Below, one piece after another: positions 1 through 64,000 of a DNA stretch of 64,000 nt (positions are counted from its first letter, which is position 1; every line of letters begins with the position of its first letter). Both the position numbers and the translations under genes were made by a program. Source of the DNA: Vicinamibacterales bacterium (lineage in GTDB: Bacteria > Acidobacteriota > Vicinamibacteria > Vicinamibacterales > 2-12-FULL-66-21); NCBI GenBank assembly GCA_038320555.1, contig JBBQEJ010000001.1:17222-81221 (forward strand). The letters are read 5' to 3'. The notes under the pieces were generated by a model, which was not told the DNA's origin, did no database searches, and worked only from the letters and a program-made list of their open reading frames with translations.

Positions 1-843
1 TCCCAGGATGTTCCCGCCGGCGATGTCGCCGTCGGCGCGATCGGAGAAACCGTTCGTGCCACGATACGCATCCCCTTCCAGAATCCATGTGGCTGGCCCG
101 CCCTTTCCGGAGTCCAGGCGAAATCCGGTCTGTCCCAATTGCACCGCGTCCCCGGCGCTCTGTCCCGTTGACGTAAACACCTGCGCGCCACGCTGGCGGT
201 ACTTCCCATACACCCGGTAAGCGCCGTCGCCAACACGCCCGCCGTGACGCATCGACCCGTACACGTGCTCATCCGAGCCGGCCGCGACCGAGACGTAATC
301 GCCGATGGTCGAGGCTGCATCCTTGGTAATCACGTTGATGACACCGTTGACCGCGTTCGCACCCCAGACCGCGCCGCCTGGCCCGCGAACGATCTCGACG
401 CGGTCGACATCGGGGAGAAGCGTGTCCTGGGCATCCCAAAACGTGCCGGACGTCAGCGGCGAGTACAGGCTGCGGCCGTCCATCAAAACAAGGAGCTTAT
501 TGGCGGGATTCGTCGCGAACCCACGGAGGCTCGATGCCCATGTGCTGGAATTCACCCGGGCCACATCCACGCCATCACCGAGGCGGATCACCTCGGCAAG
601 CGACGTGATTCCGTTCCGGAAGATATCTTCAGAACTGATGACGCTGATGGCGGCCGCGGTTTCGGAGAGCTTCTCAGGCCGGCGCGAGGCGGAAGTCACG
701 TCAATCTGCGCCAGCTCTTCAATGCTCAGGCGCTTGAGATCCTGGGGAATGCTCCCGGCTGCTTGGGTCGTTTGCGCGGACACGGGAGGAGAGCACATGA
801 GAGTGCACACTACGATCAACGCGGTTGCGACCCTGCTGTTCAT
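1..843 (-). CDS. TonB-dependent receptor, N-terminal part (gene continues past the window start)
   Basis: Absent from the ORF track because it runs off the edge. My minus-strand translation from the ATG at 843 gives MNSRVATALIVVCTLMCSPPVSAQ (signal peptide). Plug-domain style motifs follow: LSIEELAQIDVTSASRRPEKLSETAAAISVISSEDI and VDRVEIVRGPGGAVWGANAVNGVINVITK. The frame stays open to position 1. Confidence 0.75.
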   Translation of the reverse strand, partial: MNSRVATALIVVCTLMCSPPVSAQTTQAAGSIPQDLKRLSIEELAQIDVTSASRRPEKLSETAAAISVISSEDIFRNGITSLAEVIRLGDGVDVARVNSSTWASSLRGFATNPANKLLVLMDGRSLYSPLTSGTFWDAQDTLLPDVDRVEIVRGPGGAVWGANAVNGVINVITKDAASTIGDYVSVAAGSDEHVYGSMRHGGRVGDGAYRVYGKYRQRGAQVFTSTGQSAGDAVQLGQTGFRLDSGKGGPATWILEGDAYRGTNGFSDRADGDIAGGNILG

Positions 844-936
844 GGCACTCTGGGGATTCTCGGTTTCCAGACGGACGCGCAGTATGCTCTGCGCAAACTC
901 GAGCGATTGATATGGCTGAGGTCGGGCCTATCACGG

Positions 937-1959
937 TCAGTGCAAACGGTCGGAGAGCAGCGCGACGCTGAGCGCGTAGGTATGCGCGCAGTTATACCCG
1001 AGGATCGAGTCGTAGTTTGGATACAGAAGAAAGCTGCGCGAGCCGGCCAGCACGAGGGAAGCCTGGACAGCGCTCGAAGGCACCGGAGCGCCGGTCATGG
1101 TGCGAAGACCCATCCGCTTCCATGCGCTCAGCGGGCGCGGATCCGTCATGGCCCGTTCCGCGCGGCACCCGGCTTCCCTGACTGGAATCGCCGCGGCGCT
1201 CGCGCGAACCTTTGCGGGCAATTTCACTTCCCGCCCCCAGCCGTCCCCTTTCGCCCACCCGTGTTGCTTGAGGAAATTCGCGACCGAGGCAAACACGTCG
1301 GCTTCCGAGCTCCAGATGTCACGCCGGCCGTCGCCGTCAAAGTCCTCGGCGTACTGCAGGTAACTCGAGGGCATGAATTGCGGCTGCCCGAGCGCTCCTG
1401 CCCAGGATCCTTTCAGCCGATCCAGCTCGATATCGCCACGGTTCAGAATCTCGAGCGCGCTGAAGAGCTCGTTGCGGAACATTGCCCCGCGCCGGTCGTC
1501 GTAGGCGAGGGTGGTGAGCGTGGGGATGGTCGGACGGACGCCCGCGAAACGTCCGAAATTCGATTCGAGCCCCCACACCGCCACCACGATACGCGGGCTG
1601 ACGCCGTACTGCTCCCCGATCCGCCTGAGCAGCGCACGATGATGCGAGTACATCTCCTGCGCGGTCTTGATGGTCTTTCGCGTGAGCCTTCGCTTCAGGT
1701 ATGTCGAGAGGTCGAGTGTGAACTCGGCCTGCGCCCGGTCGCGCTCGAGGATTTGCTCGACCGGCTCGACGCCGGCGAAGGCCTGTTCGAGAATCTCCGG
1801 CCGGATGCCCCGCGTCGCGGCTTCGGCGCGCAGGGCGCCCAGCCAGAGCTCAAAGGGAAGAGGTAGCGGCTCGACCGGCGCGAGAGACGGGGTTTGTTGC
1901 GCGGTCGACGGGACGGCGGCTATGTTGATCGCCAGCAGAACAGCAGCAATACGCCCCAT
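937..1959 (-). CDS. mltB: lytic murein transglycosylase (MltB family)
   Basis: 340 aa with a signal peptide. Motifs WGLESNFG, GALGQPQFMPSSY and DFDGDGRRDIW are typical of the MltB/SLT_2 family. Confidence 0.85.
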   Translation of the reverse strand: MGRIAAVLLAINIAAVPSTAQQTPSLAPVEPLPLPFELWLGALRAEAATRGIRPEILEQAFAGVEPVEQILERDRAQAEFTLDLSTYLKRRLTRKTIKTAQEMYSHHRALLRRIGEQYGVSPRIVVAVWGLESNFGRFAGVRPTIPTLTTLAYDDRRGAMFRNELFSALEILNRGDIELDRLKGSWAGALGQPQFMPSSYLQYAEDFDGDGRRDIWSSEADVFASVANFLKQHGWAKGDGWGREVKLPAKVRASAAAIPVREAGCRAERAMTDPRPLSAWKRMGLRTMTGAPVPSSAVQASLVLAGSRSFLLYPNYDSILGYNCAHTYALSVALLSDRLH

Positions 1960-2031
1960 GATTCATTGTAGCAGCCGCGTTGACCCGCGACGCTTCTATT
2001 GAAGCCACGGGCTTTCCTTGTCCCTTGTAAC

Positions 2032-3351
2032 CTATCTCCAGGGCACCAGTCTCTCGATCCACTGGATGCGCATCAGGTCGTTGTAAATCACCGTGACCAT
2101 CAGCATCAGGAGCAGCACGAAGCCGGCGAGCAGCATCTTCTCCTTCACCTTCATGCTGAAATCGCGGCGCGAGACACCTTCGAGCGCGAGGATCGCGATG
2201 TGGCCGCCGTCGAGCACTGGAATGGGCATCAGGTTCAGCATCCCGAGGTTCAGGCTGATCATCGCCATCAGGCTGAAGAGCTGCAGCCATCCCTGCTCGG
2301 CCGCGGTCCCCGAGAGATCCGCGATCGCCACCGGCCCCATCAGCTGCTTCACCGACGTCTCGTGCGTGAAGAGGCCGCCGAGCGTCTGTACAATGAGCTT
2401 CGCCCACGTCCAGTTCTGCTCGACGCTCATCTTGAGCGCTTCGAAGGGACCCGGCTCGACCGTCCGCAACTCGAACGCGTTGAGCTGCGCGCCGATCATC
2501 ACCGCATTGCCGAGCCGCCGGGGCGTGACCGTGATCTCCTGCTCGACGCCGTTCCGCTTGATCACCAGGGGAAGCGGCTTGCCCTCGTTCGCCTTGATCA
2601 ATTCCACGAGCCGCTTCTGCGTGACGTCGCGCTCACCCGCCGCCGCCATCACGATGTCGCCGGGTCGGAGGCCGGCTTCAAACCCCGGGGCCCCGTGCTG
2701 GAGGGACGTGATCTGCGGGTGCATCTCCGGCATCAGGCCCAGATCGCCGAGGGTGTATTTTCCGACCGCCGCCGGCACCGCTTTGATCTCGAGCGTGCGC
2801 CCGCCGCGATCGACCGTCAGGGAGATCTGCCGGTTCGCCTTCGGCATGACCTCCATGTAAAACTGCTCCCAGGTCTCGACGGGCCTCCCGTCGACGCTCA
2901 CGATCCGGTCGCCGGGTTGAATGCCCGCGGCCTTCCCGGCCGATTGGTCGGCGGTTCCACCGACGACAACGGGTTGCTGTTCGAACGCGGGGGCCGGCGC
3001 CCCCTGGTACAGGACGACCGCCATCACGATGACGGCCAGCGCCAGGTTCATGACGGGCCCCATGACGAGGACCTGGAACCGCTGCCATTTCGACTTCGAC
3101 AGGAATTCATCCGAGGCGCCGGTGAGCGGATCGTCCGGGTTCTCGCCGGCCATCTTCACGTAGCCGCCGAGCGGCACGGCGCTGATGCAGTATTCGGTGT
3201 CACCGCGCCGGAACCCGATCAGTTTCGGACCGAAGCCGAGCGAAAAGGTGAGCACCCGCACGCCGATGCGGCGCGCCATCATGAAGTGGCCGAGCTCGTG
3301 CACGAAGATCAGCACGCCGAGCACGAAAACAAACGCAAAAATGCTGTTCAC
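2032..3351 (-). CDS. rseP: RIP zinc metalloprotease RseP
   Basis: HELGHFMMAR zinc motif at the N-terminus, PDZ-like middle region, and C-terminal LNLMPIPVLDGG motif. It is the last gene of the uppS-cdsA-dxr-rseP cluster. Confidence 0.9.
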   Translation of the reverse strand: MNSIFAFVFVLGVLIFVHELGHFMMARRIGVRVLTFSLGFGPKLIGFRRGDTEYCISAVPLGGYVKMAGENPDDPLTGASDEFLSKSKWQRFQVLVMGPVMNLALAVIVMAVVLYQGAPAPAFEQQPVVVGGTADQSAGKAAGIQPGDRIVSVDGRPVETWEQFYMEVMPKANRQISLTVDRGGRTLEIKAVPAAVGKYTLGDLGLMPEMHPQITSLQHGAPGFEAGLRPGDIVMAAAGERDVTQKRLVELIKANEGKPLPLVIKRNGVEQEITVTPRRLGNAVMIGAQLNAFELRTVEPGPFEALKMSVEQNWTWAKLIVQTLGGLFTHETSVKQLMGPVAIADLSGTAAEQGWLQLFSLMAMISLNLGMLNLMPIPVLDGGHIAILALEGVSRRDFSMKVKEKMLLAGFVLLLMLMVTVIYNDLMRIQWIERLVPWR

Positions 3352-3362
3352 AAGTGGCCCCT

Positions 3363-3418
3363 GTTCGCGGCTCGCGGCTCCTGGTTCGCGGCTCGTGGTC
3401 CCCGCTCGCGGCTCGGCC
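3363..3418. repeat. phased heptamer array (GYTCGYG units) in the dxr-rseP spacer
   Basis: GTTCGCG GCTCGCG GCTCCTG GTTCGCG GCTCGTG read directly from the sequence, inside an operon. Confidence 0.8.
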
Positions 3419-3472
3419 CGTGGTGAAAGCCCGGCACCGCCCCGAATGCTGCCGGATCTTCACCACGGGCCG

Positions 3473-4660
3473 CTAAACCTTTGATTGTACCCCACCGGCC
3501 GCGGTTGACGCGAAATCCCGAGCCCAGTGGTCGATCGCCCGCACGTCGCCAAGCTCCCGCACGGGCTTCGGCCCGTCGTGCTCGTACGCGTCCATCGCCT
3601 GCCCAATCAGGGCGGCAATCGCCGGAAAGGCAATCCGGCGATCGAGAAAGGCGGATACCGCCACCTCGTTGACGGCGTTGAGCACGATCGGCAGCCCCGC
3701 GTCTCCCGCCAGGGCGCGAAACGCAAGCGCCAGACACGGAAACCGGGCAGTGTCGGGCGCCGCGAAATCGAGCCGGCCCGCGCGGACGAGATCGAGCGGC
3801 GGCGTGGGGGCGTTCCAGCGCGCCGGATATGAAAACGCGTACTGGATCGGCAGCCGCATGTCGGTCACGCCAAGCTGCGCGATGATCGATCCGTCCACGA
3901 GCTCCACCATCGAGTGGACGATCGACTGCGGGTGCACGAGGACGACGATGCGCTCCGGACCGACGTCGAACAGCCACCGCGCCTCGATCACCTCCAGCCC
4001 CTTGTTCATCAACGTCGCCGAATCAATTGTGATCTTCGGTCCCATCGTCCAGGTCGGGTGCCGCAGCGCTTCCTCGGGGGTGACCTTCTCGAGGTCCTCT
4101 TTGGACATGTCCCGGAAAGGTCCGCCCGAGGCAGTCAGGATCAGCCGCCGCACGTCGGCGGGCGATCGCCCGTGAAGGCACTGGTGGATGGCGTTGTGCT
4201 CGCTGTCCACCGGAAGGACCGCCACGCCCTTCCTGCGCGCCGCCTCCATGACGATCGCGCCCGCCATCACGAGGATTTCCTTGTTCGCGAGTGCAATCGT
4301 CTTGCCGGCCTCGATCGCCGCCAGCACGGCGTCGAGCGCCGCGGTACCGGACGAAGCGAAGAGCACGACGTCGGCATCCGGATGCGTGGCAACCGCGATC
4401 AGGCCGTCGGGACCGCTCACCGCGCGAGGCGCGGCGCCGAAACCCCGCTGCCGGAGCGCCGTGCAGGCATCCGACAGGGCCTGCGGCGTCGACATCGCAA
4501 TCGTGTCCGGCATGAAGAGGGCTACCTGCTCGATGAAACGCGCGGTGTTCTCCCCCGCCGCCAGGGCCACCACCTGAAGGCGATCGGGGTGCGCCGCCGC
4601 CACCGCCAGCGCGCTCTGTCCGATGGAACCGGTCGATCCGACGACGGCTATGCGGGTCAT
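3473..4660 (-). CDS. dxr: 1-deoxy-D-xylulose 5-phosphate reductoisomerase
   Basis: VVGSTGSIGQSAL NADPH-binding N-terminus and motifs LANKE and PVDSEHNAI. Length is 395 aa. Confidence 0.95.
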   Translation of the reverse strand: MTRIAVVGSTGSIGQSALAVAAAHPDRLQVVALAAGENTARFIEQVALFMPDTIAMSTPQALSDACTALRQRGFGAAPRAVSGPDGLIAVATHPDADVVLFASSGTAALDAVLAAIEAGKTIALANKEILVMAGAIVMEAARRKGVAVLPVDSEHNAIHQCLHGRSPADVRRLILTASGGPFRDMSKEDLEKVTPEEALRHPTWTMGPKITIDSATLMNKGLEVIEARWLFDVGPERIVVLVHPQSIVHSMVELVDGSIIAQLGVTDMRLPIQYAFSYPARWNAPTPPLDLVRAGRLDFAAPDTARFPCLALAFRALAGDAGLPIVLNAVNEVAVSAFLDRRIAFPAIAALIGQAMDAYEHDGPKPVRELGDVRAIDHWARDFASTAAGGVQSKV

Positions 4661-4679
4661 TCAGGGCCTGGGGTTGCGA

Positions 4680-5468
4680 TCAAAACTGCAAGTACCGCAC
4701 GAAAACGTAATACACGGGTGCGGCGAACAGCCAGCTGTCGATGCGGTCGAGCACGCCGCCATGGCCGGGGATGAGCGCCCCCGAATCCTTCATGCCGGCG
4801 CTGCGCTTCAGCAACGACTCGAACAGGTCGCCGACGATGCCGAGCGCGGCGACGCTGGCGCCGGTGAGCGCCGAGAGCGCGAGCGGACGATCGGGAAACA
4901 CCAGACGCGCGCCGACCACGAACGCGGCGGTACCGCACACGAGCCCGCCGATTGCCCCTTCGAGCGTTTTCTTCGGACTGATTGACGGCGCAAGCGGCCG
5001 GCGGCCGAGCGCGCGGCCGGTGTAATACTGCGCCGAGTCGCTGACGACAATGGCGACCACCATCAGGAGGAGGGCCCCCCGGCCGCCGGTCGCGCGGATC
5101 GCGGCGAGCGCGCCGAGAGGCAGTCCGATGTAGCCGATGGGAAAGACCGCGGCCGCCATGTCGCGGAGGATCGCGGGCCCCGGCCGGCCCGCTCCGACCG
5201 CCAACGCGCCGAGGGTGATGACGGCGGTCATCACCACGACGTCCACCGCCATCCATCCGCCGCCGAGCGCGCCGCAGGCCGCGACCACGGCGGTGCCGGC
5301 AACCGCGCGCGGCACGCGCGCACCGAGCGCCGCCGCGATATTCGCGTACTCGACAAACGCCAGTGCCGCCGCCAGCAACGACAAGATCAGCGTCGCAACG
5401 GGCGGAAGAAACCAGACGGCGCCGATGACGAGCGGCAGCAGCACGAGCGCGCTGAGAACGCGCGTCAT
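4680..5468 (-). CDS. cdsA: phosphatidate cytidylyltransferase
   Basis: Polytopic membrane protein with the C-terminal SLLKRSAGMKDSGALIPGHGGVLDRIDS signature. Confidence 0.85.
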   Translation of the reverse strand: MTRVLSALVLLPLVIGAVWFLPPVATLILSLLAAALAFVEYANIAAALGARVPRAVAGTAVVAACGALGGGWMAVDVVVMTAVITLGALAVGAGRPGPAILRDMAAAVFPIGYIGLPLGALAAIRATGGRGALLLMVVAIVVSDSAQYYTGRALGRRPLAPSISPKKTLEGAIGGLVCGTAAFVVGARLVFPDRPLALSALTGASVAALGIVGDLFESLLKRSAGMKDSGALIPGHGGVLDRIDSWLFAAPVYYVFVRYLQF

Positions 5469-5574
5469 GTAATCAGGGCTAGCGGGTGGCGGCTAGCGGC
5501 TTGCGACTGGCGGTTGGCGGCTAGCGGCTGGCAGTTAGCGGCTGGCAGTTGGCGGCTAGCGGCCAGGCGTGGCG
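5469..5574. repeat. intergenic repeat array with three copies of GGCGGCTAGCGGC plus CTGGCAGTT units
   Basis: The 13-mer sits at 5487, 5515 and 5550. Its reverse complement GCCGCTAGCCGCC recurs at 47856-47868 inside the BMC operon. Confidence 0.85.
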
Positions 5575-6360
5575 TCATCGTCCGGCCACCGCCGGCTGAT
5601 TGATGCCGCCGTACCGGCGATCGCGCTTCTGGTAGGCCAGGATGGCTTCGAGCAGGTGGCGCTTGCGGAAGTCGGGCCACAGCGTGTCTGTGACCCAGAT
5701 TTCGGCGTACGCGATCTGCCAGAGCAGGAAGTTGCTGACGCGCATCTCGCCGCTCGTGCGAATCAGCAGATCGGGATCGGGTTGTCCGGCGGTGTAGAGA
5801 AAATCGCTGAAGCGCTGCTCGTCGAGATCCGAGGCCGTGATGCCGGACGCGATCGCGCGGCGCGCCGCCTCGACGATCTCGGCGCGGCCGCCGTAGTTGA
5901 GCGCGATGTTGAACAACATCCCGGCGTTTCGCGCGGTCTGCTCCTCCGCCATTTTCAGCTCGCGCCGCACGTCGGGCGCGAGCTCCTCTTCCCGGCCGAT
6001 CACGGCGAAGCGGATGTCGTTGCGGAGAAGGGTGTTCAACTCGAGCCGCAGGTATCGCTTCAGCAGCGACATGAGCGTCGAGACTTCCGTGATCGGACGT
6101 TTCCAGTTCTCGACCGAGAAGGCGTAGAGCGTAAGGACCTTGATGCCCAGCCGCGCGGACGACTCCACGATGTCGCGGACCGAGTCGATCCCGGCGCGAT
6201 GCCCCTCCACGCGGGGCAGGTGGCGTTGTGCGGCCCAGCGCCCGTTGCCGTCCATGATCACGGCGACGTGGCGCGGCAACCGGTCGAAATTCACCTGCCG
6301 TGCCAGCGCCTCTTCGGGCGACCCGGCCGGCACGACGGAGAGAATGTCCTGGAGCGACAT
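5575..6360 (-). CDS. uppS: isoprenyl transferase (undecaprenyl diphosphate synthase)
   Basis: HVAVIMDGNGRWA, ENWKRP, RTSGEMRVSNFLLWQ and YAEI motifs. Confidence 0.95.
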   Translation of the reverse strand: MSLQDILSVVPAGSPEEALARQVNFDRLPRHVAVIMDGNGRWAAQRHLPRVEGHRAGIDSVRDIVESSARLGIKVLTLYAFSVENWKRPITEVSTLMSLLKRYLRLELNTLLRNDIRFAVIGREEELAPDVRRELKMAEEQTARNAGMLFNIALNYGGRAEIVEAARRAIASGITASDLDEQRFSDFLYTAGQPDPDLLIRTSGEMRVSNFLLWQIAYAEIWVTDTLWPDFRKRHLLEAILAYQKRDRRYGGINQPAVAGR

Positions 6361-6450
6361 GGCTGCTGGCCGAATTTAAACCTTGATGATACAGGGTGTT
6401 ACGGGCACCCGACAAGTGACGTTGTTTCGGGGGCCCGGCGCACGTGCCAA

Positions 6451-6467
6451 ACTTTGCTATGCAAAGT
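6451..6467. promoter_or_regulatory. perfect palindrome ACTTTGC-TAT-GCAAAGT upstream of the uppS operon
   Basis: 7-bp arms with a 3-bp spacer, in a relatively AT-rich patch about 90 bp upstream of the uppS start. A binding role is speculative. Confidence 0.25.
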
Positions 6468-6566
6468 GTATCACGCTCCTTCGCGGGTCGTGGAGTTCAG
6501 CTCGGGAGATGGGCACCTGTACGGTGATCGTATAGCCCCGACAGGACGAACCGCGAATCGCGAACG

Positions 6567-7310
6567 TCAGTAATTGACGTGCACGAGAAACAGGCCCTGG
6601 GGGGGCGCGGTGGGGCCGGCCTGCGTGCGATCGCGGGAGGCCAGGATATCGGCGACACGGGAAGGCGGCCAGCGGCCCGCCCCCACCTCGGCGAGCGTGC
6701 CGGCAATGTTGCGGACCATGTGCCGGAGGAAGCCTTGCGCTTCAATCCGCATCACGAGCGGACGATCGTACTCGCCTCCCTCTTGCCACTCGATAGCGCG
6801 AACGGTCCGCTCGGTCGAGGCGACCGCGGCGCCCCCGCCCTGGAAGGCGGCAAAATCGTGCGCACCGACGAGCAGCGTCGAGCCCTCGCGCATCGTGCCG
6901 AGATCGAGCGGCCGGGCGAGATGCCAGACGTAGCGATGGAGAAAGGACGAGACGATCGGCGCAGTCACTATCCGGTATTCGTAGACTTTCCCGACCGCGC
7001 TGAAGCGCGCGTGAAACTGCGGCTCGACTTCCTCGATGACGAGCACGCGCACGTCGGGCGGCAGGACGGCGTTCAACGCGCGGGTCAGGGCCGGCGGGTC
7101 AATGCCGGCTTCGAGGCGGATCGTCGCGATCTGCGCCAGCGCGTGCACGCCGGCATCCGTGCGGCCGGCGCCGTGGACGGTGATGGGGCTGCCCTCGATC
7201 CGCGTGAGGGCCTCTTCGAGCAATCCCTGGATCGACACCCCCGCGGCCTGACGCTGCCAGCCGACGTAGTTGGTCCCGTCGTACTGGAGCGTGATCTTCA
7301 GGTTCCGCAT
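6567..7310 (-). CDS. truA: tRNA pseudouridine(38-40) synthase
   Basis: LQYDGTNYVGWQRQ and HGAGRTDAGVHA catalytic-Asp motifs. Length is 247 aa. Confidence 0.9.
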   Translation of the reverse strand: MRNLKITLQYDGTNYVGWQRQAAGVSIQGLLEEALTRIEGSPITVHGAGRTDAGVHALAQIATIRLEAGIDPPALTRALNAVLPPDVRVLVIEEVEPQFHARFSAVGKVYEYRIVTAPIVSSFLHRYVWHLARPLDLGTMREGSTLLVGAHDFAAFQGGGAAVASTERTVRAIEWQEGGEYDRPLVMRIEAQGFLRHMVRNIAGTLAEVGAGRWPPSRVADILASRDRTQAGPTAPPQGLFLVHVNY

Positions 7311-7326
7311 CGGCGGTGCCGGCCGG

Positions 7327-7899
7327 CTACGATGCGCGCGATCCGGGCTTCACGACAGGAATGTCCTTCGCGCAGAGCGGGCAGGACTCGGGCTGGTAGG
7401 TGGGCACGTCCATCTGCACGAGGCTGAAGAGCGGCACGTTCACGCGGGCGGAATCCGTGCCGCGATCGATGATCGCCGCGGCGCCGAGCACGCGCGCACC
7501 GGCGGCCGCCGCCAGGTCGATCGTCTCGCGGGTCGATCCGCCGGTCGTGATCACGTCCTCGACGACGAGCACTCGATCCAGCGGGGTCGTCGAGAACCCG
7601 CGGCGCAGCGCAAGCCGGCCGTCCTGACGCTCGGCGAAGATCGCGCGGATGCCCAGGGCGCGCCCGACTTCCTGGCCGATCACGATGCCGCCAAGCGCGG
7701 GCGACAGCACCACCGTCGGCTGCAGGTGCCTCGTGCGTTCGGCAAGCGCTTCCCCCAGACGCGCGGCGAATTCGGGATGCTGCAGCACGAGCGCACTCTG
7801 CAGGTACCGGTCGCTGTGCAGGCCGGAGGTCAGGCGGAAGTGCCCTTCGAGAAGCGCACCCGACTGACGGAACATATCCAGGACGGCTGCGGATTCCAT
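7327..7899 (-). CDS. pyrE: orotate phosphoribosyltransferase
   Basis: GHFRLTSGLHSDRYLQ and the PRPP loop VLVVEDVITTGGS. I chose the ATG at 7899 (MESAAVLDMF...) because the longer track ORF to 8127 overlaps the divergent tolC-like gene. Confidence 0.85.
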   Translation of the reverse strand: MESAAVLDMFRQSGALLEGHFRLTSGLHSDRYLQSALVLQHPEFAARLGEALAERTRHLQPTVVLSPALGGIVIGQEVGRALGIRAIFAERQDGRLALRRGFSTTPLDRVLVVEDVITTGGSTRETIDLAAAAGARVLGAAAIIDRGTDSARVNVPLFSLVQMDVPTYQPESCPLCAKDIPVVKPGSRAS

Positions 7900-8077
7900 A
7901 TGGAGATCGGGAAAACCGGCGGATGGCGGCATACCGGCGGCGAGTAGTATACATTTTCGAAACTGTCGCGCCCCGCGCTCCGTCATACCCACAGCGGCCG
8001 AGACGCCGAGACGCGCCGTTTCTTGCTGTTCCTGACCCATCGGATTGTTGAATTTCCTGTATCTGGAGACACGTGCA

Positions 8078-9751
8078 ATGCGTTTCGAGCAACGAATATC
8101 GTCATATTTGAGATCAACGGCAGCCATCGGACTGGGGCTGTGTCTGTTCGCTTCCGGCCGTCCGGTGTTCGCATCCGAACAGGCCCCGGTAGCACAACCA
8201 CCAACTCCTGCGCCACGCGGGCAGCCGCAGACTCCGGTTCCGGTAGGTCAGTTGCCGACGACGGCTCAGCAGGGGCCCCTGGTCATCCCCGGGGCCCAGT
8301 TTCAAGTCAGCGCCGACGAAGCGGTCAGAATGGCGCTCGAGAACAATCTGGGGATCCGGGCCGAGCGGCTGAGCCCCCAGGTGCAGGCGCTCCTTAACGC
8401 GCAGACGCGGGCGAACTACGCGCCACTTCTGTTCTCGAACATGACGAAGAACAGCAACAGCAACCCCCCTCAGAATTTTCTGAGCGGCAACAACTTCGTC
8501 ACCAACGCAGGATTCCGATCCAACGCTGGCTTCGCGCAGGCGATCAAGTGGGGCGGCGGCAGCTACCAGGCGTCGCTCGATGGCTCGCGGAACACGACCA
8601 GCGATCCGACAGACCCGTTCAATCCCCGGCTCTCGTCCAACTTCAATTTCAATTTCACGCAGCCGCTGCTGAAGAACTTCTCGATCGATACGACGCGCCA
8701 GCAACTGCTGCTCGGCGAGAAGCAGCTGGAGATCGCGGATCTGCAGCTTCAGCAGCAGATCACGATGACCTCCCGCGCCGTGAAGAACGCGTACTACGAT
8801 CTCGTGGGAGCCATCGGGCAGCTCCAGGTCGCCCAGCAGTCGCTCGATCTGGCAAACGAGTCCCTGAAGAACAACCAGAGACGCGTGGAGGTCGGCACGA
8901 TTCCCCCCATCGACATCGTCGAAGCGCAGGCGGAGGTGTCGCGCAACGAGGAAGCGGTCATCATCAACGAAGCCCAGGTCAAGGCGCTCGAGGACGTGCT
9001 GCGTACGCTCATCATGAACCCGTCGCAGCCGGACTTCTGGACGGCGCACCTCGTGCCCTCTGAACAACCGGTGCTCACCCCCACGACGGTGGATGTCGAT
9101 ACCGCCGTCCGGAACGCGCTCGACAAGCGGACCGATCTCGCCCAGGCCCGCCGCCAGATGGATCAGACCGACATCAACTTGAAGTTCAACCGGAACCAGA
9201 AGCTGCCAACGGTCGACGCCGTTGTGAATTACGGTCTGGCGGGGGTTGCCGGCACTCGCACCATCTACGATACGTCGGGGGGATTCCCGGTTGCCATCGG
9301 CGCCGCGCAGCGCAGCTTCAGCGACGCCTTGCACGACATCTTCGGCAACGACTTCAAGACGTGGAGCGTGCAGTTGCAGGTGCGCTATCCCATCGGAACG
9401 AGCGCCGCCGACGCGGGGCTCGCCCAGGCCCGCGTGCAGCGCGAGCAGCAAGTGACGACGCTCCGCGCGCTCGAGCTGCAGGTCACGGCGCAGGTGCGCG
9501 ACGCGGGCCGTCAGGTCGAAACGACCCTGAAGCGGGTCGAGGCGACGCGCAAGGCGCGCGAATTCGGCGAGAAACGGTACGACGCGGAGCAGAAGCGCAT
9601 CAACGTCGGCCTGTCGACGACGTTCCAGTTGTTCCAGGCGCAGCGCGACCTGTCGAGCGCGAAGCTGGCAGAGCTGAACTCGATCATCGCCTACAACCGC
9701 GCGCTCGTGAACTTCGAGTCCGTGCAGGTGGTGCCAAGCTCCGGCCGGTAG
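8078..9751 (+). CDS. TolC-family outer membrane efflux protein
   Basis: Signal peptide MRFEQRISSYLRSTAAIGLGLCLFASGRPVFA, then two OEP-type repeats with the typical coiled-coil/beta-barrel pattern (e.g. AVRMALENNLGIRAERL). Start taken at the ATG at 8078. Confidence 0.8.
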   Translation: MRFEQRISSYLRSTAAIGLGLCLFASGRPVFASEQAPVAQPPTPAPRGQPQTPVPVGQLPTTAQQGPLVIPGAQFQVSADEAVRMALENNLGIRAERLSPQVQALLNAQTRANYAPLLFSNMTKNSNSNPPQNFLSGNNFVTNAGFRSNAGFAQAIKWGGGSYQASLDGSRNTTSDPTDPFNPRLSSNFNFNFTQPLLKNFSIDTTRQQLLLGEKQLEIADLQLQQQITMTSRAVKNAYYDLVGAIGQLQVAQQSLDLANESLKNNQRRVEVGTIPPIDIVEAQAEVSRNEEAVIINEAQVKALEDVLRTLIMNPSQPDFWTAHLVPSEQPVLTPTTVDVDTAVRNALDKRTDLAQARRQMDQTDINLKFNRNQKLPTVDAVVNYGLAGVAGTRTIYDTSGGFPVAIGAAQRSFSDALHDIFGNDFKTWSVQLQVRYPIGTSAADAGLAQARVQREQQVTTLRALELQVTAQVRDAGRQVETTLKRVEATRKAREFGEKRYDAEQKRINVGLSTTFQLFQAQRDLSSAKLAELNSIIAYNRALVNFESVQVVPSSGR

Positions 9752-9758
9752 GAGCAGT

Positions 9759-9835
9759 GCTCAGGGCTCAGGCAAGGTTCAAGGCCCGAACTCGAGCCCC
9801 GAGCCAGCCTTGAGCCTTTGCTCTGAGCCCTGCTG
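9759..9835. repeat. palindromic element built from duplicated heptamers
   Basis: GCTCAGG x2, CAAGGnn x2, GAGCCnn x2 and CCTTnnn x2, ending in CTGAGCC CTG. The left and right halves are reverse complements, giving a long imperfect hairpin. Confidence 0.8.
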
Positions 9836-9851
9836 ATATACACTTCCCCGC

Positions 9852-10613
9852 GTGAAATTGACCGTGACGGTGATCACGCGGGACGAGTCCACGCACATCG
9901 CCGCCGCCCTCGAGTCCGTCTCCTGGGCCGACGAGATCATCGTCATCGATTCGCGCAGCACCGACGAGACGGTCGCGATCGCCCGCAAGCACGCAACCCG
10001 CGTGGAGGTGCGCGACTGGCCGGGCTACGGCGCGCAGAAGAACTACGCGGCGGAGATCGCGTCGAACGACTGGATTCTGTCGCTCGACGCCGATGAGCGT
10101 GTCAGCCCGGCCCTCGCGAGCGAAATCAAGCAGACCCTCCAGACAGAGCCGGCGGCCCGTGGTTATCGCATCCCGCGGGTGACGTGGTATCTCGGGCGGT
10201 GGATCCGCTCCACGGATTGGTATCCCGATTATCAGCTTCGCTTGTACGATCGACGGGCCGGACGATGGAACGGCCGCCGCGTGCACGAGTCGGTCGATCT
10301 TCAGGACCCACCCGGCTTCCTGCGGCACGAGCTTCAGCATTACGCGTATCGCGACATCGCCCATCACCTCGCGACGATCGATCGCTACACGACGCTCGCG
10401 GCAGAACAGTGGCTGGCGGAGGGACGCCGGACGAACGGCCTCGAGATCCTCATCCACCCGCGGCTGGCCTTTCTTCGCAACTACCTGCTGCGCGGCGGCG
10501 TGAAGGACGGCGCCGCCGGCCTGATCGTCTCGAAGCTGAATGCCTATTACGTCTTTCTGAAATTCGCGAAGCTGTGGGAGCTGCAGCCGCGCGCCCCCGC
10601 TGACAAGCACTGA
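9852..10613 (+). CDS. glycosyltransferase family 2 (LPS-core type)
   Basis: VITRDES..., IIVIDSRSTDET and a LSLDADE DXD-like motif. GTG start. Confidence 0.8.
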   Translation: MKLTVTVITRDESTHIAAALESVSWADEIIVIDSRSTDETVAIARKHATRVEVRDWPGYGAQKNYAAEIASNDWILSLDADERVSPALASEIKQTLQTEPAARGYRIPRVTWYLGRWIRSTDWYPDYQLRLYDRRAGRWNGRRVHESVDLQDPPGFLRHELQHYAYRDIAHHLATIDRYTTLAAEQWLAEGRRTNGLEILIHPRLAFLRNYLLRGGVKDGAAGLIVSKLNAYYVFLKFAKLWELQPRAPADKH

Positions 10614-11719
10614 TGTTCTCGCTGCACATCGATACCGCGCGGACGTGGCGGGGTGGCCAGAGCCAGGTCCTGACGACGGTGATGGGGCTGCGCTCGCTCG
10701 GACATCGCACGCTGCTCGTGGCGCACTCCGAAGGGGAGCTTCGGCAGCGCGCGAAAGAAGGGCTCGATCTCCTGGCGCTCGCGCCCAAGACGGAGATGGA
10801 CCTGACGGCGGCGTGGCGCCTGTCGCGGATCCTCAAGCGGCTCAAGCCCGACATCGTCCACGCGCACGATCCGCACGGCGTCGCGATGGCGGGCCTCGCG
10901 CTGTCGATGAGCACCCAGCTCGCGAAGCCCCCGCTCGTCGCCGCGCGTCGCGTGGATTTCCATCTGCGCGGCAGCTCGCTCTCGCGCTGGAAGTACCGGC
11001 AGGTGGACTGCTTCCTCTGCGCATCCGACGCGATCCGGCAGATGCTCATCGGCGACGGCGTGCCCGCCGCCCGCGCCGTGACCGTCCACGAAGGCATCGA
11101 TCTCGAACGTGTCGAGGCTGCTCCGCCCGCGAACCTCCACGCGGAGCTCTGGCTGCCGCATCAGGCGCCCATCGTCGGCAACGTGGCCGCGCTCGTCGCG
11201 CACAAAGGACAGCGTCACCTGATCGAGGCGGCTCGCCTCGTGCTGCCACAGGTGCCGGATGCGCGCTTCGTCATCGCGGGTGAAGGGGAGCTGAGACCCG
11301 CGCTCGAACGCCAGATCAAGGACCATCACCTCGAAAAGCACGTGCTTCTCGCCGGCTTCAGACCCGACGTGCTCTCGGTTCACAAGGCGTTCGACATCTT
11401 CGTCATGAGCTCGGTGACGGAAGGGCTGGGCACCTCACTCCTCGATGCCATGGCCGCCGGAAAGCCGGTCGTCGCCACGACGGCGGGCGGCATACCGGAA
11501 GTGGTCGTCCACGGAGAGACCGGATTCCTCGTGCCGCCCCGCGATCACGACGCCATGGCGGGCGCGATCGTGACGCTGCTGAAGGATGATGCGCTGCGGC
11601 AGAGGATGGGGGAGGCGGGCCGCGCGCGGGTCCGCACGATCTTCAGCGCCGAGCGGATGGTGCAGGACACGCTCCGCGTGTACCAGCGCGTCGCAATGCA
11701 TCCGCATCAGGAAGACTGA
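10613..11719 (+). CDS. glycosyltransferase family 4 (GT-B, RfaG-like)
   Basis: C-terminal EGLGTSLLDAMAAGKPVVATTAGGIPEVV...GETGFLV motif. The start abuts the GT2 stop. Confidence 0.8.
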   Translation: MFSLHIDTARTWRGGQSQVLTTVMGLRSLGHRTLLVAHSEGELRQRAKEGLDLLALAPKTEMDLTAAWRLSRILKRLKPDIVHAHDPHGVAMAGLALSMSTQLAKPPLVAARRVDFHLRGSSLSRWKYRQVDCFLCASDAIRQMLIGDGVPAARAVTVHEGIDLERVEAAPPANLHAELWLPHQAPIVGNVAALVAHKGQRHLIEAARLVLPQVPDARFVIAGEGELRPALERQIKDHHLEKHVLLAGFRPDVLSVHKAFDIFVMSSVTEGLGTSLLDAMAAGKPVVATTAGGIPEVVVHGETGFLVPPRDHDAMAGAIVTLLKDDALRQRMGEAGRARVRTIFSAERMVQDTLRVYQRVAMHPHQED

Positions 11720-11765
11720 GGGGACCAGAGCTGAAAGATTAGGCGCTTTAGAACAGGAGGACTGC

Positions 11766-12254
11766 TTATCGAACCGCCGCCAACCCGGACTTGCACCCCG
11801 ATCGGCCGCGCGGGCAGTCGTCGAACGTCACCGCGGCGCCGTTCTGTGAAAATGTCACCCCGCGGACGATCCGCGACGATGGGGTGCCGTCCGGATCGAT
11901 GAGGTTCACCTGACCCACCTGCGTCCGGCTTCCGGCGTCGAAGATCCGAAGCTGGTACCCGTTGATGACCAACCCGACGCGGAAGCCGTCGCGCGCCCAT
12001 GCGATCTCGTCGCAATGCTCGGTTCCGGCACTCAGTGATGCGACCTGCCGGGCGTCTTCGTTCGTATTCCCCATCCAGATCGTCTCGCACCATCCACCGA
12101 TGCAGGGTTGCTTTCGCACGAAAGCTATCCGGCGGGCCTCGGCGGGACTGGCCGACAGCACGTCCTGCACGGCCCCGGCGCGCTTCCCCGCAAAGTACGC
12201 GGCCGCGACCGCCGCGACAACGGCCACGACGAGCGCCGCAACCTTCAGTCTCAT
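11766..12254 (-). CDS. hypothetical membrane-anchored Cys-containing protein
   Basis: Start chosen at MRLKVAALVVAVVAAVAAAYFAG (TM anchor). This makes an ATGA overlap with the stop of the upstream TIGR02757-like gene. No recognisable domain. Confidence 0.5.
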   Translation of the reverse strand: MRLKVAALVVAVVAAVAAAYFAGKRAGAVQDVLSASPAEARRIAFVRKQPCIGGWCETIWMGNTNEDARQVASLSAGTEHCDEIAWARDGFRVGLVINGYQLRIFDAGSRTQVGQVNLIDPDGTPSSRIVRGVTFSQNGAAVTFDDCPRGRSGCKSGLAAVR

Positions 12255-13126
12255 GTTTGCCGTACGCGAGGGTGGCACAGACCTTTGAGCGGACATTGCG
12301 AGTCTCCCTGCTTCCTGCCGAACCCGCACGCGTTCATCATGCCGACATGGCACAGTGAAAAGTCGAACCGCACCGGATCCTCAGGATTCAGCGCGCGCAG
12401 TGATGCGGTGATGTCGGCCGCCATGCGCCACCCCGGGCTTGTGTACTTCGTCAGGCGCAGGCAGCGGCCGAGCCGGATGACATGGGTGTCGAGCGGCACG
12501 ATTAGCTTCGACGCCGGCACGCCCTTCCACACGCCGAGGTCCACTTCGTCGGTTCGCGTCATCCATCGAAGAAACAGGTTCAACCGTTTGCACGCGCTGC
12601 CGGCCGATGGCCGCGGAAAGAAATAACAGACGCCGGCACGGCGTGGTTGACGTCCATAGGCACGGCGCATGTCGAGCGCGAGCGCGCGGGTCGAAAAGCT
12701 GTCGAGGGCCGGCCCGAAATCCTCGTGCTCGTTGCGGTACCCTTCCAGGAAGAACGCTTCGAGCGATCCCGACCGCTCCAGCATCTGGCGCAGGATCCAG
12801 AGCAGCGCAACAAGGTCCTCGCCGCGGATCCACCGGTGCACCATCGCCCGCATCGCGGCCGACGCCCGCTCGGGTTCGAAGCGGCGTACGAACTCCGCCG
12901 GCCGGGGCCCTACGATGGCAAACAGCGTGTCGATCGAATTGAGGACGCTCGCGACGCGCCCGAAGGCAAGCGCGCCCGCGCAGAATCCGGCGATCTCCCG
13001 ATCCGCCGGATCGGCGAAAGGCCTGACCTTATGGACGGGATCGCTGGCCGAGTCAATGCGGTTGTAGTCGTGGTAGAGCGTGTCCAGCCGAGTGGAGAGC
13101 TCCCTGTGGGTCCGTGCGCGCAGCAT
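12251..13126 (-). CDS. TIGR02757/DUF2400-family protein
   Basis: 291 aa. The pattern FCAGALAFGRV...CYFFPRPS...RLNLFLRWM...DTHV...CHVGMMNACGF recalls that conserved hypothetical family. This is from memory, not searched. Confidence 0.6.
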   Translation of the reverse strand: MLRARTHRELSTRLDTLYHDYNRIDSASDPVHKVRPFADPADREIAGFCAGALAFGRVASVLNSIDTLFAIVGPRPAEFVRRFEPERASAAMRAMVHRWIRGEDLVALLWILRQMLERSGSLEAFFLEGYRNEHEDFGPALDSFSTRALALDMRRAYGRQPRRAGVCYFFPRPSAGSACKRLNLFLRWMTRTDEVDLGVWKGVPASKLIVPLDTHVIRLGRCLRLTKYTSPGWRMAADITASLRALNPEDPVRFDFSLCHVGMMNACGFGRKQGDSQCPLKGLCHPRVRQT

Positions 13127-13261
13127 CGTGGCGCCACGATCATAGTCCGAGAGAGTGCCAAGAAGGGACGACGAACTCGCGCAGAGAACGCCGAGGAGAA
13201 GAGCCTGCGCGGTTGGCTTACGCCCGCGCTGCGCGCGGTGGAAGACGTGGGATCCGCAAAT

Positions 13262-13293
13262 ACAAACAACCGCGGGCTATCTGGGTTGTTTGT
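13262..13293 (-). terminator. hairpin ACAAACAACC-(12 nt)-GGTTGTTTGT followed by AUUU on the minus strand
   Basis: Perfect 10-bp stem about 140 nt downstream of the stop of the 1139-aa gene. The U-tract is weak. Confidence 0.4.
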
Positions 13294-13428
13294 GTCTGCA
13301 GATCCCACGCTCTTCCAACAGCCGGTCGCAGGCATTCTCTGAATCTGCTCAGCGCTGCCTGAACCTTGCATCAGAGCGTTCTTCTCTGCGCTCTCTGCGG
13401 ACTCTGCGCGAGATCCGCACGCGACGGG

Positions 13429-16400
13429 CTACGAACCCGGCGTGATCCTGAGCGCGCTCGCGCGCGTGTTGTTGGTCTCGGCGGTCTCCGTGACGACGTC
13501 GTCCGCGTCAGCCACGGCGATGATGTAGTACACGCCCGCGGCTGTCTGAGCGGGTATCGTCAGCGAAGTCGCCACGGCATTGGTCGCGCCGGGGTCGATC
13601 GCATTCACGGTCCGGCTGCCGATCAGCACATCCGCAGCATCGAACGAGAAATTGGCCGACAAGTAGAAGCGGGTCGTCGTCACCCCTGCCGTGCCGCCGC
13701 CGGCGTTCTTGATGGTATCGGTCACGGAAATCGCTGCGCCGGCAACCGCGGACGCCGGCAGGGTCAGCCCGGTCACGGCCAGGTCGGGGCCGACCCGTGT
13801 CGTCCCGTACGTCGTATTGTTGCCTTCCGCCGATTCCACGACGTCGTCGTTGGCATCCGACCGGACGATCACGTAATACGTGCCTGTCACCGTCCCGGCC
13901 GGGAGGACCAGCGAGGTCGACGCGGCGCTGGTGGCATTGGCTGCGAGCGGCGGAACGCCGCGGCTCCCGAGGAGCACGTCGTTGCCGTCGAGCGCGAAAT
14001 TCGTCGAGAGATAGAAAGAGGTCGTGGACGCGCCAGCCGCGCCGCTTCCCTGGTTTTTCACCGTGTCAGACACGATCAGCGCGAACCCGGCGCCCGCAGC
14101 CGCAGGCACGACGAAGGTCGATTCAATCAGATCCGGCCCGATCTTCGTCGCTGAGCCGAACTTCGTGTTGTTCAGTTCCTGCGTTTCGGTAACGACGCCG
14201 GTGCCATCCCCTTTCGCGATGATGTAATAGACACCAGTGGCCGTGCCGGCGGGTATCGTCAGCGTCGTCGAAATCGTGTCGCTGACACCGGCCGTGAGTG
14301 GCCCGGCGGGACGGCTGCCAAGAAGCGCGTCGGCGCTGTCGAGGAGCACGTTCGCCGACAGATAGAAGCTGGTCACGGAGGCCGACGCGCCGCCACCTCC
14401 CCGGTTCCTGGTCGTATCAGTGACGGTAACCGAACCGCCCGCGCCTCCGGAGGCCGGCACCGTCAGCGCCGCAACGACCAGATCCGGGCCGACCGCAACG
14501 GAGCCCGCTTTCACATTGTTCGTTTCATTCGATTCGGCGATGCCCAGGGCAACGTCCGCCTTTGCGAGCACATAGTAGCTGCCGACTGCTGTGCCCGATG
14601 GCACGGTCAACACCGTCGAAGCGGAGTCGGAAGCGCCCCCCGCAAGCAGCGGCACTGCACGGGATCCCAGGTTTACGTCCGCGGCATCGAGCGTCGTATT
14701 CGTCGACAGGTAGAAGCCCGTGACGGACGGTTGGGCAGGTCCTGCACCCTGGTTCTTCGTCGTGTCGTTCAGCGTGATCGGCGAGCCCGCACCTGCGTTT
14801 GCCGGGACCGTCACCGTCGTCACGACCAGATCCGGCGGCAGATCGTCGCTCACAATCGTGACGACCGCACCGCCCGAACGGAGGACATAGGTCGAAGCCG
14901 GTGTCAGGGAGACGATGACGCTTTCGTTCGATTCGAGGATCGGGTCGTCCACCGGAACCACCGGTATCACTGCCGCCGCGTCGCCGGCCGCAATCGTGAC
15001 ACTGCCGGGAAGAGCCGCGTAGTCCGCGCCAGGTGTCGCGGTGCCTCCCACGGTGTACAGAACGGTCAACGGAAGCGACGTGTCCCCGGTTCGTGTGACG
15101 GTAAACGCGCCGTTGACCTGACCGGCTTCGGCCGCTGTGGGGGTCGAGGCCGCGATGCTCACGGCCGGCAGGTCGGACGACGACGAAGACTGGCAGTTCG
15201 GGAATGAGAACGATCCAATCCGCGTCTGCCATCCGGCTTCGCTCGTGGCCGCGTAGTACTCCTGCGTATACCAGAACGTGCAATCGTCCACGGGATCGAC
15301 GACGAGCGAGCTGTAATCGCCCCATCGTCCCGAGGCGTGCAGCTGCGATCCGGATCCGACCATGAGATCCGCCTCGCCGAGAGTCATGACGTTGGGCGGA
15401 TCGGTTGCCAGACGGCCGGTGTAGCGGATCGAGGGGAACGTCAATGGACCGGCCACGCTGAATCCGAGCGCGATGTTCCCGGCGGAGTCCATCGCCGCGC
15501 TCCCCATCCAGCGATGATCGGAGTCCGGCGCATAGGTGCCCTGCTGATAAATCACCGGGAACGTTCCGGGGTTGCGGACCTCGTACCAGCGGATGCCAGC
15601 GTGATCGTTACCATCTGCATCGACGGTGTGGTTCACGACGAGCGACTCGTGCGTGCCGAAATTGCGGTATTGCAGCCTGTACATCAATCGATCGGACATC
15701 GCATCGACCTTTGCGGTCGTCCCGGGCTGCGGAATGCAGTTTCTCGAGTAGCCGCACAGGTTCGAGTCGAACGGGGCCGTCGGCAGAGCCGCCGCGCGCG
15801 TAAACGACGACTGCGCCGGGTTCGTCCAGTCCGTGTGGAACTTCCAGATCTGCAACTGATCAGGCTCAGCGCCCCACGCATCGTCGTCCACCTGCACGAA
15901 GTACGCGGGAGACCCGGCCGGAGGCGCCGGTCCATCGAGATCGGCCGGCAGCATGCCGCCCAGATTCATGTCGACCGACGCGAGATCGTAATAAATCGCG
16001 GAGGCGGGCAGCCCCGCCAGCATCCTGTCGCGATCGAACGCCACCACGCCTTGCCCCGCAAACTGCAGCGAGATGGCGGAGAACTGGTTCATCGTCATGT
16101 AATAGCCGTCCGACCAGACGCCCATCTTGGGATAGTCGTTCAGCTTGGTGAACGAGAACTGGTAGCGATAGTAGGCGCCGAGCGGATCGGGCGTCGCCGA
16201 GACGGCGATGCACTCGTAAAACGGACCGAAAAGAAGCCCGAGGAACGAGTTCGGCACGGCAAGCTGGCTCATCACCCAGCGATCGGCCATGTGGTCGTAG
16301 CGGACGATCGGATCGCCGTCGTTGCGGGTTTCGCACGGTCCGCCGAAGCCGCTCCACAGCGTGTTGGCGGGCGCAGGTCCGTAAAGAAGCGACGGAGGGG

Positions 16401-16848
16401 TCGTCGATGTTCCCTTGCTGTACACCGCAAACGACAGGTTCACCCACTGCACGAAATGATTGGGCCCGACGTCGCCGTTGGTGTCGGGTGGCAGCACGCC
16501 GTTGACGTTGCCAACGCCCTCAACGCTTTGCACGGGCGTGGGAATGAGCGACGGCGCGGGCGTGGTCTGGACGATCGAGTCGGCCAGAAGGCCGCTCGGG
16601 TGACGCGACACGCGGCGCCATCTCGGCTCCCGCTCTTTCACTTCCTCGCCGAGCGGCGGTCTGCCGAGTGCCACGTCGCGCAGCCGCGGCAGCCGGTCGT
16701 GACGGTCGGCCGCGATCACAACGGGCACGGCCGCGCCTCGAGCCGGCTGGGCGGGACGCTGGCCCGCCCGAACGTCGGTGAAGGAGACGACCGCGGCGAC
16801 GACGGCCACGACGAATAGGCGCTGTGTCATGGCCCTTCGGCGGCGCAA
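13429..16848 (-). CDS. large secreted protein: unknown N-terminal domain, one Calx-beta domain and four CARDB repeats
   Basis: Signal peptide MTQRLFVVAVVAAVVSF. A roughly 560-aa domain of unknown function follows. The Calx-beta-like segment is AEAGQVNGAFTVTRTGDTSLPLTVLYTVGGTATPGADY...ESNESVIVSL. Then come four 116-119-aa repeats starting PDL..., with TxKNQG and NN motifs typical of CARDB. Confidence 0.8.
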   Translation of the reverse strand: MRRRRAMTQRLFVVAVVAAVVSFTDVRAGQRPAQPARGAAVPVVIAADRHDRLPRLRDVALGRPPLGEEVKEREPRWRRVSRHPSGLLADSIVQTTPAPSLIPTPVQSVEGVGNVNGVLPPDTNGDVGPNHFVQWVNLSFAVYSKGTSTTPPSLLYGPAPANTLWSGFGGPCETRNDGDPIVRYDHMADRWVMSQLAVPNSFLGLLFGPFYECIAVSATPDPLGAYYRYQFSFTKLNDYPKMGVWSDGYYMTMNQFSAISLQFAGQGVVAFDRDRMLAGLPASAIYYDLASVDMNLGGMLPADLDGPAPPAGSPAYFVQVDDDAWGAEPDQLQIWKFHTDWTNPAQSSFTRAAALPTAPFDSNLCGYSRNCIPQPGTTAKVDAMSDRLMYRLQYRNFGTHESLVVNHTVDADGNDHAGIRWYEVRNPGTFPVIYQQGTYAPDSDHRWMGSAAMDSAGNIALGFSVAGPLTFPSIRYTGRLATDPPNVMTLGEADLMVGSGSQLHASGRWGDYSSLVVDPVDDCTFWYTQEYYAATSEAGWQTRIGSFSFPNCQSSSSSDLPAVSIAASTPTAAEAGQVNGAFTVTRTGDTSLPLTVLYTVGGTATPGADYAALPGSVTIAAGDAAAVIPVVPVDDPILESNESVIVSLTPASTYVLRSGGAVVTIVSDDLPPDLVVTTVTVPANAGAGSPITLNDTTKNQGAGPAQPSVTGFYLSTNTTLDAADVNLGSRAVPLLAGGASDSASTVLTVPSGTAVGSYYVLAKADVALGIAESNETNNVKAGSVAVGPDLVVAALTVPASGGAGGSVTVTDTTRNRGGGGASASVTSFYLSANVLLDSADALLGSRPAGPLTAGVSDTISTTLTIPAGTATGVYYIIAKGDGTGVVTETQELNNTKFGSATKIGPDLIESTFVVPAAAGAGFALIVSDTVKNQGSGAAGASTTSFYLSTNFALDGNDVLLGSRGVPPLAANATSAASTSLVLPAGTVTGTYYVIVRSDANDDVVESAEGNNTTYGTTRVGPDLAVTGLTLPASAVAGAAISVTDTIKNAGGGTAGVTTTRFYLSANFSFDAADVLIGSRTVNAIDPGATNAVATSLTIPAQTAAGVYYIIAVADADDVVTETAETNNTRASALRITPGS
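13432..14835 (-). repeat. four tandem coding repeats of about 350 nt (CARDB modules)
   Basis: Counted from the translation: repeats of 116, 117, 116 and 119 aa run to the C-terminus. Confidence 0.85.
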
Positions 16849-17020
16849 GGGTCATACCGACGAGTTGGGGGGAGCTATCTTTCCCTGGTCCTCGCAACCG
16901 TCAACAGGCACACGTGTTACGAGATTTCAAATGTGCCATCGGCACGACGGGTGCGGATCGGCTGACAAATGCGTCAGGCGAATGACAAAACGCGCCGATG
17001 CCGGGGAAGAGATCGCGCGA

Positions 17021-17671
17021 CTAAAACGTCGTGATCGGCATCCCTGCGCGGCACATCGGGCACTGTGACGCTTCGTAATTTTCCGGCGCCAGGTATTCCG
17101 CGAGCGCGTAATTCGGCACACCCAGGTCGACGATCGCTTCCATCCGATCGCAGATCTCGACGGTGCCAATCACGCGGCCGCCGGCCCCCGTCACGAGCTC
17201 GGCGCATTGCTGCAGCGTCTTCCCCGTGTTCCGCACATCGTCTGCAAGCAGCACGCGCTGGCCGGCCATCTGCCGCGCGTAGAAACGCCGGAGGATGAAC
17301 CCGTCGCCCGCGTTGGTGAAGGGAGCAAAGCTGCATGGCGGATGCGTGAGCGCGCGGCGGCCATCGAGCAGTCCGGCAAGCGTGTGCGCGAGCAGCGCGC
17401 CACCGGTTGCGGGTCCCGCGACGACGTCGGTCTCCGCGAGGAGCTCGCCCGGAATGACGTCGAGCAGATCCTGCGCGAGACGCCACATCGTCGATGGGTG
17501 CAGGAACAACTGGTGGGGATTCAGATACAAACGGCCGTGAAATCCGTTGCCGTAGTCGAAGTGCCCGTCGCGCATCAGGACCTCGAGCTCCTGCAGCGTG
17601 TTGAGGGCCTGGCGGCGAAGATCGTCCTGGCGTGTCACGTGGTATGGCCTCTTGTCAGACAGCAGCGGCAT
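17021..17671 (-). CDS. type I phosphoribosyltransferase, divergent PyrE-like paralog
   Basis: GHFDYGNGFHGRLYLN (compare GHFRLTSGLHSDRYLQ in pyrE), PRPP loop VLLADDVRNTGKT, and C-terminal CPMC (pyrE has CPLC). The ATG at 17671 overlaps the pyrC 3' end. Confidence 0.7.
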   Translation of the reverse strand: MPLLSDKRPYHVTRQDDLRRQALNTLQELEVLMRDGHFDYGNGFHGRLYLNPHQLFLHPSTMWRLAQDLLDVIPGELLAETDVVAGPATGGALLAHTLAGLLDGRRALTHPPCSFAPFTNAGDGFILRRFYARQMAGQRVLLADDVRNTGKTLQQCAELVTGAGGRVIGTVEICDRMEAIVDLGVPNYALAEYLAPENYEASQCPMCRAGMPITTF

Positions 17672-18956
17672 TGCGATACACGATCCTTCCTCCAACGATG
17701 GTTGCGACAACGCCGCCGGTGAACTGGCAACGATCGAACGGCGTGTTCTTCGATTTGGATACGAGCTTTGCGGCGTCGATCGTCGAGGCCACGTCCGGTC
17801 CGAGGATCGTGATGTCGGCCGGCGTCCCGTCGCCCAACGTTCCACCCGGCAGGTTCAGCAGGCGTGCCGGATTGAGTGAGAGGAGCTCGACCATCCGCTT
17901 GAGCGAAATCCGTCCGGTGTGCACGAGGCGATCGAAGACAATCGGCACGGCGGTTTCGAGGCCGATAATCCCGAAGGGGGCGAAATCGAACTCGACCATC
18001 TTTTCGTCGATGTGATGGGGCGCGTGGTCGGTGGCGATCACGTCCACGCTGCCGTCAGCGAGGCCTTCGAGCAGGGCGTCGCGATCCGCCGCCGCGCGCA
18101 GCGGCGGGTTCATCTTCAGGTTCGTGTCGTACTTGACCGGGCCGTCGAGCGAGTCGTCGGTGAGCGTGAAGTGATGCGGCGCGACTTCGCACGTGACGCG
18201 TACGCCGCGCGCCTTGCCGGCACGCACCGCGCGGAGCGACTGGCGCGCGCTCATATGCGCGATGTGCACGTGCGCACCGGCCAGCTCCGCGAGCGAGATG
18301 TCCCGCTCGACCATGATCGATTCCGCTTCACCCGGTATCCCGCGCAGCCCGAGGTGTGCGGCGACGTAGCCTTCGTGCGCGACGCCGTCCCCCTTGAGGG
18401 ACGGGTCCTCGCAATGATTGATGATCGGCACGCCGAGCATTCCGGCATATTCAAGCGCGCGGCGCATCAGCAGGGCCGTGGCGACGGGCCATCCGTCGTC
18501 GGTAAAGGCGACGCAGCCGGCGGCCTTCTGCTCGCCGAGCTCCGCGAGCTGCTCACCCTTCGAGCCAATCGAGACGGCGCCGATGGGGTAGACGCGCGCG
18601 CACCGGGCCTCGGCCGCCTTCTTGAGGATGAACTCGGTGATCCCGGCGTGGTCGTTCACGGGATCCGTGTTCGGCATGCAGGCCACCGCGGTGAATCCGC
18701 CCGCGACCGCGGCGGCGGCGCCGGTCGCGACCGTTTCCTTGTGCTCCTGGCCCGGCTCGCGCAGGTGCACGTGGATGTCGATGAGGCCCGGCGTCACGAT
18801 CCATCCCCGTTTGACTTCGAACACGTCCGCACGGCCGGGCGGCAGGTCCTTCCCGATCCGCGTGATCGTGCCGTCCTCGATCAGGACGTCGAACTCGCCG
18901 TCGCGCCCGTTGGCGGGGTCGATGACCCGGCCGCCCTTCAAGATCGTTTTCATCAA
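17655..18956 (-). CDS. pyrC: dihydroorotase
   Basis: GLIDIHVHLREPG and VATDHAPH motifs. Length is 433 aa. Confidence 0.9.
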   Translation of the reverse strand: MMKTILKGGRVIDPANGRDGEFDVLIEDGTITRIGKDLPPGRADVFEVKRGWIVTPGLIDIHVHLREPGQEHKETVATGAAAAVAGGFTAVACMPNTDPVNDHAGITEFILKKAAEARCARVYPIGAVSIGSKGEQLAELGEQKAAGCVAFTDDGWPVATALLMRRALEYAGMLGVPIINHCEDPSLKGDGVAHEGYVAAHLGLRGIPGEAESIMVERDISLAELAGAHVHIAHMSARQSLRAVRAGKARGVRVTCEVAPHHFTLTDDSLDGPVKYDTNLKMNPPLRAAADRDALLEGLADGSVDVIATDHAPHHIDEKMVEFDFAPFGIIGLETAVPIVFDRLVHTGRISLKRMVELLSLNPARLLNLPGGTLGDGTPADITILGPDVASTIDAAKLVSKSKNTPFDRCQFTGGVVATIVGGRIVYRNAAAV

Positions 18957-18959
18957 TGC

Positions 18960-19937
18960 TCAGTGCTCGTCGATGACGTCGTTCGCGTCGCGTCCGGACA
19001 GCAGATACAACACCGCCATCCGCACGGCGACGCCGTTGGACACCTGCTCGAGAATGACCGAGCAGGGGCCGTCCGCCACGGCTGAGTCGATTTCAACGCC
19101 GCGGTTCATCGGGCCCGGGTGCATGACGATCGCGTCGCTCGCGGCGCGGCGGAGGCGATCGGGGGTCAGACCGAACAGCGTGAAGTACTCGCGCACTGAC
19201 GGGATGTAATGGCCGTGCATCCGCTCGTGCTGAATGCGAAGCATCATCACGACGTCGGCGCCGTCGATCGCCTCGTCCACCGAGGTCGTCGGGCGCACAC
19301 CGAAGCGCTCGATGTGCGACGGCATCAGCGTCGCGGGGGCGCAGGCCCACACTTCGGCCCCCATCGTGTTGAGGAGCAGCACGTTCGATCGCAGCACGCG
19401 GCTGTGCACGAGGTCGCCGATGATCGCGACCTTGAGCCCCGCCAGGCGCCCTTTGTGCTCGCGGATCGTGAAGGCGTCGAGCAGCGCCTGCGTCGGGTGC
19501 TCGTGCATGCCGTCGCCGGCATTGATGATCGCGGACGTGCAGGTGCGGGCGAGCAGGTGCGGCGCGCCGGACGACGCATGGCGCATCACGATCATGTCGG
19601 GGGACATCGCCTCGAGGTTGTGCACCGTGTCGAGAAGGGACTCCCCTTTTGTCACGCTCGACGTGGCGGTCGCGATGCTGAGCGTATCGGCGCTCAGCCG
19701 CTTTTCGGCGATTTCGAACGACGTTCGTGTGCGCGTACTCGGCTCGAAGAACAGATTGACGACCGTGCGTCCCCGGAGCGTCGGCACTTTCTTGATGGCG
19801 CGGGCGCCGATCTCCTTCATCGCTTCAGCGGTGTCGAGAATGAGCCGGATTTCATCGGCCTCCAGCCCGGCGATTCCAAGCAGATGGCGCGACCTCAATG
19901 CCACGGCCGCGGAGGGTGTTTCAGCGCTCGTCGTCAT
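18960..19937 (-). CDS. pyrB: aspartate carbamoyltransferase catalytic subunit
   Basis: [17 protein letters not shown] and HPGPMNRG motifs. Confidence 0.95.
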
Positions 19938-20470
19938 GCTTCCCCCTCGATGACCACCTCGTCGGCGCCGTCGATCTCCTGGAGCCGTACCTGGACGCTC
20001 TGTTTCAACGACGTCGGAAGGTTCTTGCCGACATAGTCCGCCTTGATGGGCAACTCCCGATGGCCGCGGTCCACGAGCACGATGAGCTGAATGGCGCGTG
20101 GCCGGCCGAAGTCGATCAAGGCATCGAGCGCCGCGCGAATCGTCCGTCCGGTGTAGAGCACGTCGTCCACGAGCAGGATCTTGCGATCGTCGATCGAGAA
20201 CGGAATCTCCGTCCGGCGAACGACGGGCTGGGGCCCGACCGGGTGGCGCATCAAGTCGTCGCGGTACAGCGTGATATCAAGCGCGCCTGTCGGCACCTCG
20301 TCGCCGTTGATCTCGTGGAGCGTCTTCGCGATCCGCCGCGCGAGCGGAACGCCGCGCCGGCGGATGCCGACGAGCGCGATCTCGTCGAGGCCTCGGTTGC
20401 GCTCGAGAATCTCGTGCGACATGCGCGTGAGCGCGCGCGACATGCGGTCGGCGTCCATTACCTGGGGCAT
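19934..20470 (-). CDS. pyrR: bifunctional pyr operon regulator / uracil phosphoribosyltransferase PyrR
   Basis: 178 aa with the [22 protein letters not shown] loop. The 4-nt overlap with the pyrB start indicates an operon. Confidence 0.9.
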
Positions 20471-20571
20471 GGAGGCGTCCGGCCACGACGCGACACAGAT
20501 GCTGGGAAGAGAGGCCGCGGCAGTCGCCGCAGCAGAACCAGGACGGGGACGTTCACCTCATCACCTCTTGG

Positions 20572-20591
20572 CGGCCTCTCCGGGCCGCCGT
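20572..20591 (-). promoter_or_regulatory. PyrR-binding RNA hairpin in the pyrR leader
   Basis: The minus-strand RNA is GGCGGCC-CGGAGA-GGCCGCC followed by AAGAGG: a perfect 7-bp stem with a CGGAGA loop. Compare the B. subtilis PyrR site UCCAGAGAGGCU...AAGG. A downstream GCGGCCUCUCUU segment can pair alternatively with the 3' half. Confidence 0.6.
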
Positions 20592-20621
20592 TAAAGAGTT
20601 CGGTTGATGATATCACACCGT

Positions 20622-20730
20622 TGCCAGTGGCCAGTTGCCGGTTGCCAGTTCCCAGTTGCCAGTTGCCAGTTGCCAGTTGCCAGTTGGCAGTTCCGGACTG
20701 AAAACTGAAAACTGGAAACTGGAAACTGAT
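20622..20730. repeat. phased heptamer arrays: GCCAGTT/CCAGTTG units, then CTGAAAA x2 and CTGGAAA x2
   Basis: Five perfect CCAGTTG units at about 20654-20688, flanked by variants, directly upstream of the pyrR leader. Confidence 0.9.
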
Positions 20731-20732
20731 TC

Positions 20733-22493
20733 TCATCGGCTATAACTCGGTATGAACACAATGGGCCGCTCGCCGGTAAACGCGCGAGTGAAGAGATCGG
20801 CGCGGGCGAAACCATCCATGTCGCGCGCAACGGGGAGTCCGAGGAAATACAGCACCGTGGGGGCCACGTCCACGATCGATCCCCGCTGGCGGCGGCCGGG
20901 TTCGGCCGCTGCGCCGTACGCGATGAGAAATCCATCCGGCGCGCGTTCGTGCGTGCCGCTGAAGTCGGCATCGCCGAGCAGCCGGCCGATCGTCTCTTTG
21001 ACGGGATTCAGCGGCTCCATGCCGAACCCCGCCACGATCATGAGCAGATCCCCCGGTGTCATGGCATCAAGCGCGGCACCTACCTCACCGTCGATGAACG
21101 CGTAGTACCGATCGATCACCTGCGAGAACCGCCGGCGCTCCTCTTCCGGCACGTCGCGAAATGACCTCGGCTGCGTGTACCGCAGGTAGTAGTGGCCGAC
21201 GGTATCGAGCCCGTCGTAGCGAAGGGCCGTCAGGCGCGGTTTCATCTCGGCGGAGAGGTCGTGCATCGCGCGGCTGTACAGACGATCGCGCCGAAGCGCC
21301 TCGGCTTCCGGGCTCGTACCCGAGCCGGGATCCCCGCCTGGACCATTGCCCGCCGGCTGTGGCTCAACGTCGGACGTGGGCTCCGTAAACGCTGCTTCGA
21401 GCGCCGGCAGGACATCGAGGGGCGACGCGGCCCGATCGAATTCGCCGATCGTTCCCACGAGTTGATGAAAACGGTCGCTGACGATGAACCCGTCCACGTC
21501 TGCGGCAGGATACGTCAGCGGCCACCGCGCCACGCCCACGCGCACGCCGGCCTGCGATGCGATCGACCAGAGCGGCCGCGCGCGCCAGGTCGTTGCCGCG
21601 TTGGGCTCATCGCGGATGAATCCAAGATGCACGAGCGCGTGGGAGAAGCAGTGATCGGGCAGGAGATCGACCCCCCGGCTGTCGTTTCGCGCGTAGTACG
21701 ACGCCGCCGATCGCACGCCGTTCTTCGACGGATACATGCCGGTCGCCACAGCGGCCCAGACGGGATCGGGCTGCGTCGGACGAACGGTCGCGAGATCCAT
21801 CACCGCGGCCTTCTCGAGCAACCGCGCGAACGCGGGCAGCCTGCCCTCCGCCACCCGAGGAAGCACGTATTCGAACGACGCGCCGTCGAGCAACAGCATC
21901 ACGATGCGCGGCCCTTGAACTTCGTCGGGGCGTCCCGCCTGCGTCTCCGGCGCCGCGGATATCGGGGGCGGCAGTTCGACCGAGCGGCCCCGTGCGGCGA
22001 GCGGCAGCACCAGTGAAGCGATGACCGCGAGCGAAAAGAGCGTGGCGCCGACACGGCTCCCGCGCCGGCCGAACGAGTAGTGGGCCACCGCAATGCCAAG
22101 CAGCACCGCTGCTGACGCGGTCGTGGCGATCGCGCCGGCGGTCATCCGCCACGCGGCCTCCTCGGTCAGCGCGGCGTTGAACCCGCGCACGTTCAGCCAC
22201 ATCAACGTCGCCGCGCCCGCCGCCGCCGACGCCGCCATCCAGGCCAGCACACGCACGCTCGCCCACCCGGGCGACAGCATGCGCAGCGCAAAGAACTCGC
22301 GCATCACGATGACGACGTAGAAGATCACGGCGAGGTTGACACCGTAGAGAAGGCAGAGTGTCAGGAACCAGCGCCACGTCGTGTCCGACGCGAGCGGAAT
22401 CTGCGGATTCAACTGCAGCACGAGCACTGTCAGGTACGCCGCGCCCAGCGCACCCGCCAGCAGCGAGTTCGTGAGCATCCGCAGGAACCGCAT
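20733..22493 (-). CDS. membrane-anchored alkaline-phosphatase-superfamily protein (nucleotide pyrophosphatase/phosphodiesterase-like)
   Basis: About 170-aa N-terminal polytopic region, then LLLDGASFEY, TGMYPSKNG and GTHERAPDG motifs of the AlkP core. Confidence 0.65.
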   Translation of the reverse strand: MRFLRMLTNSLLAGALGAAYLTVLVLQLNPQIPLASDTTWRWFLTLCLLYGVNLAVIFYVVIVMREFFALRMLSPGWASVRVLAWMAASAAAGAATLMWLNVRGFNAALTEEAAWRMTAGAIATTASAAVLLGIAVAHYSFGRRGSRVGATLFSLAVIASLVLPLAARGRSVELPPPISAAPETQAGRPDEVQGPRIVMLLLDGASFEYVLPRVAEGRLPAFARLLEKAAVMDLATVRPTQPDPVWAAVATGMYPSKNGVRSAASYYARNDSRGVDLLPDHCFSHALVHLGFIRDEPNAATTWRARPLWSIASQAGVRVGVARWPLTYPAADVDGFIVSDRFHQLVGTIGEFDRAASPLDVLPALEAAFTEPTSDVEPQPAGNGPGGDPGSGTSPEAEALRRDRLYSRAMHDLSAEMKPRLTALRYDGLDTVGHYYLRYTQPRSFRDVPEEERRRFSQVIDRYYAFIDGEVGAALDAMTPGDLLMIVAGFGMEPLNPVKETIGRLLGDADFSGTHERAPDGFLIAYGAAAEPGRRQRGSIVDVAPTVLYFLGLPVARDMDGFARADLFTRAFTGERPIVFIPSYSR

Positions 22494-22535
22494 CGGGTTA
22501 GTGTAGCGCGGGGGTGTCGGGTATACTTTTTGGAA

Positions 22536-23360
22536 ATGCCCATCGATGTGGAGGCTGCCGTCATCTCGAACACGCGGCTGTCGGATGACTACAACGTCGT
22601 CGCCCTCGCGGCGCCCGAGGTCGCCCTGCTGGCGCGACCCGGGCAGTTCGTGATGATCAAGCCGTCGCGCGGCATCGATCCGCTGCTGCGCCGGCCGTTC
22701 TCGATTTTTGAGATTCTCCGCGATCCCGGCGGCGCGCCCACCGGCATCTCACTGCTCAACAAGCGCATCGGCGCCGGCACGGGACTTCTCTATGACGTCC
22801 CGTCCGGCGGACGCGTGGGATGTCTTGGACCACTCGGGCGGCCCTTCGAGCCGATCGAGTCGCCGGCGGAAGCCTGGATGGTTGCAGGCGGTGTCGGGCT
22901 TGCGCCGTTTGTCACGCTCGCCGAAGCGTTGAAGGCGCGAGGGACCAAAACGCGGCTCTTCTACGGCGCGCGCCGTGCCGCCGATCTCACATACGTCGAG
23001 CTGTTCGAGAGCATGGGTGTCGAACCGGTGCTCGCGACCGAAGACGGGAGCCGCGGCGCCCGCGGGTTCATTACCGCACCGCTCGACACCGCGCTCGCTG
23101 CTGTTCCCCGATCGCACGACCTGCGGCTCTATGCCTGCGGACCCACGCCGATGATGCGGGCTGTGGCGGAACTCGCCGCGTCGCACGGCCGCCGGTGCGA
23201 CGTGTCGCTCGAGCAGGTGATGGGGTGCGGCCTCGGCGGGTGCTACAGTTGCGTCGTGCTCACGCGCACGCCGGGTACCGCCCCGCATTTCGTGCGATCC
23301 TGCATCGGCGGACCGGTGTTCGATGCCACCCGGATCCTCTGGGACGCGCTCGCACATTGA
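22536..23360 (+). CDS. pyrK: dihydroorotate dehydrogenase electron-transfer subunit
   Basis: FAD/NAD-binding fold motifs (RPFSI, GGVGLAP) and the C-terminal 2Fe-2S cysteines CGLGGCYSC. ATG at 22536; the track ORF starts two codons earlier at a TTG. Confidence 0.85.
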   Translation: MPIDVEAAVISNTRLSDDYNVVALAAPEVALLARPGQFVMIKPSRGIDPLLRRPFSIFEILRDPGGAPTGISLLNKRIGAGTGLLYDVPSGGRVGCLGPLGRPFEPIESPAEAWMVAGGVGLAPFVTLAEALKARGTKTRLFYGARRAADLTYVELFESMGVEPVLATEDGSRGARGFITAPLDTALAAVPRSHDLRLYACGPTPMMRAVAELAASHGRRCDVSLEQVMGCGLGGCYSCVVLTRTPGTAPHFVRSCIGGPVFDATRILWDALAH

Positions 23361-23362
23361 TC

Positions 23363-24301
23363 ATGGATCTTTCCGTTGCAATCGGCTCGCTGACCCTCGC
23401 CAATCCGCTGATTGCCGCGAGCGGCTGCTTCGGCTACGGCGTGGAGTACGCGGACGTGGTGGATCTGTCGTTGCTCGGTGGCGTCGCGGTCAAGGGATTG
23501 TTTCTGAACGAACGCGAAGGCCATCCGCCCCCACGTATCGTCGAAACGCCGGCCGGCATGCTGAACGCCATCGGCCTCCAGGGCATCGGCGTGCATCGCT
23601 TCGTACGCGAGAAACTTCCCGAGCTGCGCGACAGGCGCGCCGTGGTGATCGTCAACATCTGCGGCACGACGATCGACGAATACTGTGAAATCGCCCGAAT
23701 CCTCTCCGACCATGCCGGCGTTGCGGCCATCGAGCTGAACATCTCGTGCCCGAACATCAAGGAAGGAGGCATCACGTTCGGATGCAGCCTCACGGGGACG
23801 CACGATGTGGTGAGCGCGGTGCGAAAAGTAACCCCGCTGCCGCTGATCCCAAAGCTGACCCCGAACGTGACGGACGTGGCGTCGTTCGCGCGCGCCGCGG
23901 AAGAGGCGGGCGCCGACGCCGTCTCGCTCGTCAACACGTTCCTCGCGATGGCGATCGACGTGCACACGCGGCGCCCGAAGCTCTCGAACATCGTCGGGGG
24001 CCTGAGCGGACCCGCGATTCGCCCCATTGCGGTTCGCATGGTGTACGAATGCCGACAGGCCGTGAAGCTTCCCATCCTCGGCATGGGAGGGATTGCGACC
24101 GCAGACGATGTGCTGGAGTTCATGATCGCGGGAGCAACCGCTGTCCAGATCGGGACCGCGAACTTCGTCGATCCGTTCCTTTGGAAGAAGCTCCTCGACG
24201 GCATCCGCGCGTACATGACGCGGCACGAGATTACGCGATTGACCGAGTTGACCGGCACGCTCGACACGGCCAAACGGGAGACGGCGTGGATCAGCTCCTG
24301 A
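23363..24301 (+). CDS. pyrD: dihydroorotate dehydrogenase catalytic subunit (class 1B)
   Basis: MDLSVAIGSLTLANPLIAASGCFGYG, NISCPN and GGIATADD motifs. The ATG lies 3 nt after the pyrK stop. Confidence 0.9.
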   Translation: MDLSVAIGSLTLANPLIAASGCFGYGVEYADVVDLSLLGGVAVKGLFLNEREGHPPPRIVETPAGMLNAIGLQGIGVHRFVREKLPELRDRRAVVIVNICGTTIDEYCEIARILSDHAGVAAIELNISCPNIKEGGITFGCSLTGTHDVVSAVRKVTPLPLIPKLTPNVTDVASFARAAEEAGADAVSLVNTFLAMAIDVHTRRPKLSNIVGGLSGPAIRPIAVRMVYECRQAVKLPILGMGGIATADDVLEFMIAGATAVQIGTANFVDPFLWKKLLDGIRAYMTRHEITRLTELTGTLDTAKRETAWISS

Positions 24302-25077
24302 TCGCGCTCGACGTCGAGCGCGCCGGGAAGGCGCTCGCGCTGGCGGATTCATTACGCGGAATCGCAGGAGGGTTCAAGATCGGCTCCCGCCTGTTCACGT
24401 CCGAAGGACCCTCCATCGTGCGGGCGCTGGTCGAACAAGGCGATCGCGTGTTCCTCGATCTCAAGTTCCACGACATCCCCAATACAGTCGCGCAAGCCGT
24501 GGCGGCCGCGACGGCGCTCGGCGTGTGGATGGTCAACGTCCACGCATCGGGGGGAACGAAGATGATGCAGGCGGCGCGCGACGCCGCGCGCGAGTCTGCT
24601 GCGCGTGCGGGCACGAGGCCCCCGCTCGTCATTGCCGTCACGGTGCTGACGAGCGTGACCGCCGAAACGCTCGCGGAAATCGGCTGCGGGGCGGGACCAG
24701 CGGCAGATGATCCGGAGTCCGGGATCCGGGAACGGGGATCCGGGGCCGGGGCGTCCGTCATTGATCGGGTCGTCCGCCTGGCGCAACTCGCTGAGGCGGC
24801 TGGCCTCGATGGCGTCGTGGCATCGCCGCTCGAAACCACCACCATCCGGGAACATTGTGGAGGGGATTTCGCGATCGTCACACCGGGGATTCGTGGGGGC
24901 GGCGCTGGCTCCGCCGGCGACGACGACCAGGCGCGCACGATGAGCGCCGGCGAGGCGATTGCCGCCGGCGCCAGCTACATCGTCGTCGGGCGGCCGATTA
25001 TCGCGGCCACAGACCCGCGGGCCGCCGCTGAAGCGATCGCTGAAGAGTCGCGAAGGGCGAAGCCTATTTTGCCGTGA
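24286..25077 (+). CDS. pyrF: orotidine 5'-phosphate decarboxylase
   Basis: VDQLLIALDV..., FLDLKFHDIPNT and IVVGRPI motifs. The GTG start overlaps the pyrD end. It contains an unusual insertion (see repeat 24708-24749). Confidence 0.8.
   Translation: MDQLLIALDVERAGKALALADSLRGIAGGFKIGSRLFTSEGPSIVRALVEQGDRVFLDLKFHDIPNTVAQAVAAATALGVWMVNVHASGGTKMMQAARDAARESAARAGTRPPLVIAVTVLTSVTAETLAEIGCGAGPAADDPESGIRERGSGAGASVIDRVVRLAQLAEAAGLDGVVASPLETTTIREHCGGDFAIVTPGIRGGGAGSAGDDDQARTMSAGEAIAAGASYIVVGRPIIAATDPRAAAEAIAEESRRAKPILP
24708..24749 (+). repeat. six phased heptamers inside the pyrF coding sequence
   Basis: GATCCGG AGTCCGG GATCCGG GAACGGG GATCCGG GGCCGGG is 42 nt, or 14 codons (DPESGIRERGSGAG). The units resemble the intergenic GATTCGG GACTCGG GATTCGA array at 47294-47314. 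Confidence 0.8.
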
Positions 25078-25639
25078 TGATGAAGTGGCCGCGCCGGTTC
25101 TGCTGCCAGCAGGCTTCGGTCTCTTCCGCGCAGAACGGCTGCTCTTCTCCCTTGCTGACAATCGTGATCCGCTCGGTTGGAACCCCCAGGCTGACCAGGT
25201 AGTCGCGGACGGCGTCCGCGCGTCGCTCGCCGAGCGCGAGGTTGTACTCGTTGGTGCCGCGCGAGTCGGCGTGCCCTTCGACCATCACCTTCGTGGTCGG
25301 CCACTTCTTCATCCAGTCCACGTCCTTCTGCAGCAGCGCCCGCGCGTCGTTGCTGAGATCGGTGGAGTCGTAACCGAAGAGGGCGTCGGCCAGCGGCTTT
25401 TCCGCGTTCAGCTGATCGAGCGTCTTGTTCTTGAAGATCTCGTCTTCGGTTGGCGGCGCCGACTGCGCCGGAGTGGGCGCGGGCGGCGGGGGCGGCGGCG
25501 TGGCAGGGTTCGTCGGCGGAGGTGCCGGCGCGGCTACCGGGGCCGGAGCGGGCGCCTGCGGCTTCTTATGGTGGCATGCCACCCCGCCCACGGCGGCGAT
25601 CAGGACAACGCCAGCACATACTGTGAATCTGCGAATCAT
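25064..25639 (-). CDS. OmpA-family peptidoglycan-associated lipoprotein (Pal-like)
   Basis: Lipobox AAVGGVAC, a Pro-rich linker, and an OmpA_C motif VEGHADSRGTNEYNLALGERRA. Start at MIRRFTV (ATG at 25639). Confidence 0.8.
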   Translation of the reverse strand: MIRRFTVCAGVVLIAAVGGVACHHKKPQAPAPAPVAAPAPPPTNPATPPPPPPAPTPAQSAPPTEDEIFKNKTLDQLNAEKPLADALFGYDSTDLSNDARALLQKDVDWMKKWPTTKVMVEGHADSRGTNEYNLALGERRADAVRDYLVSLGVPTERITIVSKGEEQPFCAEETEACWQQNRRGHFIITAK

Positions 25640-25744
25640 CGAGCTCTCCTCGTCCTGGCTCCACGAGCGGGGACGGACGGTCACGTAGAATTGGGGGGCC
25701 CGCCTTGGGGCCTTACTTATGCTATCAACCAGTGTATCGGCGTA

Positions 25745-26506
25745 ATGGACCGACTTCTTGAGGCCACCGCGCTGGCCGAACGCAATCATTTCTGGTTCCG
25801 TGGCTTCCGGCGCTTCATGGCTCCTCTTCTGGCCGAAGCCGTGCGGGATCGTGCCCGGCCGTCCATCCTTGATTGCGGCTGCGGCACCGGCCACAACCTC
25901 TTGATGTTACGGCAATACGGCCGCGCTGTCGGCATCGATCTCACCTGGACAGGACTTGCCTACGCCCGCGGGAAGGGGGAGGAGGCAATTGCACAGGCTA
26001 CGGCCACGTGCCTGCCGTTCGCCGACGGCTGCTTCGAGGTCGTGACGTCGTTCGACGTCATCTATGCGCTCAAAGACGATGCGGAGGCGGCGGCGTTGCG
26101 CGAGATGCTCCGCGTGCTCCGTCCGGGGGGGTATCTTGTGCTCAACGTGGCCGCCATGGACCTGCTCAGGGGGAATCATTCCGTGCTCGCCAACGAGGTC
26201 CGCCGCTACAGCCGGGCAGCGCTGACCGACAAGCTGACGCGCGCCGGATTCAAGGTGCGCCGCATGTCCTACACCAACGCCACCATCCTGCCCGTCGTCG
26301 CCGCCGTGCGCCTGCTGCAGCGGGTCTCGGGGCACGGGGAATCGCACCAGGAGATCTCGATCCCCCCCGCGCCGGTCAACGCCGCTCTCACCGCCGCGCT
26401 CAGGGTCGAGGCTGCTCTGGTGCGTGTCGTCAACATGCCGTTTGGCAGCTCGTTGATGGCCCTGGCGCAAAAACCCGAAGTCCTTCCGCCTAACCGCCTC
26501 CGCTAA
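25745..26506 (+). CDS. class I SAM-dependent methyltransferase
   Basis: ILDCGCGTGHN motif I and LRPGGYLVLN. The ATG at 25745 lies within the longer track ORF. The last codons (EVLPPNRLR) are encoded by a GTCCTTCCGCCTAA repeat unit. Confidence 0.75.
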   Translation: MDRLLEATALAERNHFWFRGFRRFMAPLLAEAVRDRARPSILDCGCGTGHNLLMLRQYGRAVGIDLTWTGLAYARGKGEEAIAQATATCLPFADGCFEVVTSFDVIYALKDDAEAAALREMLRVLRPGGYLVLNVAAMDLLRGNHSVLANEVRRYSRAALTDKLTRAGFKVRRMSYTNATILPVVAAVRLLQRVSGHGESHQEISIPPAPVNAALTAALRVEAALVRVVNMPFGSSLMALAQKPEVLPPNRLR

Positions 26507-26579
26507 AGCTGCGGCGGTCCTTCCGCCTGAAGCGGAAGCCACAAAGAGTGAAGGAGACGCGAACCGCGAACCGCGAGGT
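26480..26579. repeat. CTTCCGCC-family repeat element, copy 1
   Basis: Hairpin CTTCCGC-CTGAA-GCGGAAG at 26520-26538, then GCGGAAGCCACAAAG, then GAACCGC x2 at 26561-26574. It lies between convergent genes. Confidence 0.85.
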
Positions 26580-28865
26580 TTATTGCACCGAGTACGAGTA
26601 GATCCGCAGCGCGAGGTGGCGCTTGTCGGAGGAGCGCGCGCGCTCGGCGGGCACGAAGAATTTGTCGCTGGCAATCACGACGTGGCCATCCGCCGCGGCG
26701 AGCGCGCCGGCAGGCAGCACGATCTGCTGTGTGAAATCCGCTGACGGAGTGAACCGCGCGATCTCACGCCCGCCGACGCTGACGGTCACCGCGGGTGCGG
26801 AGTCGAAGTACCGCAGCGGCGATTCACCAGACAGCGTCAACGTCACGTCGCGGCCAACGGGACGCACCCATACCGTGGCCTTCTCCGCGGCCCATCTCCA
26901 GGACCGCGCGGTCCGCGGATCGTACTCAGGTTCCTGCCAGCCCTCCTCGAGACCGATCATCGGCGTACCGGGCGATTGCAGATTGAACTGCTCGAGATCG
27001 ACCGGGATGACCCGGTTCGAGCCGTCCGCCGCGTCCGATTTCACCTCGAGCGGAATGTATCCCGCGGCTGCGGCCAGCGATCCGGCAGGCAGCGCAACAA
27101 GACGGAAGAAGAAACCGGGCCGGACCTCGAATGTATCGAGCGGCGGACCGTTCAACGAAAGGCTGAGACGGACCGCGGTATCGTCTGGTGCGCCAAGCTG
27201 GCGTCCACCAATCATCAGCGTCGCCGGCTCAGGCCGCGCGCGGATCCATGCGACGGTGGGCTTCCGATGCGGGCCGAGGCCCTCTTTCGCCGTCGTGCCC
27301 GCGACCTCGGCGGTCAGCGCCCATCCGCGATCGAGCATCCAGCCCGGAGGCGCCAGGGCATAGAGATCCGAGTCGCCCGGCCTCGTCCCGCCCACAAAGG
27401 GAGGCTCGACGAAGCCCCATCGATAGGTCACCGGACCACGTCTCGACTCCGGATCGAAGAGCGCGAGGTCGGTACGCCTCGGATCCGCCACGAACGAAAT
27501 TCTCGACGCGGGATCGCTTCGCCACTGCTCCACCAGCGTGAGCCACTCGTAGCCGTGCGGCCCTTTCAGGACACGAACAGGCGGGGTCCCGTGAAAACCG
27601 GAGCCCAGCGGCGATTCGCGACCCACCTCCAGCCAATCGACGGCTCGACGCGCGACGGCGTGCAATCCGATCACGCGCGGCCCCTCGGGTGTCTGCCGAG
27701 CCTCCGCCCCGGCCGCGTCGTAAAGCGCGAGGAAGGCGGGGCTGCCGTGACGTCCATACCAGATCGTCGCCGGAACGGTCATCACAAGGAACCATATGAC
27801 GAATGCCGCGACCCCGGCAGCCGTCACCGCACTCCCGGCCCACTCGAGCGCGCACACCGCGAGATAGGCAACCGGCACGACAAGCGGCAGCGCGTACCGA
27901 ACGGTGATGGTCTCGTGGAAGAGAAGGTGAAAAAACGCATATGGCACGAACGCCACGAGGAGCACTGCCAGCGCGCGCGGCATCTTCCGCAGCATGCGAA
28001 CCGCTCCTATCGTTGCGGCTCCGATCACGAGGGCACCGGCGATCGGGTGACCCCAGGGCCAGAGAAACGAATACATGAGCGCGTCGAGCGCCACGCGCGG
28101 CCTCCGCGCGGTCCACAACATGACGACGCCGGAGAGGTCTTCGCCGGCCTGCGACCCGATCGCCGCGGCGTAGGAGGAGAGTCCGCCGGTTGCAACGATC
28201 AGCGGAATGCCCCAGACGAGGACACCAATCGATACGGCCGCGATGGCCGCGATGCGATCGCGCACGCGCAGGCCCAGGCCGGGGAGCACGAGCGCGACGC
28301 CGAGGAGCGGCAGCGTCAGCAGGAGCGTCTGCGACCTGGCGCCGATGGCGAACCCGGCCAGACACGCACCCCACGTCAGCAGGCGCGGCCTGGCCTTCCC
28401 GGTGATCACCGACACGATCAACGCCTGTGCCCCTACAGCGGCCGCAAGGCCGGTCGTATCGCTGAGCGGCCGCAGGGCTGTGAACCAGAAGAGCGGCGAG
28501 GTCACGGCGACCAGGGTCGCCCACCACGCCACGGCGGGAGCCTGGAGCACCTGGCCGACACTGCCGAGCGCGCTGAACAATCCGAACAGCAGACACACGA
28601 GCGCCGCACCGGAGATCGCACTCCAGATCGCCAGGCCGCGCGGTTCCGGCGACGGCACCCGCGCCACGCGGAGGAGGGACGTTGACACCTTTCCGAGCGC
28701 GATGAACACCGGATATCCCGGCGGATGGGGCTGATGCTTCGCCACGTCGAAGTCGGCGACGCCTAACGCGAAGTTGATGGAGTCGATGTCTTCGAGCGTC
28801 GGCGGCAGAAGGGGAACGTGGGCCGCAAGGAACACAAGCGAAAGCAGAGCAATCGCGTTGCGCAC
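26580..28865 (-). CDS. polytopic membrane protein with a large C-terminal extracytoplasmic domain (putative GT-C-type glycosyltransferase)
   Basis: 761 aa. The N-terminal 400 aa or so are strongly hydrophobic with many predicted TM segments, with EDIDSINFALGV...HQPHPPGYP in the first loop. The family assignment is tentative. Confidence 0.45.
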   Translation of the reverse strand: MRNAIALLSLVFLAAHVPLLPPTLEDIDSINFALGVADFDVAKHQPHPPGYPVFIALGKVSTSLLRVARVPSPEPRGLAIWSAISGAALVCLLFGLFSALGSVGQVLQAPAVAWWATLVAVTSPLFWFTALRPLSDTTGLAAAVGAQALIVSVITGKARPRLLTWGACLAGFAIGARSQTLLLTLPLLGVALVLPGLGLRVRDRIAAIAAVSIGVLVWGIPLIVATGGLSSYAAAIGSQAGEDLSGVVMLWTARRPRVALDALMYSFLWPWGHPIAGALVIGAATIGAVRMLRKMPRALAVLLVAFVPYAFFHLLFHETITVRYALPLVVPVAYLAVCALEWAGSAVTAAGVAAFVIWFLVMTVPATIWYGRHGSPAFLALYDAAGAEARQTPEGPRVIGLHAVARRAVDWLEVGRESPLGSGFHGTPPVRVLKGPHGYEWLTLVEQWRSDPASRISFVADPRRTDLALFDPESRRGPVTYRWGFVEPPFVGGTRPGDSDLYALAPPGWMLDRGWALTAEVAGTTAKEGLGPHRKPTVAWIRARPEPATLMIGGRQLGAPDDTAVRLSLSLNGPPLDTFEVRPGFFFRLVALPAGSLAAAAGYIPLEVKSDAADGSNRVIPVDLEQFNLQSPGTPMIGLEEGWQEPEYDPRTARSWRWAAEKATVWVRPVGRDVTLTLSGESPLRYFDSAPAVTVSVGGREIARFTPSADFTQQIVLPAGALAAADGHVVIASDKFFVPAERARSSDKRHLALRIYSYSVQ

Positions 28866-28879
28866 GAGAGGATGTGTAC

Positions 28880-29746
28880 TCAGATCTCGCGCAAGTGAAG
28901 CGCGTCGTTGAGACTCCCGAGCCGGTATCCGCGCAGGTCCACGGTCACATGAGCATACCCGATCGCCCGGAGCTCGCGGTCGATCGTCTCGGCGGTCGCG
29001 GGCTCCAGCGCCCGCGCGATCTCGTCGCGTCCGAGCTCGAGACGCGCAATCGTATCGTGGTGGCGGACGCGGCAGATGCGGAAGCCCAGGTCGCGCAGGA
29101 CATTTTCCGCACGCTCAATCATCCGGAGCTTCTCGTCTGTGACCTCGCTGAAATAGGGAATCCGCGACGACAGGCACGCCGACGCGGGCTCGTCCCAGGT
29201 CGGCAGCCCCGCGCGCCGCGAGAGCTCGCGGATGTCGTCCTTCGTCAGGCCTGCCTCGTCGAGCGGACTCTGCACGGCGAATTCGCGCGCGGCCTGCCGG
29301 CCCGGACGATAGTCGCCGCGATCGTCCGCGTTGCTGCCGTCGGCGATGACCGGGATGCCGCGATCGCGCGCGATTGTCGAGAGGTGGCTGTAGAGCTCGT
29401 GCTTGCAGTAGTAACACCGATTCGCCGGATTGGCGCGGTACTCGGGCCGCGTCATTTCGGCGGTCTGGATGACGAGGTGATTGAAGCCGAAGTCCCTGGC
29501 GAGACGAAGCGCGAGGGCGCGGTGGCGTTCGGGATAACTGGGGCTGTCGGCCGTGACCGACAGCGCGCCGGCGCCGAGCGCCCGGTGGGCCGCGTACGCC
29601 AGGTAGGCGCTGTCCACGCCGCCGCTGTACGCGACGACGAGCGATGGCAACCCGCGCAGCCCGGCGTCGAGCGCCGCCTCTTTGCTTTCGAGCGACACGG
29701 CGTCAGTCCGCGAATCGTCCTCGCCTGCGACCGGGGCGTGCGGCAC
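28880..29746 (-). CDS. larE: PP-loop ATP pyrophosphatase of the LarE / TIGR00268 type
   Basis: VAYSGGVDSAYLA PP-loop, CYYCKHELY, and the ACLSSRIPY cysteine loop followed by RVRHHDTIARLE. The GTG start overlaps the upstream stop by 1 nt (TAGTG). Confidence 0.8.
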   Translation of the reverse strand: MPHAPVAGEDDSRTDAVSLESKEAALDAGLRGLPSLVVAYSGGVDSAYLAYAAHRALGAGALSVTADSPSYPERHRALALRLARDFGFNHLVIQTAEMTRPEYRANPANRCYYCKHELYSHLSTIARDRGIPVIADGSNADDRGDYRPGRQAAREFAVQSPLDEAGLTKDDIRELSRRAGLPTWDEPASACLSSRIPYFSEVTDEKLRMIERAENVLRDLGFRICRVRHHDTIARLELGRDEIARALEPATAETIDRELRAIGYAHVTVDLRGYRLGSLNDALHLREI

Positions 29747-29997
29747 TAGTCGAGATCCTCCCCCGTCGTATCGTCCTCCTCGTCGGCCTCGTCGGCGTCG
29801 TCGAAGTCGTCTTCATCCTCGCTGTCGTCGTCTTCGTCGTCTTCCTCGTCCTCGTCGTCGACCGACTCGAGCTCGACGGGGGCGATGCTGGTTACTTCGA
29901 GATTCGATCCGCAGTCGGGGCAGCTGATTAGATCGCCCTTGTCGACATCGAACTCGTCGACTTCGATTTCGGCATCACATTCCGGACAGGTGGCCAT
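29746..29997 (-). CDS. LysW-like zinc-ribbon protein with a polyacidic C-terminal tail
   Basis: MATCPECDAEIEVDEFDVDKGDLISCPDCGSNLEV matches the CPEC...CxDCG...LEV layout of LysW carriers. The following 40 aa or so are almost entirely D/E, ending GEDLD rather than EDWGE. Confidence 0.6.
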   Translation of the reverse strand: MATCPECDAEIEVDEFDVDKGDLISCPDCGSNLEVTSIAPVELESVDDEDEEDDEDDDSEDEDDFDDADEADEEDDTTGEDLD

Positions 29998-30156
29998 ACA
30001 TGCTCCTGGCGGCGGTCGCTTCCTCCGCGCGGCTGGCGATCATGCGAGCACACCTCACGTGTGTCAAGATCGCGATAGTCTTCGGATTATAACGAGAACC
30101 TGATAAATTCTGCAACGAGCCTAACGCGCGGGATCGGCGCGGCCGATACGTCCCGC

Positions 30157-30879
30157 GTGACGGCGTCCACTGTGGCCACCACGAAAACTGTTATCGTCGC
30201 CGACGACACCGCCTTCGTGCGGGATCGATTCGCCACGGCCCTCCTGGGCGCGGGCCACAGCGCGGTCACCGTCAAAAGCGCCGCAGAGCTCCTCGTCCGC
30301 GTGCGCGCGGATCTGGCGCGCATCGACCTCATCGTCCTCGACCTCCGGCTCCCCCATGCGGGCGGCGTCGAGCTGGTGCGGTCGATCCGCAAGCTGGATC
30401 AGGGCCGGCTTCCCATCCTCGTGTTCAGCGGGACGATTGCGAGCGCCGAGGAGGTGCGCGAGCTCGCCGCGCTGGGGGTCGCGGGCTACGTGAACGAGTA
30501 CAGCGCCGTGCAGCATATCCTGCCGTCGCTGGCGCCGCACCTCTTTCCCGACAACTTCAACCGCCGCGGCAGCCCGCGGGTCGTGCTGGGCATTCCGGTC
30601 GCCTACCGGTTCGGCAACACGATCGCCGCCGCCCTGACGCTCAACCTGAGCAAAGGCGGCGTGGCGATTCGCACGATGAGCCCGCTGGAGGGCGGGGCGA
30701 AAGTCAAAGCGAGGTTCCGGCTTCCGGGATCCAAGCGCGACATCGAGGCGGAGTCGCGCATCGCGTGGAGCGATCGACGGGTCGGGATGGGACTCCAGTT
30801 CGAGAAGGTCGAGCCGGTGGACCAGGCGGCGATCGACGAGTTCGTCGATCAGCATTTCTTTTCGAATAGAAAAGCCTGA
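30157..30879 (+). CDS. response regulator receiver domain fused to a PilZ domain
   Basis: VIVADD...DLIVLDLRLP...VFSG receiver motifs, then a PilZ-like RGSPRV...LNLSKGGVAI segment. Confidence 0.8.
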   Translation: MTASTVATTKTVIVADDTAFVRDRFATALLGAGHSAVTVKSAAELLVRVRADLARIDLIVLDLRLPHAGGVELVRSIRKLDQGRLPILVFSGTIASAEEVRELAALGVAGYVNEYSAVQHILPSLAPHLFPDNFNRRGSPRVVLGIPVAYRFGNTIAAALTLNLSKGGVAIRTMSPLEGGAKVKARFRLPGSKRDIEAESRIAWSDRRVGMGLQFEKVEPVDQAAIDEFVDQHFFSNRKA

Positions 30880-30985
30880 GCCTTCCTGGTTTTAGGTTTT
30901 AGGGGTTTTCGGTTTAGGTCAGTTGGGTTCTGAAACCTAAAACCTAGACCCCCAACCTTCAAACCAAAAACTTACAACAGGTCAC
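30880..30985. repeat. GGTTTTA-type heptamer array folding into a long hairpin between convergent genes
   Basis: GGTTTTAGGTTTTAGGGG ... CCTAAAACCTAGACCCC are largely reverse complements. Probable bidirectional terminator. Confidence 0.75.
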
Positions 30986-33109
30986 CTACTCCTTCAATAG
31001 TCTGAGCGCATTCGCGATCACGATGAGCGACGCGCCCATGTCGGCGGCAACGGCCATCCACAGCGTGGCGGCGCCGGTGACGGCGAGGATCAGGAAGGCG
31101 CCCTTCAGGCCAATCGAGAAGGCGATGTTTCCGTGGATGTTGCGCGCGGTCGCGCGGCTCAGGCGCAGCGTGTAGGGAATCTTCGAGAGCTCATCGGCCA
31201 TGAGCGCCACGTCGGCGGTTTCGAGCGCCGCGTCGGTGCCGGCGACTCCCATCGCAATCCCCACATCGGCCGCGGCAAGGGCCGGCGCATCGTTCACGCC
31301 GTCGCCGACCATCGCGAGCGCGCCGTAGCGGGCGCGCAGCTCCTCGACAGCCGTGACTTTGTCTTCCGGTAACAACCCCGCGCGATGGCCGTCCAGATCC
31401 AGCGCCTCGGCCAGCGCCCGCGCCGGAGCTTCGTGATCCCCTGTCAGTAGGACCACGTGCTGAATGCCCTGCTTCCGGAGCAGGTCCACCGCATCGCGAG
31501 CGGCTTCGCGCGGTTCGTCGGCCACGCCAATCACGCCGACCGGCGTGCCTCCCGCCGCCACCATCACCGCGCTGGCTCCACGCGCCGCGAGCGTGTCGAG
31601 CGCGGCCTCCATCTCGGGCGAGCACAGCCCTCGCTCCTCGAACAACCGGTGACTGCCGACGACCAGGTTGTGTAATCCGAGTTGTGCCTCAGCGCCACGC
31701 CCCGGCAGCGCCTGGAACGCCTCGACCGCAACCGGCCGAATCCCGAGTGACGCCGCGTGCGAGACAATGGCGCGCCCGATCGGGTGTTCGGACCGCATTT
31801 CAAGCGATGCGGCAAACCGCAACACCTCTGCGGCCTCCACACCGGCGACGGGCAGCACGTCGATCACATGAAGCCGGCCGTGGGTGAGCGTCCCGGTCTT
31901 GTCGAACGCGACGCACCGGATCGTGGCCATCCTCTCGAGGTGCGCGCCGCCTTTGATGAGCACCCCTTTCCTCGCCGCGGCCGCGAGCGCCGACACGATC
32001 GACACGGGCGTCGAAATGACGAGGGCGCACGGACACGCGATCACGAGGAGCACGAGCGAGCGATAAAACCAGGTGGACCAGCTGGCATCGGTCAGGAGCG
32101 GGGCAGCCAGCGCGATGACGACTGCCAGCGCCAGCACGACCGGTGTGTAGATGCGCGCGAACCGATCGACGAACGCCTGGCTGGGCGCGCGCTGGGTCTG
32201 CGCGCGCTCCACGAGATGAATAATCCGCGCGAGCGTGGAATCGCGACGGAGCCGCGTGACAAGAACGTCGAGCGCGCCCCGGCCGTTGATGGTTCCGGCA
32301 AAGACTTCATCGCCCGGACCCTTCTCGATCGGCAGCGACTCGCCGGTCACGGGGGCCTGGTTCACGTAGCTGTCGCCCGCCGTCACGCGGCCGTCGAGCG
32401 GCAGCTTCTCGCCGGGACGCACGAGGATCGTGTCCCCGATCAGCACGTCGTCCACCGGGACGCGCGTGTCATGGCCATCGCGCCGGACGATCGCCTCGGA
32501 CGGCGCCAGATCCATGAGGGCGCTGATGGCGCCGCGCGCCCGATCCATCGCGCGCGCTTCCAGCAGCTGCGCGAGCGCAAACAGAAAGACGACCGACGCC
32601 GCCTCGGACCATTCACCGAGCAACATGGCGCCGCCGACGGCAATCACCATGAGCGCATTGATGTCGAGGATGCCGGAGCGGATCGAGACCAGCGCGCGGC
32701 GAGCGGTGAACACGCCGCCCAGGGTGATCGACAGCACGAAGGGAATCCAGGCGATCGAACCGGGCGCGCGCAGAAACGAACCGGCGAGGCCTGCCACAAA
32801 CGCCGCGCCCGACAGGACGAGCAGCCGCTGACGCGTGACGGCAGAGGCCGTGACCGGCGCGGGCTCCTCGTGCTCGAGCCATGCGCGCATCCCCGTTTGG
32901 GCGACCGCTTCCGCGATCGATCCCGCCGACAGCCTGGCTGCGTCGTACTTGATCCGAAGCCGCCGGCCAATAACGTCCGCATCGAGCGCTTCGAGCCCGG
33001 CCAGCCGGTTCAGGCGGTGCTCGAGGATCGCGACCTCCTCGTGACAGTCCATTCCCTCAATCTTGAAGGTTGATTCGGCGTGCAGCTCGCAGACCTGACA
33101 CGTGCTCAT
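30986..33109 (-). CDS. heavy-metal translocating P1B-type ATPase (Zn/Cd/Pb-like)
   Basis: N-terminal CQVC plus an HMA-like FKIEGMDCHEEV, CPC in TM6, DKTGTLT, GDGVNDAP, and ADMGAS (DxG) in the last TM. The ATG at 33109 makes an ATGA overlap with the arsR-like stop. Confidence 0.9.
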   Translation of the reverse strand: MSTCQVCELHAESTFKIEGMDCHEEVAILEHRLNRLAGLEALDADVIGRRLRIKYDAARLSAGSIAEAVAQTGMRAWLEHEEPAPVTASAVTRQRLLVLSGAAFVAGLAGSFLRAPGSIAWIPFVLSITLGGVFTARRALVSIRSGILDINALMVIAVGGAMLLGEWSEAASVVFLFALAQLLEARAMDRARGAISALMDLAPSEAIVRRDGHDTRVPVDDVLIGDTILVRPGEKLPLDGRVTAGDSYVNQAPVTGESLPIEKGPGDEVFAGTINGRGALDVLVTRLRRDSTLARIIHLVERAQTQRAPSQAFVDRFARIYTPVVLALAVVIALAAPLLTDASWSTWFYRSLVLLVIACPCALVISTPVSIVSALAAAARKGVLIKGGAHLERMATIRCVAFDKTGTLTHGRLHVIDVLPVAGVEAAEVLRFAASLEMRSEHPIGRAIVSHAASLGIRPVAVEAFQALPGRGAEAQLGLHNLVVGSHRLFEERGLCSPEMEAALDTLAARGASAVMVAAGGTPVGVIGVADEPREAARDAVDLLRKQGIQHVVLLTGDHEAPARALAEALDLDGHRAGLLPEDKVTAVEELRARYGALAMVGDGVNDAPALAAADVGIAMGVAGTDAALETADVALMADELSKIPYTLRLSRATARNIHGNIAFSIGLKGAFLILAVTGAATLWMAVAADMGASLIVIANALRLLKE

Positions 33110-33654
33110 CGCGGTTCGCGGTTCGCGATTCGCGGTTCGCGGTTCGTAGGTCCTGAATCGGGAGCTGACGCGTGTCGCGGTTCGCGATGTGCGGTTAGCC
33201 GCTCGCCCCTCGACGTTGCTCGGGGCGACCCTGAGCTTGTCGAAGGGTCGGGGACTGATGAGATGCGCGAATCGCCAATCGCGAATCGCGGCTCCTCCAC
33301 ATGGGTCAACGCCTGGTTGAGCAGCTCGAGAATGTGCTGATCGTCGACCGCGTAGTAGACCAGACGGCCCGCGCGGCGGGGGCGCACGAGACGCATGCCC
33401 CGCAGCAGCCGCAACTGGTGCGACGCCGCGGACTCGCTGATGCCGACGAGCGACGCGATGTCGCAGACGCAAAGCTCCCCTCCCGACAGCGCGTCGAGAA
33501 TCCGCACCCGTGTCGGATCTCCGAGGACGCGGAATGTCTCGGCAAGCGCTTCGACCGTACGCGCGCCCATCAGCAGGGGTTTTCGCGCCGCCGCCTGATG
33601 GGGACCCGCGCATTCGACGGTCGTGGTGGCGGGGCGTTCTTTGATTGTGGACAT
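33106..33654 (-). CDS. ArsR/SmtB-family metalloregulator with a repeat-encoded C-terminal tail
   Basis: LGDPTRVRILDAL...ELCVCDIASLVGISESAASHQLRLLR winged-helix core. There is no in-frame stop until 33106, so about 65 extra residues (ending NREPRIANREPR) are encoded by the repeat region. Confidence 0.75.
   Translation of the reverse strand: MSTIKERPATTTVECAGPHQAAARKPLLMGARTVEALAETFRVLGDPTRVRILDALSGGELCVCDIASLVGISESAASHQLRLLRGMRLVRPRRAGRLVYYAVDDQHILELLNQALTHVEEPRFAIGDSRISSVPDPSTSSGSPRATSRGERLTAHREPRHASAPDSGPTNREPRIANREPR
33110..33296. repeat. composite repeat region: GGTTCGC heptamers, an internal double hairpin, and inverted GAATCGC heptamers
   Basis: Heptamers run 33114-33162. Hairpins GCCCC(12)GGGGC and GACCCT(11)AGGGTC lie at 33205-33249. 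GAATCGC CAATCGC GAATCGC sits at 33269-33289, and CGCGATTCGCG (33124-33134) is the exact complement of 33280-33290. Confidence 0.85.
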
Positions 33655-33658
33655 ATGA

Positions 33659-33682
33659 ATATATGAGCAACTGCTCATATAT
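33659..33682. promoter_or_regulatory. 11-2-11 perfect inverted repeat, candidate ArsR-family operator
   Basis: ATATATGAGCA-AC-TGCTCATATAT lies immediately upstream of the arsR-like start (33654) in an AT-rich patch. ArsR/SmtB operators are typically imperfect 12-2-12 palindromes. Confidence 0.6.
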
Positions 33683-33897
33683 AATCTACTCCGATCGCCT
33701 CCCACAAAGCAAGGCGTAGCAGCCACTGCGCCCCACTGGGGCGCCTTGACACATTTTTCCCTGTGTCAGTACTATGCGGGATCGGACTGTAATTGGCCTT
33801 CCATCTATACCTTACGCAGTCAGGTCGGAAACGGCAAGGTTCGCGCTAGAGAAAGCTCCCCGCCTGTTCGACCGGGCGTACGGAACGGAGTACTTGT

Positions 33898-34899
33898 GTG
33901 ATCGAAGTCCAGCACATCACAAAACGCTACGGCAACGTGACGGCCGTGGACGATGTCAGTTTTCGCGTCGAGCGGGGCGAAATCCTCGGCTTTCTCGGCC
34001 CGAACGGCGCGGGAAAAACCACCACGATGCGAATCCTGACCGGCTACATGCCGCCGTCGGAGGGGCGCGCCATGGTGGCGGGCTATGACCTGTTCAACGA
34101 CGCGATTGCGGCGAAACGGCGCACCGGGTACCTGCCGGAAACGCCCCCGCTCTATCCCGACATGACCGCGCTCGAGTATCTCGACTTCGTCGCGCGGATC
34201 AAAGGGGTCCCGTCCCGCGATCGGAAGACCCGCGTCGCCGCCGTGATGGAGCGCACGCACATCACAGACGTCGCCCATCGGCACTGCGGCAAGCTGTCCA
34301 AGGGCTACCGGCAGCGCGTCGGTCTCGCGCAGGCGCTCATTCACAACCCCGACGTGCTGATCCTCGATGAGCCAACCGCCGGGCTCGATCCGAAGCAGAT
34401 CATCGAGACCCGCGAACTCATCAGAAGCCTGGCGGGGAATCACACGATCGTCCTCAGCACGCACATTCTTCCGGAAGTCGCCCAGACCTGCGACCGCGTC
34501 GTCATCATCAACAAGGGACGCGTCGTGGCGATCGATACACCCGACAACCTCACCGCGCGCCTCAAGGGTGCGGCGACCCTGTACGTGCAGGTCGATGCCC
34601 AGGGTGCGGATGCCGGCGCCGCGCTCGCGGCGGTCCCCGGCGTCACGCGAGTGTCGAGCGCGGAGCATCCACGCGGCGCGGCCGCGGCGGACGCCGACGC
34701 CGTACCGCCGCCGGCGGGCGTGCCGCAGGCCTTCGAAGTGGAAAGTGAACCGGAAGTCGATGTGCGTCGCGACCTCGCGCGCGCGGTGGTGACGCGCGGG
34801 TGGGGGCTGCTCGAGCTGCGGCCCGTCCGCATGAGCCTGGAGGACGTGTTCCTGCAAGTCACGACCGAGGAAGTTCCGGAGGAGGCGCCCCATGCGTAA
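33898..34899 (+). CDS. ABC transporter ATP-binding protein (GldA-like, ABC-2 type)
   Basis: Walker A GPNGAGKTT, signature LSKGYRQR and Walker B LILDEPTAGLD. GTG start with GGAG 7 nt upstream. Confidence 0.85.
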   Translation: MIEVQHITKRYGNVTAVDDVSFRVERGEILGFLGPNGAGKTTTMRILTGYMPPSEGRAMVAGYDLFNDAIAAKRRTGYLPETPPLYPDMTALEYLDFVARIKGVPSRDRKTRVAAVMERTHITDVAHRHCGKLSKGYRQRVGLAQALIHNPDVLILDEPTAGLDPKQIIETRELIRSLAGNHTIVLSTHILPEVAQTCDRVVIINKGRVVAIDTPDNLTARLKGAATLYVQVDAQGADAGAALAAVPGVTRVSSAEHPRGAAAADADAVPPPAGVPQAFEVESEPEVDVRRDLARAVVTRGWGLLELRPVRMSLEDVFLQVTTEEVPEEAPHA

Positions 34900-35662
34900 C
34901 ATCCTGGCGATTGCCGACAAGGAGCTCCGCTCCTACTTTGCGTCTCCGATCGCGTACATCATGATCGGTTTGTTCTCGCTGCTCTTCGGCGTGTTCTTCT
35001 ATCTGTTCCTGGTGGCGTTCGTACAGCAGAGCGAGCAGATGATGCAATTTGGCGGCGGCGGCGCGCCCAACATCAACCAGATGATGATTGGCGGCCTCTT
35101 CCAGAATACGGCGGTCGTGATCCTCTTCATGATGCCGATGATTACGATGCGGACGTATTCGGAAGAGAAACGGTCCGGCACGATCGAGCTCCTGCTGACG
35201 TCGCCACTGACCGACCTGGAGATCATCGTGGGCAAGTTCATCGGGGCGATGGGATTGTACGTGGCGATGCTGCTCGTCACGATGATCTACATCGGCATCC
35301 TGTTCATCTACGGCAACCCGGAGTGGCGTCCGATCGCCGCCGGGTACATCGGGCTGCTCCTGATGGGCGGCTCATTCATCTCGCTGGGACTCTTCATCTC
35401 GAGCGTCACCAAGAACCAGATCGTGGCGGGGTTCCTCACATTCGGAACGTTTCTGCTGTTGTGGGTCATTGGCTGGTTCGGAGACAACGGCGGCAGTACG
35501 CTGACGCAGAGCATCGTCAAGGGTCTCTCGATCACCGAGCACTTCAGCGATTTCGCCCGCGGCATCGTGGACAGCTACCACGTCGTCTACTACCTCAGTT
35601 TCATCACATTCGGCCTGTTCCTGACCGCCAAGTCAGTCGACATGGAACGCTGGCGCGGGTAA
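34892..35662 (+). CDS. ABC-2 type permease (GldF-like)
   Basis: 256-aa polytopic protein starting MRNILAIADKELRSYFASPIAYI. It overlaps the ATPase gene by 8 nt. Confidence 0.8.
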   Translation: MRNILAIADKELRSYFASPIAYIMIGLFSLLFGVFFYLFLVAFVQQSEQMMQFGGGGAPNINQMMIGGLFQNTAVVILFMMPMITMRTYSEEKRSGTIELLLTSPLTDLEIIVGKFIGAMGLYVAMLLVTMIYIGILFIYGNPEWRPIAAGYIGLLLMGGSFISLGLFISSVTKNQIVAGFLTFGTFLLLWVIGWFGDNGGSTLTQSIVKGLSITEHFSDFARGIVDSYHVVYYLSFITFGLFLTAKSVDMERWRG

Positions 35663-35669
35663 CGCAATC

Positions 35670-37286
35670 ATGCTCAAAAGAGTGCTGGGGCTCGTTGGTT
35701 GGCTTGGCGTGGCGCTCGTGGGCGCCGCGCTGGCGATTTCGCAGTTGAAGCCGGAGTGGCAGTGGTTCAGAACGCTCGCACTCGCCGGGCTCGCGTGTAC
35801 GCTTCTTTACATCCTCAGCCAGTGGCGCGATGTCGCGCGATCGTTTTCGGGCCGCAATGCCCGGCTCGGATCGCTCGCGGCCGCAAGCGTGGTCGTCGTC
35901 CTGGCCCTGCTCGTGGCTATCAACTACCTCGCCAAACGCCACAACAAACGTTGGGACTGGACGGCAGCGCACCAGTATTCTTTGTCCGACCAGACGAAGA
36001 AAGTGCTCCATGGACTGCAGAGGCCCATGCGCATTCGCGTCTACGCCAGGCCCGATGATTTCGGCCGCTTTCGCGAGAGGCTCGATGAGTACCAGTACGA
36101 GAGCAACCAGCTGAAAGTCGAGTACATCGATCCCGAACGGCGTCCGACGCTGGCGAACCAGGACAAGGTCGTGCAGATGAACACCGTCGTGATCGAGTAC
36201 GACGGCCGCACGGAGCGTGTGACAACTGACACGGAACAGGCGTTGACCAACGCCATCATCAAGGTCATTCAGGGGAAGCAGAACAAGCTGTACTTCGTCC
36301 AGGGGCACGGCGAACGGTCGACCGACGATTCGGAACGGACCGGCTACAGCACGATCGCGGGACTGCTGGCGTCGGAGAACTTCGCGACCGATAAGCTCGT
36401 GCTCGCACAGCAGCGGCAGGTGCCGGCCGATGCCAGCGTCGTGGTGATCGCCGGGCCCAAGGAAGACTTCTTCCCCGCCGAGATCGACGCCCTCAAGGCC
36501 TATCTGGCGAAGGGCGGAAAGGTGTTGTTCCTCCTCGATCCCCGCGAGCGCGCCGACTCGCCGCAATTGACCAACCTCATCGCATTGGTGAAGGACTGGG
36601 GCATCGAGGTGGGCGACAACGTCGTGATCAACGTGCCGGCGGATGTTCAGGTCAAAGACGGCGAGGCGATCGACGTCAGCGCGTTGGCGTCGCTGCCCAA
36701 CTCCGATGGCACGTTCGTGCTTGCCGCAAAGTACGCTCCGCATCCAATCGTGCAGGGCTTCCGAATCCTCACCGCGTACCGCCTCGTACGGTCGGTCTCG
36801 GCTGTCGCGTCCAGCAGCGACCGCCGTACCGCTCAGAACGTTGTCGAGACCACGGACACGAGCTGGGCCGAGACGGACATGAAGCGGCTGACGACGTCGG
36901 GACAGGTCGCGCGCGAACCAGCCAAGGGGGACAAGCCGGGGCCGATATCGATCGCCGCTGCGGTGTCGGCGCCGATCGCGGAGACCCCGGCAGCCGATCC
37001 GAAGGACCAGAAGGAGCGCCCTGAAACGCGTGTGGCCGTGTTCGGGGACTCGGATTTCGGCAGCAACGGGCTGCTGGGATTTCAGGGGAATCACAATCTG
37101 TTCATGAACACGGTGAGCTGGCTCGCGCAACAGGAGAACCTGATCTCCATTCGGCCGCGCGACCCGGAAGATCGCCGCGTGACGCTGACGGCCCGGCAGC
37201 AGAGCCTGATCCGCCTGCTTGCGATTTTCGTGATTCCCGGATTGATCCTCGCGGCGGGCGTCCAGACGTGGTGGCGGAGGCGATAG
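35670..37286 (+). CDS. GldG-like ABC transporter auxiliary component
   Basis: N- and C-terminal TM anchors around a large periplasmic domain. Its position after the gldA/gldF-like genes supports the call. Confidence 0.7.
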   Translation: MLKRVLGLVGWLGVALVGAALAISQLKPEWQWFRTLALAGLACTLLYILSQWRDVARSFSGRNARLGSLAAASVVVVLALLVAINYLAKRHNKRWDWTAAHQYSLSDQTKKVLHGLQRPMRIRVYARPDDFGRFRERLDEYQYESNQLKVEYIDPERRPTLANQDKVVQMNTVVIEYDGRTERVTTDTEQALTNAIIKVIQGKQNKLYFVQGHGERSTDDSERTGYSTIAGLLASENFATDKLVLAQQRQVPADASVVVIAGPKEDFFPAEIDALKAYLAKGGKVLFLLDPRERADSPQLTNLIALVKDWGIEVGDNVVINVPADVQVKDGEAIDVSALASLPNSDGTFVLAAKYAPHPIVQGFRILTAYRLVRSVSAVASSSDRRTAQNVVETTDTSWAETDMKRLTTSGQVAREPAKGDKPGPISIAAAVSAPIAETPAADPKDQKERPETRVAVFGDSDFGSNGLLGFQGNHNLFMNTVSWLAQQENLISIRPRDPEDRRVTLTARQQSLIRLLAIFVIPGLILAAGVQTWWRRR

Positions 37287-38612
37287 ATGCGCGGACTGCG
37301 CTTCATCATCCTGCTGCTCGTCGCAATTCCGCTCGGCTGGTATGCGTACCACGACTCGACGAAGGGACCGATTGACGACTCGCCGAAGCGGGACAAGGTC
37401 TTCGCGGTCGAGGCGGACAAGATCGACGAGCTCGAGATCAAGTCGGCGTCAGGCGATCGCACGACGCTCCGCCGCAAGGGCAGCGACTGGGAAATCGTGC
37501 AGCCGATCGCCGCGCCGGCTGATCAGGCGGCCGTTTCCGGAATTACGTCGAACCTCTCATCGGTCGAGATTCAGCGCGTCATCGACGAGAACGCGGCGGA
37601 CCTGAAGGAATTCGGGCTGGCCGAACCGCGTACCGAGGTCGCCTTCAAGTCCAACGGCCAGCAGCGCCGGCTGCAGTTGGGACAGAAGACGCCGTCGGGC
37701 ACCGATGTCTACGCAAAGCTTGCCGACGCCAGGAAGGTGTTCCTGGTCCCGTCCTTTCTCGACTCGACGTTCAATCGGGGCACCTTCGACCTGCGCGACA
37801 AGTCTGTGCTGAAGCTCGATCGCGAGAAGATCGACACGGTGGAAATGACAGCCGGCGGGCGAACCACCCGTGTCGAAAAGAAGAACGGCGAGTGGCAGAT
37901 TGCCGAACCGTCCCTGGGACGTGCCGAATTCGGCGCGGTTGACGGGCTGGTCTCCCGCATCGCTTCCGTGCAGATGAAAGCGATCGTGCCGGACTCGAGC
38001 GACTTGAAGAAATACGGGCTGGACAAGCCGGCCGTCACGGTGCGGCTCGGCTCCGGGTCGTCGCAGGCCACGTTCCTCATCGGCGGTCCTGCCGAGACGG
38101 GCAGTGTCTACGCGAAGGATTTCTCGCGTCCCACGGTCTTCACGATCGAGTCGACGCTCCTTGACGACCTGAAGAAGGATGCATCGGAATACCGCCAGAA
38201 AGATCTCTTCGACGCGCGATCGTTCAACACGACACGGCTCGAGATCGTCCGCAACGGCCAGCCGACCGTCTTCGAGAAGACCAAGGTCAAGGACAAGGAC
38301 GGCAAGGAACAGGAAAAGTGGCGCCAGACCGCGCCGGTTGCCCGGGACGTGGACGCCGCGAAAATCGAGGCACTCATCTCGGCCGCCACTGGCGCCCGCG
38401 CCACCGGCTTCGTGGACAGCGCCGCGATGACGGGACTGGACAAGCCCGAGCTGTCGCTGACCTTCAAGTATGACGAAGGCAAAGACGAGCGCGTGGCCTT
38501 CGCGCGAACGAAAGACGGAGCGTACGCGTCGCGTACGGGCAGTCCGGGTGCCGCCAAAGTCGACGCCACGGTCATCGACACCATCGTCAAAGCATTCGAG
38601 GACGTGAAATAG
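37287..38612 (+). CDS. DUF4340-like periplasmic protein
   Basis: N-terminal anchor and repeated beta-rich modules. It directly abuts the gldG-like stop, as the fourth gene of this conserved cluster. Confidence 0.6.
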   Translation: MRGLRFIILLLVAIPLGWYAYHDSTKGPIDDSPKRDKVFAVEADKIDELEIKSASGDRTTLRRKGSDWEIVQPIAAPADQAAVSGITSNLSSVEIQRVIDENAADLKEFGLAEPRTEVAFKSNGQQRRLQLGQKTPSGTDVYAKLADARKVFLVPSFLDSTFNRGTFDLRDKSVLKLDREKIDTVEMTAGGRTTRVEKKNGEWQIAEPSLGRAEFGAVDGLVSRIASVQMKAIVPDSSDLKKYGLDKPAVTVRLGSGSSQATFLIGGPAETGSVYAKDFSRPTVFTIESTLLDDLKKDASEYRQKDLFDARSFNTTRLEIVRNGQPTVFEKTKVKDKDGKEQEKWRQTAPVARDVDAAKIEALISAATGARATGFVDSAAMTGLDKPELSLTFKYDEGKDERVAFARTKDGAYASRTGSPGAAKVDATVIDTIVKAFEDVK

Positions 38613-38722
38613 CTGGACGTCTGGCGCTCTTCCGTGCCCTGCTGCTGGCCGTCGCGTCTGCGTCGGCCGGCTGCACGCCGCACCAGCCCCCCCGCACGAC
38701 GCCGTCCCAGGCATCGGCCGCC

Positions 38723-40114
38723 GTGCGCGAGCTTCGCTCGGATCTCGCGCAGGTATTCGGCGCGTCCATCAACGATCGCGGCGTCTGGGCTGTCGACATT
38801 CGCTCGATCGAGTCGGGCGAACATCTGTACGAGCTCAACGCCGGCAAGCTGATGATGCCGGCGTCGAACATGAAGATCCTGACGCTTGCGGCAACGGCCG
38901 ATGCGCTCGGATGGGATTACCGGTTCACCACGACGCTCGAAACGAACGGGACCGTTAACGGCGGAGTTCTGCACGGCGATCTGATCGTCCGCAGTAACGG
39001 CGATCCCTCGATCAACTCCCGGGAACACCGGGCTGACGCGGTCCTCAGCGAGTGGGCGAGCGCGTTGCAGGCGGCCGGCATCTCCTCAATCGACGGGCGG
39101 ATCGTCGGCGACGATCAGGCGTTCGACGATGAGGGCGTCGGTGCGGGCTGGGCGTGGGATTATCTGCAGTACGGATACGCCGCGCCGGTCGGGGCGCTCG
39201 AATTCAACGAGGACGTCGCCGCCCTGATGGTGTCGCCGGGTTCCAGCGCGGGCGCGACGCCCACGGTGACGCTTGCGGCAGGCGCCGGTCTGGAGCTGCT
39301 GAACCGTGCGACGACCGGAGCAGCCGAATCCGAGAACACAATCGATTACCGGCGGCACATCGATCGCCCCGTTCTCGAGGTGACCGGGTCGATCCCACTC
39401 GGCGCGCAGAGTGACGCGCGCACGGTCGCGGTGGTCAACCCCACGGTCTTCTTCGCGCAGTCGTTGAAGGATGGCCTCGTCGCGCACGGGATTGCTGTGA
39501 CCGGCCAGGCCGTCGATTTTGACGACATTGTCGGCGAAATGCCCAGCGGCGACCCCCGTGTGCTGGCGACGACTCCCTCTCCTCCGCTGAGTGCGATCGC
39601 GGCGGTGCTGATGAAGACCAGCCAGAACCTCTACGCGGAAACGCTGCTGAAGGCACTGGGCGCCGCGCGTAACGGGCTGGGGACGACAGAAGGAGGGCGC
39701 ATTGCGGTGCGTAGCACCCTCGCGAGGTGGAGCATTCCGCGCGACGCCTACATCATGTACGACGGCTCAGGGTTGTCGCGGTACAACTACGTGACGGCCT
39801 CCACGCTCACCGCCATCCTCGAACACATGTACAGGGATCCGCGGCATCACGATGCCTTCATTGCCACGCTGCCGATTGCCGGAAAGGACGGTACGATCGG
39901 ATCGCGCCTGCGCCGCACGCGCGCGGAGGGGAACGCGGTCGCGAAGACCGGATCGATCGCCAACGTCCGATCACTGTCCGGGTTTGTGAAGACCCGCGAC
40001 GGCGAGATGCTCGTGTTCTCCATCCTCGCGAACGACTTCGTTATTCCCGCAGCGACGATCAACTGGATCGCCGATCTCGGCGTCGAGATCCTGTCGAACT
40101 TCACACGAAGATAG
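38723..40114 (+). CDS. dacB: D-alanyl-D-alanine carboxypeptidase/endopeptidase (PBP4, S13 family)
   Basis: PASNMKILT active-site SxxK, plus YDGSGLSRYN and KTGS motifs. The track start (GTG at 38723) lacks a signal peptide; an in-frame lipoprotein-like leader lies upstream (see findings). Confidence 0.85.
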   Translation: MRELRSDLAQVFGASINDRGVWAVDIRSIESGEHLYELNAGKLMMPASNMKILTLAATADALGWDYRFTTTLETNGTVNGGVLHGDLIVRSNGDPSINSREHRADAVLSEWASALQAAGISSIDGRIVGDDQAFDDEGVGAGWAWDYLQYGYAAPVGALEFNEDVAALMVSPGSSAGATPTVTLAAGAGLELLNRATTGAAESENTIDYRRHIDRPVLEVTGSIPLGAQSDARTVAVVNPTVFFAQSLKDGLVAHGIAVTGQAVDFDDIVGEMPSGDPRVLATTPSPPLSAIAAVLMKTSQNLYAETLLKALGAARNGLGTTEGGRIAVRSTLARWSIPRDAYIMYDGSGLSRYNYVTASTLTAILEHMYRDPRHHDAFIATLPIAGKDGTIGSRLRRTRAEGNAVAKTGSIANVRSLSGFVKTRDGEMLVFSILANDFVIPAATINWIADLGVEILSNFTRR

Positions 40115-40200
40115 CTTGGCCTTCCGCCTGTAGCTGTCCTTCCGCCGGTGGCTTGTCCTTCCGCCTAAAGCTTGTCCTTCCGCCTTCAGGCGGAAGAAAA
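40115..40200. repeat. CTTCCGCC-family repeat element, copy 2 (four units at 18-19-nt spacing)
   Basis: CCTTCCGCC occurs at 40120, 40138, 40157 and 40176. The last unit forms the hairpin CTTCCGCC-TTCA-GGCGGAAG at 40177-40196. Confidence 0.9.
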
Positions 40201-40224
40201 TCCCATCACCACTACAATAGACAC

Positions 40225-41022
40225 GTGCCCCGCGCCGTCGTTTTCGTCGTCTGCCTTCTCGCGAGCGGCGTCGGCGCCTGGCTCTGGTACTACAACACCG
40301 GGCGCGCGCACCCGGTAGAGGTGGTGGCGCAGCCACCGGCGCCGGACGGGTGGCTCGATCAGCTCTACAGTTCGAATCCCGCTGACGCCGATGCCGCGGC
40401 GCATCAGGTCGAGGCGCTCGGCCCGGGCGCGCTTCCTCTGATCCACGACACATTCCAGGATCCGGGCGCGTCACACCAGCGGGTCAAGGCCGCGCTGAAA
40501 GCCTGCGCAATCCTCGGGCCGGCAGCCGCTCCGGCCATAGGAGAAGTCGCCGAGCAGTTGCCCGATCCGACGCTGACGGCCGACGCCGCCCTGGCGCTGA
40601 GTTTCATGGGGCGCGGCGCCTTCGGCCCGCTGCGTGACGCGCTCTCCAGCGAGGACCCCGTCGTCCGGCGCGAGGCGCTGCGATCGATCGGGAAGCTCAA
40701 AGAGCGGGCCTCGCTCGATGCCCGCGCGGTCGTGCCCTTGCTGATCGATCGGGCGGTCGATGCAGACCCCGGCGTACGGACCGTTGCCGCAACGTATCTC
40801 GGGATCATCCACGAGGGAGGCCTCGACGCCGTGAACGCGCTGATGGAGGGGTTGAAAGACTCGGAAGCGGATGTCCGGCGCGCCGCGGCAGCGGCGCTGG
40901 GATCATTCGCGGCGGACGCTGAGCCCGCACTGCCGGCACTGCGAAAAGCAGCCGCAGATGCCGATCCGGACGTGGCGCGCGAGGCGGGGGTAACGCTGGT
41001 CAAGCTGCAGCCCAAACGGTAA
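40225..41022 (+). CDS. HEAT-repeat protein with an N-terminal membrane anchor
   Basis: VPRAVVFVVCLLASGVGAWLWYY anchor, then repeated DPxVRxxAAxALG HEAT/PBS-lyase-like units. GTG at 40225 within the longer track ORF. Confidence 0.7.
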   Translation: MPRAVVFVVCLLASGVGAWLWYYNTGRAHPVEVVAQPPAPDGWLDQLYSSNPADADAAAHQVEALGPGALPLIHDTFQDPGASHQRVKAALKACAILGPAAAPAIGEVAEQLPDPTLTADAALALSFMGRGAFGPLRDALSSEDPVVRREALRSIGKLKERASLDARAVVPLLIDRAVDADPGVRTVAATYLGIIHEGGLDAVNALMEGLKDSEADVRRAAAAALGSFAADAEPALPALRKAAADADPDVAREAGVTLVKLQPKR

Positions 41023-41029
41023 CCCCCGA

Positions 41030-42232
41030 TCACGCCGGCTGTGAAGGCCCCGCCTGCAGCAGTCCGCGCGCATACGTGATGATGTCGTCGGCTGAGCCCT
41101 GCAGTCCGCCGCCTTGTGCAAGATCGGGGCGTCCTCCCCCTTTTCCGCCGAACCGCTCGATCAGCTTTTTGAGGACGGCTGCGCTGTCGATCGTCCCGTC
41201 TGCGGCGCGCGCGATCGCGACGGCTGACGGCTGCGGCACGCTGAAAACCACCGCAACATACCCGGATCGCGCGGCAATCGCGGACGCAACGGCCTTCAAT
41301 CCGTTCTGATCCCAGCCTTCCAGGGCCTCGATCACCACCTGGATGTTGCCATACCGCTCGGCACGATCTGCGAGCGCGGCCCCTTCGAACATCGCAAGCC
41401 GCATCTGCAGGTCTTTCAGGTGCCGCTTCGTTTCCTTCGCATCCGCCTGCAGCCGCTCGATTCCCGCAGGCAGTTCCATCGGCAGCACCGACACGAGCCT
41501 GACGCTCGCCGCCATCGCGTCACGCAGCAGCCGATAGCCTTTGAGAGCGCGGACGCCGCACAGAAACTCGACCCGGGTGCCTCCACGAAAGCGCTCGGAC
41601 GATTGAACGGCAATCGCACCGATAGCGCCCGTTCGCGCGACATGGGTGCCGCCGCAGGCGGAAATGTCGAAGTCCGCCACCTCTATCAGTCGAAGCCTTC
41701 CCGTGCGAGCCGGCTCCTTTCGCAGAGGCAGCCTCGCGGCTTCCCCAGCATCAGCGAAGCGAATACCGACGGGACGATCCTCCCAGACGACGCGGTTCGA
41801 GTCGTCTTCAGCACGTTCGATCTCATTGGGTGACAACGGCCGATTGAGATCGATCGTCGACGACGCCGATCCAAGGTGAAAGCTCTCCGTACGCGCGCTG
41901 AACAGCCGATCGAAGGCGGCCGACAACACGTGCTGCCCCGTGTGCTGTTGCATGTGTTCGAAGCGGCGATCCCAGTCGATAATCCCCCGGACCGGCCCGG
42001 GCTCGAGGGGAACGTCAACGACGTGCAGAATCAGGTCGTCGTCGCGATCCACGACCTCGATGACGGCGGCGGTGCCCAGCCGCCCCGTATCGAAGGGTTG
42101 TCCACCGGACGTCGGATAGAACGCGGTGCGGTCGAGCACTGCGGCGAGCCGTCCCTCGTATGGCTCGACACGCAACACGATGGCGTCGAACTCGGCCAGG
42201 TAGGGATCGGTGTAATAGAGACGTTCAGTCAC
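41030..42232 (-). CDS. alaX: alanyl-tRNA editing protein (AlaX-L type, with DHHA1 domain)
   Basis: [11 protein letters not shown] and CGGTHV zinc motifs, with C-terminal [14 protein letters not shown]. The GTG at 42232 makes a GTGA overlap with the queC stop. Confidence 0.8.
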
Positions 42233-42903
42233 GGCCGGGCCCCGGCTGGATCGACGACTCCGGCCTGCGCGAAACCGCGCGCTCGAATGCGGCAACTGTC
42301 GCAGCGGCCGCACGGGAATCCTGACGGCGCCGGATCGTAACAACTATGCGTGAGGCCGTAATCGAGGTCGAGAGGGAGGCCTTCGCGGATGATCTCGGCC
42401 TTTGAGAGGTGCAGGAGCGGCGCCTTGATCTCGATCGATCGTCCCTCAATGCCCGCGCGAGTCGCAAGGGTCGCGACGCGCTCGAATGCGGCGAGGTACT
42501 CCGGCCGGCAGTCCGGATAGCCTGAGTAATCGAGCGCGTTCACGCCGAGGAGGATGGCGTCGGCGCCGATGACTTCGGCCCATCCGAGCGCGAGCGATAG
42601 AAAGATCGTGTTGCGCGCCGGAACGTACGTGGACGGAATGCCGCCGGATTCGAGCTCGCGGTCCTTCGGGATTTCGCCGTCACCGACGAGGGCGGAGCCG
42701 CCAAAAGCCGCAAGGTTCACGTCGAGCTCGACGTGCTTCACCACGTGCAGATTCCTGGCGACATCACGCGCCGCCTCGATCTCGCGCGCATGCACCTGAC
42801 CGTATCGCACCGTCAGCGCGTAGAGCTCGTACCCATCCCGCCGCGCCATGGCGCCGGCCGTGTAGGAATCCAACCCGCCGCTGAGTAAGAGGACTGCTTT
42901 CAT
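42229..42903 (-). CDS. queC: 7-cyano-7-deazaguanine synthase
   Basis: [13 protein letters not shown]-loop and a C-terminal CGRCDSC zinc cluster. ATG at 42903. Confidence 0.9.
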
Positions 42904-42959
42904 AATTGATCTTCCGCCTGAAGGCGGAAGCCACAAAGGCGGAAGCCGCAAAGTCTGAG
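42904..42959. repeat. CTTCCGCC-family repeat element, copy 3 (inside the queE-queC operon)
   Basis: Hairpin CTTCCGCC-TGAA-GGCGGAAG at 42911-42930, then GGCGGAAGCCACAAA GGCGGAAGCCGCAAAG. It shares GCGGAAGCCACAAAG with copy 1. Confidence 0.9.
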
Positions 42960-43601
42960 CTAGACGCCCCTCACATCAGCGCCCCAGATGTACTTATGCG
43001 CCTGGAGCTGCAGCCTGACCGGAAGGCGATCTTCGAGAATCCACGCCGCGAGATCCCTGGACGGAAGGACGTTGTGTACTGGCGAAAACAACACCGCCGC
43101 CGTGCGCCCGACGAGCCCGTGCCGGGCGACAACATCCCGTGCGTACTCGTAGTCGGCACTGTCGCGAATCACGAACTTGACCTCGTCCTGGCGCGTCAGC
43201 AGCTCGAGGTTTTCCCAGTGGTTGTTCGCTGACTGGCCGCTGCCAGGGCACTTCACGTCCACGATGCGGATGACGGATGAGGGAACATCCTTGATGCTGA
43301 GGTGGCCTCCGGTTTCCACCATCACGATTCGTCCCAGGTCGAGAAGTTGTTGCATCAGCGGATACACGTCGCGCTGCAGGAGGGGCTCCCCGCCGGTGAT
43401 TTCCACGAGATCGCACTCGTACGCCTCGACGCGGGACACGACCTCCGCCACGGCCATCTTTGTCCCCTCGGTGAACGCGTATGGCGTGTCGCACCAGGAA
43501 CACCTGAGATCGCAGGCGGTCAGGCGCACGAACACGCACGGCCGGCCCGTGTGGGTCGATTCCCCCTGTATTGAATGGAAAATTTCGTTAATCGTGAGCA
43601 C
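42960..43601 (-). CDS. queE: 7-carboxy-7-deazaguanine synthase (radical SAM)
   Basis: [12 protein letters not shown] and the cluster motif [13 protein letters not shown] at 43601 (VLTINEIF). Confidence 0.85.
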
Positions 43602-43661
43602 TTTCTCTCTATTGTACTTGGGGCGGGGCTGCGGGTCGTCCGCGACGAGTAGAATACGGGG

Positions 43662-43997
43662 ATGCCAAAGACGACGTTTTACTGGAAGCCCACCTGAACA
43701 ACGTGCCGCAACGCCAGAAGTTTTCTGGAGCAGCGTAAAGTGGCGATCGAAGAGCACGATATCAATCAGGAGCCCCCGGCCCGCGCATTTCTCGAGAAAC
43801 ACATCGAGGCGGACCATTTCCTCGATTTCGTGAGCACTCGAAGCCCCGTCTTCAAGCAACGGCCCCTGCCTCGGTCGAAGAAAGAGGCCATCGACCTGAT
43901 GATGGAGCACCCGAACCTGATCAGGCGGCCGATTCTGATCCGCGGGTCCAGCGTCATATTCGGCTTCGATAAGGATGCGTATTCAAAGGCTGAGTAG
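43662..43997 (+). CDS. ArsC/Spx-family thioredoxin-fold protein with an in-frame TGA at the redox Cys position (candidate selenoprotein; alternatively a pseudogene)
   Basis: The ATG at 43662 is in frame with the track ORF 43740-43997. The translation is MPKTTFYWKPT-TGA-TTCRNARSFLEQRKVAIEEHDI..., matching the FYxKPxCxxCRKA N-terminus of this family. An in-frame TAG lies 3 codons upstream of the ATG. Confidence 0.6.
43707..43735 (+). other. SECIS-like stem-loop downstream of the TGA at 43695-43697
   Basis: Upper stem CCAGAA (43714-19) pairs with UUCUGG (43723-28), with loop GUU. A possible 3-bp lower stem is CGC/GCG. The apical loop begins 22 nt after the UGA. Confidence 0.4.
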
Positions 43998-44029
43998 AGC
44001 AGAGACCTCTTCCCTCCGCATAACCACGC

Positions 44030-44980
44030 ATGCCTGACATTCGCATCGGCACCTCCGGCTGGAGCTACCCCACGGGCAAGGGCACGTGGAACGGGATCTT
44101 CTATCCGGTGCCGCCCGGCCGCCGGTCGGGCCGTGGCGGTGCGTTCGACGACCTTCGATACTACGCCGAGCATTTTGACACCGTCGAGATCAACTCGACG
44201 TTCTACGGTGTGCCCGCTCCGGCCACAGCGCGGGGCTGGGTCGAGCGGACGCCGCCGGGCTTCGAGTTCTCGCTCAAGCTCTTTCAGAAATTCACCCATC
44301 CGGGGATGTTCCTCAAGGCCACCGGGAAGGATCCGTGGAATCTCGGGCAGGAAGATGTGGACGAGTTCCGGGCGGCGATCGATCCGCTGGCGTCGGCCGG
44401 CAAGCTCGGCGCGCTGCTGGCGCAGTTCCCGGCCAGCTTCAAGAACGAACCGGACTCCCGCGCGTATCTCGCGTGGCTGCTGGAGCGATTTCAGGATTAC
44501 CCCGTCGCGCTGGAGCTGCGCCACCGGAGCTGGAGCGATCAACCCGTCGAAACGCTGCAGCTCCTCGCGGCCTTCGGCGCCGCGTGGGCGCAGATCGACG
44601 AGCCGAAGTTCCGGCTTTCAATCCGGCAGAACCTGCTGCCGAACGTGCGGACCTTTTACTATCTGCGCCTTCACGGACGAAACGCCGCGCAGTGGTGGGG
44701 CCACGACAAGTCAGAGGATCGCTACAACTACCTGTACTCCGCCGAGGAGCTCCACCCGTTTGCCGAGGCCGCCAGGGAAGCCTCGCGCGAAGTGAAGAAG
44801 GCCTACCTTTACGCGAACAATCATTTCTCGGCGAAGTCCGTGGCGAATGCCGCGATCCTGAAGCACGATCTCGGACAGCCGCTTCCCGGCGAGTACCCGC
44901 AGGAATTCGTGGATCGCTATCCCGACCTGAAAGGGCTCGTCAAGGTGTTGCCGGACCCTCTTTTACGTACGCCTTCTTGA
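44030..44980 (+). CDS. DUF72-family protein
   Basis: IRIGTSGWSYP N-terminus and YLRLHGRN motif. Confidence 0.8.
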   Translation: MPDIRIGTSGWSYPTGKGTWNGIFYPVPPGRRSGRGGAFDDLRYYAEHFDTVEINSTFYGVPAPATARGWVERTPPGFEFSLKLFQKFTHPGMFLKATGKDPWNLGQEDVDEFRAAIDPLASAGKLGALLAQFPASFKNEPDSRAYLAWLLERFQDYPVALELRHRSWSDQPVETLQLLAAFGAAWAQIDEPKFRLSIRQNLLPNVRTFYYLRLHGRNAAQWWGHDKSEDRYNYLYSAEELHPFAEAAREASREVKKAYLYANNHFSAKSVANAAILKHDLGQPLPGEYPQEFVDRYPDLKGLVKVLPDPLLRTPS

Positions 44981-45497
44981 GGATATCGGCGATCTGAATC
45001 TTGTCGACGATGTCCATGCCCTTGATCACGCGGCCGAACACCGTGTACTTCGTGTCCCACTCGGGATGCGGCTTCGTATTGATGAAGAACTGGCTGTCGG
45101 CCAGCCTGGGATCTGTGCCGGGATACGCCATCGCCACTGCCCCGCGTACGTGCCGCCGCTTTTTCGTGATCTCCGCCACGCCGATCGGCTTCCCGCTGCC
45201 GGAGCGGCCCCACCACTCGCGCAGGGTGACGTTGCGTGACTGCGGATCGCCGATCTGGACGAGCCCGAATCCCGTGTCACCGGCGCGATGAAAGCGCTGG
45301 CCGGTGTAGAAATTTCGTTTCACGAGGCCCACGATCTGCGCAACCGTCTTGGGCGCTTCCTCGGGGTATGTCTCGAACTCGATATTCCCCTTCACGGTCT
45401 CCAGCACGATCACGGGTCCTGCGCCCGGCGACGTCTGGCGCGCCGGCAGCGTGCCGGCCATCACGAGCAAGGCGCACAGGGCCAACCCGGTTCTCAT
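44940..45497 (-). CDS. cyclophilin-type peptidyl-prolyl isomerase (secreted)
   Basis: Signal peptide MRTGLALCALLVMAGTLPA, plus FHR..., SQFFI and VFGRVIKGMDVVDKI-like motifs. Confidence 0.85.
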   Translation of the reverse strand: MRTGLALCALLVMAGTLPARQTSPGAGPVIVLETVKGNIEFETYPEEAPKTVAQIVGLVKRNFYTGQRFHRAGDTGFGLVQIGDPQSRNVTLREWWGRSGSGKPIGVAEITKKRRHVRGAVAMAYPGTDPRLADSQFFINTKPHPEWDTKYTVFGRVIKGMDIVDKIQIADILKKAYVKEGPATP

Positions 45498-45528
45498 CTG
45501 CTCCCTTCCTTTCCCTGCTTGGGCGGCG

Positions 45529-46293
45529 CTACAGTGCCGCGTTACGGGCGCTCTTTTCAACCGCCACGTCAGCGGCGCTCTTTCCCACCCCCGCGCCACG
45601 AACGATCTTTCCCACCTTCGTGACGCCGATTCTCGGACAAACATCGGCGAGGACGCAAATTCCGCATAACGGGTACACCGGGCGGCACACGTTCTGTCCC
45701 CACGTCACGAGGTACAGATTGACGAGCGGCCACCATTTGCGGTGGACGGCCGCATACAGCGCGTGCTCGGTTTCATCGGGCGTGCGGGTCGCGACCCAGT
45801 CGAGGCGGTTGGAAATGCGGTGCACGTGCGTGTCGACGCAGATGTTATCCGCGCTGCGGTGCGCGAGAATCAGGACGAGGTTGGCGGTCTTGCGTCCGAC
45901 GCCAGGCAGCGTCAGCAGCTCCTCCATGGTCGCCGGCACGACGCCGCTGTAGCGCGACAGGATCTGCTCGCACGTGCGTTTCACGTGCACGGCTTTGTTC
46001 CGGTAGAAACTCACCGGATAGATCAGGCGCTCGATTGCTTTCACCCGCAGCGCCGCCATCGTGCGCGGCGTGCGTGCCACACGAAACAGCCGCGTAGATG
46101 CCGCGTGGGTGACAGCGTCCTTGGTCTGCGCCGACAGCATCGTCGCAATGAGGACCAGAAAGGGATCTTCCTGTTGATCCTCTGCGATTTTCTCGATCGC
46201 AGGTTCATCGAGCCCGTCGATCGCCTGCGCCAGCCGGCGCATCACCGCACGAATCCGTCCACGGGGAACGACCGGTTGCGGCGGGAGCGTCAT
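45529..46293 (-). CDS. nth: endonuclease III
   Basis: HhH motif LPGVGRKTANLVL, DTHVHRISNRL, and the Fe-S cluster CRPVYPLCGICVLADVC. ATGA overlap with the upstream dehydrogenase. Confidence 0.9.
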   Translation of the reverse strand: MTLPPQPVVPRGRIRAVMRRLAQAIDGLDEPAIEKIAEDQQEDPFLVLIATMLSAQTKDAVTHAASTRLFRVARTPRTMAALRVKAIERLIYPVSFYRNKAVHVKRTCEQILSRYSGVVPATMEELLTLPGVGRKTANLVLILAHRSADNICVDTHVHRISNRLDWVATRTPDETEHALYAAVHRKWWPLVNLYLVTWGQNVCRPVYPLCGICVLADVCPRIGVTKVGKIVRGAGVGKSAADVAVEKSARNAAL

Positions 46294-47210
46294 ACCGGGG
46301 TCAGCGGTGCCCTGCCCGACAGCACCTCAAGCACGTTTCTGACCGCAAGATCGGCCATCGCGGTCCGTGTTTCGCGTGTGGCGCTGCCGAGGTGCGGCGC
46401 AAGCACGACGTTGTCGAGCGTAAGGAGTCCTTGAGGGACGAACGGTTCCTTGTCGAAGACGTCGAGCGCGGCGCCCGCGATCATGTGCTCTTTCAGTGCC
46501 CAGACGAGCGCGTCTTCGTCGACGATCGAGCCCCGCGCGGTGTTCACGAGGAGCGCGGATCGTTTCATCCGCGCAAGCGTGCGGCGGCCGATCAGATGCC
46601 GGGTCTCCGGCGTGGCGGGCGTATGGATGGAAATCACGTCGGAGCTGACGAGCAGCTCGTCGAGCGACATGTCGTGCTTCGCAAAGACTGCCGTCATCCC
46701 GAACGCCGGCGCCTTTGCCGCCACCGCGCGACCGATCCGCCCCCGTCCGACAATACCCAGCTGCTTGCCACGAAGCTCCATCCCCAGCATGAAATCGAGC
46801 GCCCAACCCGTCCATCCGCCGCGGCGAATCAACCGATCGCCTTCCGCAATCCGCCTGGCGAGCGTGAGAATCAAGCCCCAGGTCAGCTCGGCCGTCGCCT
46901 CGGTCAGGACGTTGGGCGTGTTGGTCACCACTACGCCGCGCGTCTTGACGGCCGGCACGTCGATGTTGTCGTAGCCCACGGCAATGTTCGCGACGATCTT
47001 GAGCCCCGGCAGGCCCGCGTCCACCACAGCGCTGTCGATCCGATCCGTCAGGAGACAGATCAGTCCTTCCTTCCCCGCGATCCGTTCTTTCAGTTCCTCG
47101 ACCGAGAGCGGAGTCGGACCGTCGTGCAGATCGACATCGCAGGCCGATTCGAGGCGTGCAAATGCAGCGGACGGGATTCGGCGGGTCAGAAGAACGGAGG
47201 GTTTTTTCAC
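46290..47210 (-). CDS. D-isomer-specific 2-hydroxyacid dehydrogenase (glyoxylate/hydroxypyruvate reductase-like)
   Basis: GIVGRGRIGRAVA NAD motif, NTARGSIVDE and APHLGSAT. Confidence 0.85.
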   Translation of the reverse strand: MKKPSVLLTRRIPSAAFARLESACDVDLHDGPTPLSVEELKERIAGKEGLICLLTDRIDSAVVDAGLPGLKIVANIAVGYDNIDVPAVKTRGVVVTNTPNVLTEATAELTWGLILTLARRIAEGDRLIRRGGWTGWALDFMLGMELRGKQLGIVGRGRIGRAVAAKAPAFGMTAVFAKHDMSLDELLVSSDVISIHTPATPETRHLIGRRTLARMKRSALLVNTARGSIVDEDALVWALKEHMIAGAALDVFDKEPFVPQGLLTLDNVVLAPHLGSATRETRTAMADLAVRNVLEVLSGRAPLTPV

Positions 47211-47216
47211 AGCCTT

Positions 47217-47331
<115 letters not shown>

Positions 47332-47335
<4 letters not shown>

Positions 47336-47538
47336 TGTCCGTGCGATTCGCAGTAGCCGCAGTGATTGCACAGCACGTTGGGCTCGATCACGCAGGGACC
47401 GCCCGACGGCGGCAGCGCGTAGCGATAGTGGCTGGCGTGCTGCACGAGCACGGCAGGAACCTCGACCGTTTCCTCGCTTCCTGCCAGACGCCTGGCCACG
47501 GCCTCCCGTACCATCTGGCGCAGCATCTCCTCGTTCAT
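47332..47538 (-). CDS. 68-aa Cys-rich protein with an encapsulation-peptide-like N-terminus (BMC-associated)
   Basis: MNEEMLRQMVREAVARRLAG is an amphipathic helix. The C-terminus is C-x7-C-x2-C-x2-C-ESHGH. ATGA overlap with the upstream BMC-P gene. Confidence 0.55.
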
Positions 47539-47813
47539 ACGTCGTCCTTGTAATCGACCACGTCGACAATGCCGATCACCGCCGCGTCCACCGCCGCCGC
47601 CTTGCGTCCGAGCGCGTCGCCGGCTGCCTTCCCTTCGATGACGACCAGCACGCGCTCATCAACACCGGCTCCCACGGAGTCGATCGCGATCAACGCCACG
47701 CCGCGCGGCGTGCCCTCGAGCGTCAGCGGCTGCACGAGGAGCAGCTTCGCACCTTCGAGCTTCCGGTTCTTCTGTGTCGACACGACCGTGCCCACGACGC
47801 GACAAATCTGCAT
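47535..47813 (-). CDS. BMC vertex protein (BMC-P, EutN/CcmL family), paralog 3
   Basis: MQICRVVGTVVSTQK...AIDSVGAGVDERVLV...DAAVIGIVD is the canonical EutN pattern. Confidence 0.85.
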   Translation of the reverse strand: MQICRVVGTVVSTQKNRKLEGAKLLLVQPLTLEGTPRGVALIAIDSVGAGVDERVLVVIEGKAAGDALGRKAAAVDAAVIGIVDVVDYKDDV

Positions 47814-47887
47814 GCTTCAGTTGCCAGGTTCCAGTTACCGGTTTCCAGTTTTCCAGCCGCTAGCCGCCAGCCGCCAGCCGCTTTAGA
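47814..47887. repeat. CCAGTT-type units plus GCCGCTAGCCGCC in a BMC intra-operon spacer
   Basis: TTGCCAGGTTCCAGTTACCGGTTTCCAGTTTTCCAGCCGCTAGCCGCCAGCCGCCAGCCGC combines the motif families seen at 20622-20696 and 5487-5562. Confidence 0.85.
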
Positions 47888-48184
47888 TCAGCGACGGATT
47901 GGAAAATCGAGATCTGACCCCGCCAGATTCCAGTGATCGACGATCCCGACGATCGCGGCGTCGACTGGAGGCTCGGCGGGATAGAACGGAAACGCAGCCT
48001 CGCGGCCGCGAACGAAGAACACATGCTCGCCGGCGCCGGCGCCGACCGAGTCGACCGCCACGAGCGTGCGCCCTGCGCGCTCGCCGGTCGCGGCAATCGG
48101 CTGAAGCACGAGCAGCTTGGTGCTGACAAGGTTCACGTCCTTCACGCTCGCGACTACCTCGCCAATTACCCGGGCCAGCTGCAT
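47888..48184 (-). CDS. BMC vertex protein (BMC-P, EutN/CcmL family), paralog 2
   Basis: MQLARVIGEVVASVK...AVDSVGAGAGEHVF...DAAIVGIVD. Confidence 0.85.
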   Translation of the reverse strand: MQLARVIGEVVASVKDVNLVSTKLLVLQPIAATGERAGRTLVAVDSVGAGAGEHVFFVRGREAAFPFYPAEPPVDAAIVGIVDHWNLAGSDLDFPIRR

Positions 48185-48185
48185 G

Positions 48186-48464
48186 TCAGGAGTCGCCTTC
48201 CTTCACCTGGATCGTATCGACGATGCCGACGATGGCCGCATCGACCGGGCAGTCTTTCATGCCCGCCGCCATGCGGGCCGAGCTGCCGCTCACGATGAGC
48301 ACCGTCTCCCCGAAGCCGGCGTCCACCGTATCGACCGCGACCAGGTACGTCCCCTCCGGCTTGCCGTAGGGATCGACCGGACGCGCGATGAGCAGCTTGT
48401 TGCTGACGAGCCGCTCGTCCTTTCGCGTCGCGACGACAGTCCCCACGATCTTGGCGACGATCAT
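48186..48464 (-). CDS. BMC vertex protein (BMC-P, EutN/CcmL family), paralog 1
   Basis: [15 protein letters not shown]...[15 protein letters not shown]...DAAIVGIVD. Confidence 0.85.
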
Positions 48465-48754
48465 TTCGTGGTGGCGTTCGCCTTACCGATCGGGAGCGCG
48501 TCTTCGAGGTTGGCGTGCGGGCGCGGAATCACGTGCACCGACACCAGCTCGCCCACACGCCGTGCGGCGGCCGCCCCGGCGTCGGTCGCGGCCTTCACCG
48601 CGGCCACGTCGCCGCGCACGATCGCCGTCACGTACCCGGCGCCAATTTTTTCCCAGCCAACCAGCGTGACCTTCGCGGCCTTGACCATCGCGTCGGCCGC
48701 CTCGATCATCGCGACGAGACCCTTAGTCTCGACCATGCCGAGCGCCTCACCCAT
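48461..48754 (-). CDS. BMC shell hexamer protein (BMC-H, PduA/EutM-like)
   Basis: [27 protein letters not shown]...[11 protein letters not shown]...VHVIPRPH. Confidence 0.9.
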
Positions 48755-48831
48755 GCGTTGCCTCCTGCGCTTTCAGCTACCAGCTACCAGCCGCGAGCCG
48801 CCAGGGCTCTCTGCTAGCCGACAGCCGCTGA
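48755..48831. repeat. CAGCTAC/CAGCCGC-type repeat units in the aldolase to BMC-H spacer
   Basis: CAGCTACCAGCTACCAGCCGCGAGCCGCCAGGGCTCTCTGCTAGCCGACAGCCGCTG. Confidence 0.7.
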
Positions 48832-49686
48832 CTATTTCAGATGTTTGACCGCTTCCTCTATTAATGCCGTGAGCTCGCGGTATGTTAGCCGAATTTCGTC
48901 ATCCGCACCTATGGGACTCATCCGCCCGGGAACGAGGCGCTCGCCGCCGGCGGAAGGAGGCGCGAACAGGACCTGACAGTCCTCCGACGCACTCTCGGAC
49001 GCCGCAACGGGATCGGAGCAGATCGGCGCCGGCGCGGCGATGCCGTACCGGCCCCTGAGTCCCTGCAGGCGCATGACTTCGTCGCGTGAGAGCAACCGCT
49101 CGCCACCGAGCATCCGGGCGACAAAGCTGATGTTCGCGAAGTGCTCGATCGTCTCCATCTTGTAATACGCGGAGAACAAATCGGCGCCGAGCGTCAGCGC
49201 GCCGTGATTCGCGAGCAGCATGCCGTCGTGCGCCTTGACGTATTTGCGCACGGCCTCGGGCAGCTCCTTCGTTGACGGCGTGGCGTACTCCGCGATCGGC
49301 ACGCTCCCGAGCGTGGTCACGACTTCGGCAAGCACGGCACGATCGAGCGGGATTCCGGCAACCGCGAAGGCCGTCGCTACGGGCGGATGGGCGTGAACCA
49401 CCGCCTGAATCTCCGGGCGCTGTCGGTACACCTCGAGATGCATCTGCATCTCCGACGACGGGTTCCGCTCGCCGGCGAGCTTCCTGCCCTCGAGATCGGT
49501 AATGACCATCATCTGCTCGTTCATGAACCCTTTGCAGACGTTTGTGGGGGTCATGAGGAGCCGCTCGGCATCGAGCCGGACGCTGATATTGCCGTCGTTC
49601 GATGCCGTGTACCCGCGTGCGTACAGACGTCGGCCGACTTCGACGATATCGGTCCGGAGCTGGGATTCGAGGGGTGCCATCGCCAT
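48832..49686 (-). CDS. class II aldolase (fuculose/rhamnulose-phosphate aldolase-like) with a C-terminal extension
   Basis: SNDGNISVR, VVHAHPPVATAF and LANHGALTLG motifs. A low-complexity linker of about 60 aa ends in the amphipathic helix LTYRELTALIEEAVKHLK. Confidence 0.85.
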   Translation of the reverse strand: MAMAPLESQLRTDIVEVGRRLYARGYTASNDGNISVRLDAERLLMTPTNVCKGFMNEQMMVITDLEGRKLAGERNPSSEMQMHLEVYRQRPEIQAVVHAHPPVATAFAVAGIPLDRAVLAEVVTTLGSVPIAEYATPSTKELPEAVRKYVKAHDGMLLANHGALTLGADLFSAYYKMETIEHFANISFVARMLGGERLLSRDEVMRLQGLRGRYGIAAPAPICSDPVAASESASEDCQVLFAPPSAGGERLVPGRMSPIGADDEIRLTYRELTALIEEAVKHLK

Positions 49687-49828
49687 GTCTATGGAGAGAC
49701 GAAGATAACGGTTTTAACAACGAAGCAACGAAGTAATGGAGAAAAAACAAGATTGCTTTGGTTTTCTTCGTTCTTTCTCCGTTTACTTCGTTCCTTCGTT
49801 GTGAACCTCGTTCCCTTCGTCCCCTCCG
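49687..49828. repeat. CTTCGTT-family inverted-repeat element, copy A
   Basis: AACAACGAAGCAACGAAGTAATGGAGAAA ... TTTCTCCGTTTACTTCGTTCCTTCGTTGTGAAC are near-complementary arms of about 30 nt. CTTCGTTGTGAAC sits at 49794-49806. Confidence 0.85.
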
Positions 49829-50077
49829 TTATTTCCCGGACCATTCTCTCCTGCACTTCTCGGAACAAAAATGACGGGTCGCCGAACCCGTTCCGCTTGT
49901 CAGCGCCTGGCCGGGCACGACGAAGACCCCGCACACAGGATCGCGGACCAGGCCGACGCTGCGCTGGACCGATGGGTCGCGCGTGTAGCCCGCCCCCTCG
50001 ATCACACCACGCAGCAGCCGCGCCAGCGATCGCGCGAACAGAACAATCAGGACGGCCCAGAGGATCAGCTTCGCCAT
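49829..50077 (-). CDS. small membrane-anchored protein with a Cys-rich zinc-ribbon-like C-terminus
   Basis: MAKLILWAVLIVLFARSL anchor, then DPVCGVFVVPGQAL...HFCSEKCRREW. The family name (PP0621-like) is from memory only. Confidence 0.5.
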   Translation of the reverse strand: MAKLILWAVLIVLFARSLARLLRGVIEGAGYTRDPSVQRSVGLVRDPVCGVFVVPGQALTSGTGSATRHFCSEKCRREWSGK

Positions 50078-50087
50078 GCGACTCAGG

Positions 50088-50702
50088 CTAGCCCGGGGAT
50101 TTCGGTGTTTCGGCCGCGCCACCCCTGCCGTGGCCCGCACGAAGGCCGTCGAGCCCCTTCTTTGCGACCGCCGCTTCCGGACTGTCCGGCGCCACGTCGA
50201 GGACGCGCTGCCACGCCTGCTCCGCTCCGTCCAGATCCTGCTTCGCGAATGCCCGGACGATGCCGATGTTGAGGAGCGTCTTCGAATGCTTCGGATCGAT
50301 CGAAAGCGATTTGTCGAATTGCGCAAGTGCGCGATCGGGTTGATTCGAATAGTAGTACGCAATGCCGAGATCGGTGCTGGCGTTGACGTTCCTGGGATCG
50401 ACCTTCAGCGCTTCTTCGTACCAGTGCCTCGCGTCGTCGTATCGCTCCGCGTCGAAGTACAGGTTTCCAAGCTGCACCCGAGTCTCCGTGTCGGACGGAT
50501 TGCGCTCGGCGGAGGCCTTCAACGCGGTCGCGCGCGACTGATCGAAGGGTGGTTGCGCCTGTGCCGAGGGGACAGCGGCAGCCGGCGCGGATGCAGCCGG
50601 CGGCGGCGCGACCCCGGTCGCCTGCTGGCTGCCAATGATCCAACCGACCAGCACGCCGAAGAAAATGCCGGCGACGCCGAACACAACAGAGTCTCTTCGC
50701 AT
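50088..50702 (-). CDS. membrane-anchored TPR-repeat protein
   Basis: N-terminal TM segment, a Pro/Ala linker, then TPR units (LGNLYFDAERYDDARHWYEEALKVDP...). Confidence 0.75.
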   Translation of the reverse strand: MRRDSVVFGVAGIFFGVLVGWIIGSQQATGVAPPPAASAPAAAVPSAQAQPPFDQSRATALKASAERNPSDTETRVQLGNLYFDAERYDDARHWYEEALKVDPRNVNASTDLGIAYYYSNQPDRALAQFDKSLSIDPKHSKTLLNIGIVRAFAKQDLDGAEQAWQRVLDVAPDSPEAAVAKKGLDGLRAGHGRGGAAETPKSPG

Positions 50703-50807
50703 TGATAGGGCTTCGAGCTCAGGGCTTGAGGCTAAACTTCGAGTCGTGACTCCGGCCTTGGCCCTAAGACCAACCCTGGACCTGAGCCGTGCAACCTGAG
50801 CCCTGGA
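50703..50807. repeat. GAGCTCAGGGCTTGAGG ... CCTGAGCCCTGG repeat element
   Basis: Shares CAGGGCT/GAGCCCTG units with the 9759-9835 element. Confidence 0.6.
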
Positions 50808-51587
50808 TCATAACAACGTCCGATGGAACCAGTCCACCAGGGTGCGTGCGAGATCCGGATCGTGCCCGAGCATGACCGTGCCATGACCGGCGCGGTTCAT
50901 CACGAGGACTTCGCGGGCGCCGCCGCCGGCTTTCTGAAGATTCCTGGCCGAGCGCAGGGCGTAAGGATCGTCGTCGCTCGCGATGATCAGCGCCGGGTGC
51001 GGGCCGTACTTTTTCATGGCGGCTTCGATGCGCAGGCCGCGGTAGTCGAGCGACGGCGACAGCAGGGCCAGGCTGGCGACGCCGGGATCGCCGGCCGCTT
51101 CGAGCACGGCGAGGTTCGCACCGATCGAAGCGCCCGCAATTCCCACGCGCGATTGCTGCACGTCGCCCCGCGACGCCAGGTATCGCCGGGCGGCGGCGAC
51201 GTCGCGGACGAGCGCGGAGTAATCGGGCGCTTCACCTTCCTGAAGACCACCTGACGATTCGCCGTGCCCGCGCAGATCGATCGCCAGCGCGCCAATGCCC
51301 TCGGCCGCGAGCCGGGTGGCCACGGAGTCCCAGTCGCGCCTGGACTTGTGGAGCATGTGCACGAGGATGACGGCCGGCGCGGATCGAGGCCCTGGTTCGT
51401 ACCACGTGGCAGCCAGCGAAATCCCGTCGTCGGTGCGAATGGTGACGCGCTGTGTCCCGGCGGCGGCCCCGGCAGCGGGAAGAATGGCGAACAACGTCAG
51501 CGCCACGGCGAGCGCACGGAGCGAATGGATCGGGTCGGCGTGCCGCCTGCGCGCGCATCGCGTTGTCGGGCCGGGCCCTACTTCCAT
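50808..51587 (-). CDS. secreted alpha/beta hydrolase
   Basis: VILVHMLHKSRRDW, DLRGHGES and the nucleophile elbow GASIGAN. Confidence 0.75.
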   Translation of the reverse strand: MEVGPGPTTRCARRRHADPIHSLRALAVALTLFAILPAAGAAAGTQRVTIRTDDGISLAATWYEPGPRSAPAVILVHMLHKSRRDWDSVATRLAAEGIGALAIDLRGHGESSGGLQEGEAPDYSALVRDVAAARRYLASRGDVQQSRVGIAGASIGANLAVLEAAGDPGVASLALLSPSLDYRGLRIEAAMKKYGPHPALIIASDDDPYALRSARNLQKAGGGAREVLVMNRAGHGTVMLGHDPDLARTLVDWFHRTLL

Positions 51588-52309
51588 AGCAAGACGACCA
51601 TATCCCGTACCGCGCGATCCATGCCGACCAGCGCGGCGCGCGCCACGATGCTGTGGCCGATGTTGAGCTCGACGATTTCGGTGATCGTGACAATGGGAAT
51701 CACGTTCGTGTAGTTCAGGCCATGACCGGCGAGAACCTCGAGGTCGTGGCGGGCAGCGAGGCGGGCGGCTTCAGCAAGTCGCACGAGCTCCGCATGACGG
51801 GCATCAGCCGGGGCGTCCGCGTATCGGCCTGTGTTGATCTCGACGGCATCGGCGCCCACCGCCTTGGCCTTGCGCACCTGATCCGCATCGGCGTCGAGGA
51901 AAATGCTGACGCGCACGGCAGCCTCGTGCATCTGACGGATGAAGTCCTTGACGGCGGCGGCCTGCAGCACCACGTCGAGCCCCCCTTCGGTCGTCAATTC
52001 CTGGGGGCGCTCCGGCACGAGCGTGACCTGATCCGGACGGATCTGCAGCGCCACGCGCGCCATGTCGGCGGTCACCGCCATCTCGACGTTCAGCTTCGTG
52101 GCGATCGTCTTTCGAAGAAGCTCGAGGTCGCGGTCCTTGATGTGACGGCGATCACTTCTCAGGTGGACGGTGATCCCCTGCGCGCCGGCCATTTCCGCGG
52201 CAATCGCGGCAGCCACCGGCTCGGGCTCGCGCGCCTTACGTGCTTCCCGCAGGGTGGCGATGTGATCGATGTTGACCGCTAAGCGCATCGGCTGACTTCT
52301 CTTCGACAT
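51578..52309 (-). CDS. pdxJ: pyridoxine 5'-phosphate synthase
   Basis: LAVNIDHIATLR, EPDPV-like, HLRSDRRHI and LNIGHSIV motifs. Confidence 0.9.
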   Translation of the reverse strand: MSKRSQPMRLAVNIDHIATLREARKAREPEPVAAAIAAEMAGAQGITVHLRSDRRHIKDRDLELLRKTIATKLNVEMAVTADMARVALQIRPDQVTLVPERPQELTTEGGLDVVLQAAAVKDFIRQMHEAAVRVSIFLDADADQVRKAKAVGADAVEINTGRYADAPADARHAELVRLAEAARLAARHDLEVLAGHGLNYTNVIPIVTITEIVELNIGHSIVARAALVGMDRAVRDMVVLLWK

Positions 52310-52327
52310 TCCCGTAAGGGAACCGCT

Positions 52328-53677
52328 TCATCCCAGGTGTTCGCGTACGGCGCCGGCAATTTCGGCCGCCCACGCCTGAATCTGCTGTTGATCCTTCCCC
52401 TCGATCATCACGCGCAGCAGCGGTTCGGTGCCGGAATAGCGGACGAGCAGGCGGCCCTCGCCTGCGAGGCGGCTTTCCACGCGCGCCATTGCGTCCGCGA
52501 TCGACGGCACGGCCGCCAGCTCCTGCTTTTCGCGGACGCGCACGTTCACGAGCACCTGCGGATACGTCACGAGCTCGGAGGCGAGATCCGCCAGCTCGCG
52601 CCCGCTTTCAACCATCACGCGCAGGACGCTGAGGGCCGTCACGATGCCATCCCCCGTGAACAGGTGCTCGGAGAAGATGATATGCCCCGATTGCTCGCCG
52701 CCGATCGAGAGGTCGCGCTTGATCATCTCCTCCATGACGTACTTGTCGCCGACCGCGCATCGAACGAGATCGATGCGGCTGTCGCGAAGGGCAATCTCGA
52801 GGCCGATGTTGCTCATGACGGTGGCGACGACGGCATTTCCCTTCAGCCGGCCGCCCTGCTTCCAATGGCGGGCGCACATGAGCAGGACCGCGTCGCCGTC
52901 GACCACGCCGCCGTCGGCGTCGACAAAAATCGCCCTGTCGCCGTCGCCATCGAAAGCCACCCCCATGCGGCAGCTCAGAGCACGAACCGCCCTGGCGATC
53001 TGTTCCGGGTGCGTGGACCCGGAGTCGAGGTTGATGTTGCGGCCGTCGGGCGTCGCGCTCAGCACGTGAAGATCGCATCCCAGCTCGCGAAACAGCCGCG
53101 GCGCGACAGTCGTGGTGGCGCCGTTGGCCGTGTCGATCGCGAGCCTGAACGGGCCGAGCCGCCCGGCGTCCGGCAGCGCCAGCCGCGCGTGCGCGATGTA
53201 CGCGTCGATGACGTCGGTCCGATCGACCGGCACGTCGGAGGCGCCGCCCACCGACCAGGTCCGGTCGGCGATGATCGTTTCCACCTCGCGCTCGAGCGTT
53301 TCCGTGAACTTCTCCCCCTTCCCCGAGAAGACCTTGATGCCGTTGTCCTCGTATGGATTGTGCGAGGCCGAGATCACCAGGCCGGCATCGAAGCCCATTG
53401 CGCGCGTCACATAAGCGATTGCCGGCGTCGGGATGACCCCGGCACTCGTGATCTCCGCGCCGGCTGAGTGCACACCGCGCGCGAGCTCGCGCTCGATCCA
53501 TTCGCCCGATTCGCGCGTGTCGCGCCCGACCACAAATCGCAGCGGCCGACCCGGGGTGGTCGACCCGCCCATCGCGCGTACCAGCGCGCCGCCGAGGCGC
53601 GCCACCGTCTCGTGGTCGAGCGGATAGTCTCCCGCCTTTCCGCGGACGCCGTCGGTGCCAAACAGTCGATGGGCCAT
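52328..53677 (-). CDS. glmM: phosphoglucosamine mutase
   Basis: LFGTDGVRG, ISASHNPYEDNGIK and GDGDR motifs. Confidence 0.95.
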   Translation of the reverse strand: MAHRLFGTDGVRGKAGDYPLDHETVARLGGALVRAMGGSTTPGRPLRFVVGRDTRESGEWIERELARGVHSAGAEITSAGVIPTPAIAYVTRAMGFDAGLVISASHNPYEDNGIKVFSGKGEKFTETLEREVETIIADRTWSVGGASDVPVDRTDVIDAYIAHARLALPDAGRLGPFRLAIDTANGATTTVAPRLFRELGCDLHVLSATPDGRNINLDSGSTHPEQIARAVRALSCRMGVAFDGDGDRAIFVDADGGVVDGDAVLLMCARHWKQGGRLKGNAVVATVMSNIGLEIALRDSRIDLVRCAVGDKYVMEEMIKRDLSIGGEQSGHIIFSEHLFTGDGIVTALSVLRVMVESGRELADLASELVTYPQVLVNVRVREKQELAAVPSIADAMARVESRLAGEGRLLVRYSGTEPLLRVMIEGKDQQQIQAWAAEIAGAVREHLG

Positions 53678-53705
53678 ATGAAGGAGCTGGGAACGACGCG
53701 GGAAT

Positions 53706-54617
53706 CTACTTGATCGTCACGTCGACGACGGCGGGATCGATGGCGCTGACGCCGAAGGCTTGCGACGGGTCCACCTGGACGCGAAGATTGTATCGGCCGG
53801 GACCGAGGCCGGCAAGGTCCACGAACGCGTCAATGGCCCCCGCGCGGAGATCGGCTAACGCCTCCCGACGGCCGCGCACGGTCACGCGGGTCAGCGTGGG
53901 GCGGATCTGCGCGCTCAGCCCGGCGCCAAGACCGCGCCAGCGCACCGGCACGCCGGAGAGATCGCGCTCGACGGGCGCGGGAAGAACCTCGACCGTGATC
54001 GTCGCGTTCTGAGCCTGGACCAGCCGCACCGCGGAATCGGTGATCCCGACCGTGACCACGTCGTGCACGCGGGCACGCGTGCCCGTCACCTCAACCGGCT
54101 CCGTCGTCGCGCCCGTCAGTTGCCTCAAGCGGCTCTCGGGGCCCGCGACGTCGACCGTCGGCGGATCGGACGTGACACGGCCGATCACAAAGCCCGGCGC
54201 CGGCTCGCCGTCGAGCGCCGGAACGATCGGGACCGTGCGCCTCCCGGACTTCTCAAGATCGAGCGCGAGCGTGCCGGGCACGACCTGCGCGACGTCGACG
54301 CCGTACGGCGCGCGGACTTCGTCACTGCGCAGATGGAACATGCGCGAACCCGGGCGCGCGCTGCCGAGGTCCAGTACCGCGACGATGTCACGGGGCTCGA
54401 GGCGTCCCAGAAGCGCCGACGACCCGCGCAGCCGCACATCAACCGCGGTCGGCGGATCGCCGACGATCTCGAGCGACGGCGGGATGTTCCGGAACTCGAG
54501 CGGCACGCGCATGCTCCGCTCCACGAGGTGGTCCCCCGCGACGATCAGCCAGACCAGCGTCGCCAGCGCGAACGCCATCAGCTTGAGCCCGATATGACGG
54601 AATGGGTGATAGCGCAT
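53706..54617 (-). CDS. cdaR: YbbR-domain protein (CdaR-like regulator of the diadenylate cyclase)
   Basis: N-terminal anchor plus repeated YbbR-like beta modules. Its position between cdaA and glmM supports the call. Confidence 0.75.
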   Translation of the reverse strand: MRYHPFRHIGLKLMAFALATLVWLIVAGDHLVERSMRVPLEFRNIPPSLEIVGDPPTAVDVRLRGSSALLGRLEPRDIVAVLDLGSARPGSRMFHLRSDEVRAPYGVDVAQVVPGTLALDLEKSGRRTVPIVPALDGEPAPGFVIGRVTSDPPTVDVAGPESRLRQLTGATTEPVEVTGTRARVHDVVTVGITDSAVRLVQAQNATITVEVLPAPVERDLSGVPVRWRGLGAGLSAQIRPTLTRVTVRGRREALADLRAGAIDAFVDLAGLGPGRYNLRVQVDPSQAFGVSAIDPAVVDVTIK

Positions 54618-54618
54618 C

Positions 54619-54653
54619 CAATCCCTATTCCCTAATCGAATCGCGAATCGCTA
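54619..54653. repeat. five phased heptamers in the cdaA-cdaR spacer
   Basis: CAATCCC TATTCCC TAATCGA ATCGCGA ATCGCTA is the reverse-complement flavour of the GATTCG/TTAGGGA units at 47294-47328. Confidence 0.75.
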
Positions 54654-55466
54654 CACATCGTAGGCCCTCGACCCGATGCGCCTGCTCGCCTTGCGCGTTG
54701 TGACGAGGGACCGCAAGCGGCTGCGGAGATCGTCGGGGCTCAAGCCCCGCTCGATGCGGCCGTCGATCGCCAGCGAGATCTGCCCGGTCTCCTCGGACAC
54801 GATGACCGCGACGGCGTCCCCCTCCTCCGTCAGGCCGATGGCGGCGCGATGCCGCGTGCCGAGCTCGCGGCTCACGCGCGGGTTCACGGTCAGCGGAAGG
54901 AAGCAGGCCGCCGCCGCGACCCGGTTCTCCTGCAGGATCACCGCACCGTCGTGCAGCGCCGATCCCCGGTGAAAGATCGTGACGAGCAGATCGTAAGTCA
55001 GCGTCGCATCGAGCGGAATCCCACTCTCGATGTAATTGCGCAGGCCAATCTCCCGCTCGACCGCCACAATCGCTCCCACCTTGTGCGCGGACAGCATCGT
55101 GGCGGCCACGACGATCTCTTCGATGGTTTCGTCGGCCGCTTCCTGCCTGTAGAAATAGCGGAAAAATGGCGCCTGGCCGAAATGCGCGAGGGCGCGACGG
55201 ATGTCCGACTGGAAGATCACGATTGCGGCAAACGCAACGTAGACAAGCATGTTGCGGATCAGCCAGTTCACGGTCTGCAGCGGAGCGAGCCGCGACACGT
55301 AGAACAGCGCGACGATGATGAGGGAACCGACGCCCATCTGGACAGCGCGCGTGCCCCTGATGAGCAGCAGGAACTCATAGATCAGGAAGGCGACGATCGC
55401 GATGTCGAGCAGATCCCACCAGCCCACCGGCGGCCGGCGCAGGACGCTGGCAAGATAGTCCATCAT
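54651..55466 (-). CDS. cdaA: diadenylate cyclase (membrane-bound, CdaA type)
   Basis: Three N-terminal TM segments, with HDGAVIL, LGTRHRAA and VSEETG DAC-domain motifs. Confidence 0.9.
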   Translation of the reverse strand: MMDYLASVLRRPPVGWWDLLDIAIVAFLIYEFLLLIRGTRAVQMGVGSLIIVALFYVSRLAPLQTVNWLIRNMLVYVAFAAIVIFQSDIRRALAHFGQAPFFRYFYRQEAADETIEEIVVAATMLSAHKVGAIVAVEREIGLRNYIESGIPLDATLTYDLLVTIFHRGSALHDGAVILQENRVAAAACFLPLTVNPRVSRELGTRHRAAIGLTEEGDAVAVIVSEETGQISLAIDGRIERGLSPDDLRSRLRSLVTTRKASRRIGSRAYDV

Positions 55467-55801
55467 GCAGGGATAGCTTATCTGATGGCAGCCTCAAAAG
55501 GCGGCGCGACAGAAAGGCCGGCGGCGGCGCTCTGAACGGCAGCTGACGTAGGGAAAACAAGTCCTGCGAGGACGCGTGGCGTGATAGGAAGCCGGAATAG
55601 GCCAACCGGGGGGAAACGGCGGATGCGGTACCACGTGATCCGGCCAGATCAAGAGCGACTGCTGAACCGTCAGGCCGGTGAGCTTGGCTGATTCATGTAC
55701 TCAGCCGCGGTCACGGCGACGGCTTTTGAGACACCGGCATCATAGGGACTGGTGTGCGACGCGCCTGGTGGGGAAACTGTTGCTACAGGCTGTGAACCCC
55801 G

Positions 55802-56674
55802 CTACATAACCCGTGGAGAAAACTCCTGCCTGATGCGATCGGCAACTCTGGCGACATCCACCATCTCAGCTACACGGTGGACCCGGACGATATGTGCGCC
55901 GAGCAGCACGCTGGCGGCTACCGCGGCAGCCGTCCCCCATTCCCGCCCGGCCGGCGGCCGGTCGCCAATCGCCGCACTGAGGAACGACTTGCGCGAGGGC
56001 CCGGCAAGGATCGGCCGATCGAGATGCGCAAGATCGCCGAGGTGTGCCAGTGCGGCGTACGAATGCGCCGCACGCTTCGCGAACCCGAGGCCCGGATCGA
56101 CGATGATCGCTTCCCGAGCAACACCCGCGGCGATCGCACGCGTGAGGGCGGCCCCCAGTTCCTCGGAAATCTCGGCGACAAGGTCGGAGTAGGCGGCTTC
56201 GCGGTACATCTCGCGCGAGCGCCCGCGGTTATGCATCAGCACGACCGCGGCCCCCGACTCCGCGACGACCGAACCCAAACCTGGATCGAACTGCAGGCCG
56301 CTGACGTCGTTGACGATGACGGCGCCGGCGGCCATCGCCTCGCGCGCCACGATCGCCTTGTAGGTATCGACGGACACGGGTACGCCGCTCGTGGCCAGTC
56401 GCTCGATGACCGGCAGGACGCGGCGGAGTTCTTCGTCCGCGGGCAACGGCTCGGCGCCCGGCCGCGTCGATTCTCCCCCGACGTCGAGGATGTCAGCCCC
56501 TTCCTCGACCATCCGCAGGCCATCCTCAATCGCACGGCCGGGATCGAGCCGCACGGCCCCGTCCGAGAAGGAGTCCGGCGTGATGTTGAGAATTCCCATG
56601 ACGAGGGTACGCTCGCCCAGCACAAGTGCCGCGCGATTCCTTAGCGGTACTTCGTAACGGGCTCGCGGGGTCAA
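55802..56674 (-). CDS. folP: dihydropteroate synthase
   Basis: VMGILNITPDSFSDG, DVGGESTRPG and VSVDT motifs. Confidence 0.9.
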   Translation of the reverse strand: MTPRARYEVPLRNRAALVLGERTLVMGILNITPDSFSDGAVRLDPGRAIEDGLRMVEEGADILDVGGESTRPGAEPLPADEELRRVLPVIERLATSGVPVSVDTYKAIVAREAMAAGAVIVNDVSGLQFDPGLGSVVAESGAAVVLMHNRGRSREMYREAAYSDLVAEISEELGAALTRAIAAGVAREAIIVDPGLGFAKRAAHSYAALAHLGDLAHLDRPILAGPSRKSFLSAAIGDRPPAGREWGTAAAVAASVLLGAHIVRVHRVAEMVDVARVADRIRQEFSPRVM

Positions 56675-56747
56675 GGAAAAAAGAGGAAAGGGAAAGGGAA
56701 AAGGGAAAAGGGCCTTCTTGCCTTGTCCCTTTGCCCTTTTGCCTTGC
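56675..56747. repeat. GGAAAG/GGAAAAG array with a complementary CCCTTT/CCTTTTG half (hairpin)
   Basis: GAGGAAAGGGAAAGGGAAAAGGGAAAAGGGCC ... GCCTTGTCCCTTTGCCCTTTTGCC lies between ftsH and folP. Confidence 0.8.
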
Positions 56748-58657
<1,910 letters not shown>

Positions 58658-58661
<4 letters not shown>

Positions 58662-60073
58662 CCTAGGCCTCCTAACCGCCTTGCTTTCAAGAATATCACG
58701 CCTCGCGAGGGCTCCGTGACCCGAAAATCCTCGGCCACCGACTCCCCCACGACCCACACGATCCGGTCCTGGCCATCGACCACCAGGGGAAGCGAATCCC
58801 TGATTTCTCTAGGGATTTTGCGATCCACCAGGAAGTCCTGGAGCTTTTTCCGATGCCCCAGCCCGAGGGGACGGAAGCGATCGCCGCGCCGCCGCAATCG
58901 AATTGCCAGCGGCAACGTCAGCGGATCGGCCGCGACGGCGACCTCTGCCGCCCTTGCGGGTCCCGCCCCTGCAGGTCCGAGCGAATCGACCCGCTCGGCC
59001 GACACCGCCCATCCCTGATTATCGAGCGTCACCTCACCAGGAATAGACAACGGAAACCGAAAAGAGTTCTCGAGGCCGGAATCGCGCCGGCGAGGAGCCG
59101 GTGGTCCGAGCACGATCACCCGTCCGCTGCGCACGGCCCGCTGGCCCGGCAGATCGACCGCCTCCCCATCCGTCGCGTCCGCAAGCTGCAGCAACCTGTG
59201 GACGAGGTCGAATCCGATGAAACGTCCGGCCGCCAGCATCGAGAGAGCGTGCCGCGCGACACGCGTCGCAAGCGCCGGATGGAGCGACCTCAGCGCGGAA
59301 GCGTCAACCTCGATTTTTCCGCCTGTAGTTAAGACGATCGTACGGGAGAAATCGATTGCTTCCTGCTGCAAACGATTTTCGTCGTCGCGTGCCATCGCCG
59401 CTTCCCGGGCCAGCACACGGCTGATTCCAGGCGAAAACTCGCGCTCGAGATACGGGATGAGCTCGTGGCGCACCCGATTCCTCGGGATCGAGAGATCGGC
59501 GTTGCTGCCGTCGGTGCGAAACGTCAGAGCTCGATCCGCCGCATACTGCCGAAGATCCGCGCGTGAAATATCGAGGAGCGGGCGGATCACGCGCCCGGCA
59601 CGGGGCAGAATCCCCGCGAGGCCGCGCGCACCCGAGCCGCGGACCAGACGCAAAAGAAAGGTCTCGGCCTGATCGTCCAGGCTATGGCCGACGGCAATCG
59701 CGTCGGCGCCGACACGATCGGCCGCCTGCTCGAAAAACGCGTAGCGAAGCTCGCGCGCCACGTCCTCAACCGAACGCCGTGTATTGCGCGCGGCGGTGCG
59801 CACGTCCGCACGCCCCACTTCGATCGGCAGGCCGAGCCCCGACGCCATCGCGCGGCAGAACGCTTCATCCTCGTCGGCGGAGGGACCTCGAAGCTGGTGA
59901 TTGAAGTGCGCAAGCCCGGCAACCGTCAGCTCCCCCGCTGTCTGGAGCTCGAACAGCAGATGGGCGAGCGCAACCGAGTCGGGCCCGCCCGACAACGCCA
60001 CGAGCGCGCGCCCGCCGGGCGCCAGAAGCGCATGCCGCCGAATCGTACGGACGACCCGCTGCGACAGATTCAA
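58658..60073 (-). CDS. tilS: tRNA(Ile)-lysidine synthase
   Basis: [14 protein letters not shown]-loop, HFNHQLRG, and a C-terminal TilS substrate-binding-domain pattern. Confidence 0.9.
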
Positions 60074-60104
60074 TTGCGCGTACCTTGTCAGCGAAGAAAA
60101 GAAA

Positions 60105-60181
60105 TGGTGGCGGTGCAGGGACTTGAACCCCGGACAACGCGGATATGAGCCGCGTGCTCTAACCAGCTGAGCTACACCGCC
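60105..60181 (-). tRNA. tRNA with CAU anticodon (elongator Met or Ile2; not initiator-like)
   Basis: Hand-folded 77-nt cloverleaf. Acceptor GGCGGUG/CACCGCC, D arm GCUC/GAGC, anticodon stem CGCGG/CCGCG with loop CUCAUAU, T arm CGGGG-UUCAAGU-CCCUG, and an encoded CCA. Confidence 0.85.
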
Positions 60182-60313
60182 AGAATCCCTGATTGTACAT
60201 CAGGGCAGGTAACGAAGCAGGCTTTGGAGAGAGCGGAGTTCACAACGAAGTACTTCGTTTTGTCGTCGTTCACTTCGTTGCTTCGTTGTGAACCCGGTGC
60301 CCCCTCCCCTCCA
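60182..60313. repeat. CTTCGTT-family inverted-repeat element, copy B
   Basis: Perfect 13-bp inverted pair: GTTCACAACGAAG (60238-60250) and CTTCGTTGTGAAC (60281-60293). The same 13-mer occurs in copy A. Confidence 0.9.
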
Positions 60314-61261
60314 CTACTCCTCCACGAGCGCAGCCGCGAGAAGCGGGATCATGATCTCGTGGTGGCCCACGAGCGAATAGCCCTTGCCCACCCCGGCAAC
60401 CGGCCGCGACACGACGTTGGTCTGCGGCCGGTAAAGCCGGGTGAAGTCCATATTAACGGTCGTGAGCTGGTCGAGCGATGCCCCCTGGTTACGCGCGATG
60501 GCGACCGCCTTGAGGAACACTTCCGGCAGCACCACGGCGGAACCGCAGTTCAAGTACACGCCGCCTTTCAGCCTCGCGACGTTGGAGACGAAATACCGGA
60601 AGTCCCGCAGGCTGCCTTCGCCAAGCGCGGCACCCGACGCTCGTGGATGCATGTGAATGATGTCGGTGCCGATCGCCACGTGCACGGTCACCGGAATCTG
60701 CAGCCGCGTGGCCGCCGCCACGACGCTCAGCGCTTCGTGCGCGGGCTTCATCTCGCGCAGCCGGCGCCCGACCGCCTGGCCCAACCCGAGTCCGTTCTTC
60801 ACACCGTCGTTGATGGCCGCGTTCAGCAGCTCGCCGGTCTCTTCCGCCATGCCGAAGCGTCCGGGCCCGAGCGCTTCGTCCACGTCCTCCGACGTGCCGC
60901 CCGAGAGCGCCAGCTCGAAGTCGTGAATGATCCCGGCGCCGTTTGTCGCCAGCGCGGAGACAAAGCCTCGCTCCATCAGGTCGATCAGGATCGGTCCCAG
61001 CCCGGTCTTGATGACGTGGGCTCCAAAGCCCCAGATGATGCCCCGATCCCCCGTACGCGCCGCCCGGATCGCCGCGACGACGGCCTTGAAATCCGCCGCC
61101 GCGAGAATGGCTGGAAACGACGCAAGGAGCGACGCCATTCCGCCTCCGGCGCGATACGGCTTCGCGAAATCGGCCGCGTTCGCCTTGCTCGTCCGCGACC
61201 CCAGCGGATACGTACGGACGCCGGAGAGATCGTAGTCTTCGTAGGGGAATTTCACGCGCAT
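60314..61261 (-). CDS. deoxyhypusine-synthase-like family protein
   Basis: WGFGAHVIKTGL and ATNGAGIIHDFE patterns recall the DHS-like NAD-binding fold. ATG at 61261 (a TTG alternative lies at 61276). Confidence 0.6.
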   Translation of the reverse strand: MRVKFPYEDYDLSGVRTYPLGSRTSKANAADFAKPYRAGGGMASLLASFPAILAAADFKAVVAAIRAARTGDRGIIWGFGAHVIKTGLGPILIDLMERGFVSALATNGAGIIHDFELALSGGTSEDVDEALGPGRFGMAEETGELLNAAINDGVKNGLGLGQAVGRRLREMKPAHEALSVVAAATRLQIPVTVHVAIGTDIIHMHPRASGAALGEGSLRDFRYFVSNVARLKGGVYLNCGSAVVLPEVFLKAVAIARNQGASLDQLTTVNMDFTRLYRPQTNVVSRPVAGVGKGYSLVGHHEIMIPLLAAALVEE

Positions 61262-61381
61262 GAGGATAGCGCACAACCGGCTTCGTGGGTTCGCGGGTCG
61301 CGGGCCGCGACTGGCGCCTCGCGGCTGGCGACTCGCGGCGCGCGATTGCAGGATTCGAGGATCAGTGATGAGTGATTGGAT

Positions 61382-62473
61382 TCACATGATGAGCATCGCG
61401 TCGCCGTAGCTGTAAAAACGATACCGGTGCTCGATGGCTTCGCGGTAGGCTGCGAGGACCCTCTCTTTCCCGGCGAACGCGGCAACAAGCATCAGCAGCG
61501 ACGACCCCGGAAGATGGAAGTTGGTCAGCAAGGCGTCAACCGCCCGGAACCGATGGCCGGGGTAGATGAAGATCGCGGCTGTCCCGGCCCCCGGCGTCAC
61601 GCGTCCGCCACCCCGCATGGCCGCATCCTCGAGCGCGCGCGTCGTCGTGGTGCCGACGGCGACAATCCGCCGCCCGTCGGTCCGCGCACGCGTGATCGCG
61701 TCGGCTGTCTCGCCAGCAATGTTGTAGTGCTCAGGATCGACGACGTGATCTTCAACGCGTTCGACCCGGACTGGCTTGAAGGTTCCATATCCGACCTGCA
61801 ATGTGATCTCGGTGCGCTCGATGCCTGCCTTCTCGAGCGCAGTCAGAAGCTCGGGCGTGAAATGCAGGCCCGCGGTCGGCGCGGCGACCGAGCCGCGCAC
61901 GCGCGCGAAGACCGTCTGATATCGCTCACGATCCGCCATCGTATCTGGCCGATTGATGTACGGCGGCAGCGGAATATGGCCGAGCGCATCGATGAGCGTG
62001 TCAACGTCGCCGCCCGACTCCGGCCACAACCGAATCGTCCGCCGTCCCTGAAAGCGACGCGCGATCACTTCCGCCATCAGCATACCGGCCCGCCCTTCGA
62101 AGCGGACGAGCGCTCCAGGCTTCAGCTTCTGTCCCGGATGCATGAGCGCTTCGGCGGTGCGCACGTCGCGATCGGGGATCCGGGCTTCGGATTCCGAATC
62201 CAGGGTCATCGAGCTCGTCGGCCCGAGCAGGAGGCACTCCACGGCGCCACCGCTCGGAACGCGATGGCCGAGCAGCCGAGCGGCGAAGACGCGCGTGTTG
62301 TTGACGGCGAGCAGATCCCCGGCGCGAAGGATTGACGGGAGATCCGCCACCGAGCCATGACGGACGGCCCCGGTGGTACGGTCGAGCACGAGCAACCGCG
62401 ACGTGCCGCGCGGCGCCGCATCCTGCGCAATCAGCTCGTCGGGAAGCTCGAAATCGAAGTCGGAAACGTTCAT
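61382..62473 (-). CDS. queA: S-adenosylmethionine:tRNA ribosyltransferase-isomerase
   Basis: FDFELPDELIAQ, PLPPYI, TAGLHFT, VGTTTTRALE and LLTNFHLP motifs. ATG at 62473. Confidence 0.9.
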   Translation of the reverse strand: MNVSDFDFELPDELIAQDAAPRGTSRLLVLDRTTGAVRHGSVADLPSILRAGDLLAVNNTRVFAARLLGHRVPSGGAVECLLLGPTSSMTLDSESEARIPDRDVRTAEALMHPGQKLKPGALVRFEGRAGMLMAEVIARRFQGRRTIRLWPESGGDVDTLIDALGHIPLPPYINRPDTMADRERYQTVFARVRGSVAAPTAGLHFTPELLTALEKAGIERTEITLQVGYGTFKPVRVERVEDHVVDPEHYNIAGETADAITRARTDGRRIVAVGTTTTRALEDAAMRGGGRVTPGAGTAAIFIYPGHRFRAVDALLTNFHLPGSSLLMLVAAFAGKERVLAAYREAIEHRYRFYSYGDAMLIM

Positions 62474-62525
62474 GCCGCGGACCAGCGGCCAATGTACTGC
62501 GGTACAATCGCTGCGTCGAATCTTG

Positions 62526-63773
62526 ATGAGCGAAGACCCACTAGAACAGGAAGACGAACGCAAGCACGTCCTGCCCGCGAAGCGATCAGCCGAAGTCCTC
62601 CTGGTCGCCCCCGAACCCGACGCCGAGCGTCCCGCACCGGCTCCGAGCGGAAGCGCAATCGTCGACGTGAGGAATGTGGCGATGACCGTGCTCGCCGTGA
62701 TAGCGGCCGTGCTGGTCCTGCAGTACGCGCAGTCCGTGCTCGTGCCGATTGTCGTCGGCATTCTCATCAGCTACGGGCTTGCGCCATTCGTCGGAGCTCT
62801 CCAGCGAGTACGCGTGCCGCGCTCAATCGGTGCGGCCGTCGCGGTGACGACGGTGGTCGGCGCAATCGGCATAGGGATGTACACGCTGACCGACCAGGCG
62901 ATGGCCATTGTGTCCGACGTGCCGCAGGCGGCCCAGCGGATCCGCGAGCGCGTGCGTGACCATCGGCTCAGCCCGGGCGGTGCCATGCAGAAGGTGCAGG
63001 AAGCCGCGAAAGAGATCGACAGGGCGGCGCAGGAAGCATCCGCACCCACCAACGCCGAGCGGAGGGCCTCCGAGCAGCTGCAGGCGGCGACCGGTGTCCA
63101 GAAGGTGGAAATCGTGGCTCCGCCCTTCAGGGCTTCGGACTACCTGTGGTCGGGCGGACTGAACCTCGCGGGCTTCGCGGCGCAATTCGTCCTCGTTCTG
63201 TTTCTCGTGTACTTCTTTCTGGTGACGGGGGATCTCTACAAGCGGAAAATCGTCAAGATCGCGGGGCGCACGCTGTCAGAGAAGAAGATCACCGTGCAGA
63301 TCCTCGACGAGATCAACGTGCAGATTGAAAGCTTCATGCGGGTCCAGGTGTTCACGAGCGTTCTCGTCGCCGTCGCGACCGCCCTCGCGCTCTGGTGGTT
63401 CGGCGTGGACCACCCGATCGTCTGGGGCATCCTCGCCGGCGTGTTCAACTCCATTCCGTATCTCGGTCCCCTTCTCGTAACGGGCGGGCTCGGCGTTGTC
63501 TCGTTCATGCAGTTCAACGACCTGCTGCAAACCTCTTACGTCTGCGCGGTCGCGTTCGCCATTACCAGCCTCGAGGGCTTCCTGCTCACCCCCATGCTCA
63601 TGAGCCGCGCCGCGCAGATGAACCCCGTGGCGATCTTCGTCGGCCTGCTGTTCTGGAGCTGGATCTGGGGCCTCTGGGGCACCGTGCTCGCGGTCCCGAT
63701 GCTGATGATGCTGAAGGCCGTCTGTGACCACGTTGAGGACCTGCAGCCGGTCGGCGAATTGCTGGGCGAGTAG
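62526..63773 (+). CDS. AI-2E family transporter (PerM-like)
   Basis: Polytopic protein with GIPYLGP-like NSIPYLGPLL and a C-terminal WGLWGTVLAVPM. ATG at 62526. Confidence 0.8.
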   Translation: MSEDPLEQEDERKHVLPAKRSAEVLLVAPEPDAERPAPAPSGSAIVDVRNVAMTVLAVIAAVLVLQYAQSVLVPIVVGILISYGLAPFVGALQRVRVPRSIGAAVAVTTVVGAIGIGMYTLTDQAMAIVSDVPQAAQRIRERVRDHRLSPGGAMQKVQEAAKEIDRAAQEASAPTNAERRASEQLQAATGVQKVEIVAPPFRASDYLWSGGLNLAGFAAQFVLVLFLVYFFLVTGDLYKRKIVKIAGRTLSEKKITVQILDEINVQIESFMRVQVFTSVLVAVATALALWWFGVDHPIVWGILAGVFNSIPYLGPLLVTGGLGVVSFMQFNDLLQTSYVCAVAFAITSLEGFLLTPMLMSRAAQMNPVAIFVGLLFWSWIWGLWGTVLAVPMLMMLKAVCDHVEDLQPVGELLGE

Positions 63774-63814
63774 AGATCTAAACTTCTAAACTTCTAAAGT
63801 TCTTTAGAACTTTA
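63774..63814. repeat. CTAAACTT x2 / CTAAAGTT units ending in the hairpin TAAAGTTC-TTTA-GAACTTTA
   Basis: AT-rich element between convergent genes. The hairpin at 63795-63814 overlaps the stop codon of the partial downstream CDS. Probable bidirectional terminator. Confidence 0.7.
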
Positions 63815-64000
63815 AAACAACCTGAATCGCGACAGGAGCCACGCGGTGACGAGGAGCGGGATCATCGCGACGGCAAAAAGAACGGCAATGACCCCGAGCA
63901 CGAACAGCCAGTCCCCGCGGCTTGCCTTGGTGCCCGGGCGCGCGTAGCGCTCCAGGAGCGCCAGGTTTCTGACGTTCGCCTTCCAGCCGAAATCAAACGC
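63812..64000 (-). CDS. C-terminal fragment of an unidentified membrane protein (gene starts beyond the window end)
   Basis: My minus-strand translation is open from 64000: AFDFGWKANVRNLALLERYARPGTKASRGDWLFVLGVIAVLFAVAMIPLLVTAWLLSRFRLF, then a stop. It has a C-terminal TM helix and no family call. Confidence 0.4.
   Translation of the reverse strand, partial: AFDFGWKANVRNLALLERYARPGTKASRGDWLFVLGVIAVLFAVAMIPLLVTAWLLSRFRLF

Follow-up and report, generated by a model that had tools for sequence, protein, structure and literature searches.

Encapsulation peptides (EPs) of bacterial microcompartment (BMC) cargo are terminal helices of about 18 residues carried on poorly conserved linkers. PduD and PduP, for example, carry EPs at their N-termini. 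The known route of electrons across a BMC shell is PduT and PduS, a shell trimer and a flavoprotein. The ACI type of BMC locus was defined by Sutter et al. 2021 (PMC8217296; Nat Commun 12:3809, Supplementary Data 2). Acidobacteria, the bacteria in which ACI compartments are found, are abundant in soil. As the catalogue describes this type, it includes a very short protein with an N-terminal EP and conserved C-terminal cysteines, for which no function is given; the protein is put at about 80 aa with three conserved cysteines (PMC8217296). The same description remarks that metal binding may matter in the ACI type, places the aldehyde dehydrogenase (AldDh) on a satellite locus, and records pairs of PduS and PduT homologues as occasional on ACI satellite loci. 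Small Cys-rich domains on a flexible tether are also described there for the cargo of other types: the MIC3 AldDh bears a linker and a four-Cys domain of about 40 aa, MIC6 has a 4xCys extension, and MUF2 has an EP protein with six Cys (PMC8217296). An aldolase and a BMC-P triplet belong to these types too, according to the catalogue entries. Among the papers searched, none from after 2021 characterises ACI compartments or the small protein.

The window (the whole stretch of DNA analysed here, 64,000 nucleotides) contains an ACI-type BMC locus of Sutter et al. 2021. What it has in common with the catalogue's description of the type is an aldolase with a C-terminal EP, a BMC-H protein, a BMC-P triplet, a 2-hydroxyacid dehydrogenase and the small protein with EP and cysteines. 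The genes lie on the minus strand. The shell is encoded by one BMC-H hexamer gene (48461..48754) and three BMC-P (EutN/CcmL) genes (48186..48464, 47888..48184 and 47535..47813, in order of reading); in Pfam searches these appear as one PF00936 gene and three PF03319 genes, all consecutive. The small gene (47332..47538) follows the third BMC-P gene. Directly downstream of it is a D-isomer-specific 2-hydroxyacid dehydrogenase (46290..47210) which resembles glyoxylate/hydroxypyruvate reductases (PF00389/PF02826, E=3e-52 and 6.5e-31) and lacks a terminal extension. An endonuclease-III-like gene (Nth) lies beyond it. Heptanucleotide tandem repeats (e.g. GTTCGCG x11 and GTTGCCA x10) occupy many intergenic gaps, at 3365-3415, 5477-5563, 20620-20729, 33109-33146, 47217-47330, 47818-47881 and 48774-48791; the unit varies by site, and the gap separating the small ORF from the dehydrogenase gene holds one such array.

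The signature enzyme of the locus is a class II aldolase (48832..49686, minus strand; PF00596, Pfam E=3e-50). Its C-terminal EP, EIRLTYRELTALIEEAVKHLK, covers residues 264-284 (48835..48897, minus strand), and the C-terminal end, EIRLTYRELTALIEDAV-R-x-L-K, is conserved across 72 orthologues. Before the EP and its variable linker there is a C-terminal extension (residues 214-253) with two invariant cysteines, C223 and C237. The first lies in YGIxAPAPIC and is found in 99% of the 72 orthologues; the second lies in CQVVxAP...RLVP and is found in 100%. The ACI text of the catalogue, in the part that describes the locus, does not mention these tail cysteines (PMC8217296). Directly upstream of the aldolase gene is an ORF of 81 aa (49829..50074, minus strand) with one TM helix and with cysteines in a TRASH/YHS-like arrangement, C-x21-C-x3-C (RDPVCG-x19-FCSxxCR); the ORF is conserved in 72 loci. 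Its matches, to NCBIfam PP0621 and to Pfam DUF7576, are all below threshold, and a longer ORF called by chance (49829-50362) overlaps it.

The earlier note had described the locus as one with no NAD-recycling enzyme pair. This is overstated, since an NAD(P)-dependent 2-hydroxyacid dehydrogenase is directly downstream of the small gene and the AldDh is to be expected at another place in the genome. The scanned large ORFs of the window include no AldDh, which is consistent with the satellite-locus AldDh of the ACI type. PduT and PduS are present neither in the window nor in the conserved locus, which also has no gene for a flavoprotein or any other one-electron partner.

Homologues of the small protein are numerous. 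A word-based search recovers 170 of them, 59-83 aa in length, and when 1.84 billion representatives are searched in full with an HMM, 258 clusters at 50% identity are obtained. The best 150 of the 258 HMM matches are all 40-192 aa long; among these 150 (all at most 192 aa) there are no fusions of the C-terminal domain to an enzyme, AldDh especially. Two apparent fusions of a BMC-P protein to the small protein (P0147 and P0255) are frameshifted or merged gene calls over the 4-bp overlap of the two genes and not true fusions. At least 120 species-level genomes contain a match to IEPxVxCxHCG[YF]C, searched as a degenerate pattern in DNA, and each match among the loci listed falls at the C-terminal end of a small ORF of this family. 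Nearly all of these loci, at least 120 in number, come from MAGs of Vicinamibacterales/Acidobacteriota. A few MAGs labelled Acidimicrobiia or Bifidobacteriaceae (L014, L016, L031 and L064) have the same syntenic locus including the flanking Nth; these are probably binning or labelling errors and not transfers.

The neighbourhood of the gene is conserved. The order in the listed loci is TPR, the 81-aa TM/TRASH-like protein, aldolase, BMC-H, three BMC-P, the small ORF, usually the 2-hydroxyacid dehydrogenase, and Nth. The question whether homologues always sit beside BMC-P genes can be answered for the loci listed: the small gene comes directly after the BMC-P triplet in 120 of 120. The overlap of the start codon with the last BMC-P gene (ATGA), pointed out in the earlier note, is present in the window, and among the matches listed a 4-bp overlap recurs in 67 of 109 loci, with other short overlaps in 14 more. 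The small gene is translationally coupled to the BMC-P shell gene and this coupling is conserved. The 2-hydroxyacid dehydrogenase is directly downstream in 78 of the 90 evaluable loci among the matches listed and absent from that place in 12 (L007, L014, L015, L031, L046, L049, L054, L070, L076, L102, L103 and L112), several of which have Nth next; the small protein is therefore the more constant of the two. Synteny extends to housekeeping genes (Nth, PPIase, DUF72, PdxJ, GlmM-like mutase, CdaA/YbbR, FolP and FtsH; 45529-56674 of the window, and L001-L003). The ACI locus in this lineage looks vertically inherited, and adjacency alone is for this reason a weak guide to function.

The small gene (47332..47538, minus strand, stop included) encodes a protein of 68 aa, MNEEMLRQMVREAVARRLAGSEETVEVPAVLVQHASHYRYALPPSGGPCVIEPNVLCNHCGYCESHGH, followed by the stop. 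This translation is identical to the one proposed earlier, with Cys at 49, 57, 60 and 63; His residues are at 59, 66 and 68. The ATG (47538-47536) shares an ATGA with the TGA of the preceding EutN/CcmL BMC-P gene. A Shine-Dalgarno-like AAGGA (47545..47549, minus strand) is located 6 nt 5' of the ATG, within the 3' end of the BMC-P gene. No convincing promoter or terminator was found in a scan near the small gene. GC content by codon position (GC3 0.82, GC2 0.44) is like that of the adjoining genes. Comparison with 22 relatives gives pN/pS values of 0.27 for residues 1-19 (helix), 0.79 for residues 20-32 (linker) and 0.27 for residues 33-68 (C-terminal part), with synonymous sites close to saturation. 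By these values, two modules are constrained and the tether between them is nearly neutral. The small ORF is a real and strongly conserved gene, with purifying selection on the helix and on the C-terminal domain.

The N-terminal module consists of residues 2-19, NEEMLRQMVREAVARRLA (47482..47535, minus strand). Its consensus in the family is M[NT]E[DQ]ELRALVRDAIARHL, and R7 and R11 are conserved in at least 90% of 129 diverse sequences. With two alignments, AlphaFold2 (AF2) places a helix here, at residues 2-18 or at 3-19; block mean pLDDT is 79-94 for residues 1-20 and 87-94 for the helix at 3-19. The linker which follows (residues 20-32; 47443..47481, minus strand; pN/pS 0.79) is flexible; in relatives it is about 10-70 aa long, rich in P, A, G and S, and poorly conserved. 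When the N-terminal profile is compared with that of the aldolase C-terminal EP, residues 2-20 align with 7-25 (hhalign, P=2.9e-4). The terminal position, the confidently predicted helix, the variable linker and the profile match together support the identification of the helix as an EP of the aldolase-EP type, and targeting is predicted. The small protein is like other BMC cargo in having a terminal helix of about 18 residues on a poorly conserved linker. An encapsulation-type helix had been proposed for this N-terminus in the earlier note, and the catalogue's description of the ACI small protein agrees (Sutter et al. 2021). The helix had also been called amphipathic, a word that holds for it qualitatively at most. 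It does show the pattern h..hh..hh...h, but its Eisenberg hydrophobic moment is not above that of shuffled sequences (P=0.82 for a 17-mer; P=0.12 for the best 11-mer), whereas that of the aldolase EP is (P=0.005).

The C-terminal module is a mini-domain of residues 33-68 (47335..47442, minus strand). It has a HASH motif and then GPC-VIEP-x-V-x-C-N-H-C-G-Y-C-x-S-x-G-H at the end of the protein. The core of this cysteine knob in the family is G-x-C-[LVI]-I-E-P-x-V-x-C-x-H-C-G-[YF]-C-x-S-x-G-H, also C-terminal; the cysteine spacing is C-x7-C-x2-C-x2-C, followed by x4-H, where the protein ends. C49, C57, C60, C63 and G67 are invariant in 129 diverse sequences, and S36, I51, E52, P53, V55, G61 and H68 are conserved in at least 90% of them. 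I51, E52, P53, V55, H59, G61, S65 and H68 are each conserved in at least 93% of sequences, and in a wider set E52, H59 and the C-terminal H68 reach at least 95%. Among 349 distinct tails, H59 is found in 95%, G61 in 97%, S65 in 93%, and Y or F at position 62 in 100%; an HxSH motif upstream of the knob core is present in 74%. Two His had been counted along with the cysteines in the earlier note; the conserved pair is H59 and the C-terminal H68, while H66 is found in just 58%. A subgroup of about 4% has Cys in place of S65 (...C-[QEK]-C-H-G-H), which gives a fifth Cys near C63 (e.g. L016, L035, L036, L066, L081, L090, L106 and P0187). Lack of conservation of the ORF or its cysteines in orthologous loci had been named as grounds for giving up the proposal; the opposite is seen, with four invariant Cys in a large family.

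The structure of the protein alone was predicted by AF2. With close homologues only, the C-terminal domain is unreliable (pLDDT 55-68), and the model from the diverse alignment of 129 sequences was used instead. Its mean pLDDT is 83.5. Besides the helix at 3-19 there is a short one at 29-32, and the C-terminal part consists mostly of loops (block mean pLDDT 81-89), with a single beta-bridge beside C49 and C57. Foldseek found no structural analogue of this model in the PDB. Pfam and NCBIfam searches with the small protein, and Pfam searches with 129 members at E<=10, gave no significant family. Models of the Fer4 type (Fer4, Fer4_2 and Fer4_4) are touched by 6 of the 129 members in the per-member Pfam searches at E<=10, with E values of 0.13-0.55. 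The PDB was also searched with a profile of the whole protein and with one of the knob only, at E<=10. Both match nothing but the structural-zinc lobes of two medium-chain dehydrogenases, 5vm2 (E=0.0084) and 1e3j (E=0.03), except for a third match at E=4.1, the zinc-binding protein Trm112. No Fe-S protein is among the PDB sequence matches at this threshold.

CxxCG[YF] is the classical zinc or rubredoxin knuckle, and the C-x2-C-x2-C-x7-C of alcohol dehydrogenases (ADHs) binds one Zn. CxxCxxC with a remote Cys is able to hold a cubane. In the PDB alignments, IEPxVxCxHCxYC is matched to IEPGVPCGHCRYC in 5vm2 and to VEPGVPCRRCQFC in 1e3j, both polyol-type enzymes of the MDR family, so that C57, C60 and C63 coincide with cysteines 96, 99 and 102, the first three of the ADH lobe. 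The aligned segment is only 13-14 residues long, at the borderline values of E=0.008-0.03. The small protein has no ADH domain and its context is not that of a dehydrogenase; the fourth Cys of the lobe is 7 residues downstream, whereas the extra Cys of the small protein is 7 residues upstream. It is the site that is alike, which does not make the small protein a member of the family, and the likeness may be convergent. Candidates for the fourth ligand of the knob are the upstream C49 and the C-terminal H68. Where rubredoxins and zinc ribbons hold one metal between two CxxC knuckles, the small protein has one knuckle, the rubredoxin-like CxxCG[YF] (C57-C60); there is no second CxxC, C49 and C63 being single, and no family match.

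The possible mini-ferredoxin of the earlier note is not supported by these results. The CxxCxxC run is common to the small protein and to 4Fe-4S ferredoxins (Fer4), but the small protein has no downstream fourth Cys, no CP and no fold match. There is no significant family match, no CxxCxxCxxxCP, no ferredoxin-like secondary structure in the AF2 model, and no Foldseek match; the PDB likeness is only to a Zn(Cys)4 site. The other part of the proposal, that the protein is a metal-binding cargo of the lumen and too small for an enzyme, is reasonable, since the Cys motif is invariant across the family. Zn, Fe and Fe-S are indistinguishable from sequence, which leans to a mononuclear tetrathiolate. 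A mononuclear site is favoured by the C57-x2-C60-G-[YF] knuckle and by the alignment of IEPxVxCxHCxYC with the Zn(Cys)4 lobe of ADHs; that the site would be mononuclear rather than a cubane has an even chance or a little better. Zn would be the most likely metal, with a rubredoxin-like Fe possible and a ferredoxin-type cubane less likely.

It should be noted that the small protein with EP and cysteines is already known as a catalogued feature. The 2021 catalogue records it, and the observation in the earlier note is for this reason a rediscovery and not new. The catalogue, in its description of the type, has three cysteines and about 80 aa; the protein here has four cysteines, invariant in 129 sequences, and 68 aa. 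What is new here is the set of four invariant cysteines, the conservation of E52, H59 and H68 at 95% or above, the match of the helix to the aldolase EP, the absence of a ferredoxin family, and the likeness to the zinc lobe of ADHs.

It is very probable that the small protein is an EP-targeted, metal-binding protein of the lumen. The more specific reading preferred here, a lumen-targeted and tethered Cys4 knob which holds one metal ion and acts as an adaptor, has about an even chance of being correct. The helix would bring the protein to the cargo core or to the lumenal face of the shell, as the aldolase EP does. The knob would fold around a single metal ion held by four thiolates. On its tether it would then be a small binding or organising module, that is, an adaptor, for another component of the core. 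Coupling to the gene of the vertex protein (BMC-P) would hold the amount of small protein low and fixed. Candidate partners of the adaptor are the Cys-bearing tail of the aldolase and the satellite AldDh. The C223/C237 tail of the aldolase is a possible partner, or a possible second metal or thiol site, for the Cys4 knob. The 2-hydroxyacid dehydrogenase was also considered as partner; this is weakened by the 12 of 90 listed loci that keep the small gene with no such dehydrogenase adjacent.

The retention of the gene in those same 12 of 90 listed loci supports an adaptor, as does the recurrence of tethered Cys-rich mini-domains on the cargo of other types in the catalogue's descriptions (MIC3 AldDh, MIC6 and MUF2). 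In MIC3, by the catalogue's description, the domain is part of an enzyme; the small-protein family, in contrast, shows no enzyme fusion among the best 150 of 258 HMM matches. Against the preferred reading, the knob is conserved almost completely (E52, H59, S65 and H68 included), beyond what a Zn site with a purely structural role would require; such conservation would suit a redox or catalytic centre as well. The brevity of the match to the ADH lobe, the hydrophobic moment of the helix and the lack of a Foldseek analogue also count against it. The adaptor role itself is held tentatively, at somewhat less than an even chance.

The alternative which survives best is a lumenal electron carrier, a wider form of the idea in the earlier note, in which a [4Fe-4S] cluster or a rubredoxin-type Fe would shuttle single electrons, e.g. 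to conduits of the PduS/PduT type. It is an unlikely reading. The chemistry allows it: CxxCxxC with the remote Cys can ligate a cubane, CxxCG[YF] is a rubredoxin knuckle as well as a zinc one, and the extreme conservation of the knob takes in a His and a Glu near the cysteines. A few members brush Fer4 models (E 0.13-0.55), and the catalogue, where it treats the ACI type, has both the occasional PduS/PduT pairs on satellite loci and the remark on metal binding (Sutter et al. 2021). However, there is no significant match to an Fe-S family and no Fe-S protein from the PDB at E<=10, there is no CP after the fourth Cys, and the model has no ferredoxin fold. The enzymes of the locus (the aldolase, the 2-hydroxyacid dehydrogenase and the satellite AldDh) are dependent on metal or NAD(P) and use no one-electron carriers, and the conserved locus has no flavoprotein partner. 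PduS and PduT are occasional, whereas the small protein is constant.

A metal chaperone or buffer is less probable still. Here the knob would hold Zn, or some other metal, on behalf of the encapsulated aldolase, with the TRASH-domain membrane protein as a possible supplier. Class II aldolases (PF00596) are metal-dependent, the TM and TRASH-like protein is conserved directly upstream of the aldolase, and the aldolase tail has its two invariant cysteines; the remark on metal binding in the catalogue's ACI description would also fit. But a Cys4 site holds Zn too tightly to be a good donor unless it is oxidised, and the small protein has no likeness to known metallochaperones. In addition, the catalogue's descriptions of other aldolase-containing BMC types report no such protein.

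A third possibility, that the protein is the precursor of a ribosomally synthesised peptide or cofactor, with a leader helix and a hyperconserved Cys-rich core, is highly improbable. The layout of leader, linker and core with an invariant C-terminus is superficially like that of precursors such as MftA or SCIFF. The conserved neighbourhood, however, has no maturase (radical SAM, cyclodehydratase or Lan-type enzyme), no peptidase and no exporter; the sole radical SAM gene nearby pairs with QueC. The supposed leader is homologous to the aldolase EP, and translation of the gene is coupled to that of a shell gene. Finally, a spurious ORF, such as the many of similar size that overlap real genes by chance in this window of 65% GC, is already refuted by conservation: hundreds of homologues share the invariant residues, codon-position GC is like that of real genes, pN/pS is 0.27 in two modules, and both the Shine-Dalgarno sequence and the overlap are conserved.

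Few non-shell parts of the main ACI locus are as constant as the small protein, which in this exceeds the dehydrogenase. It would also be a compact natural module of EP, linker and metal knob, which could be reused to target metal sites to engineered shells. Less probably, it is an EP-targeted, iron-based carrier of the lumen (rubredoxin-type Fe or small Fe-S), or a novel cargo-docking domain shared with the four-Cys domain of the MIC3 AldDh; the two taken together are an unlikely prospect. If the knob does hold iron, it would be the first dedicated soluble one-electron carrier that is EP-targeted to a microcompartment lumen, and the ACI compartment would have an internal redox relay independent of the usual NAD+/NADH enzyme pair. 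The identity of the metal, Zn or Fe, and that of the knob's binding partner would show how the ACI compartment organises or redox-balances its core.
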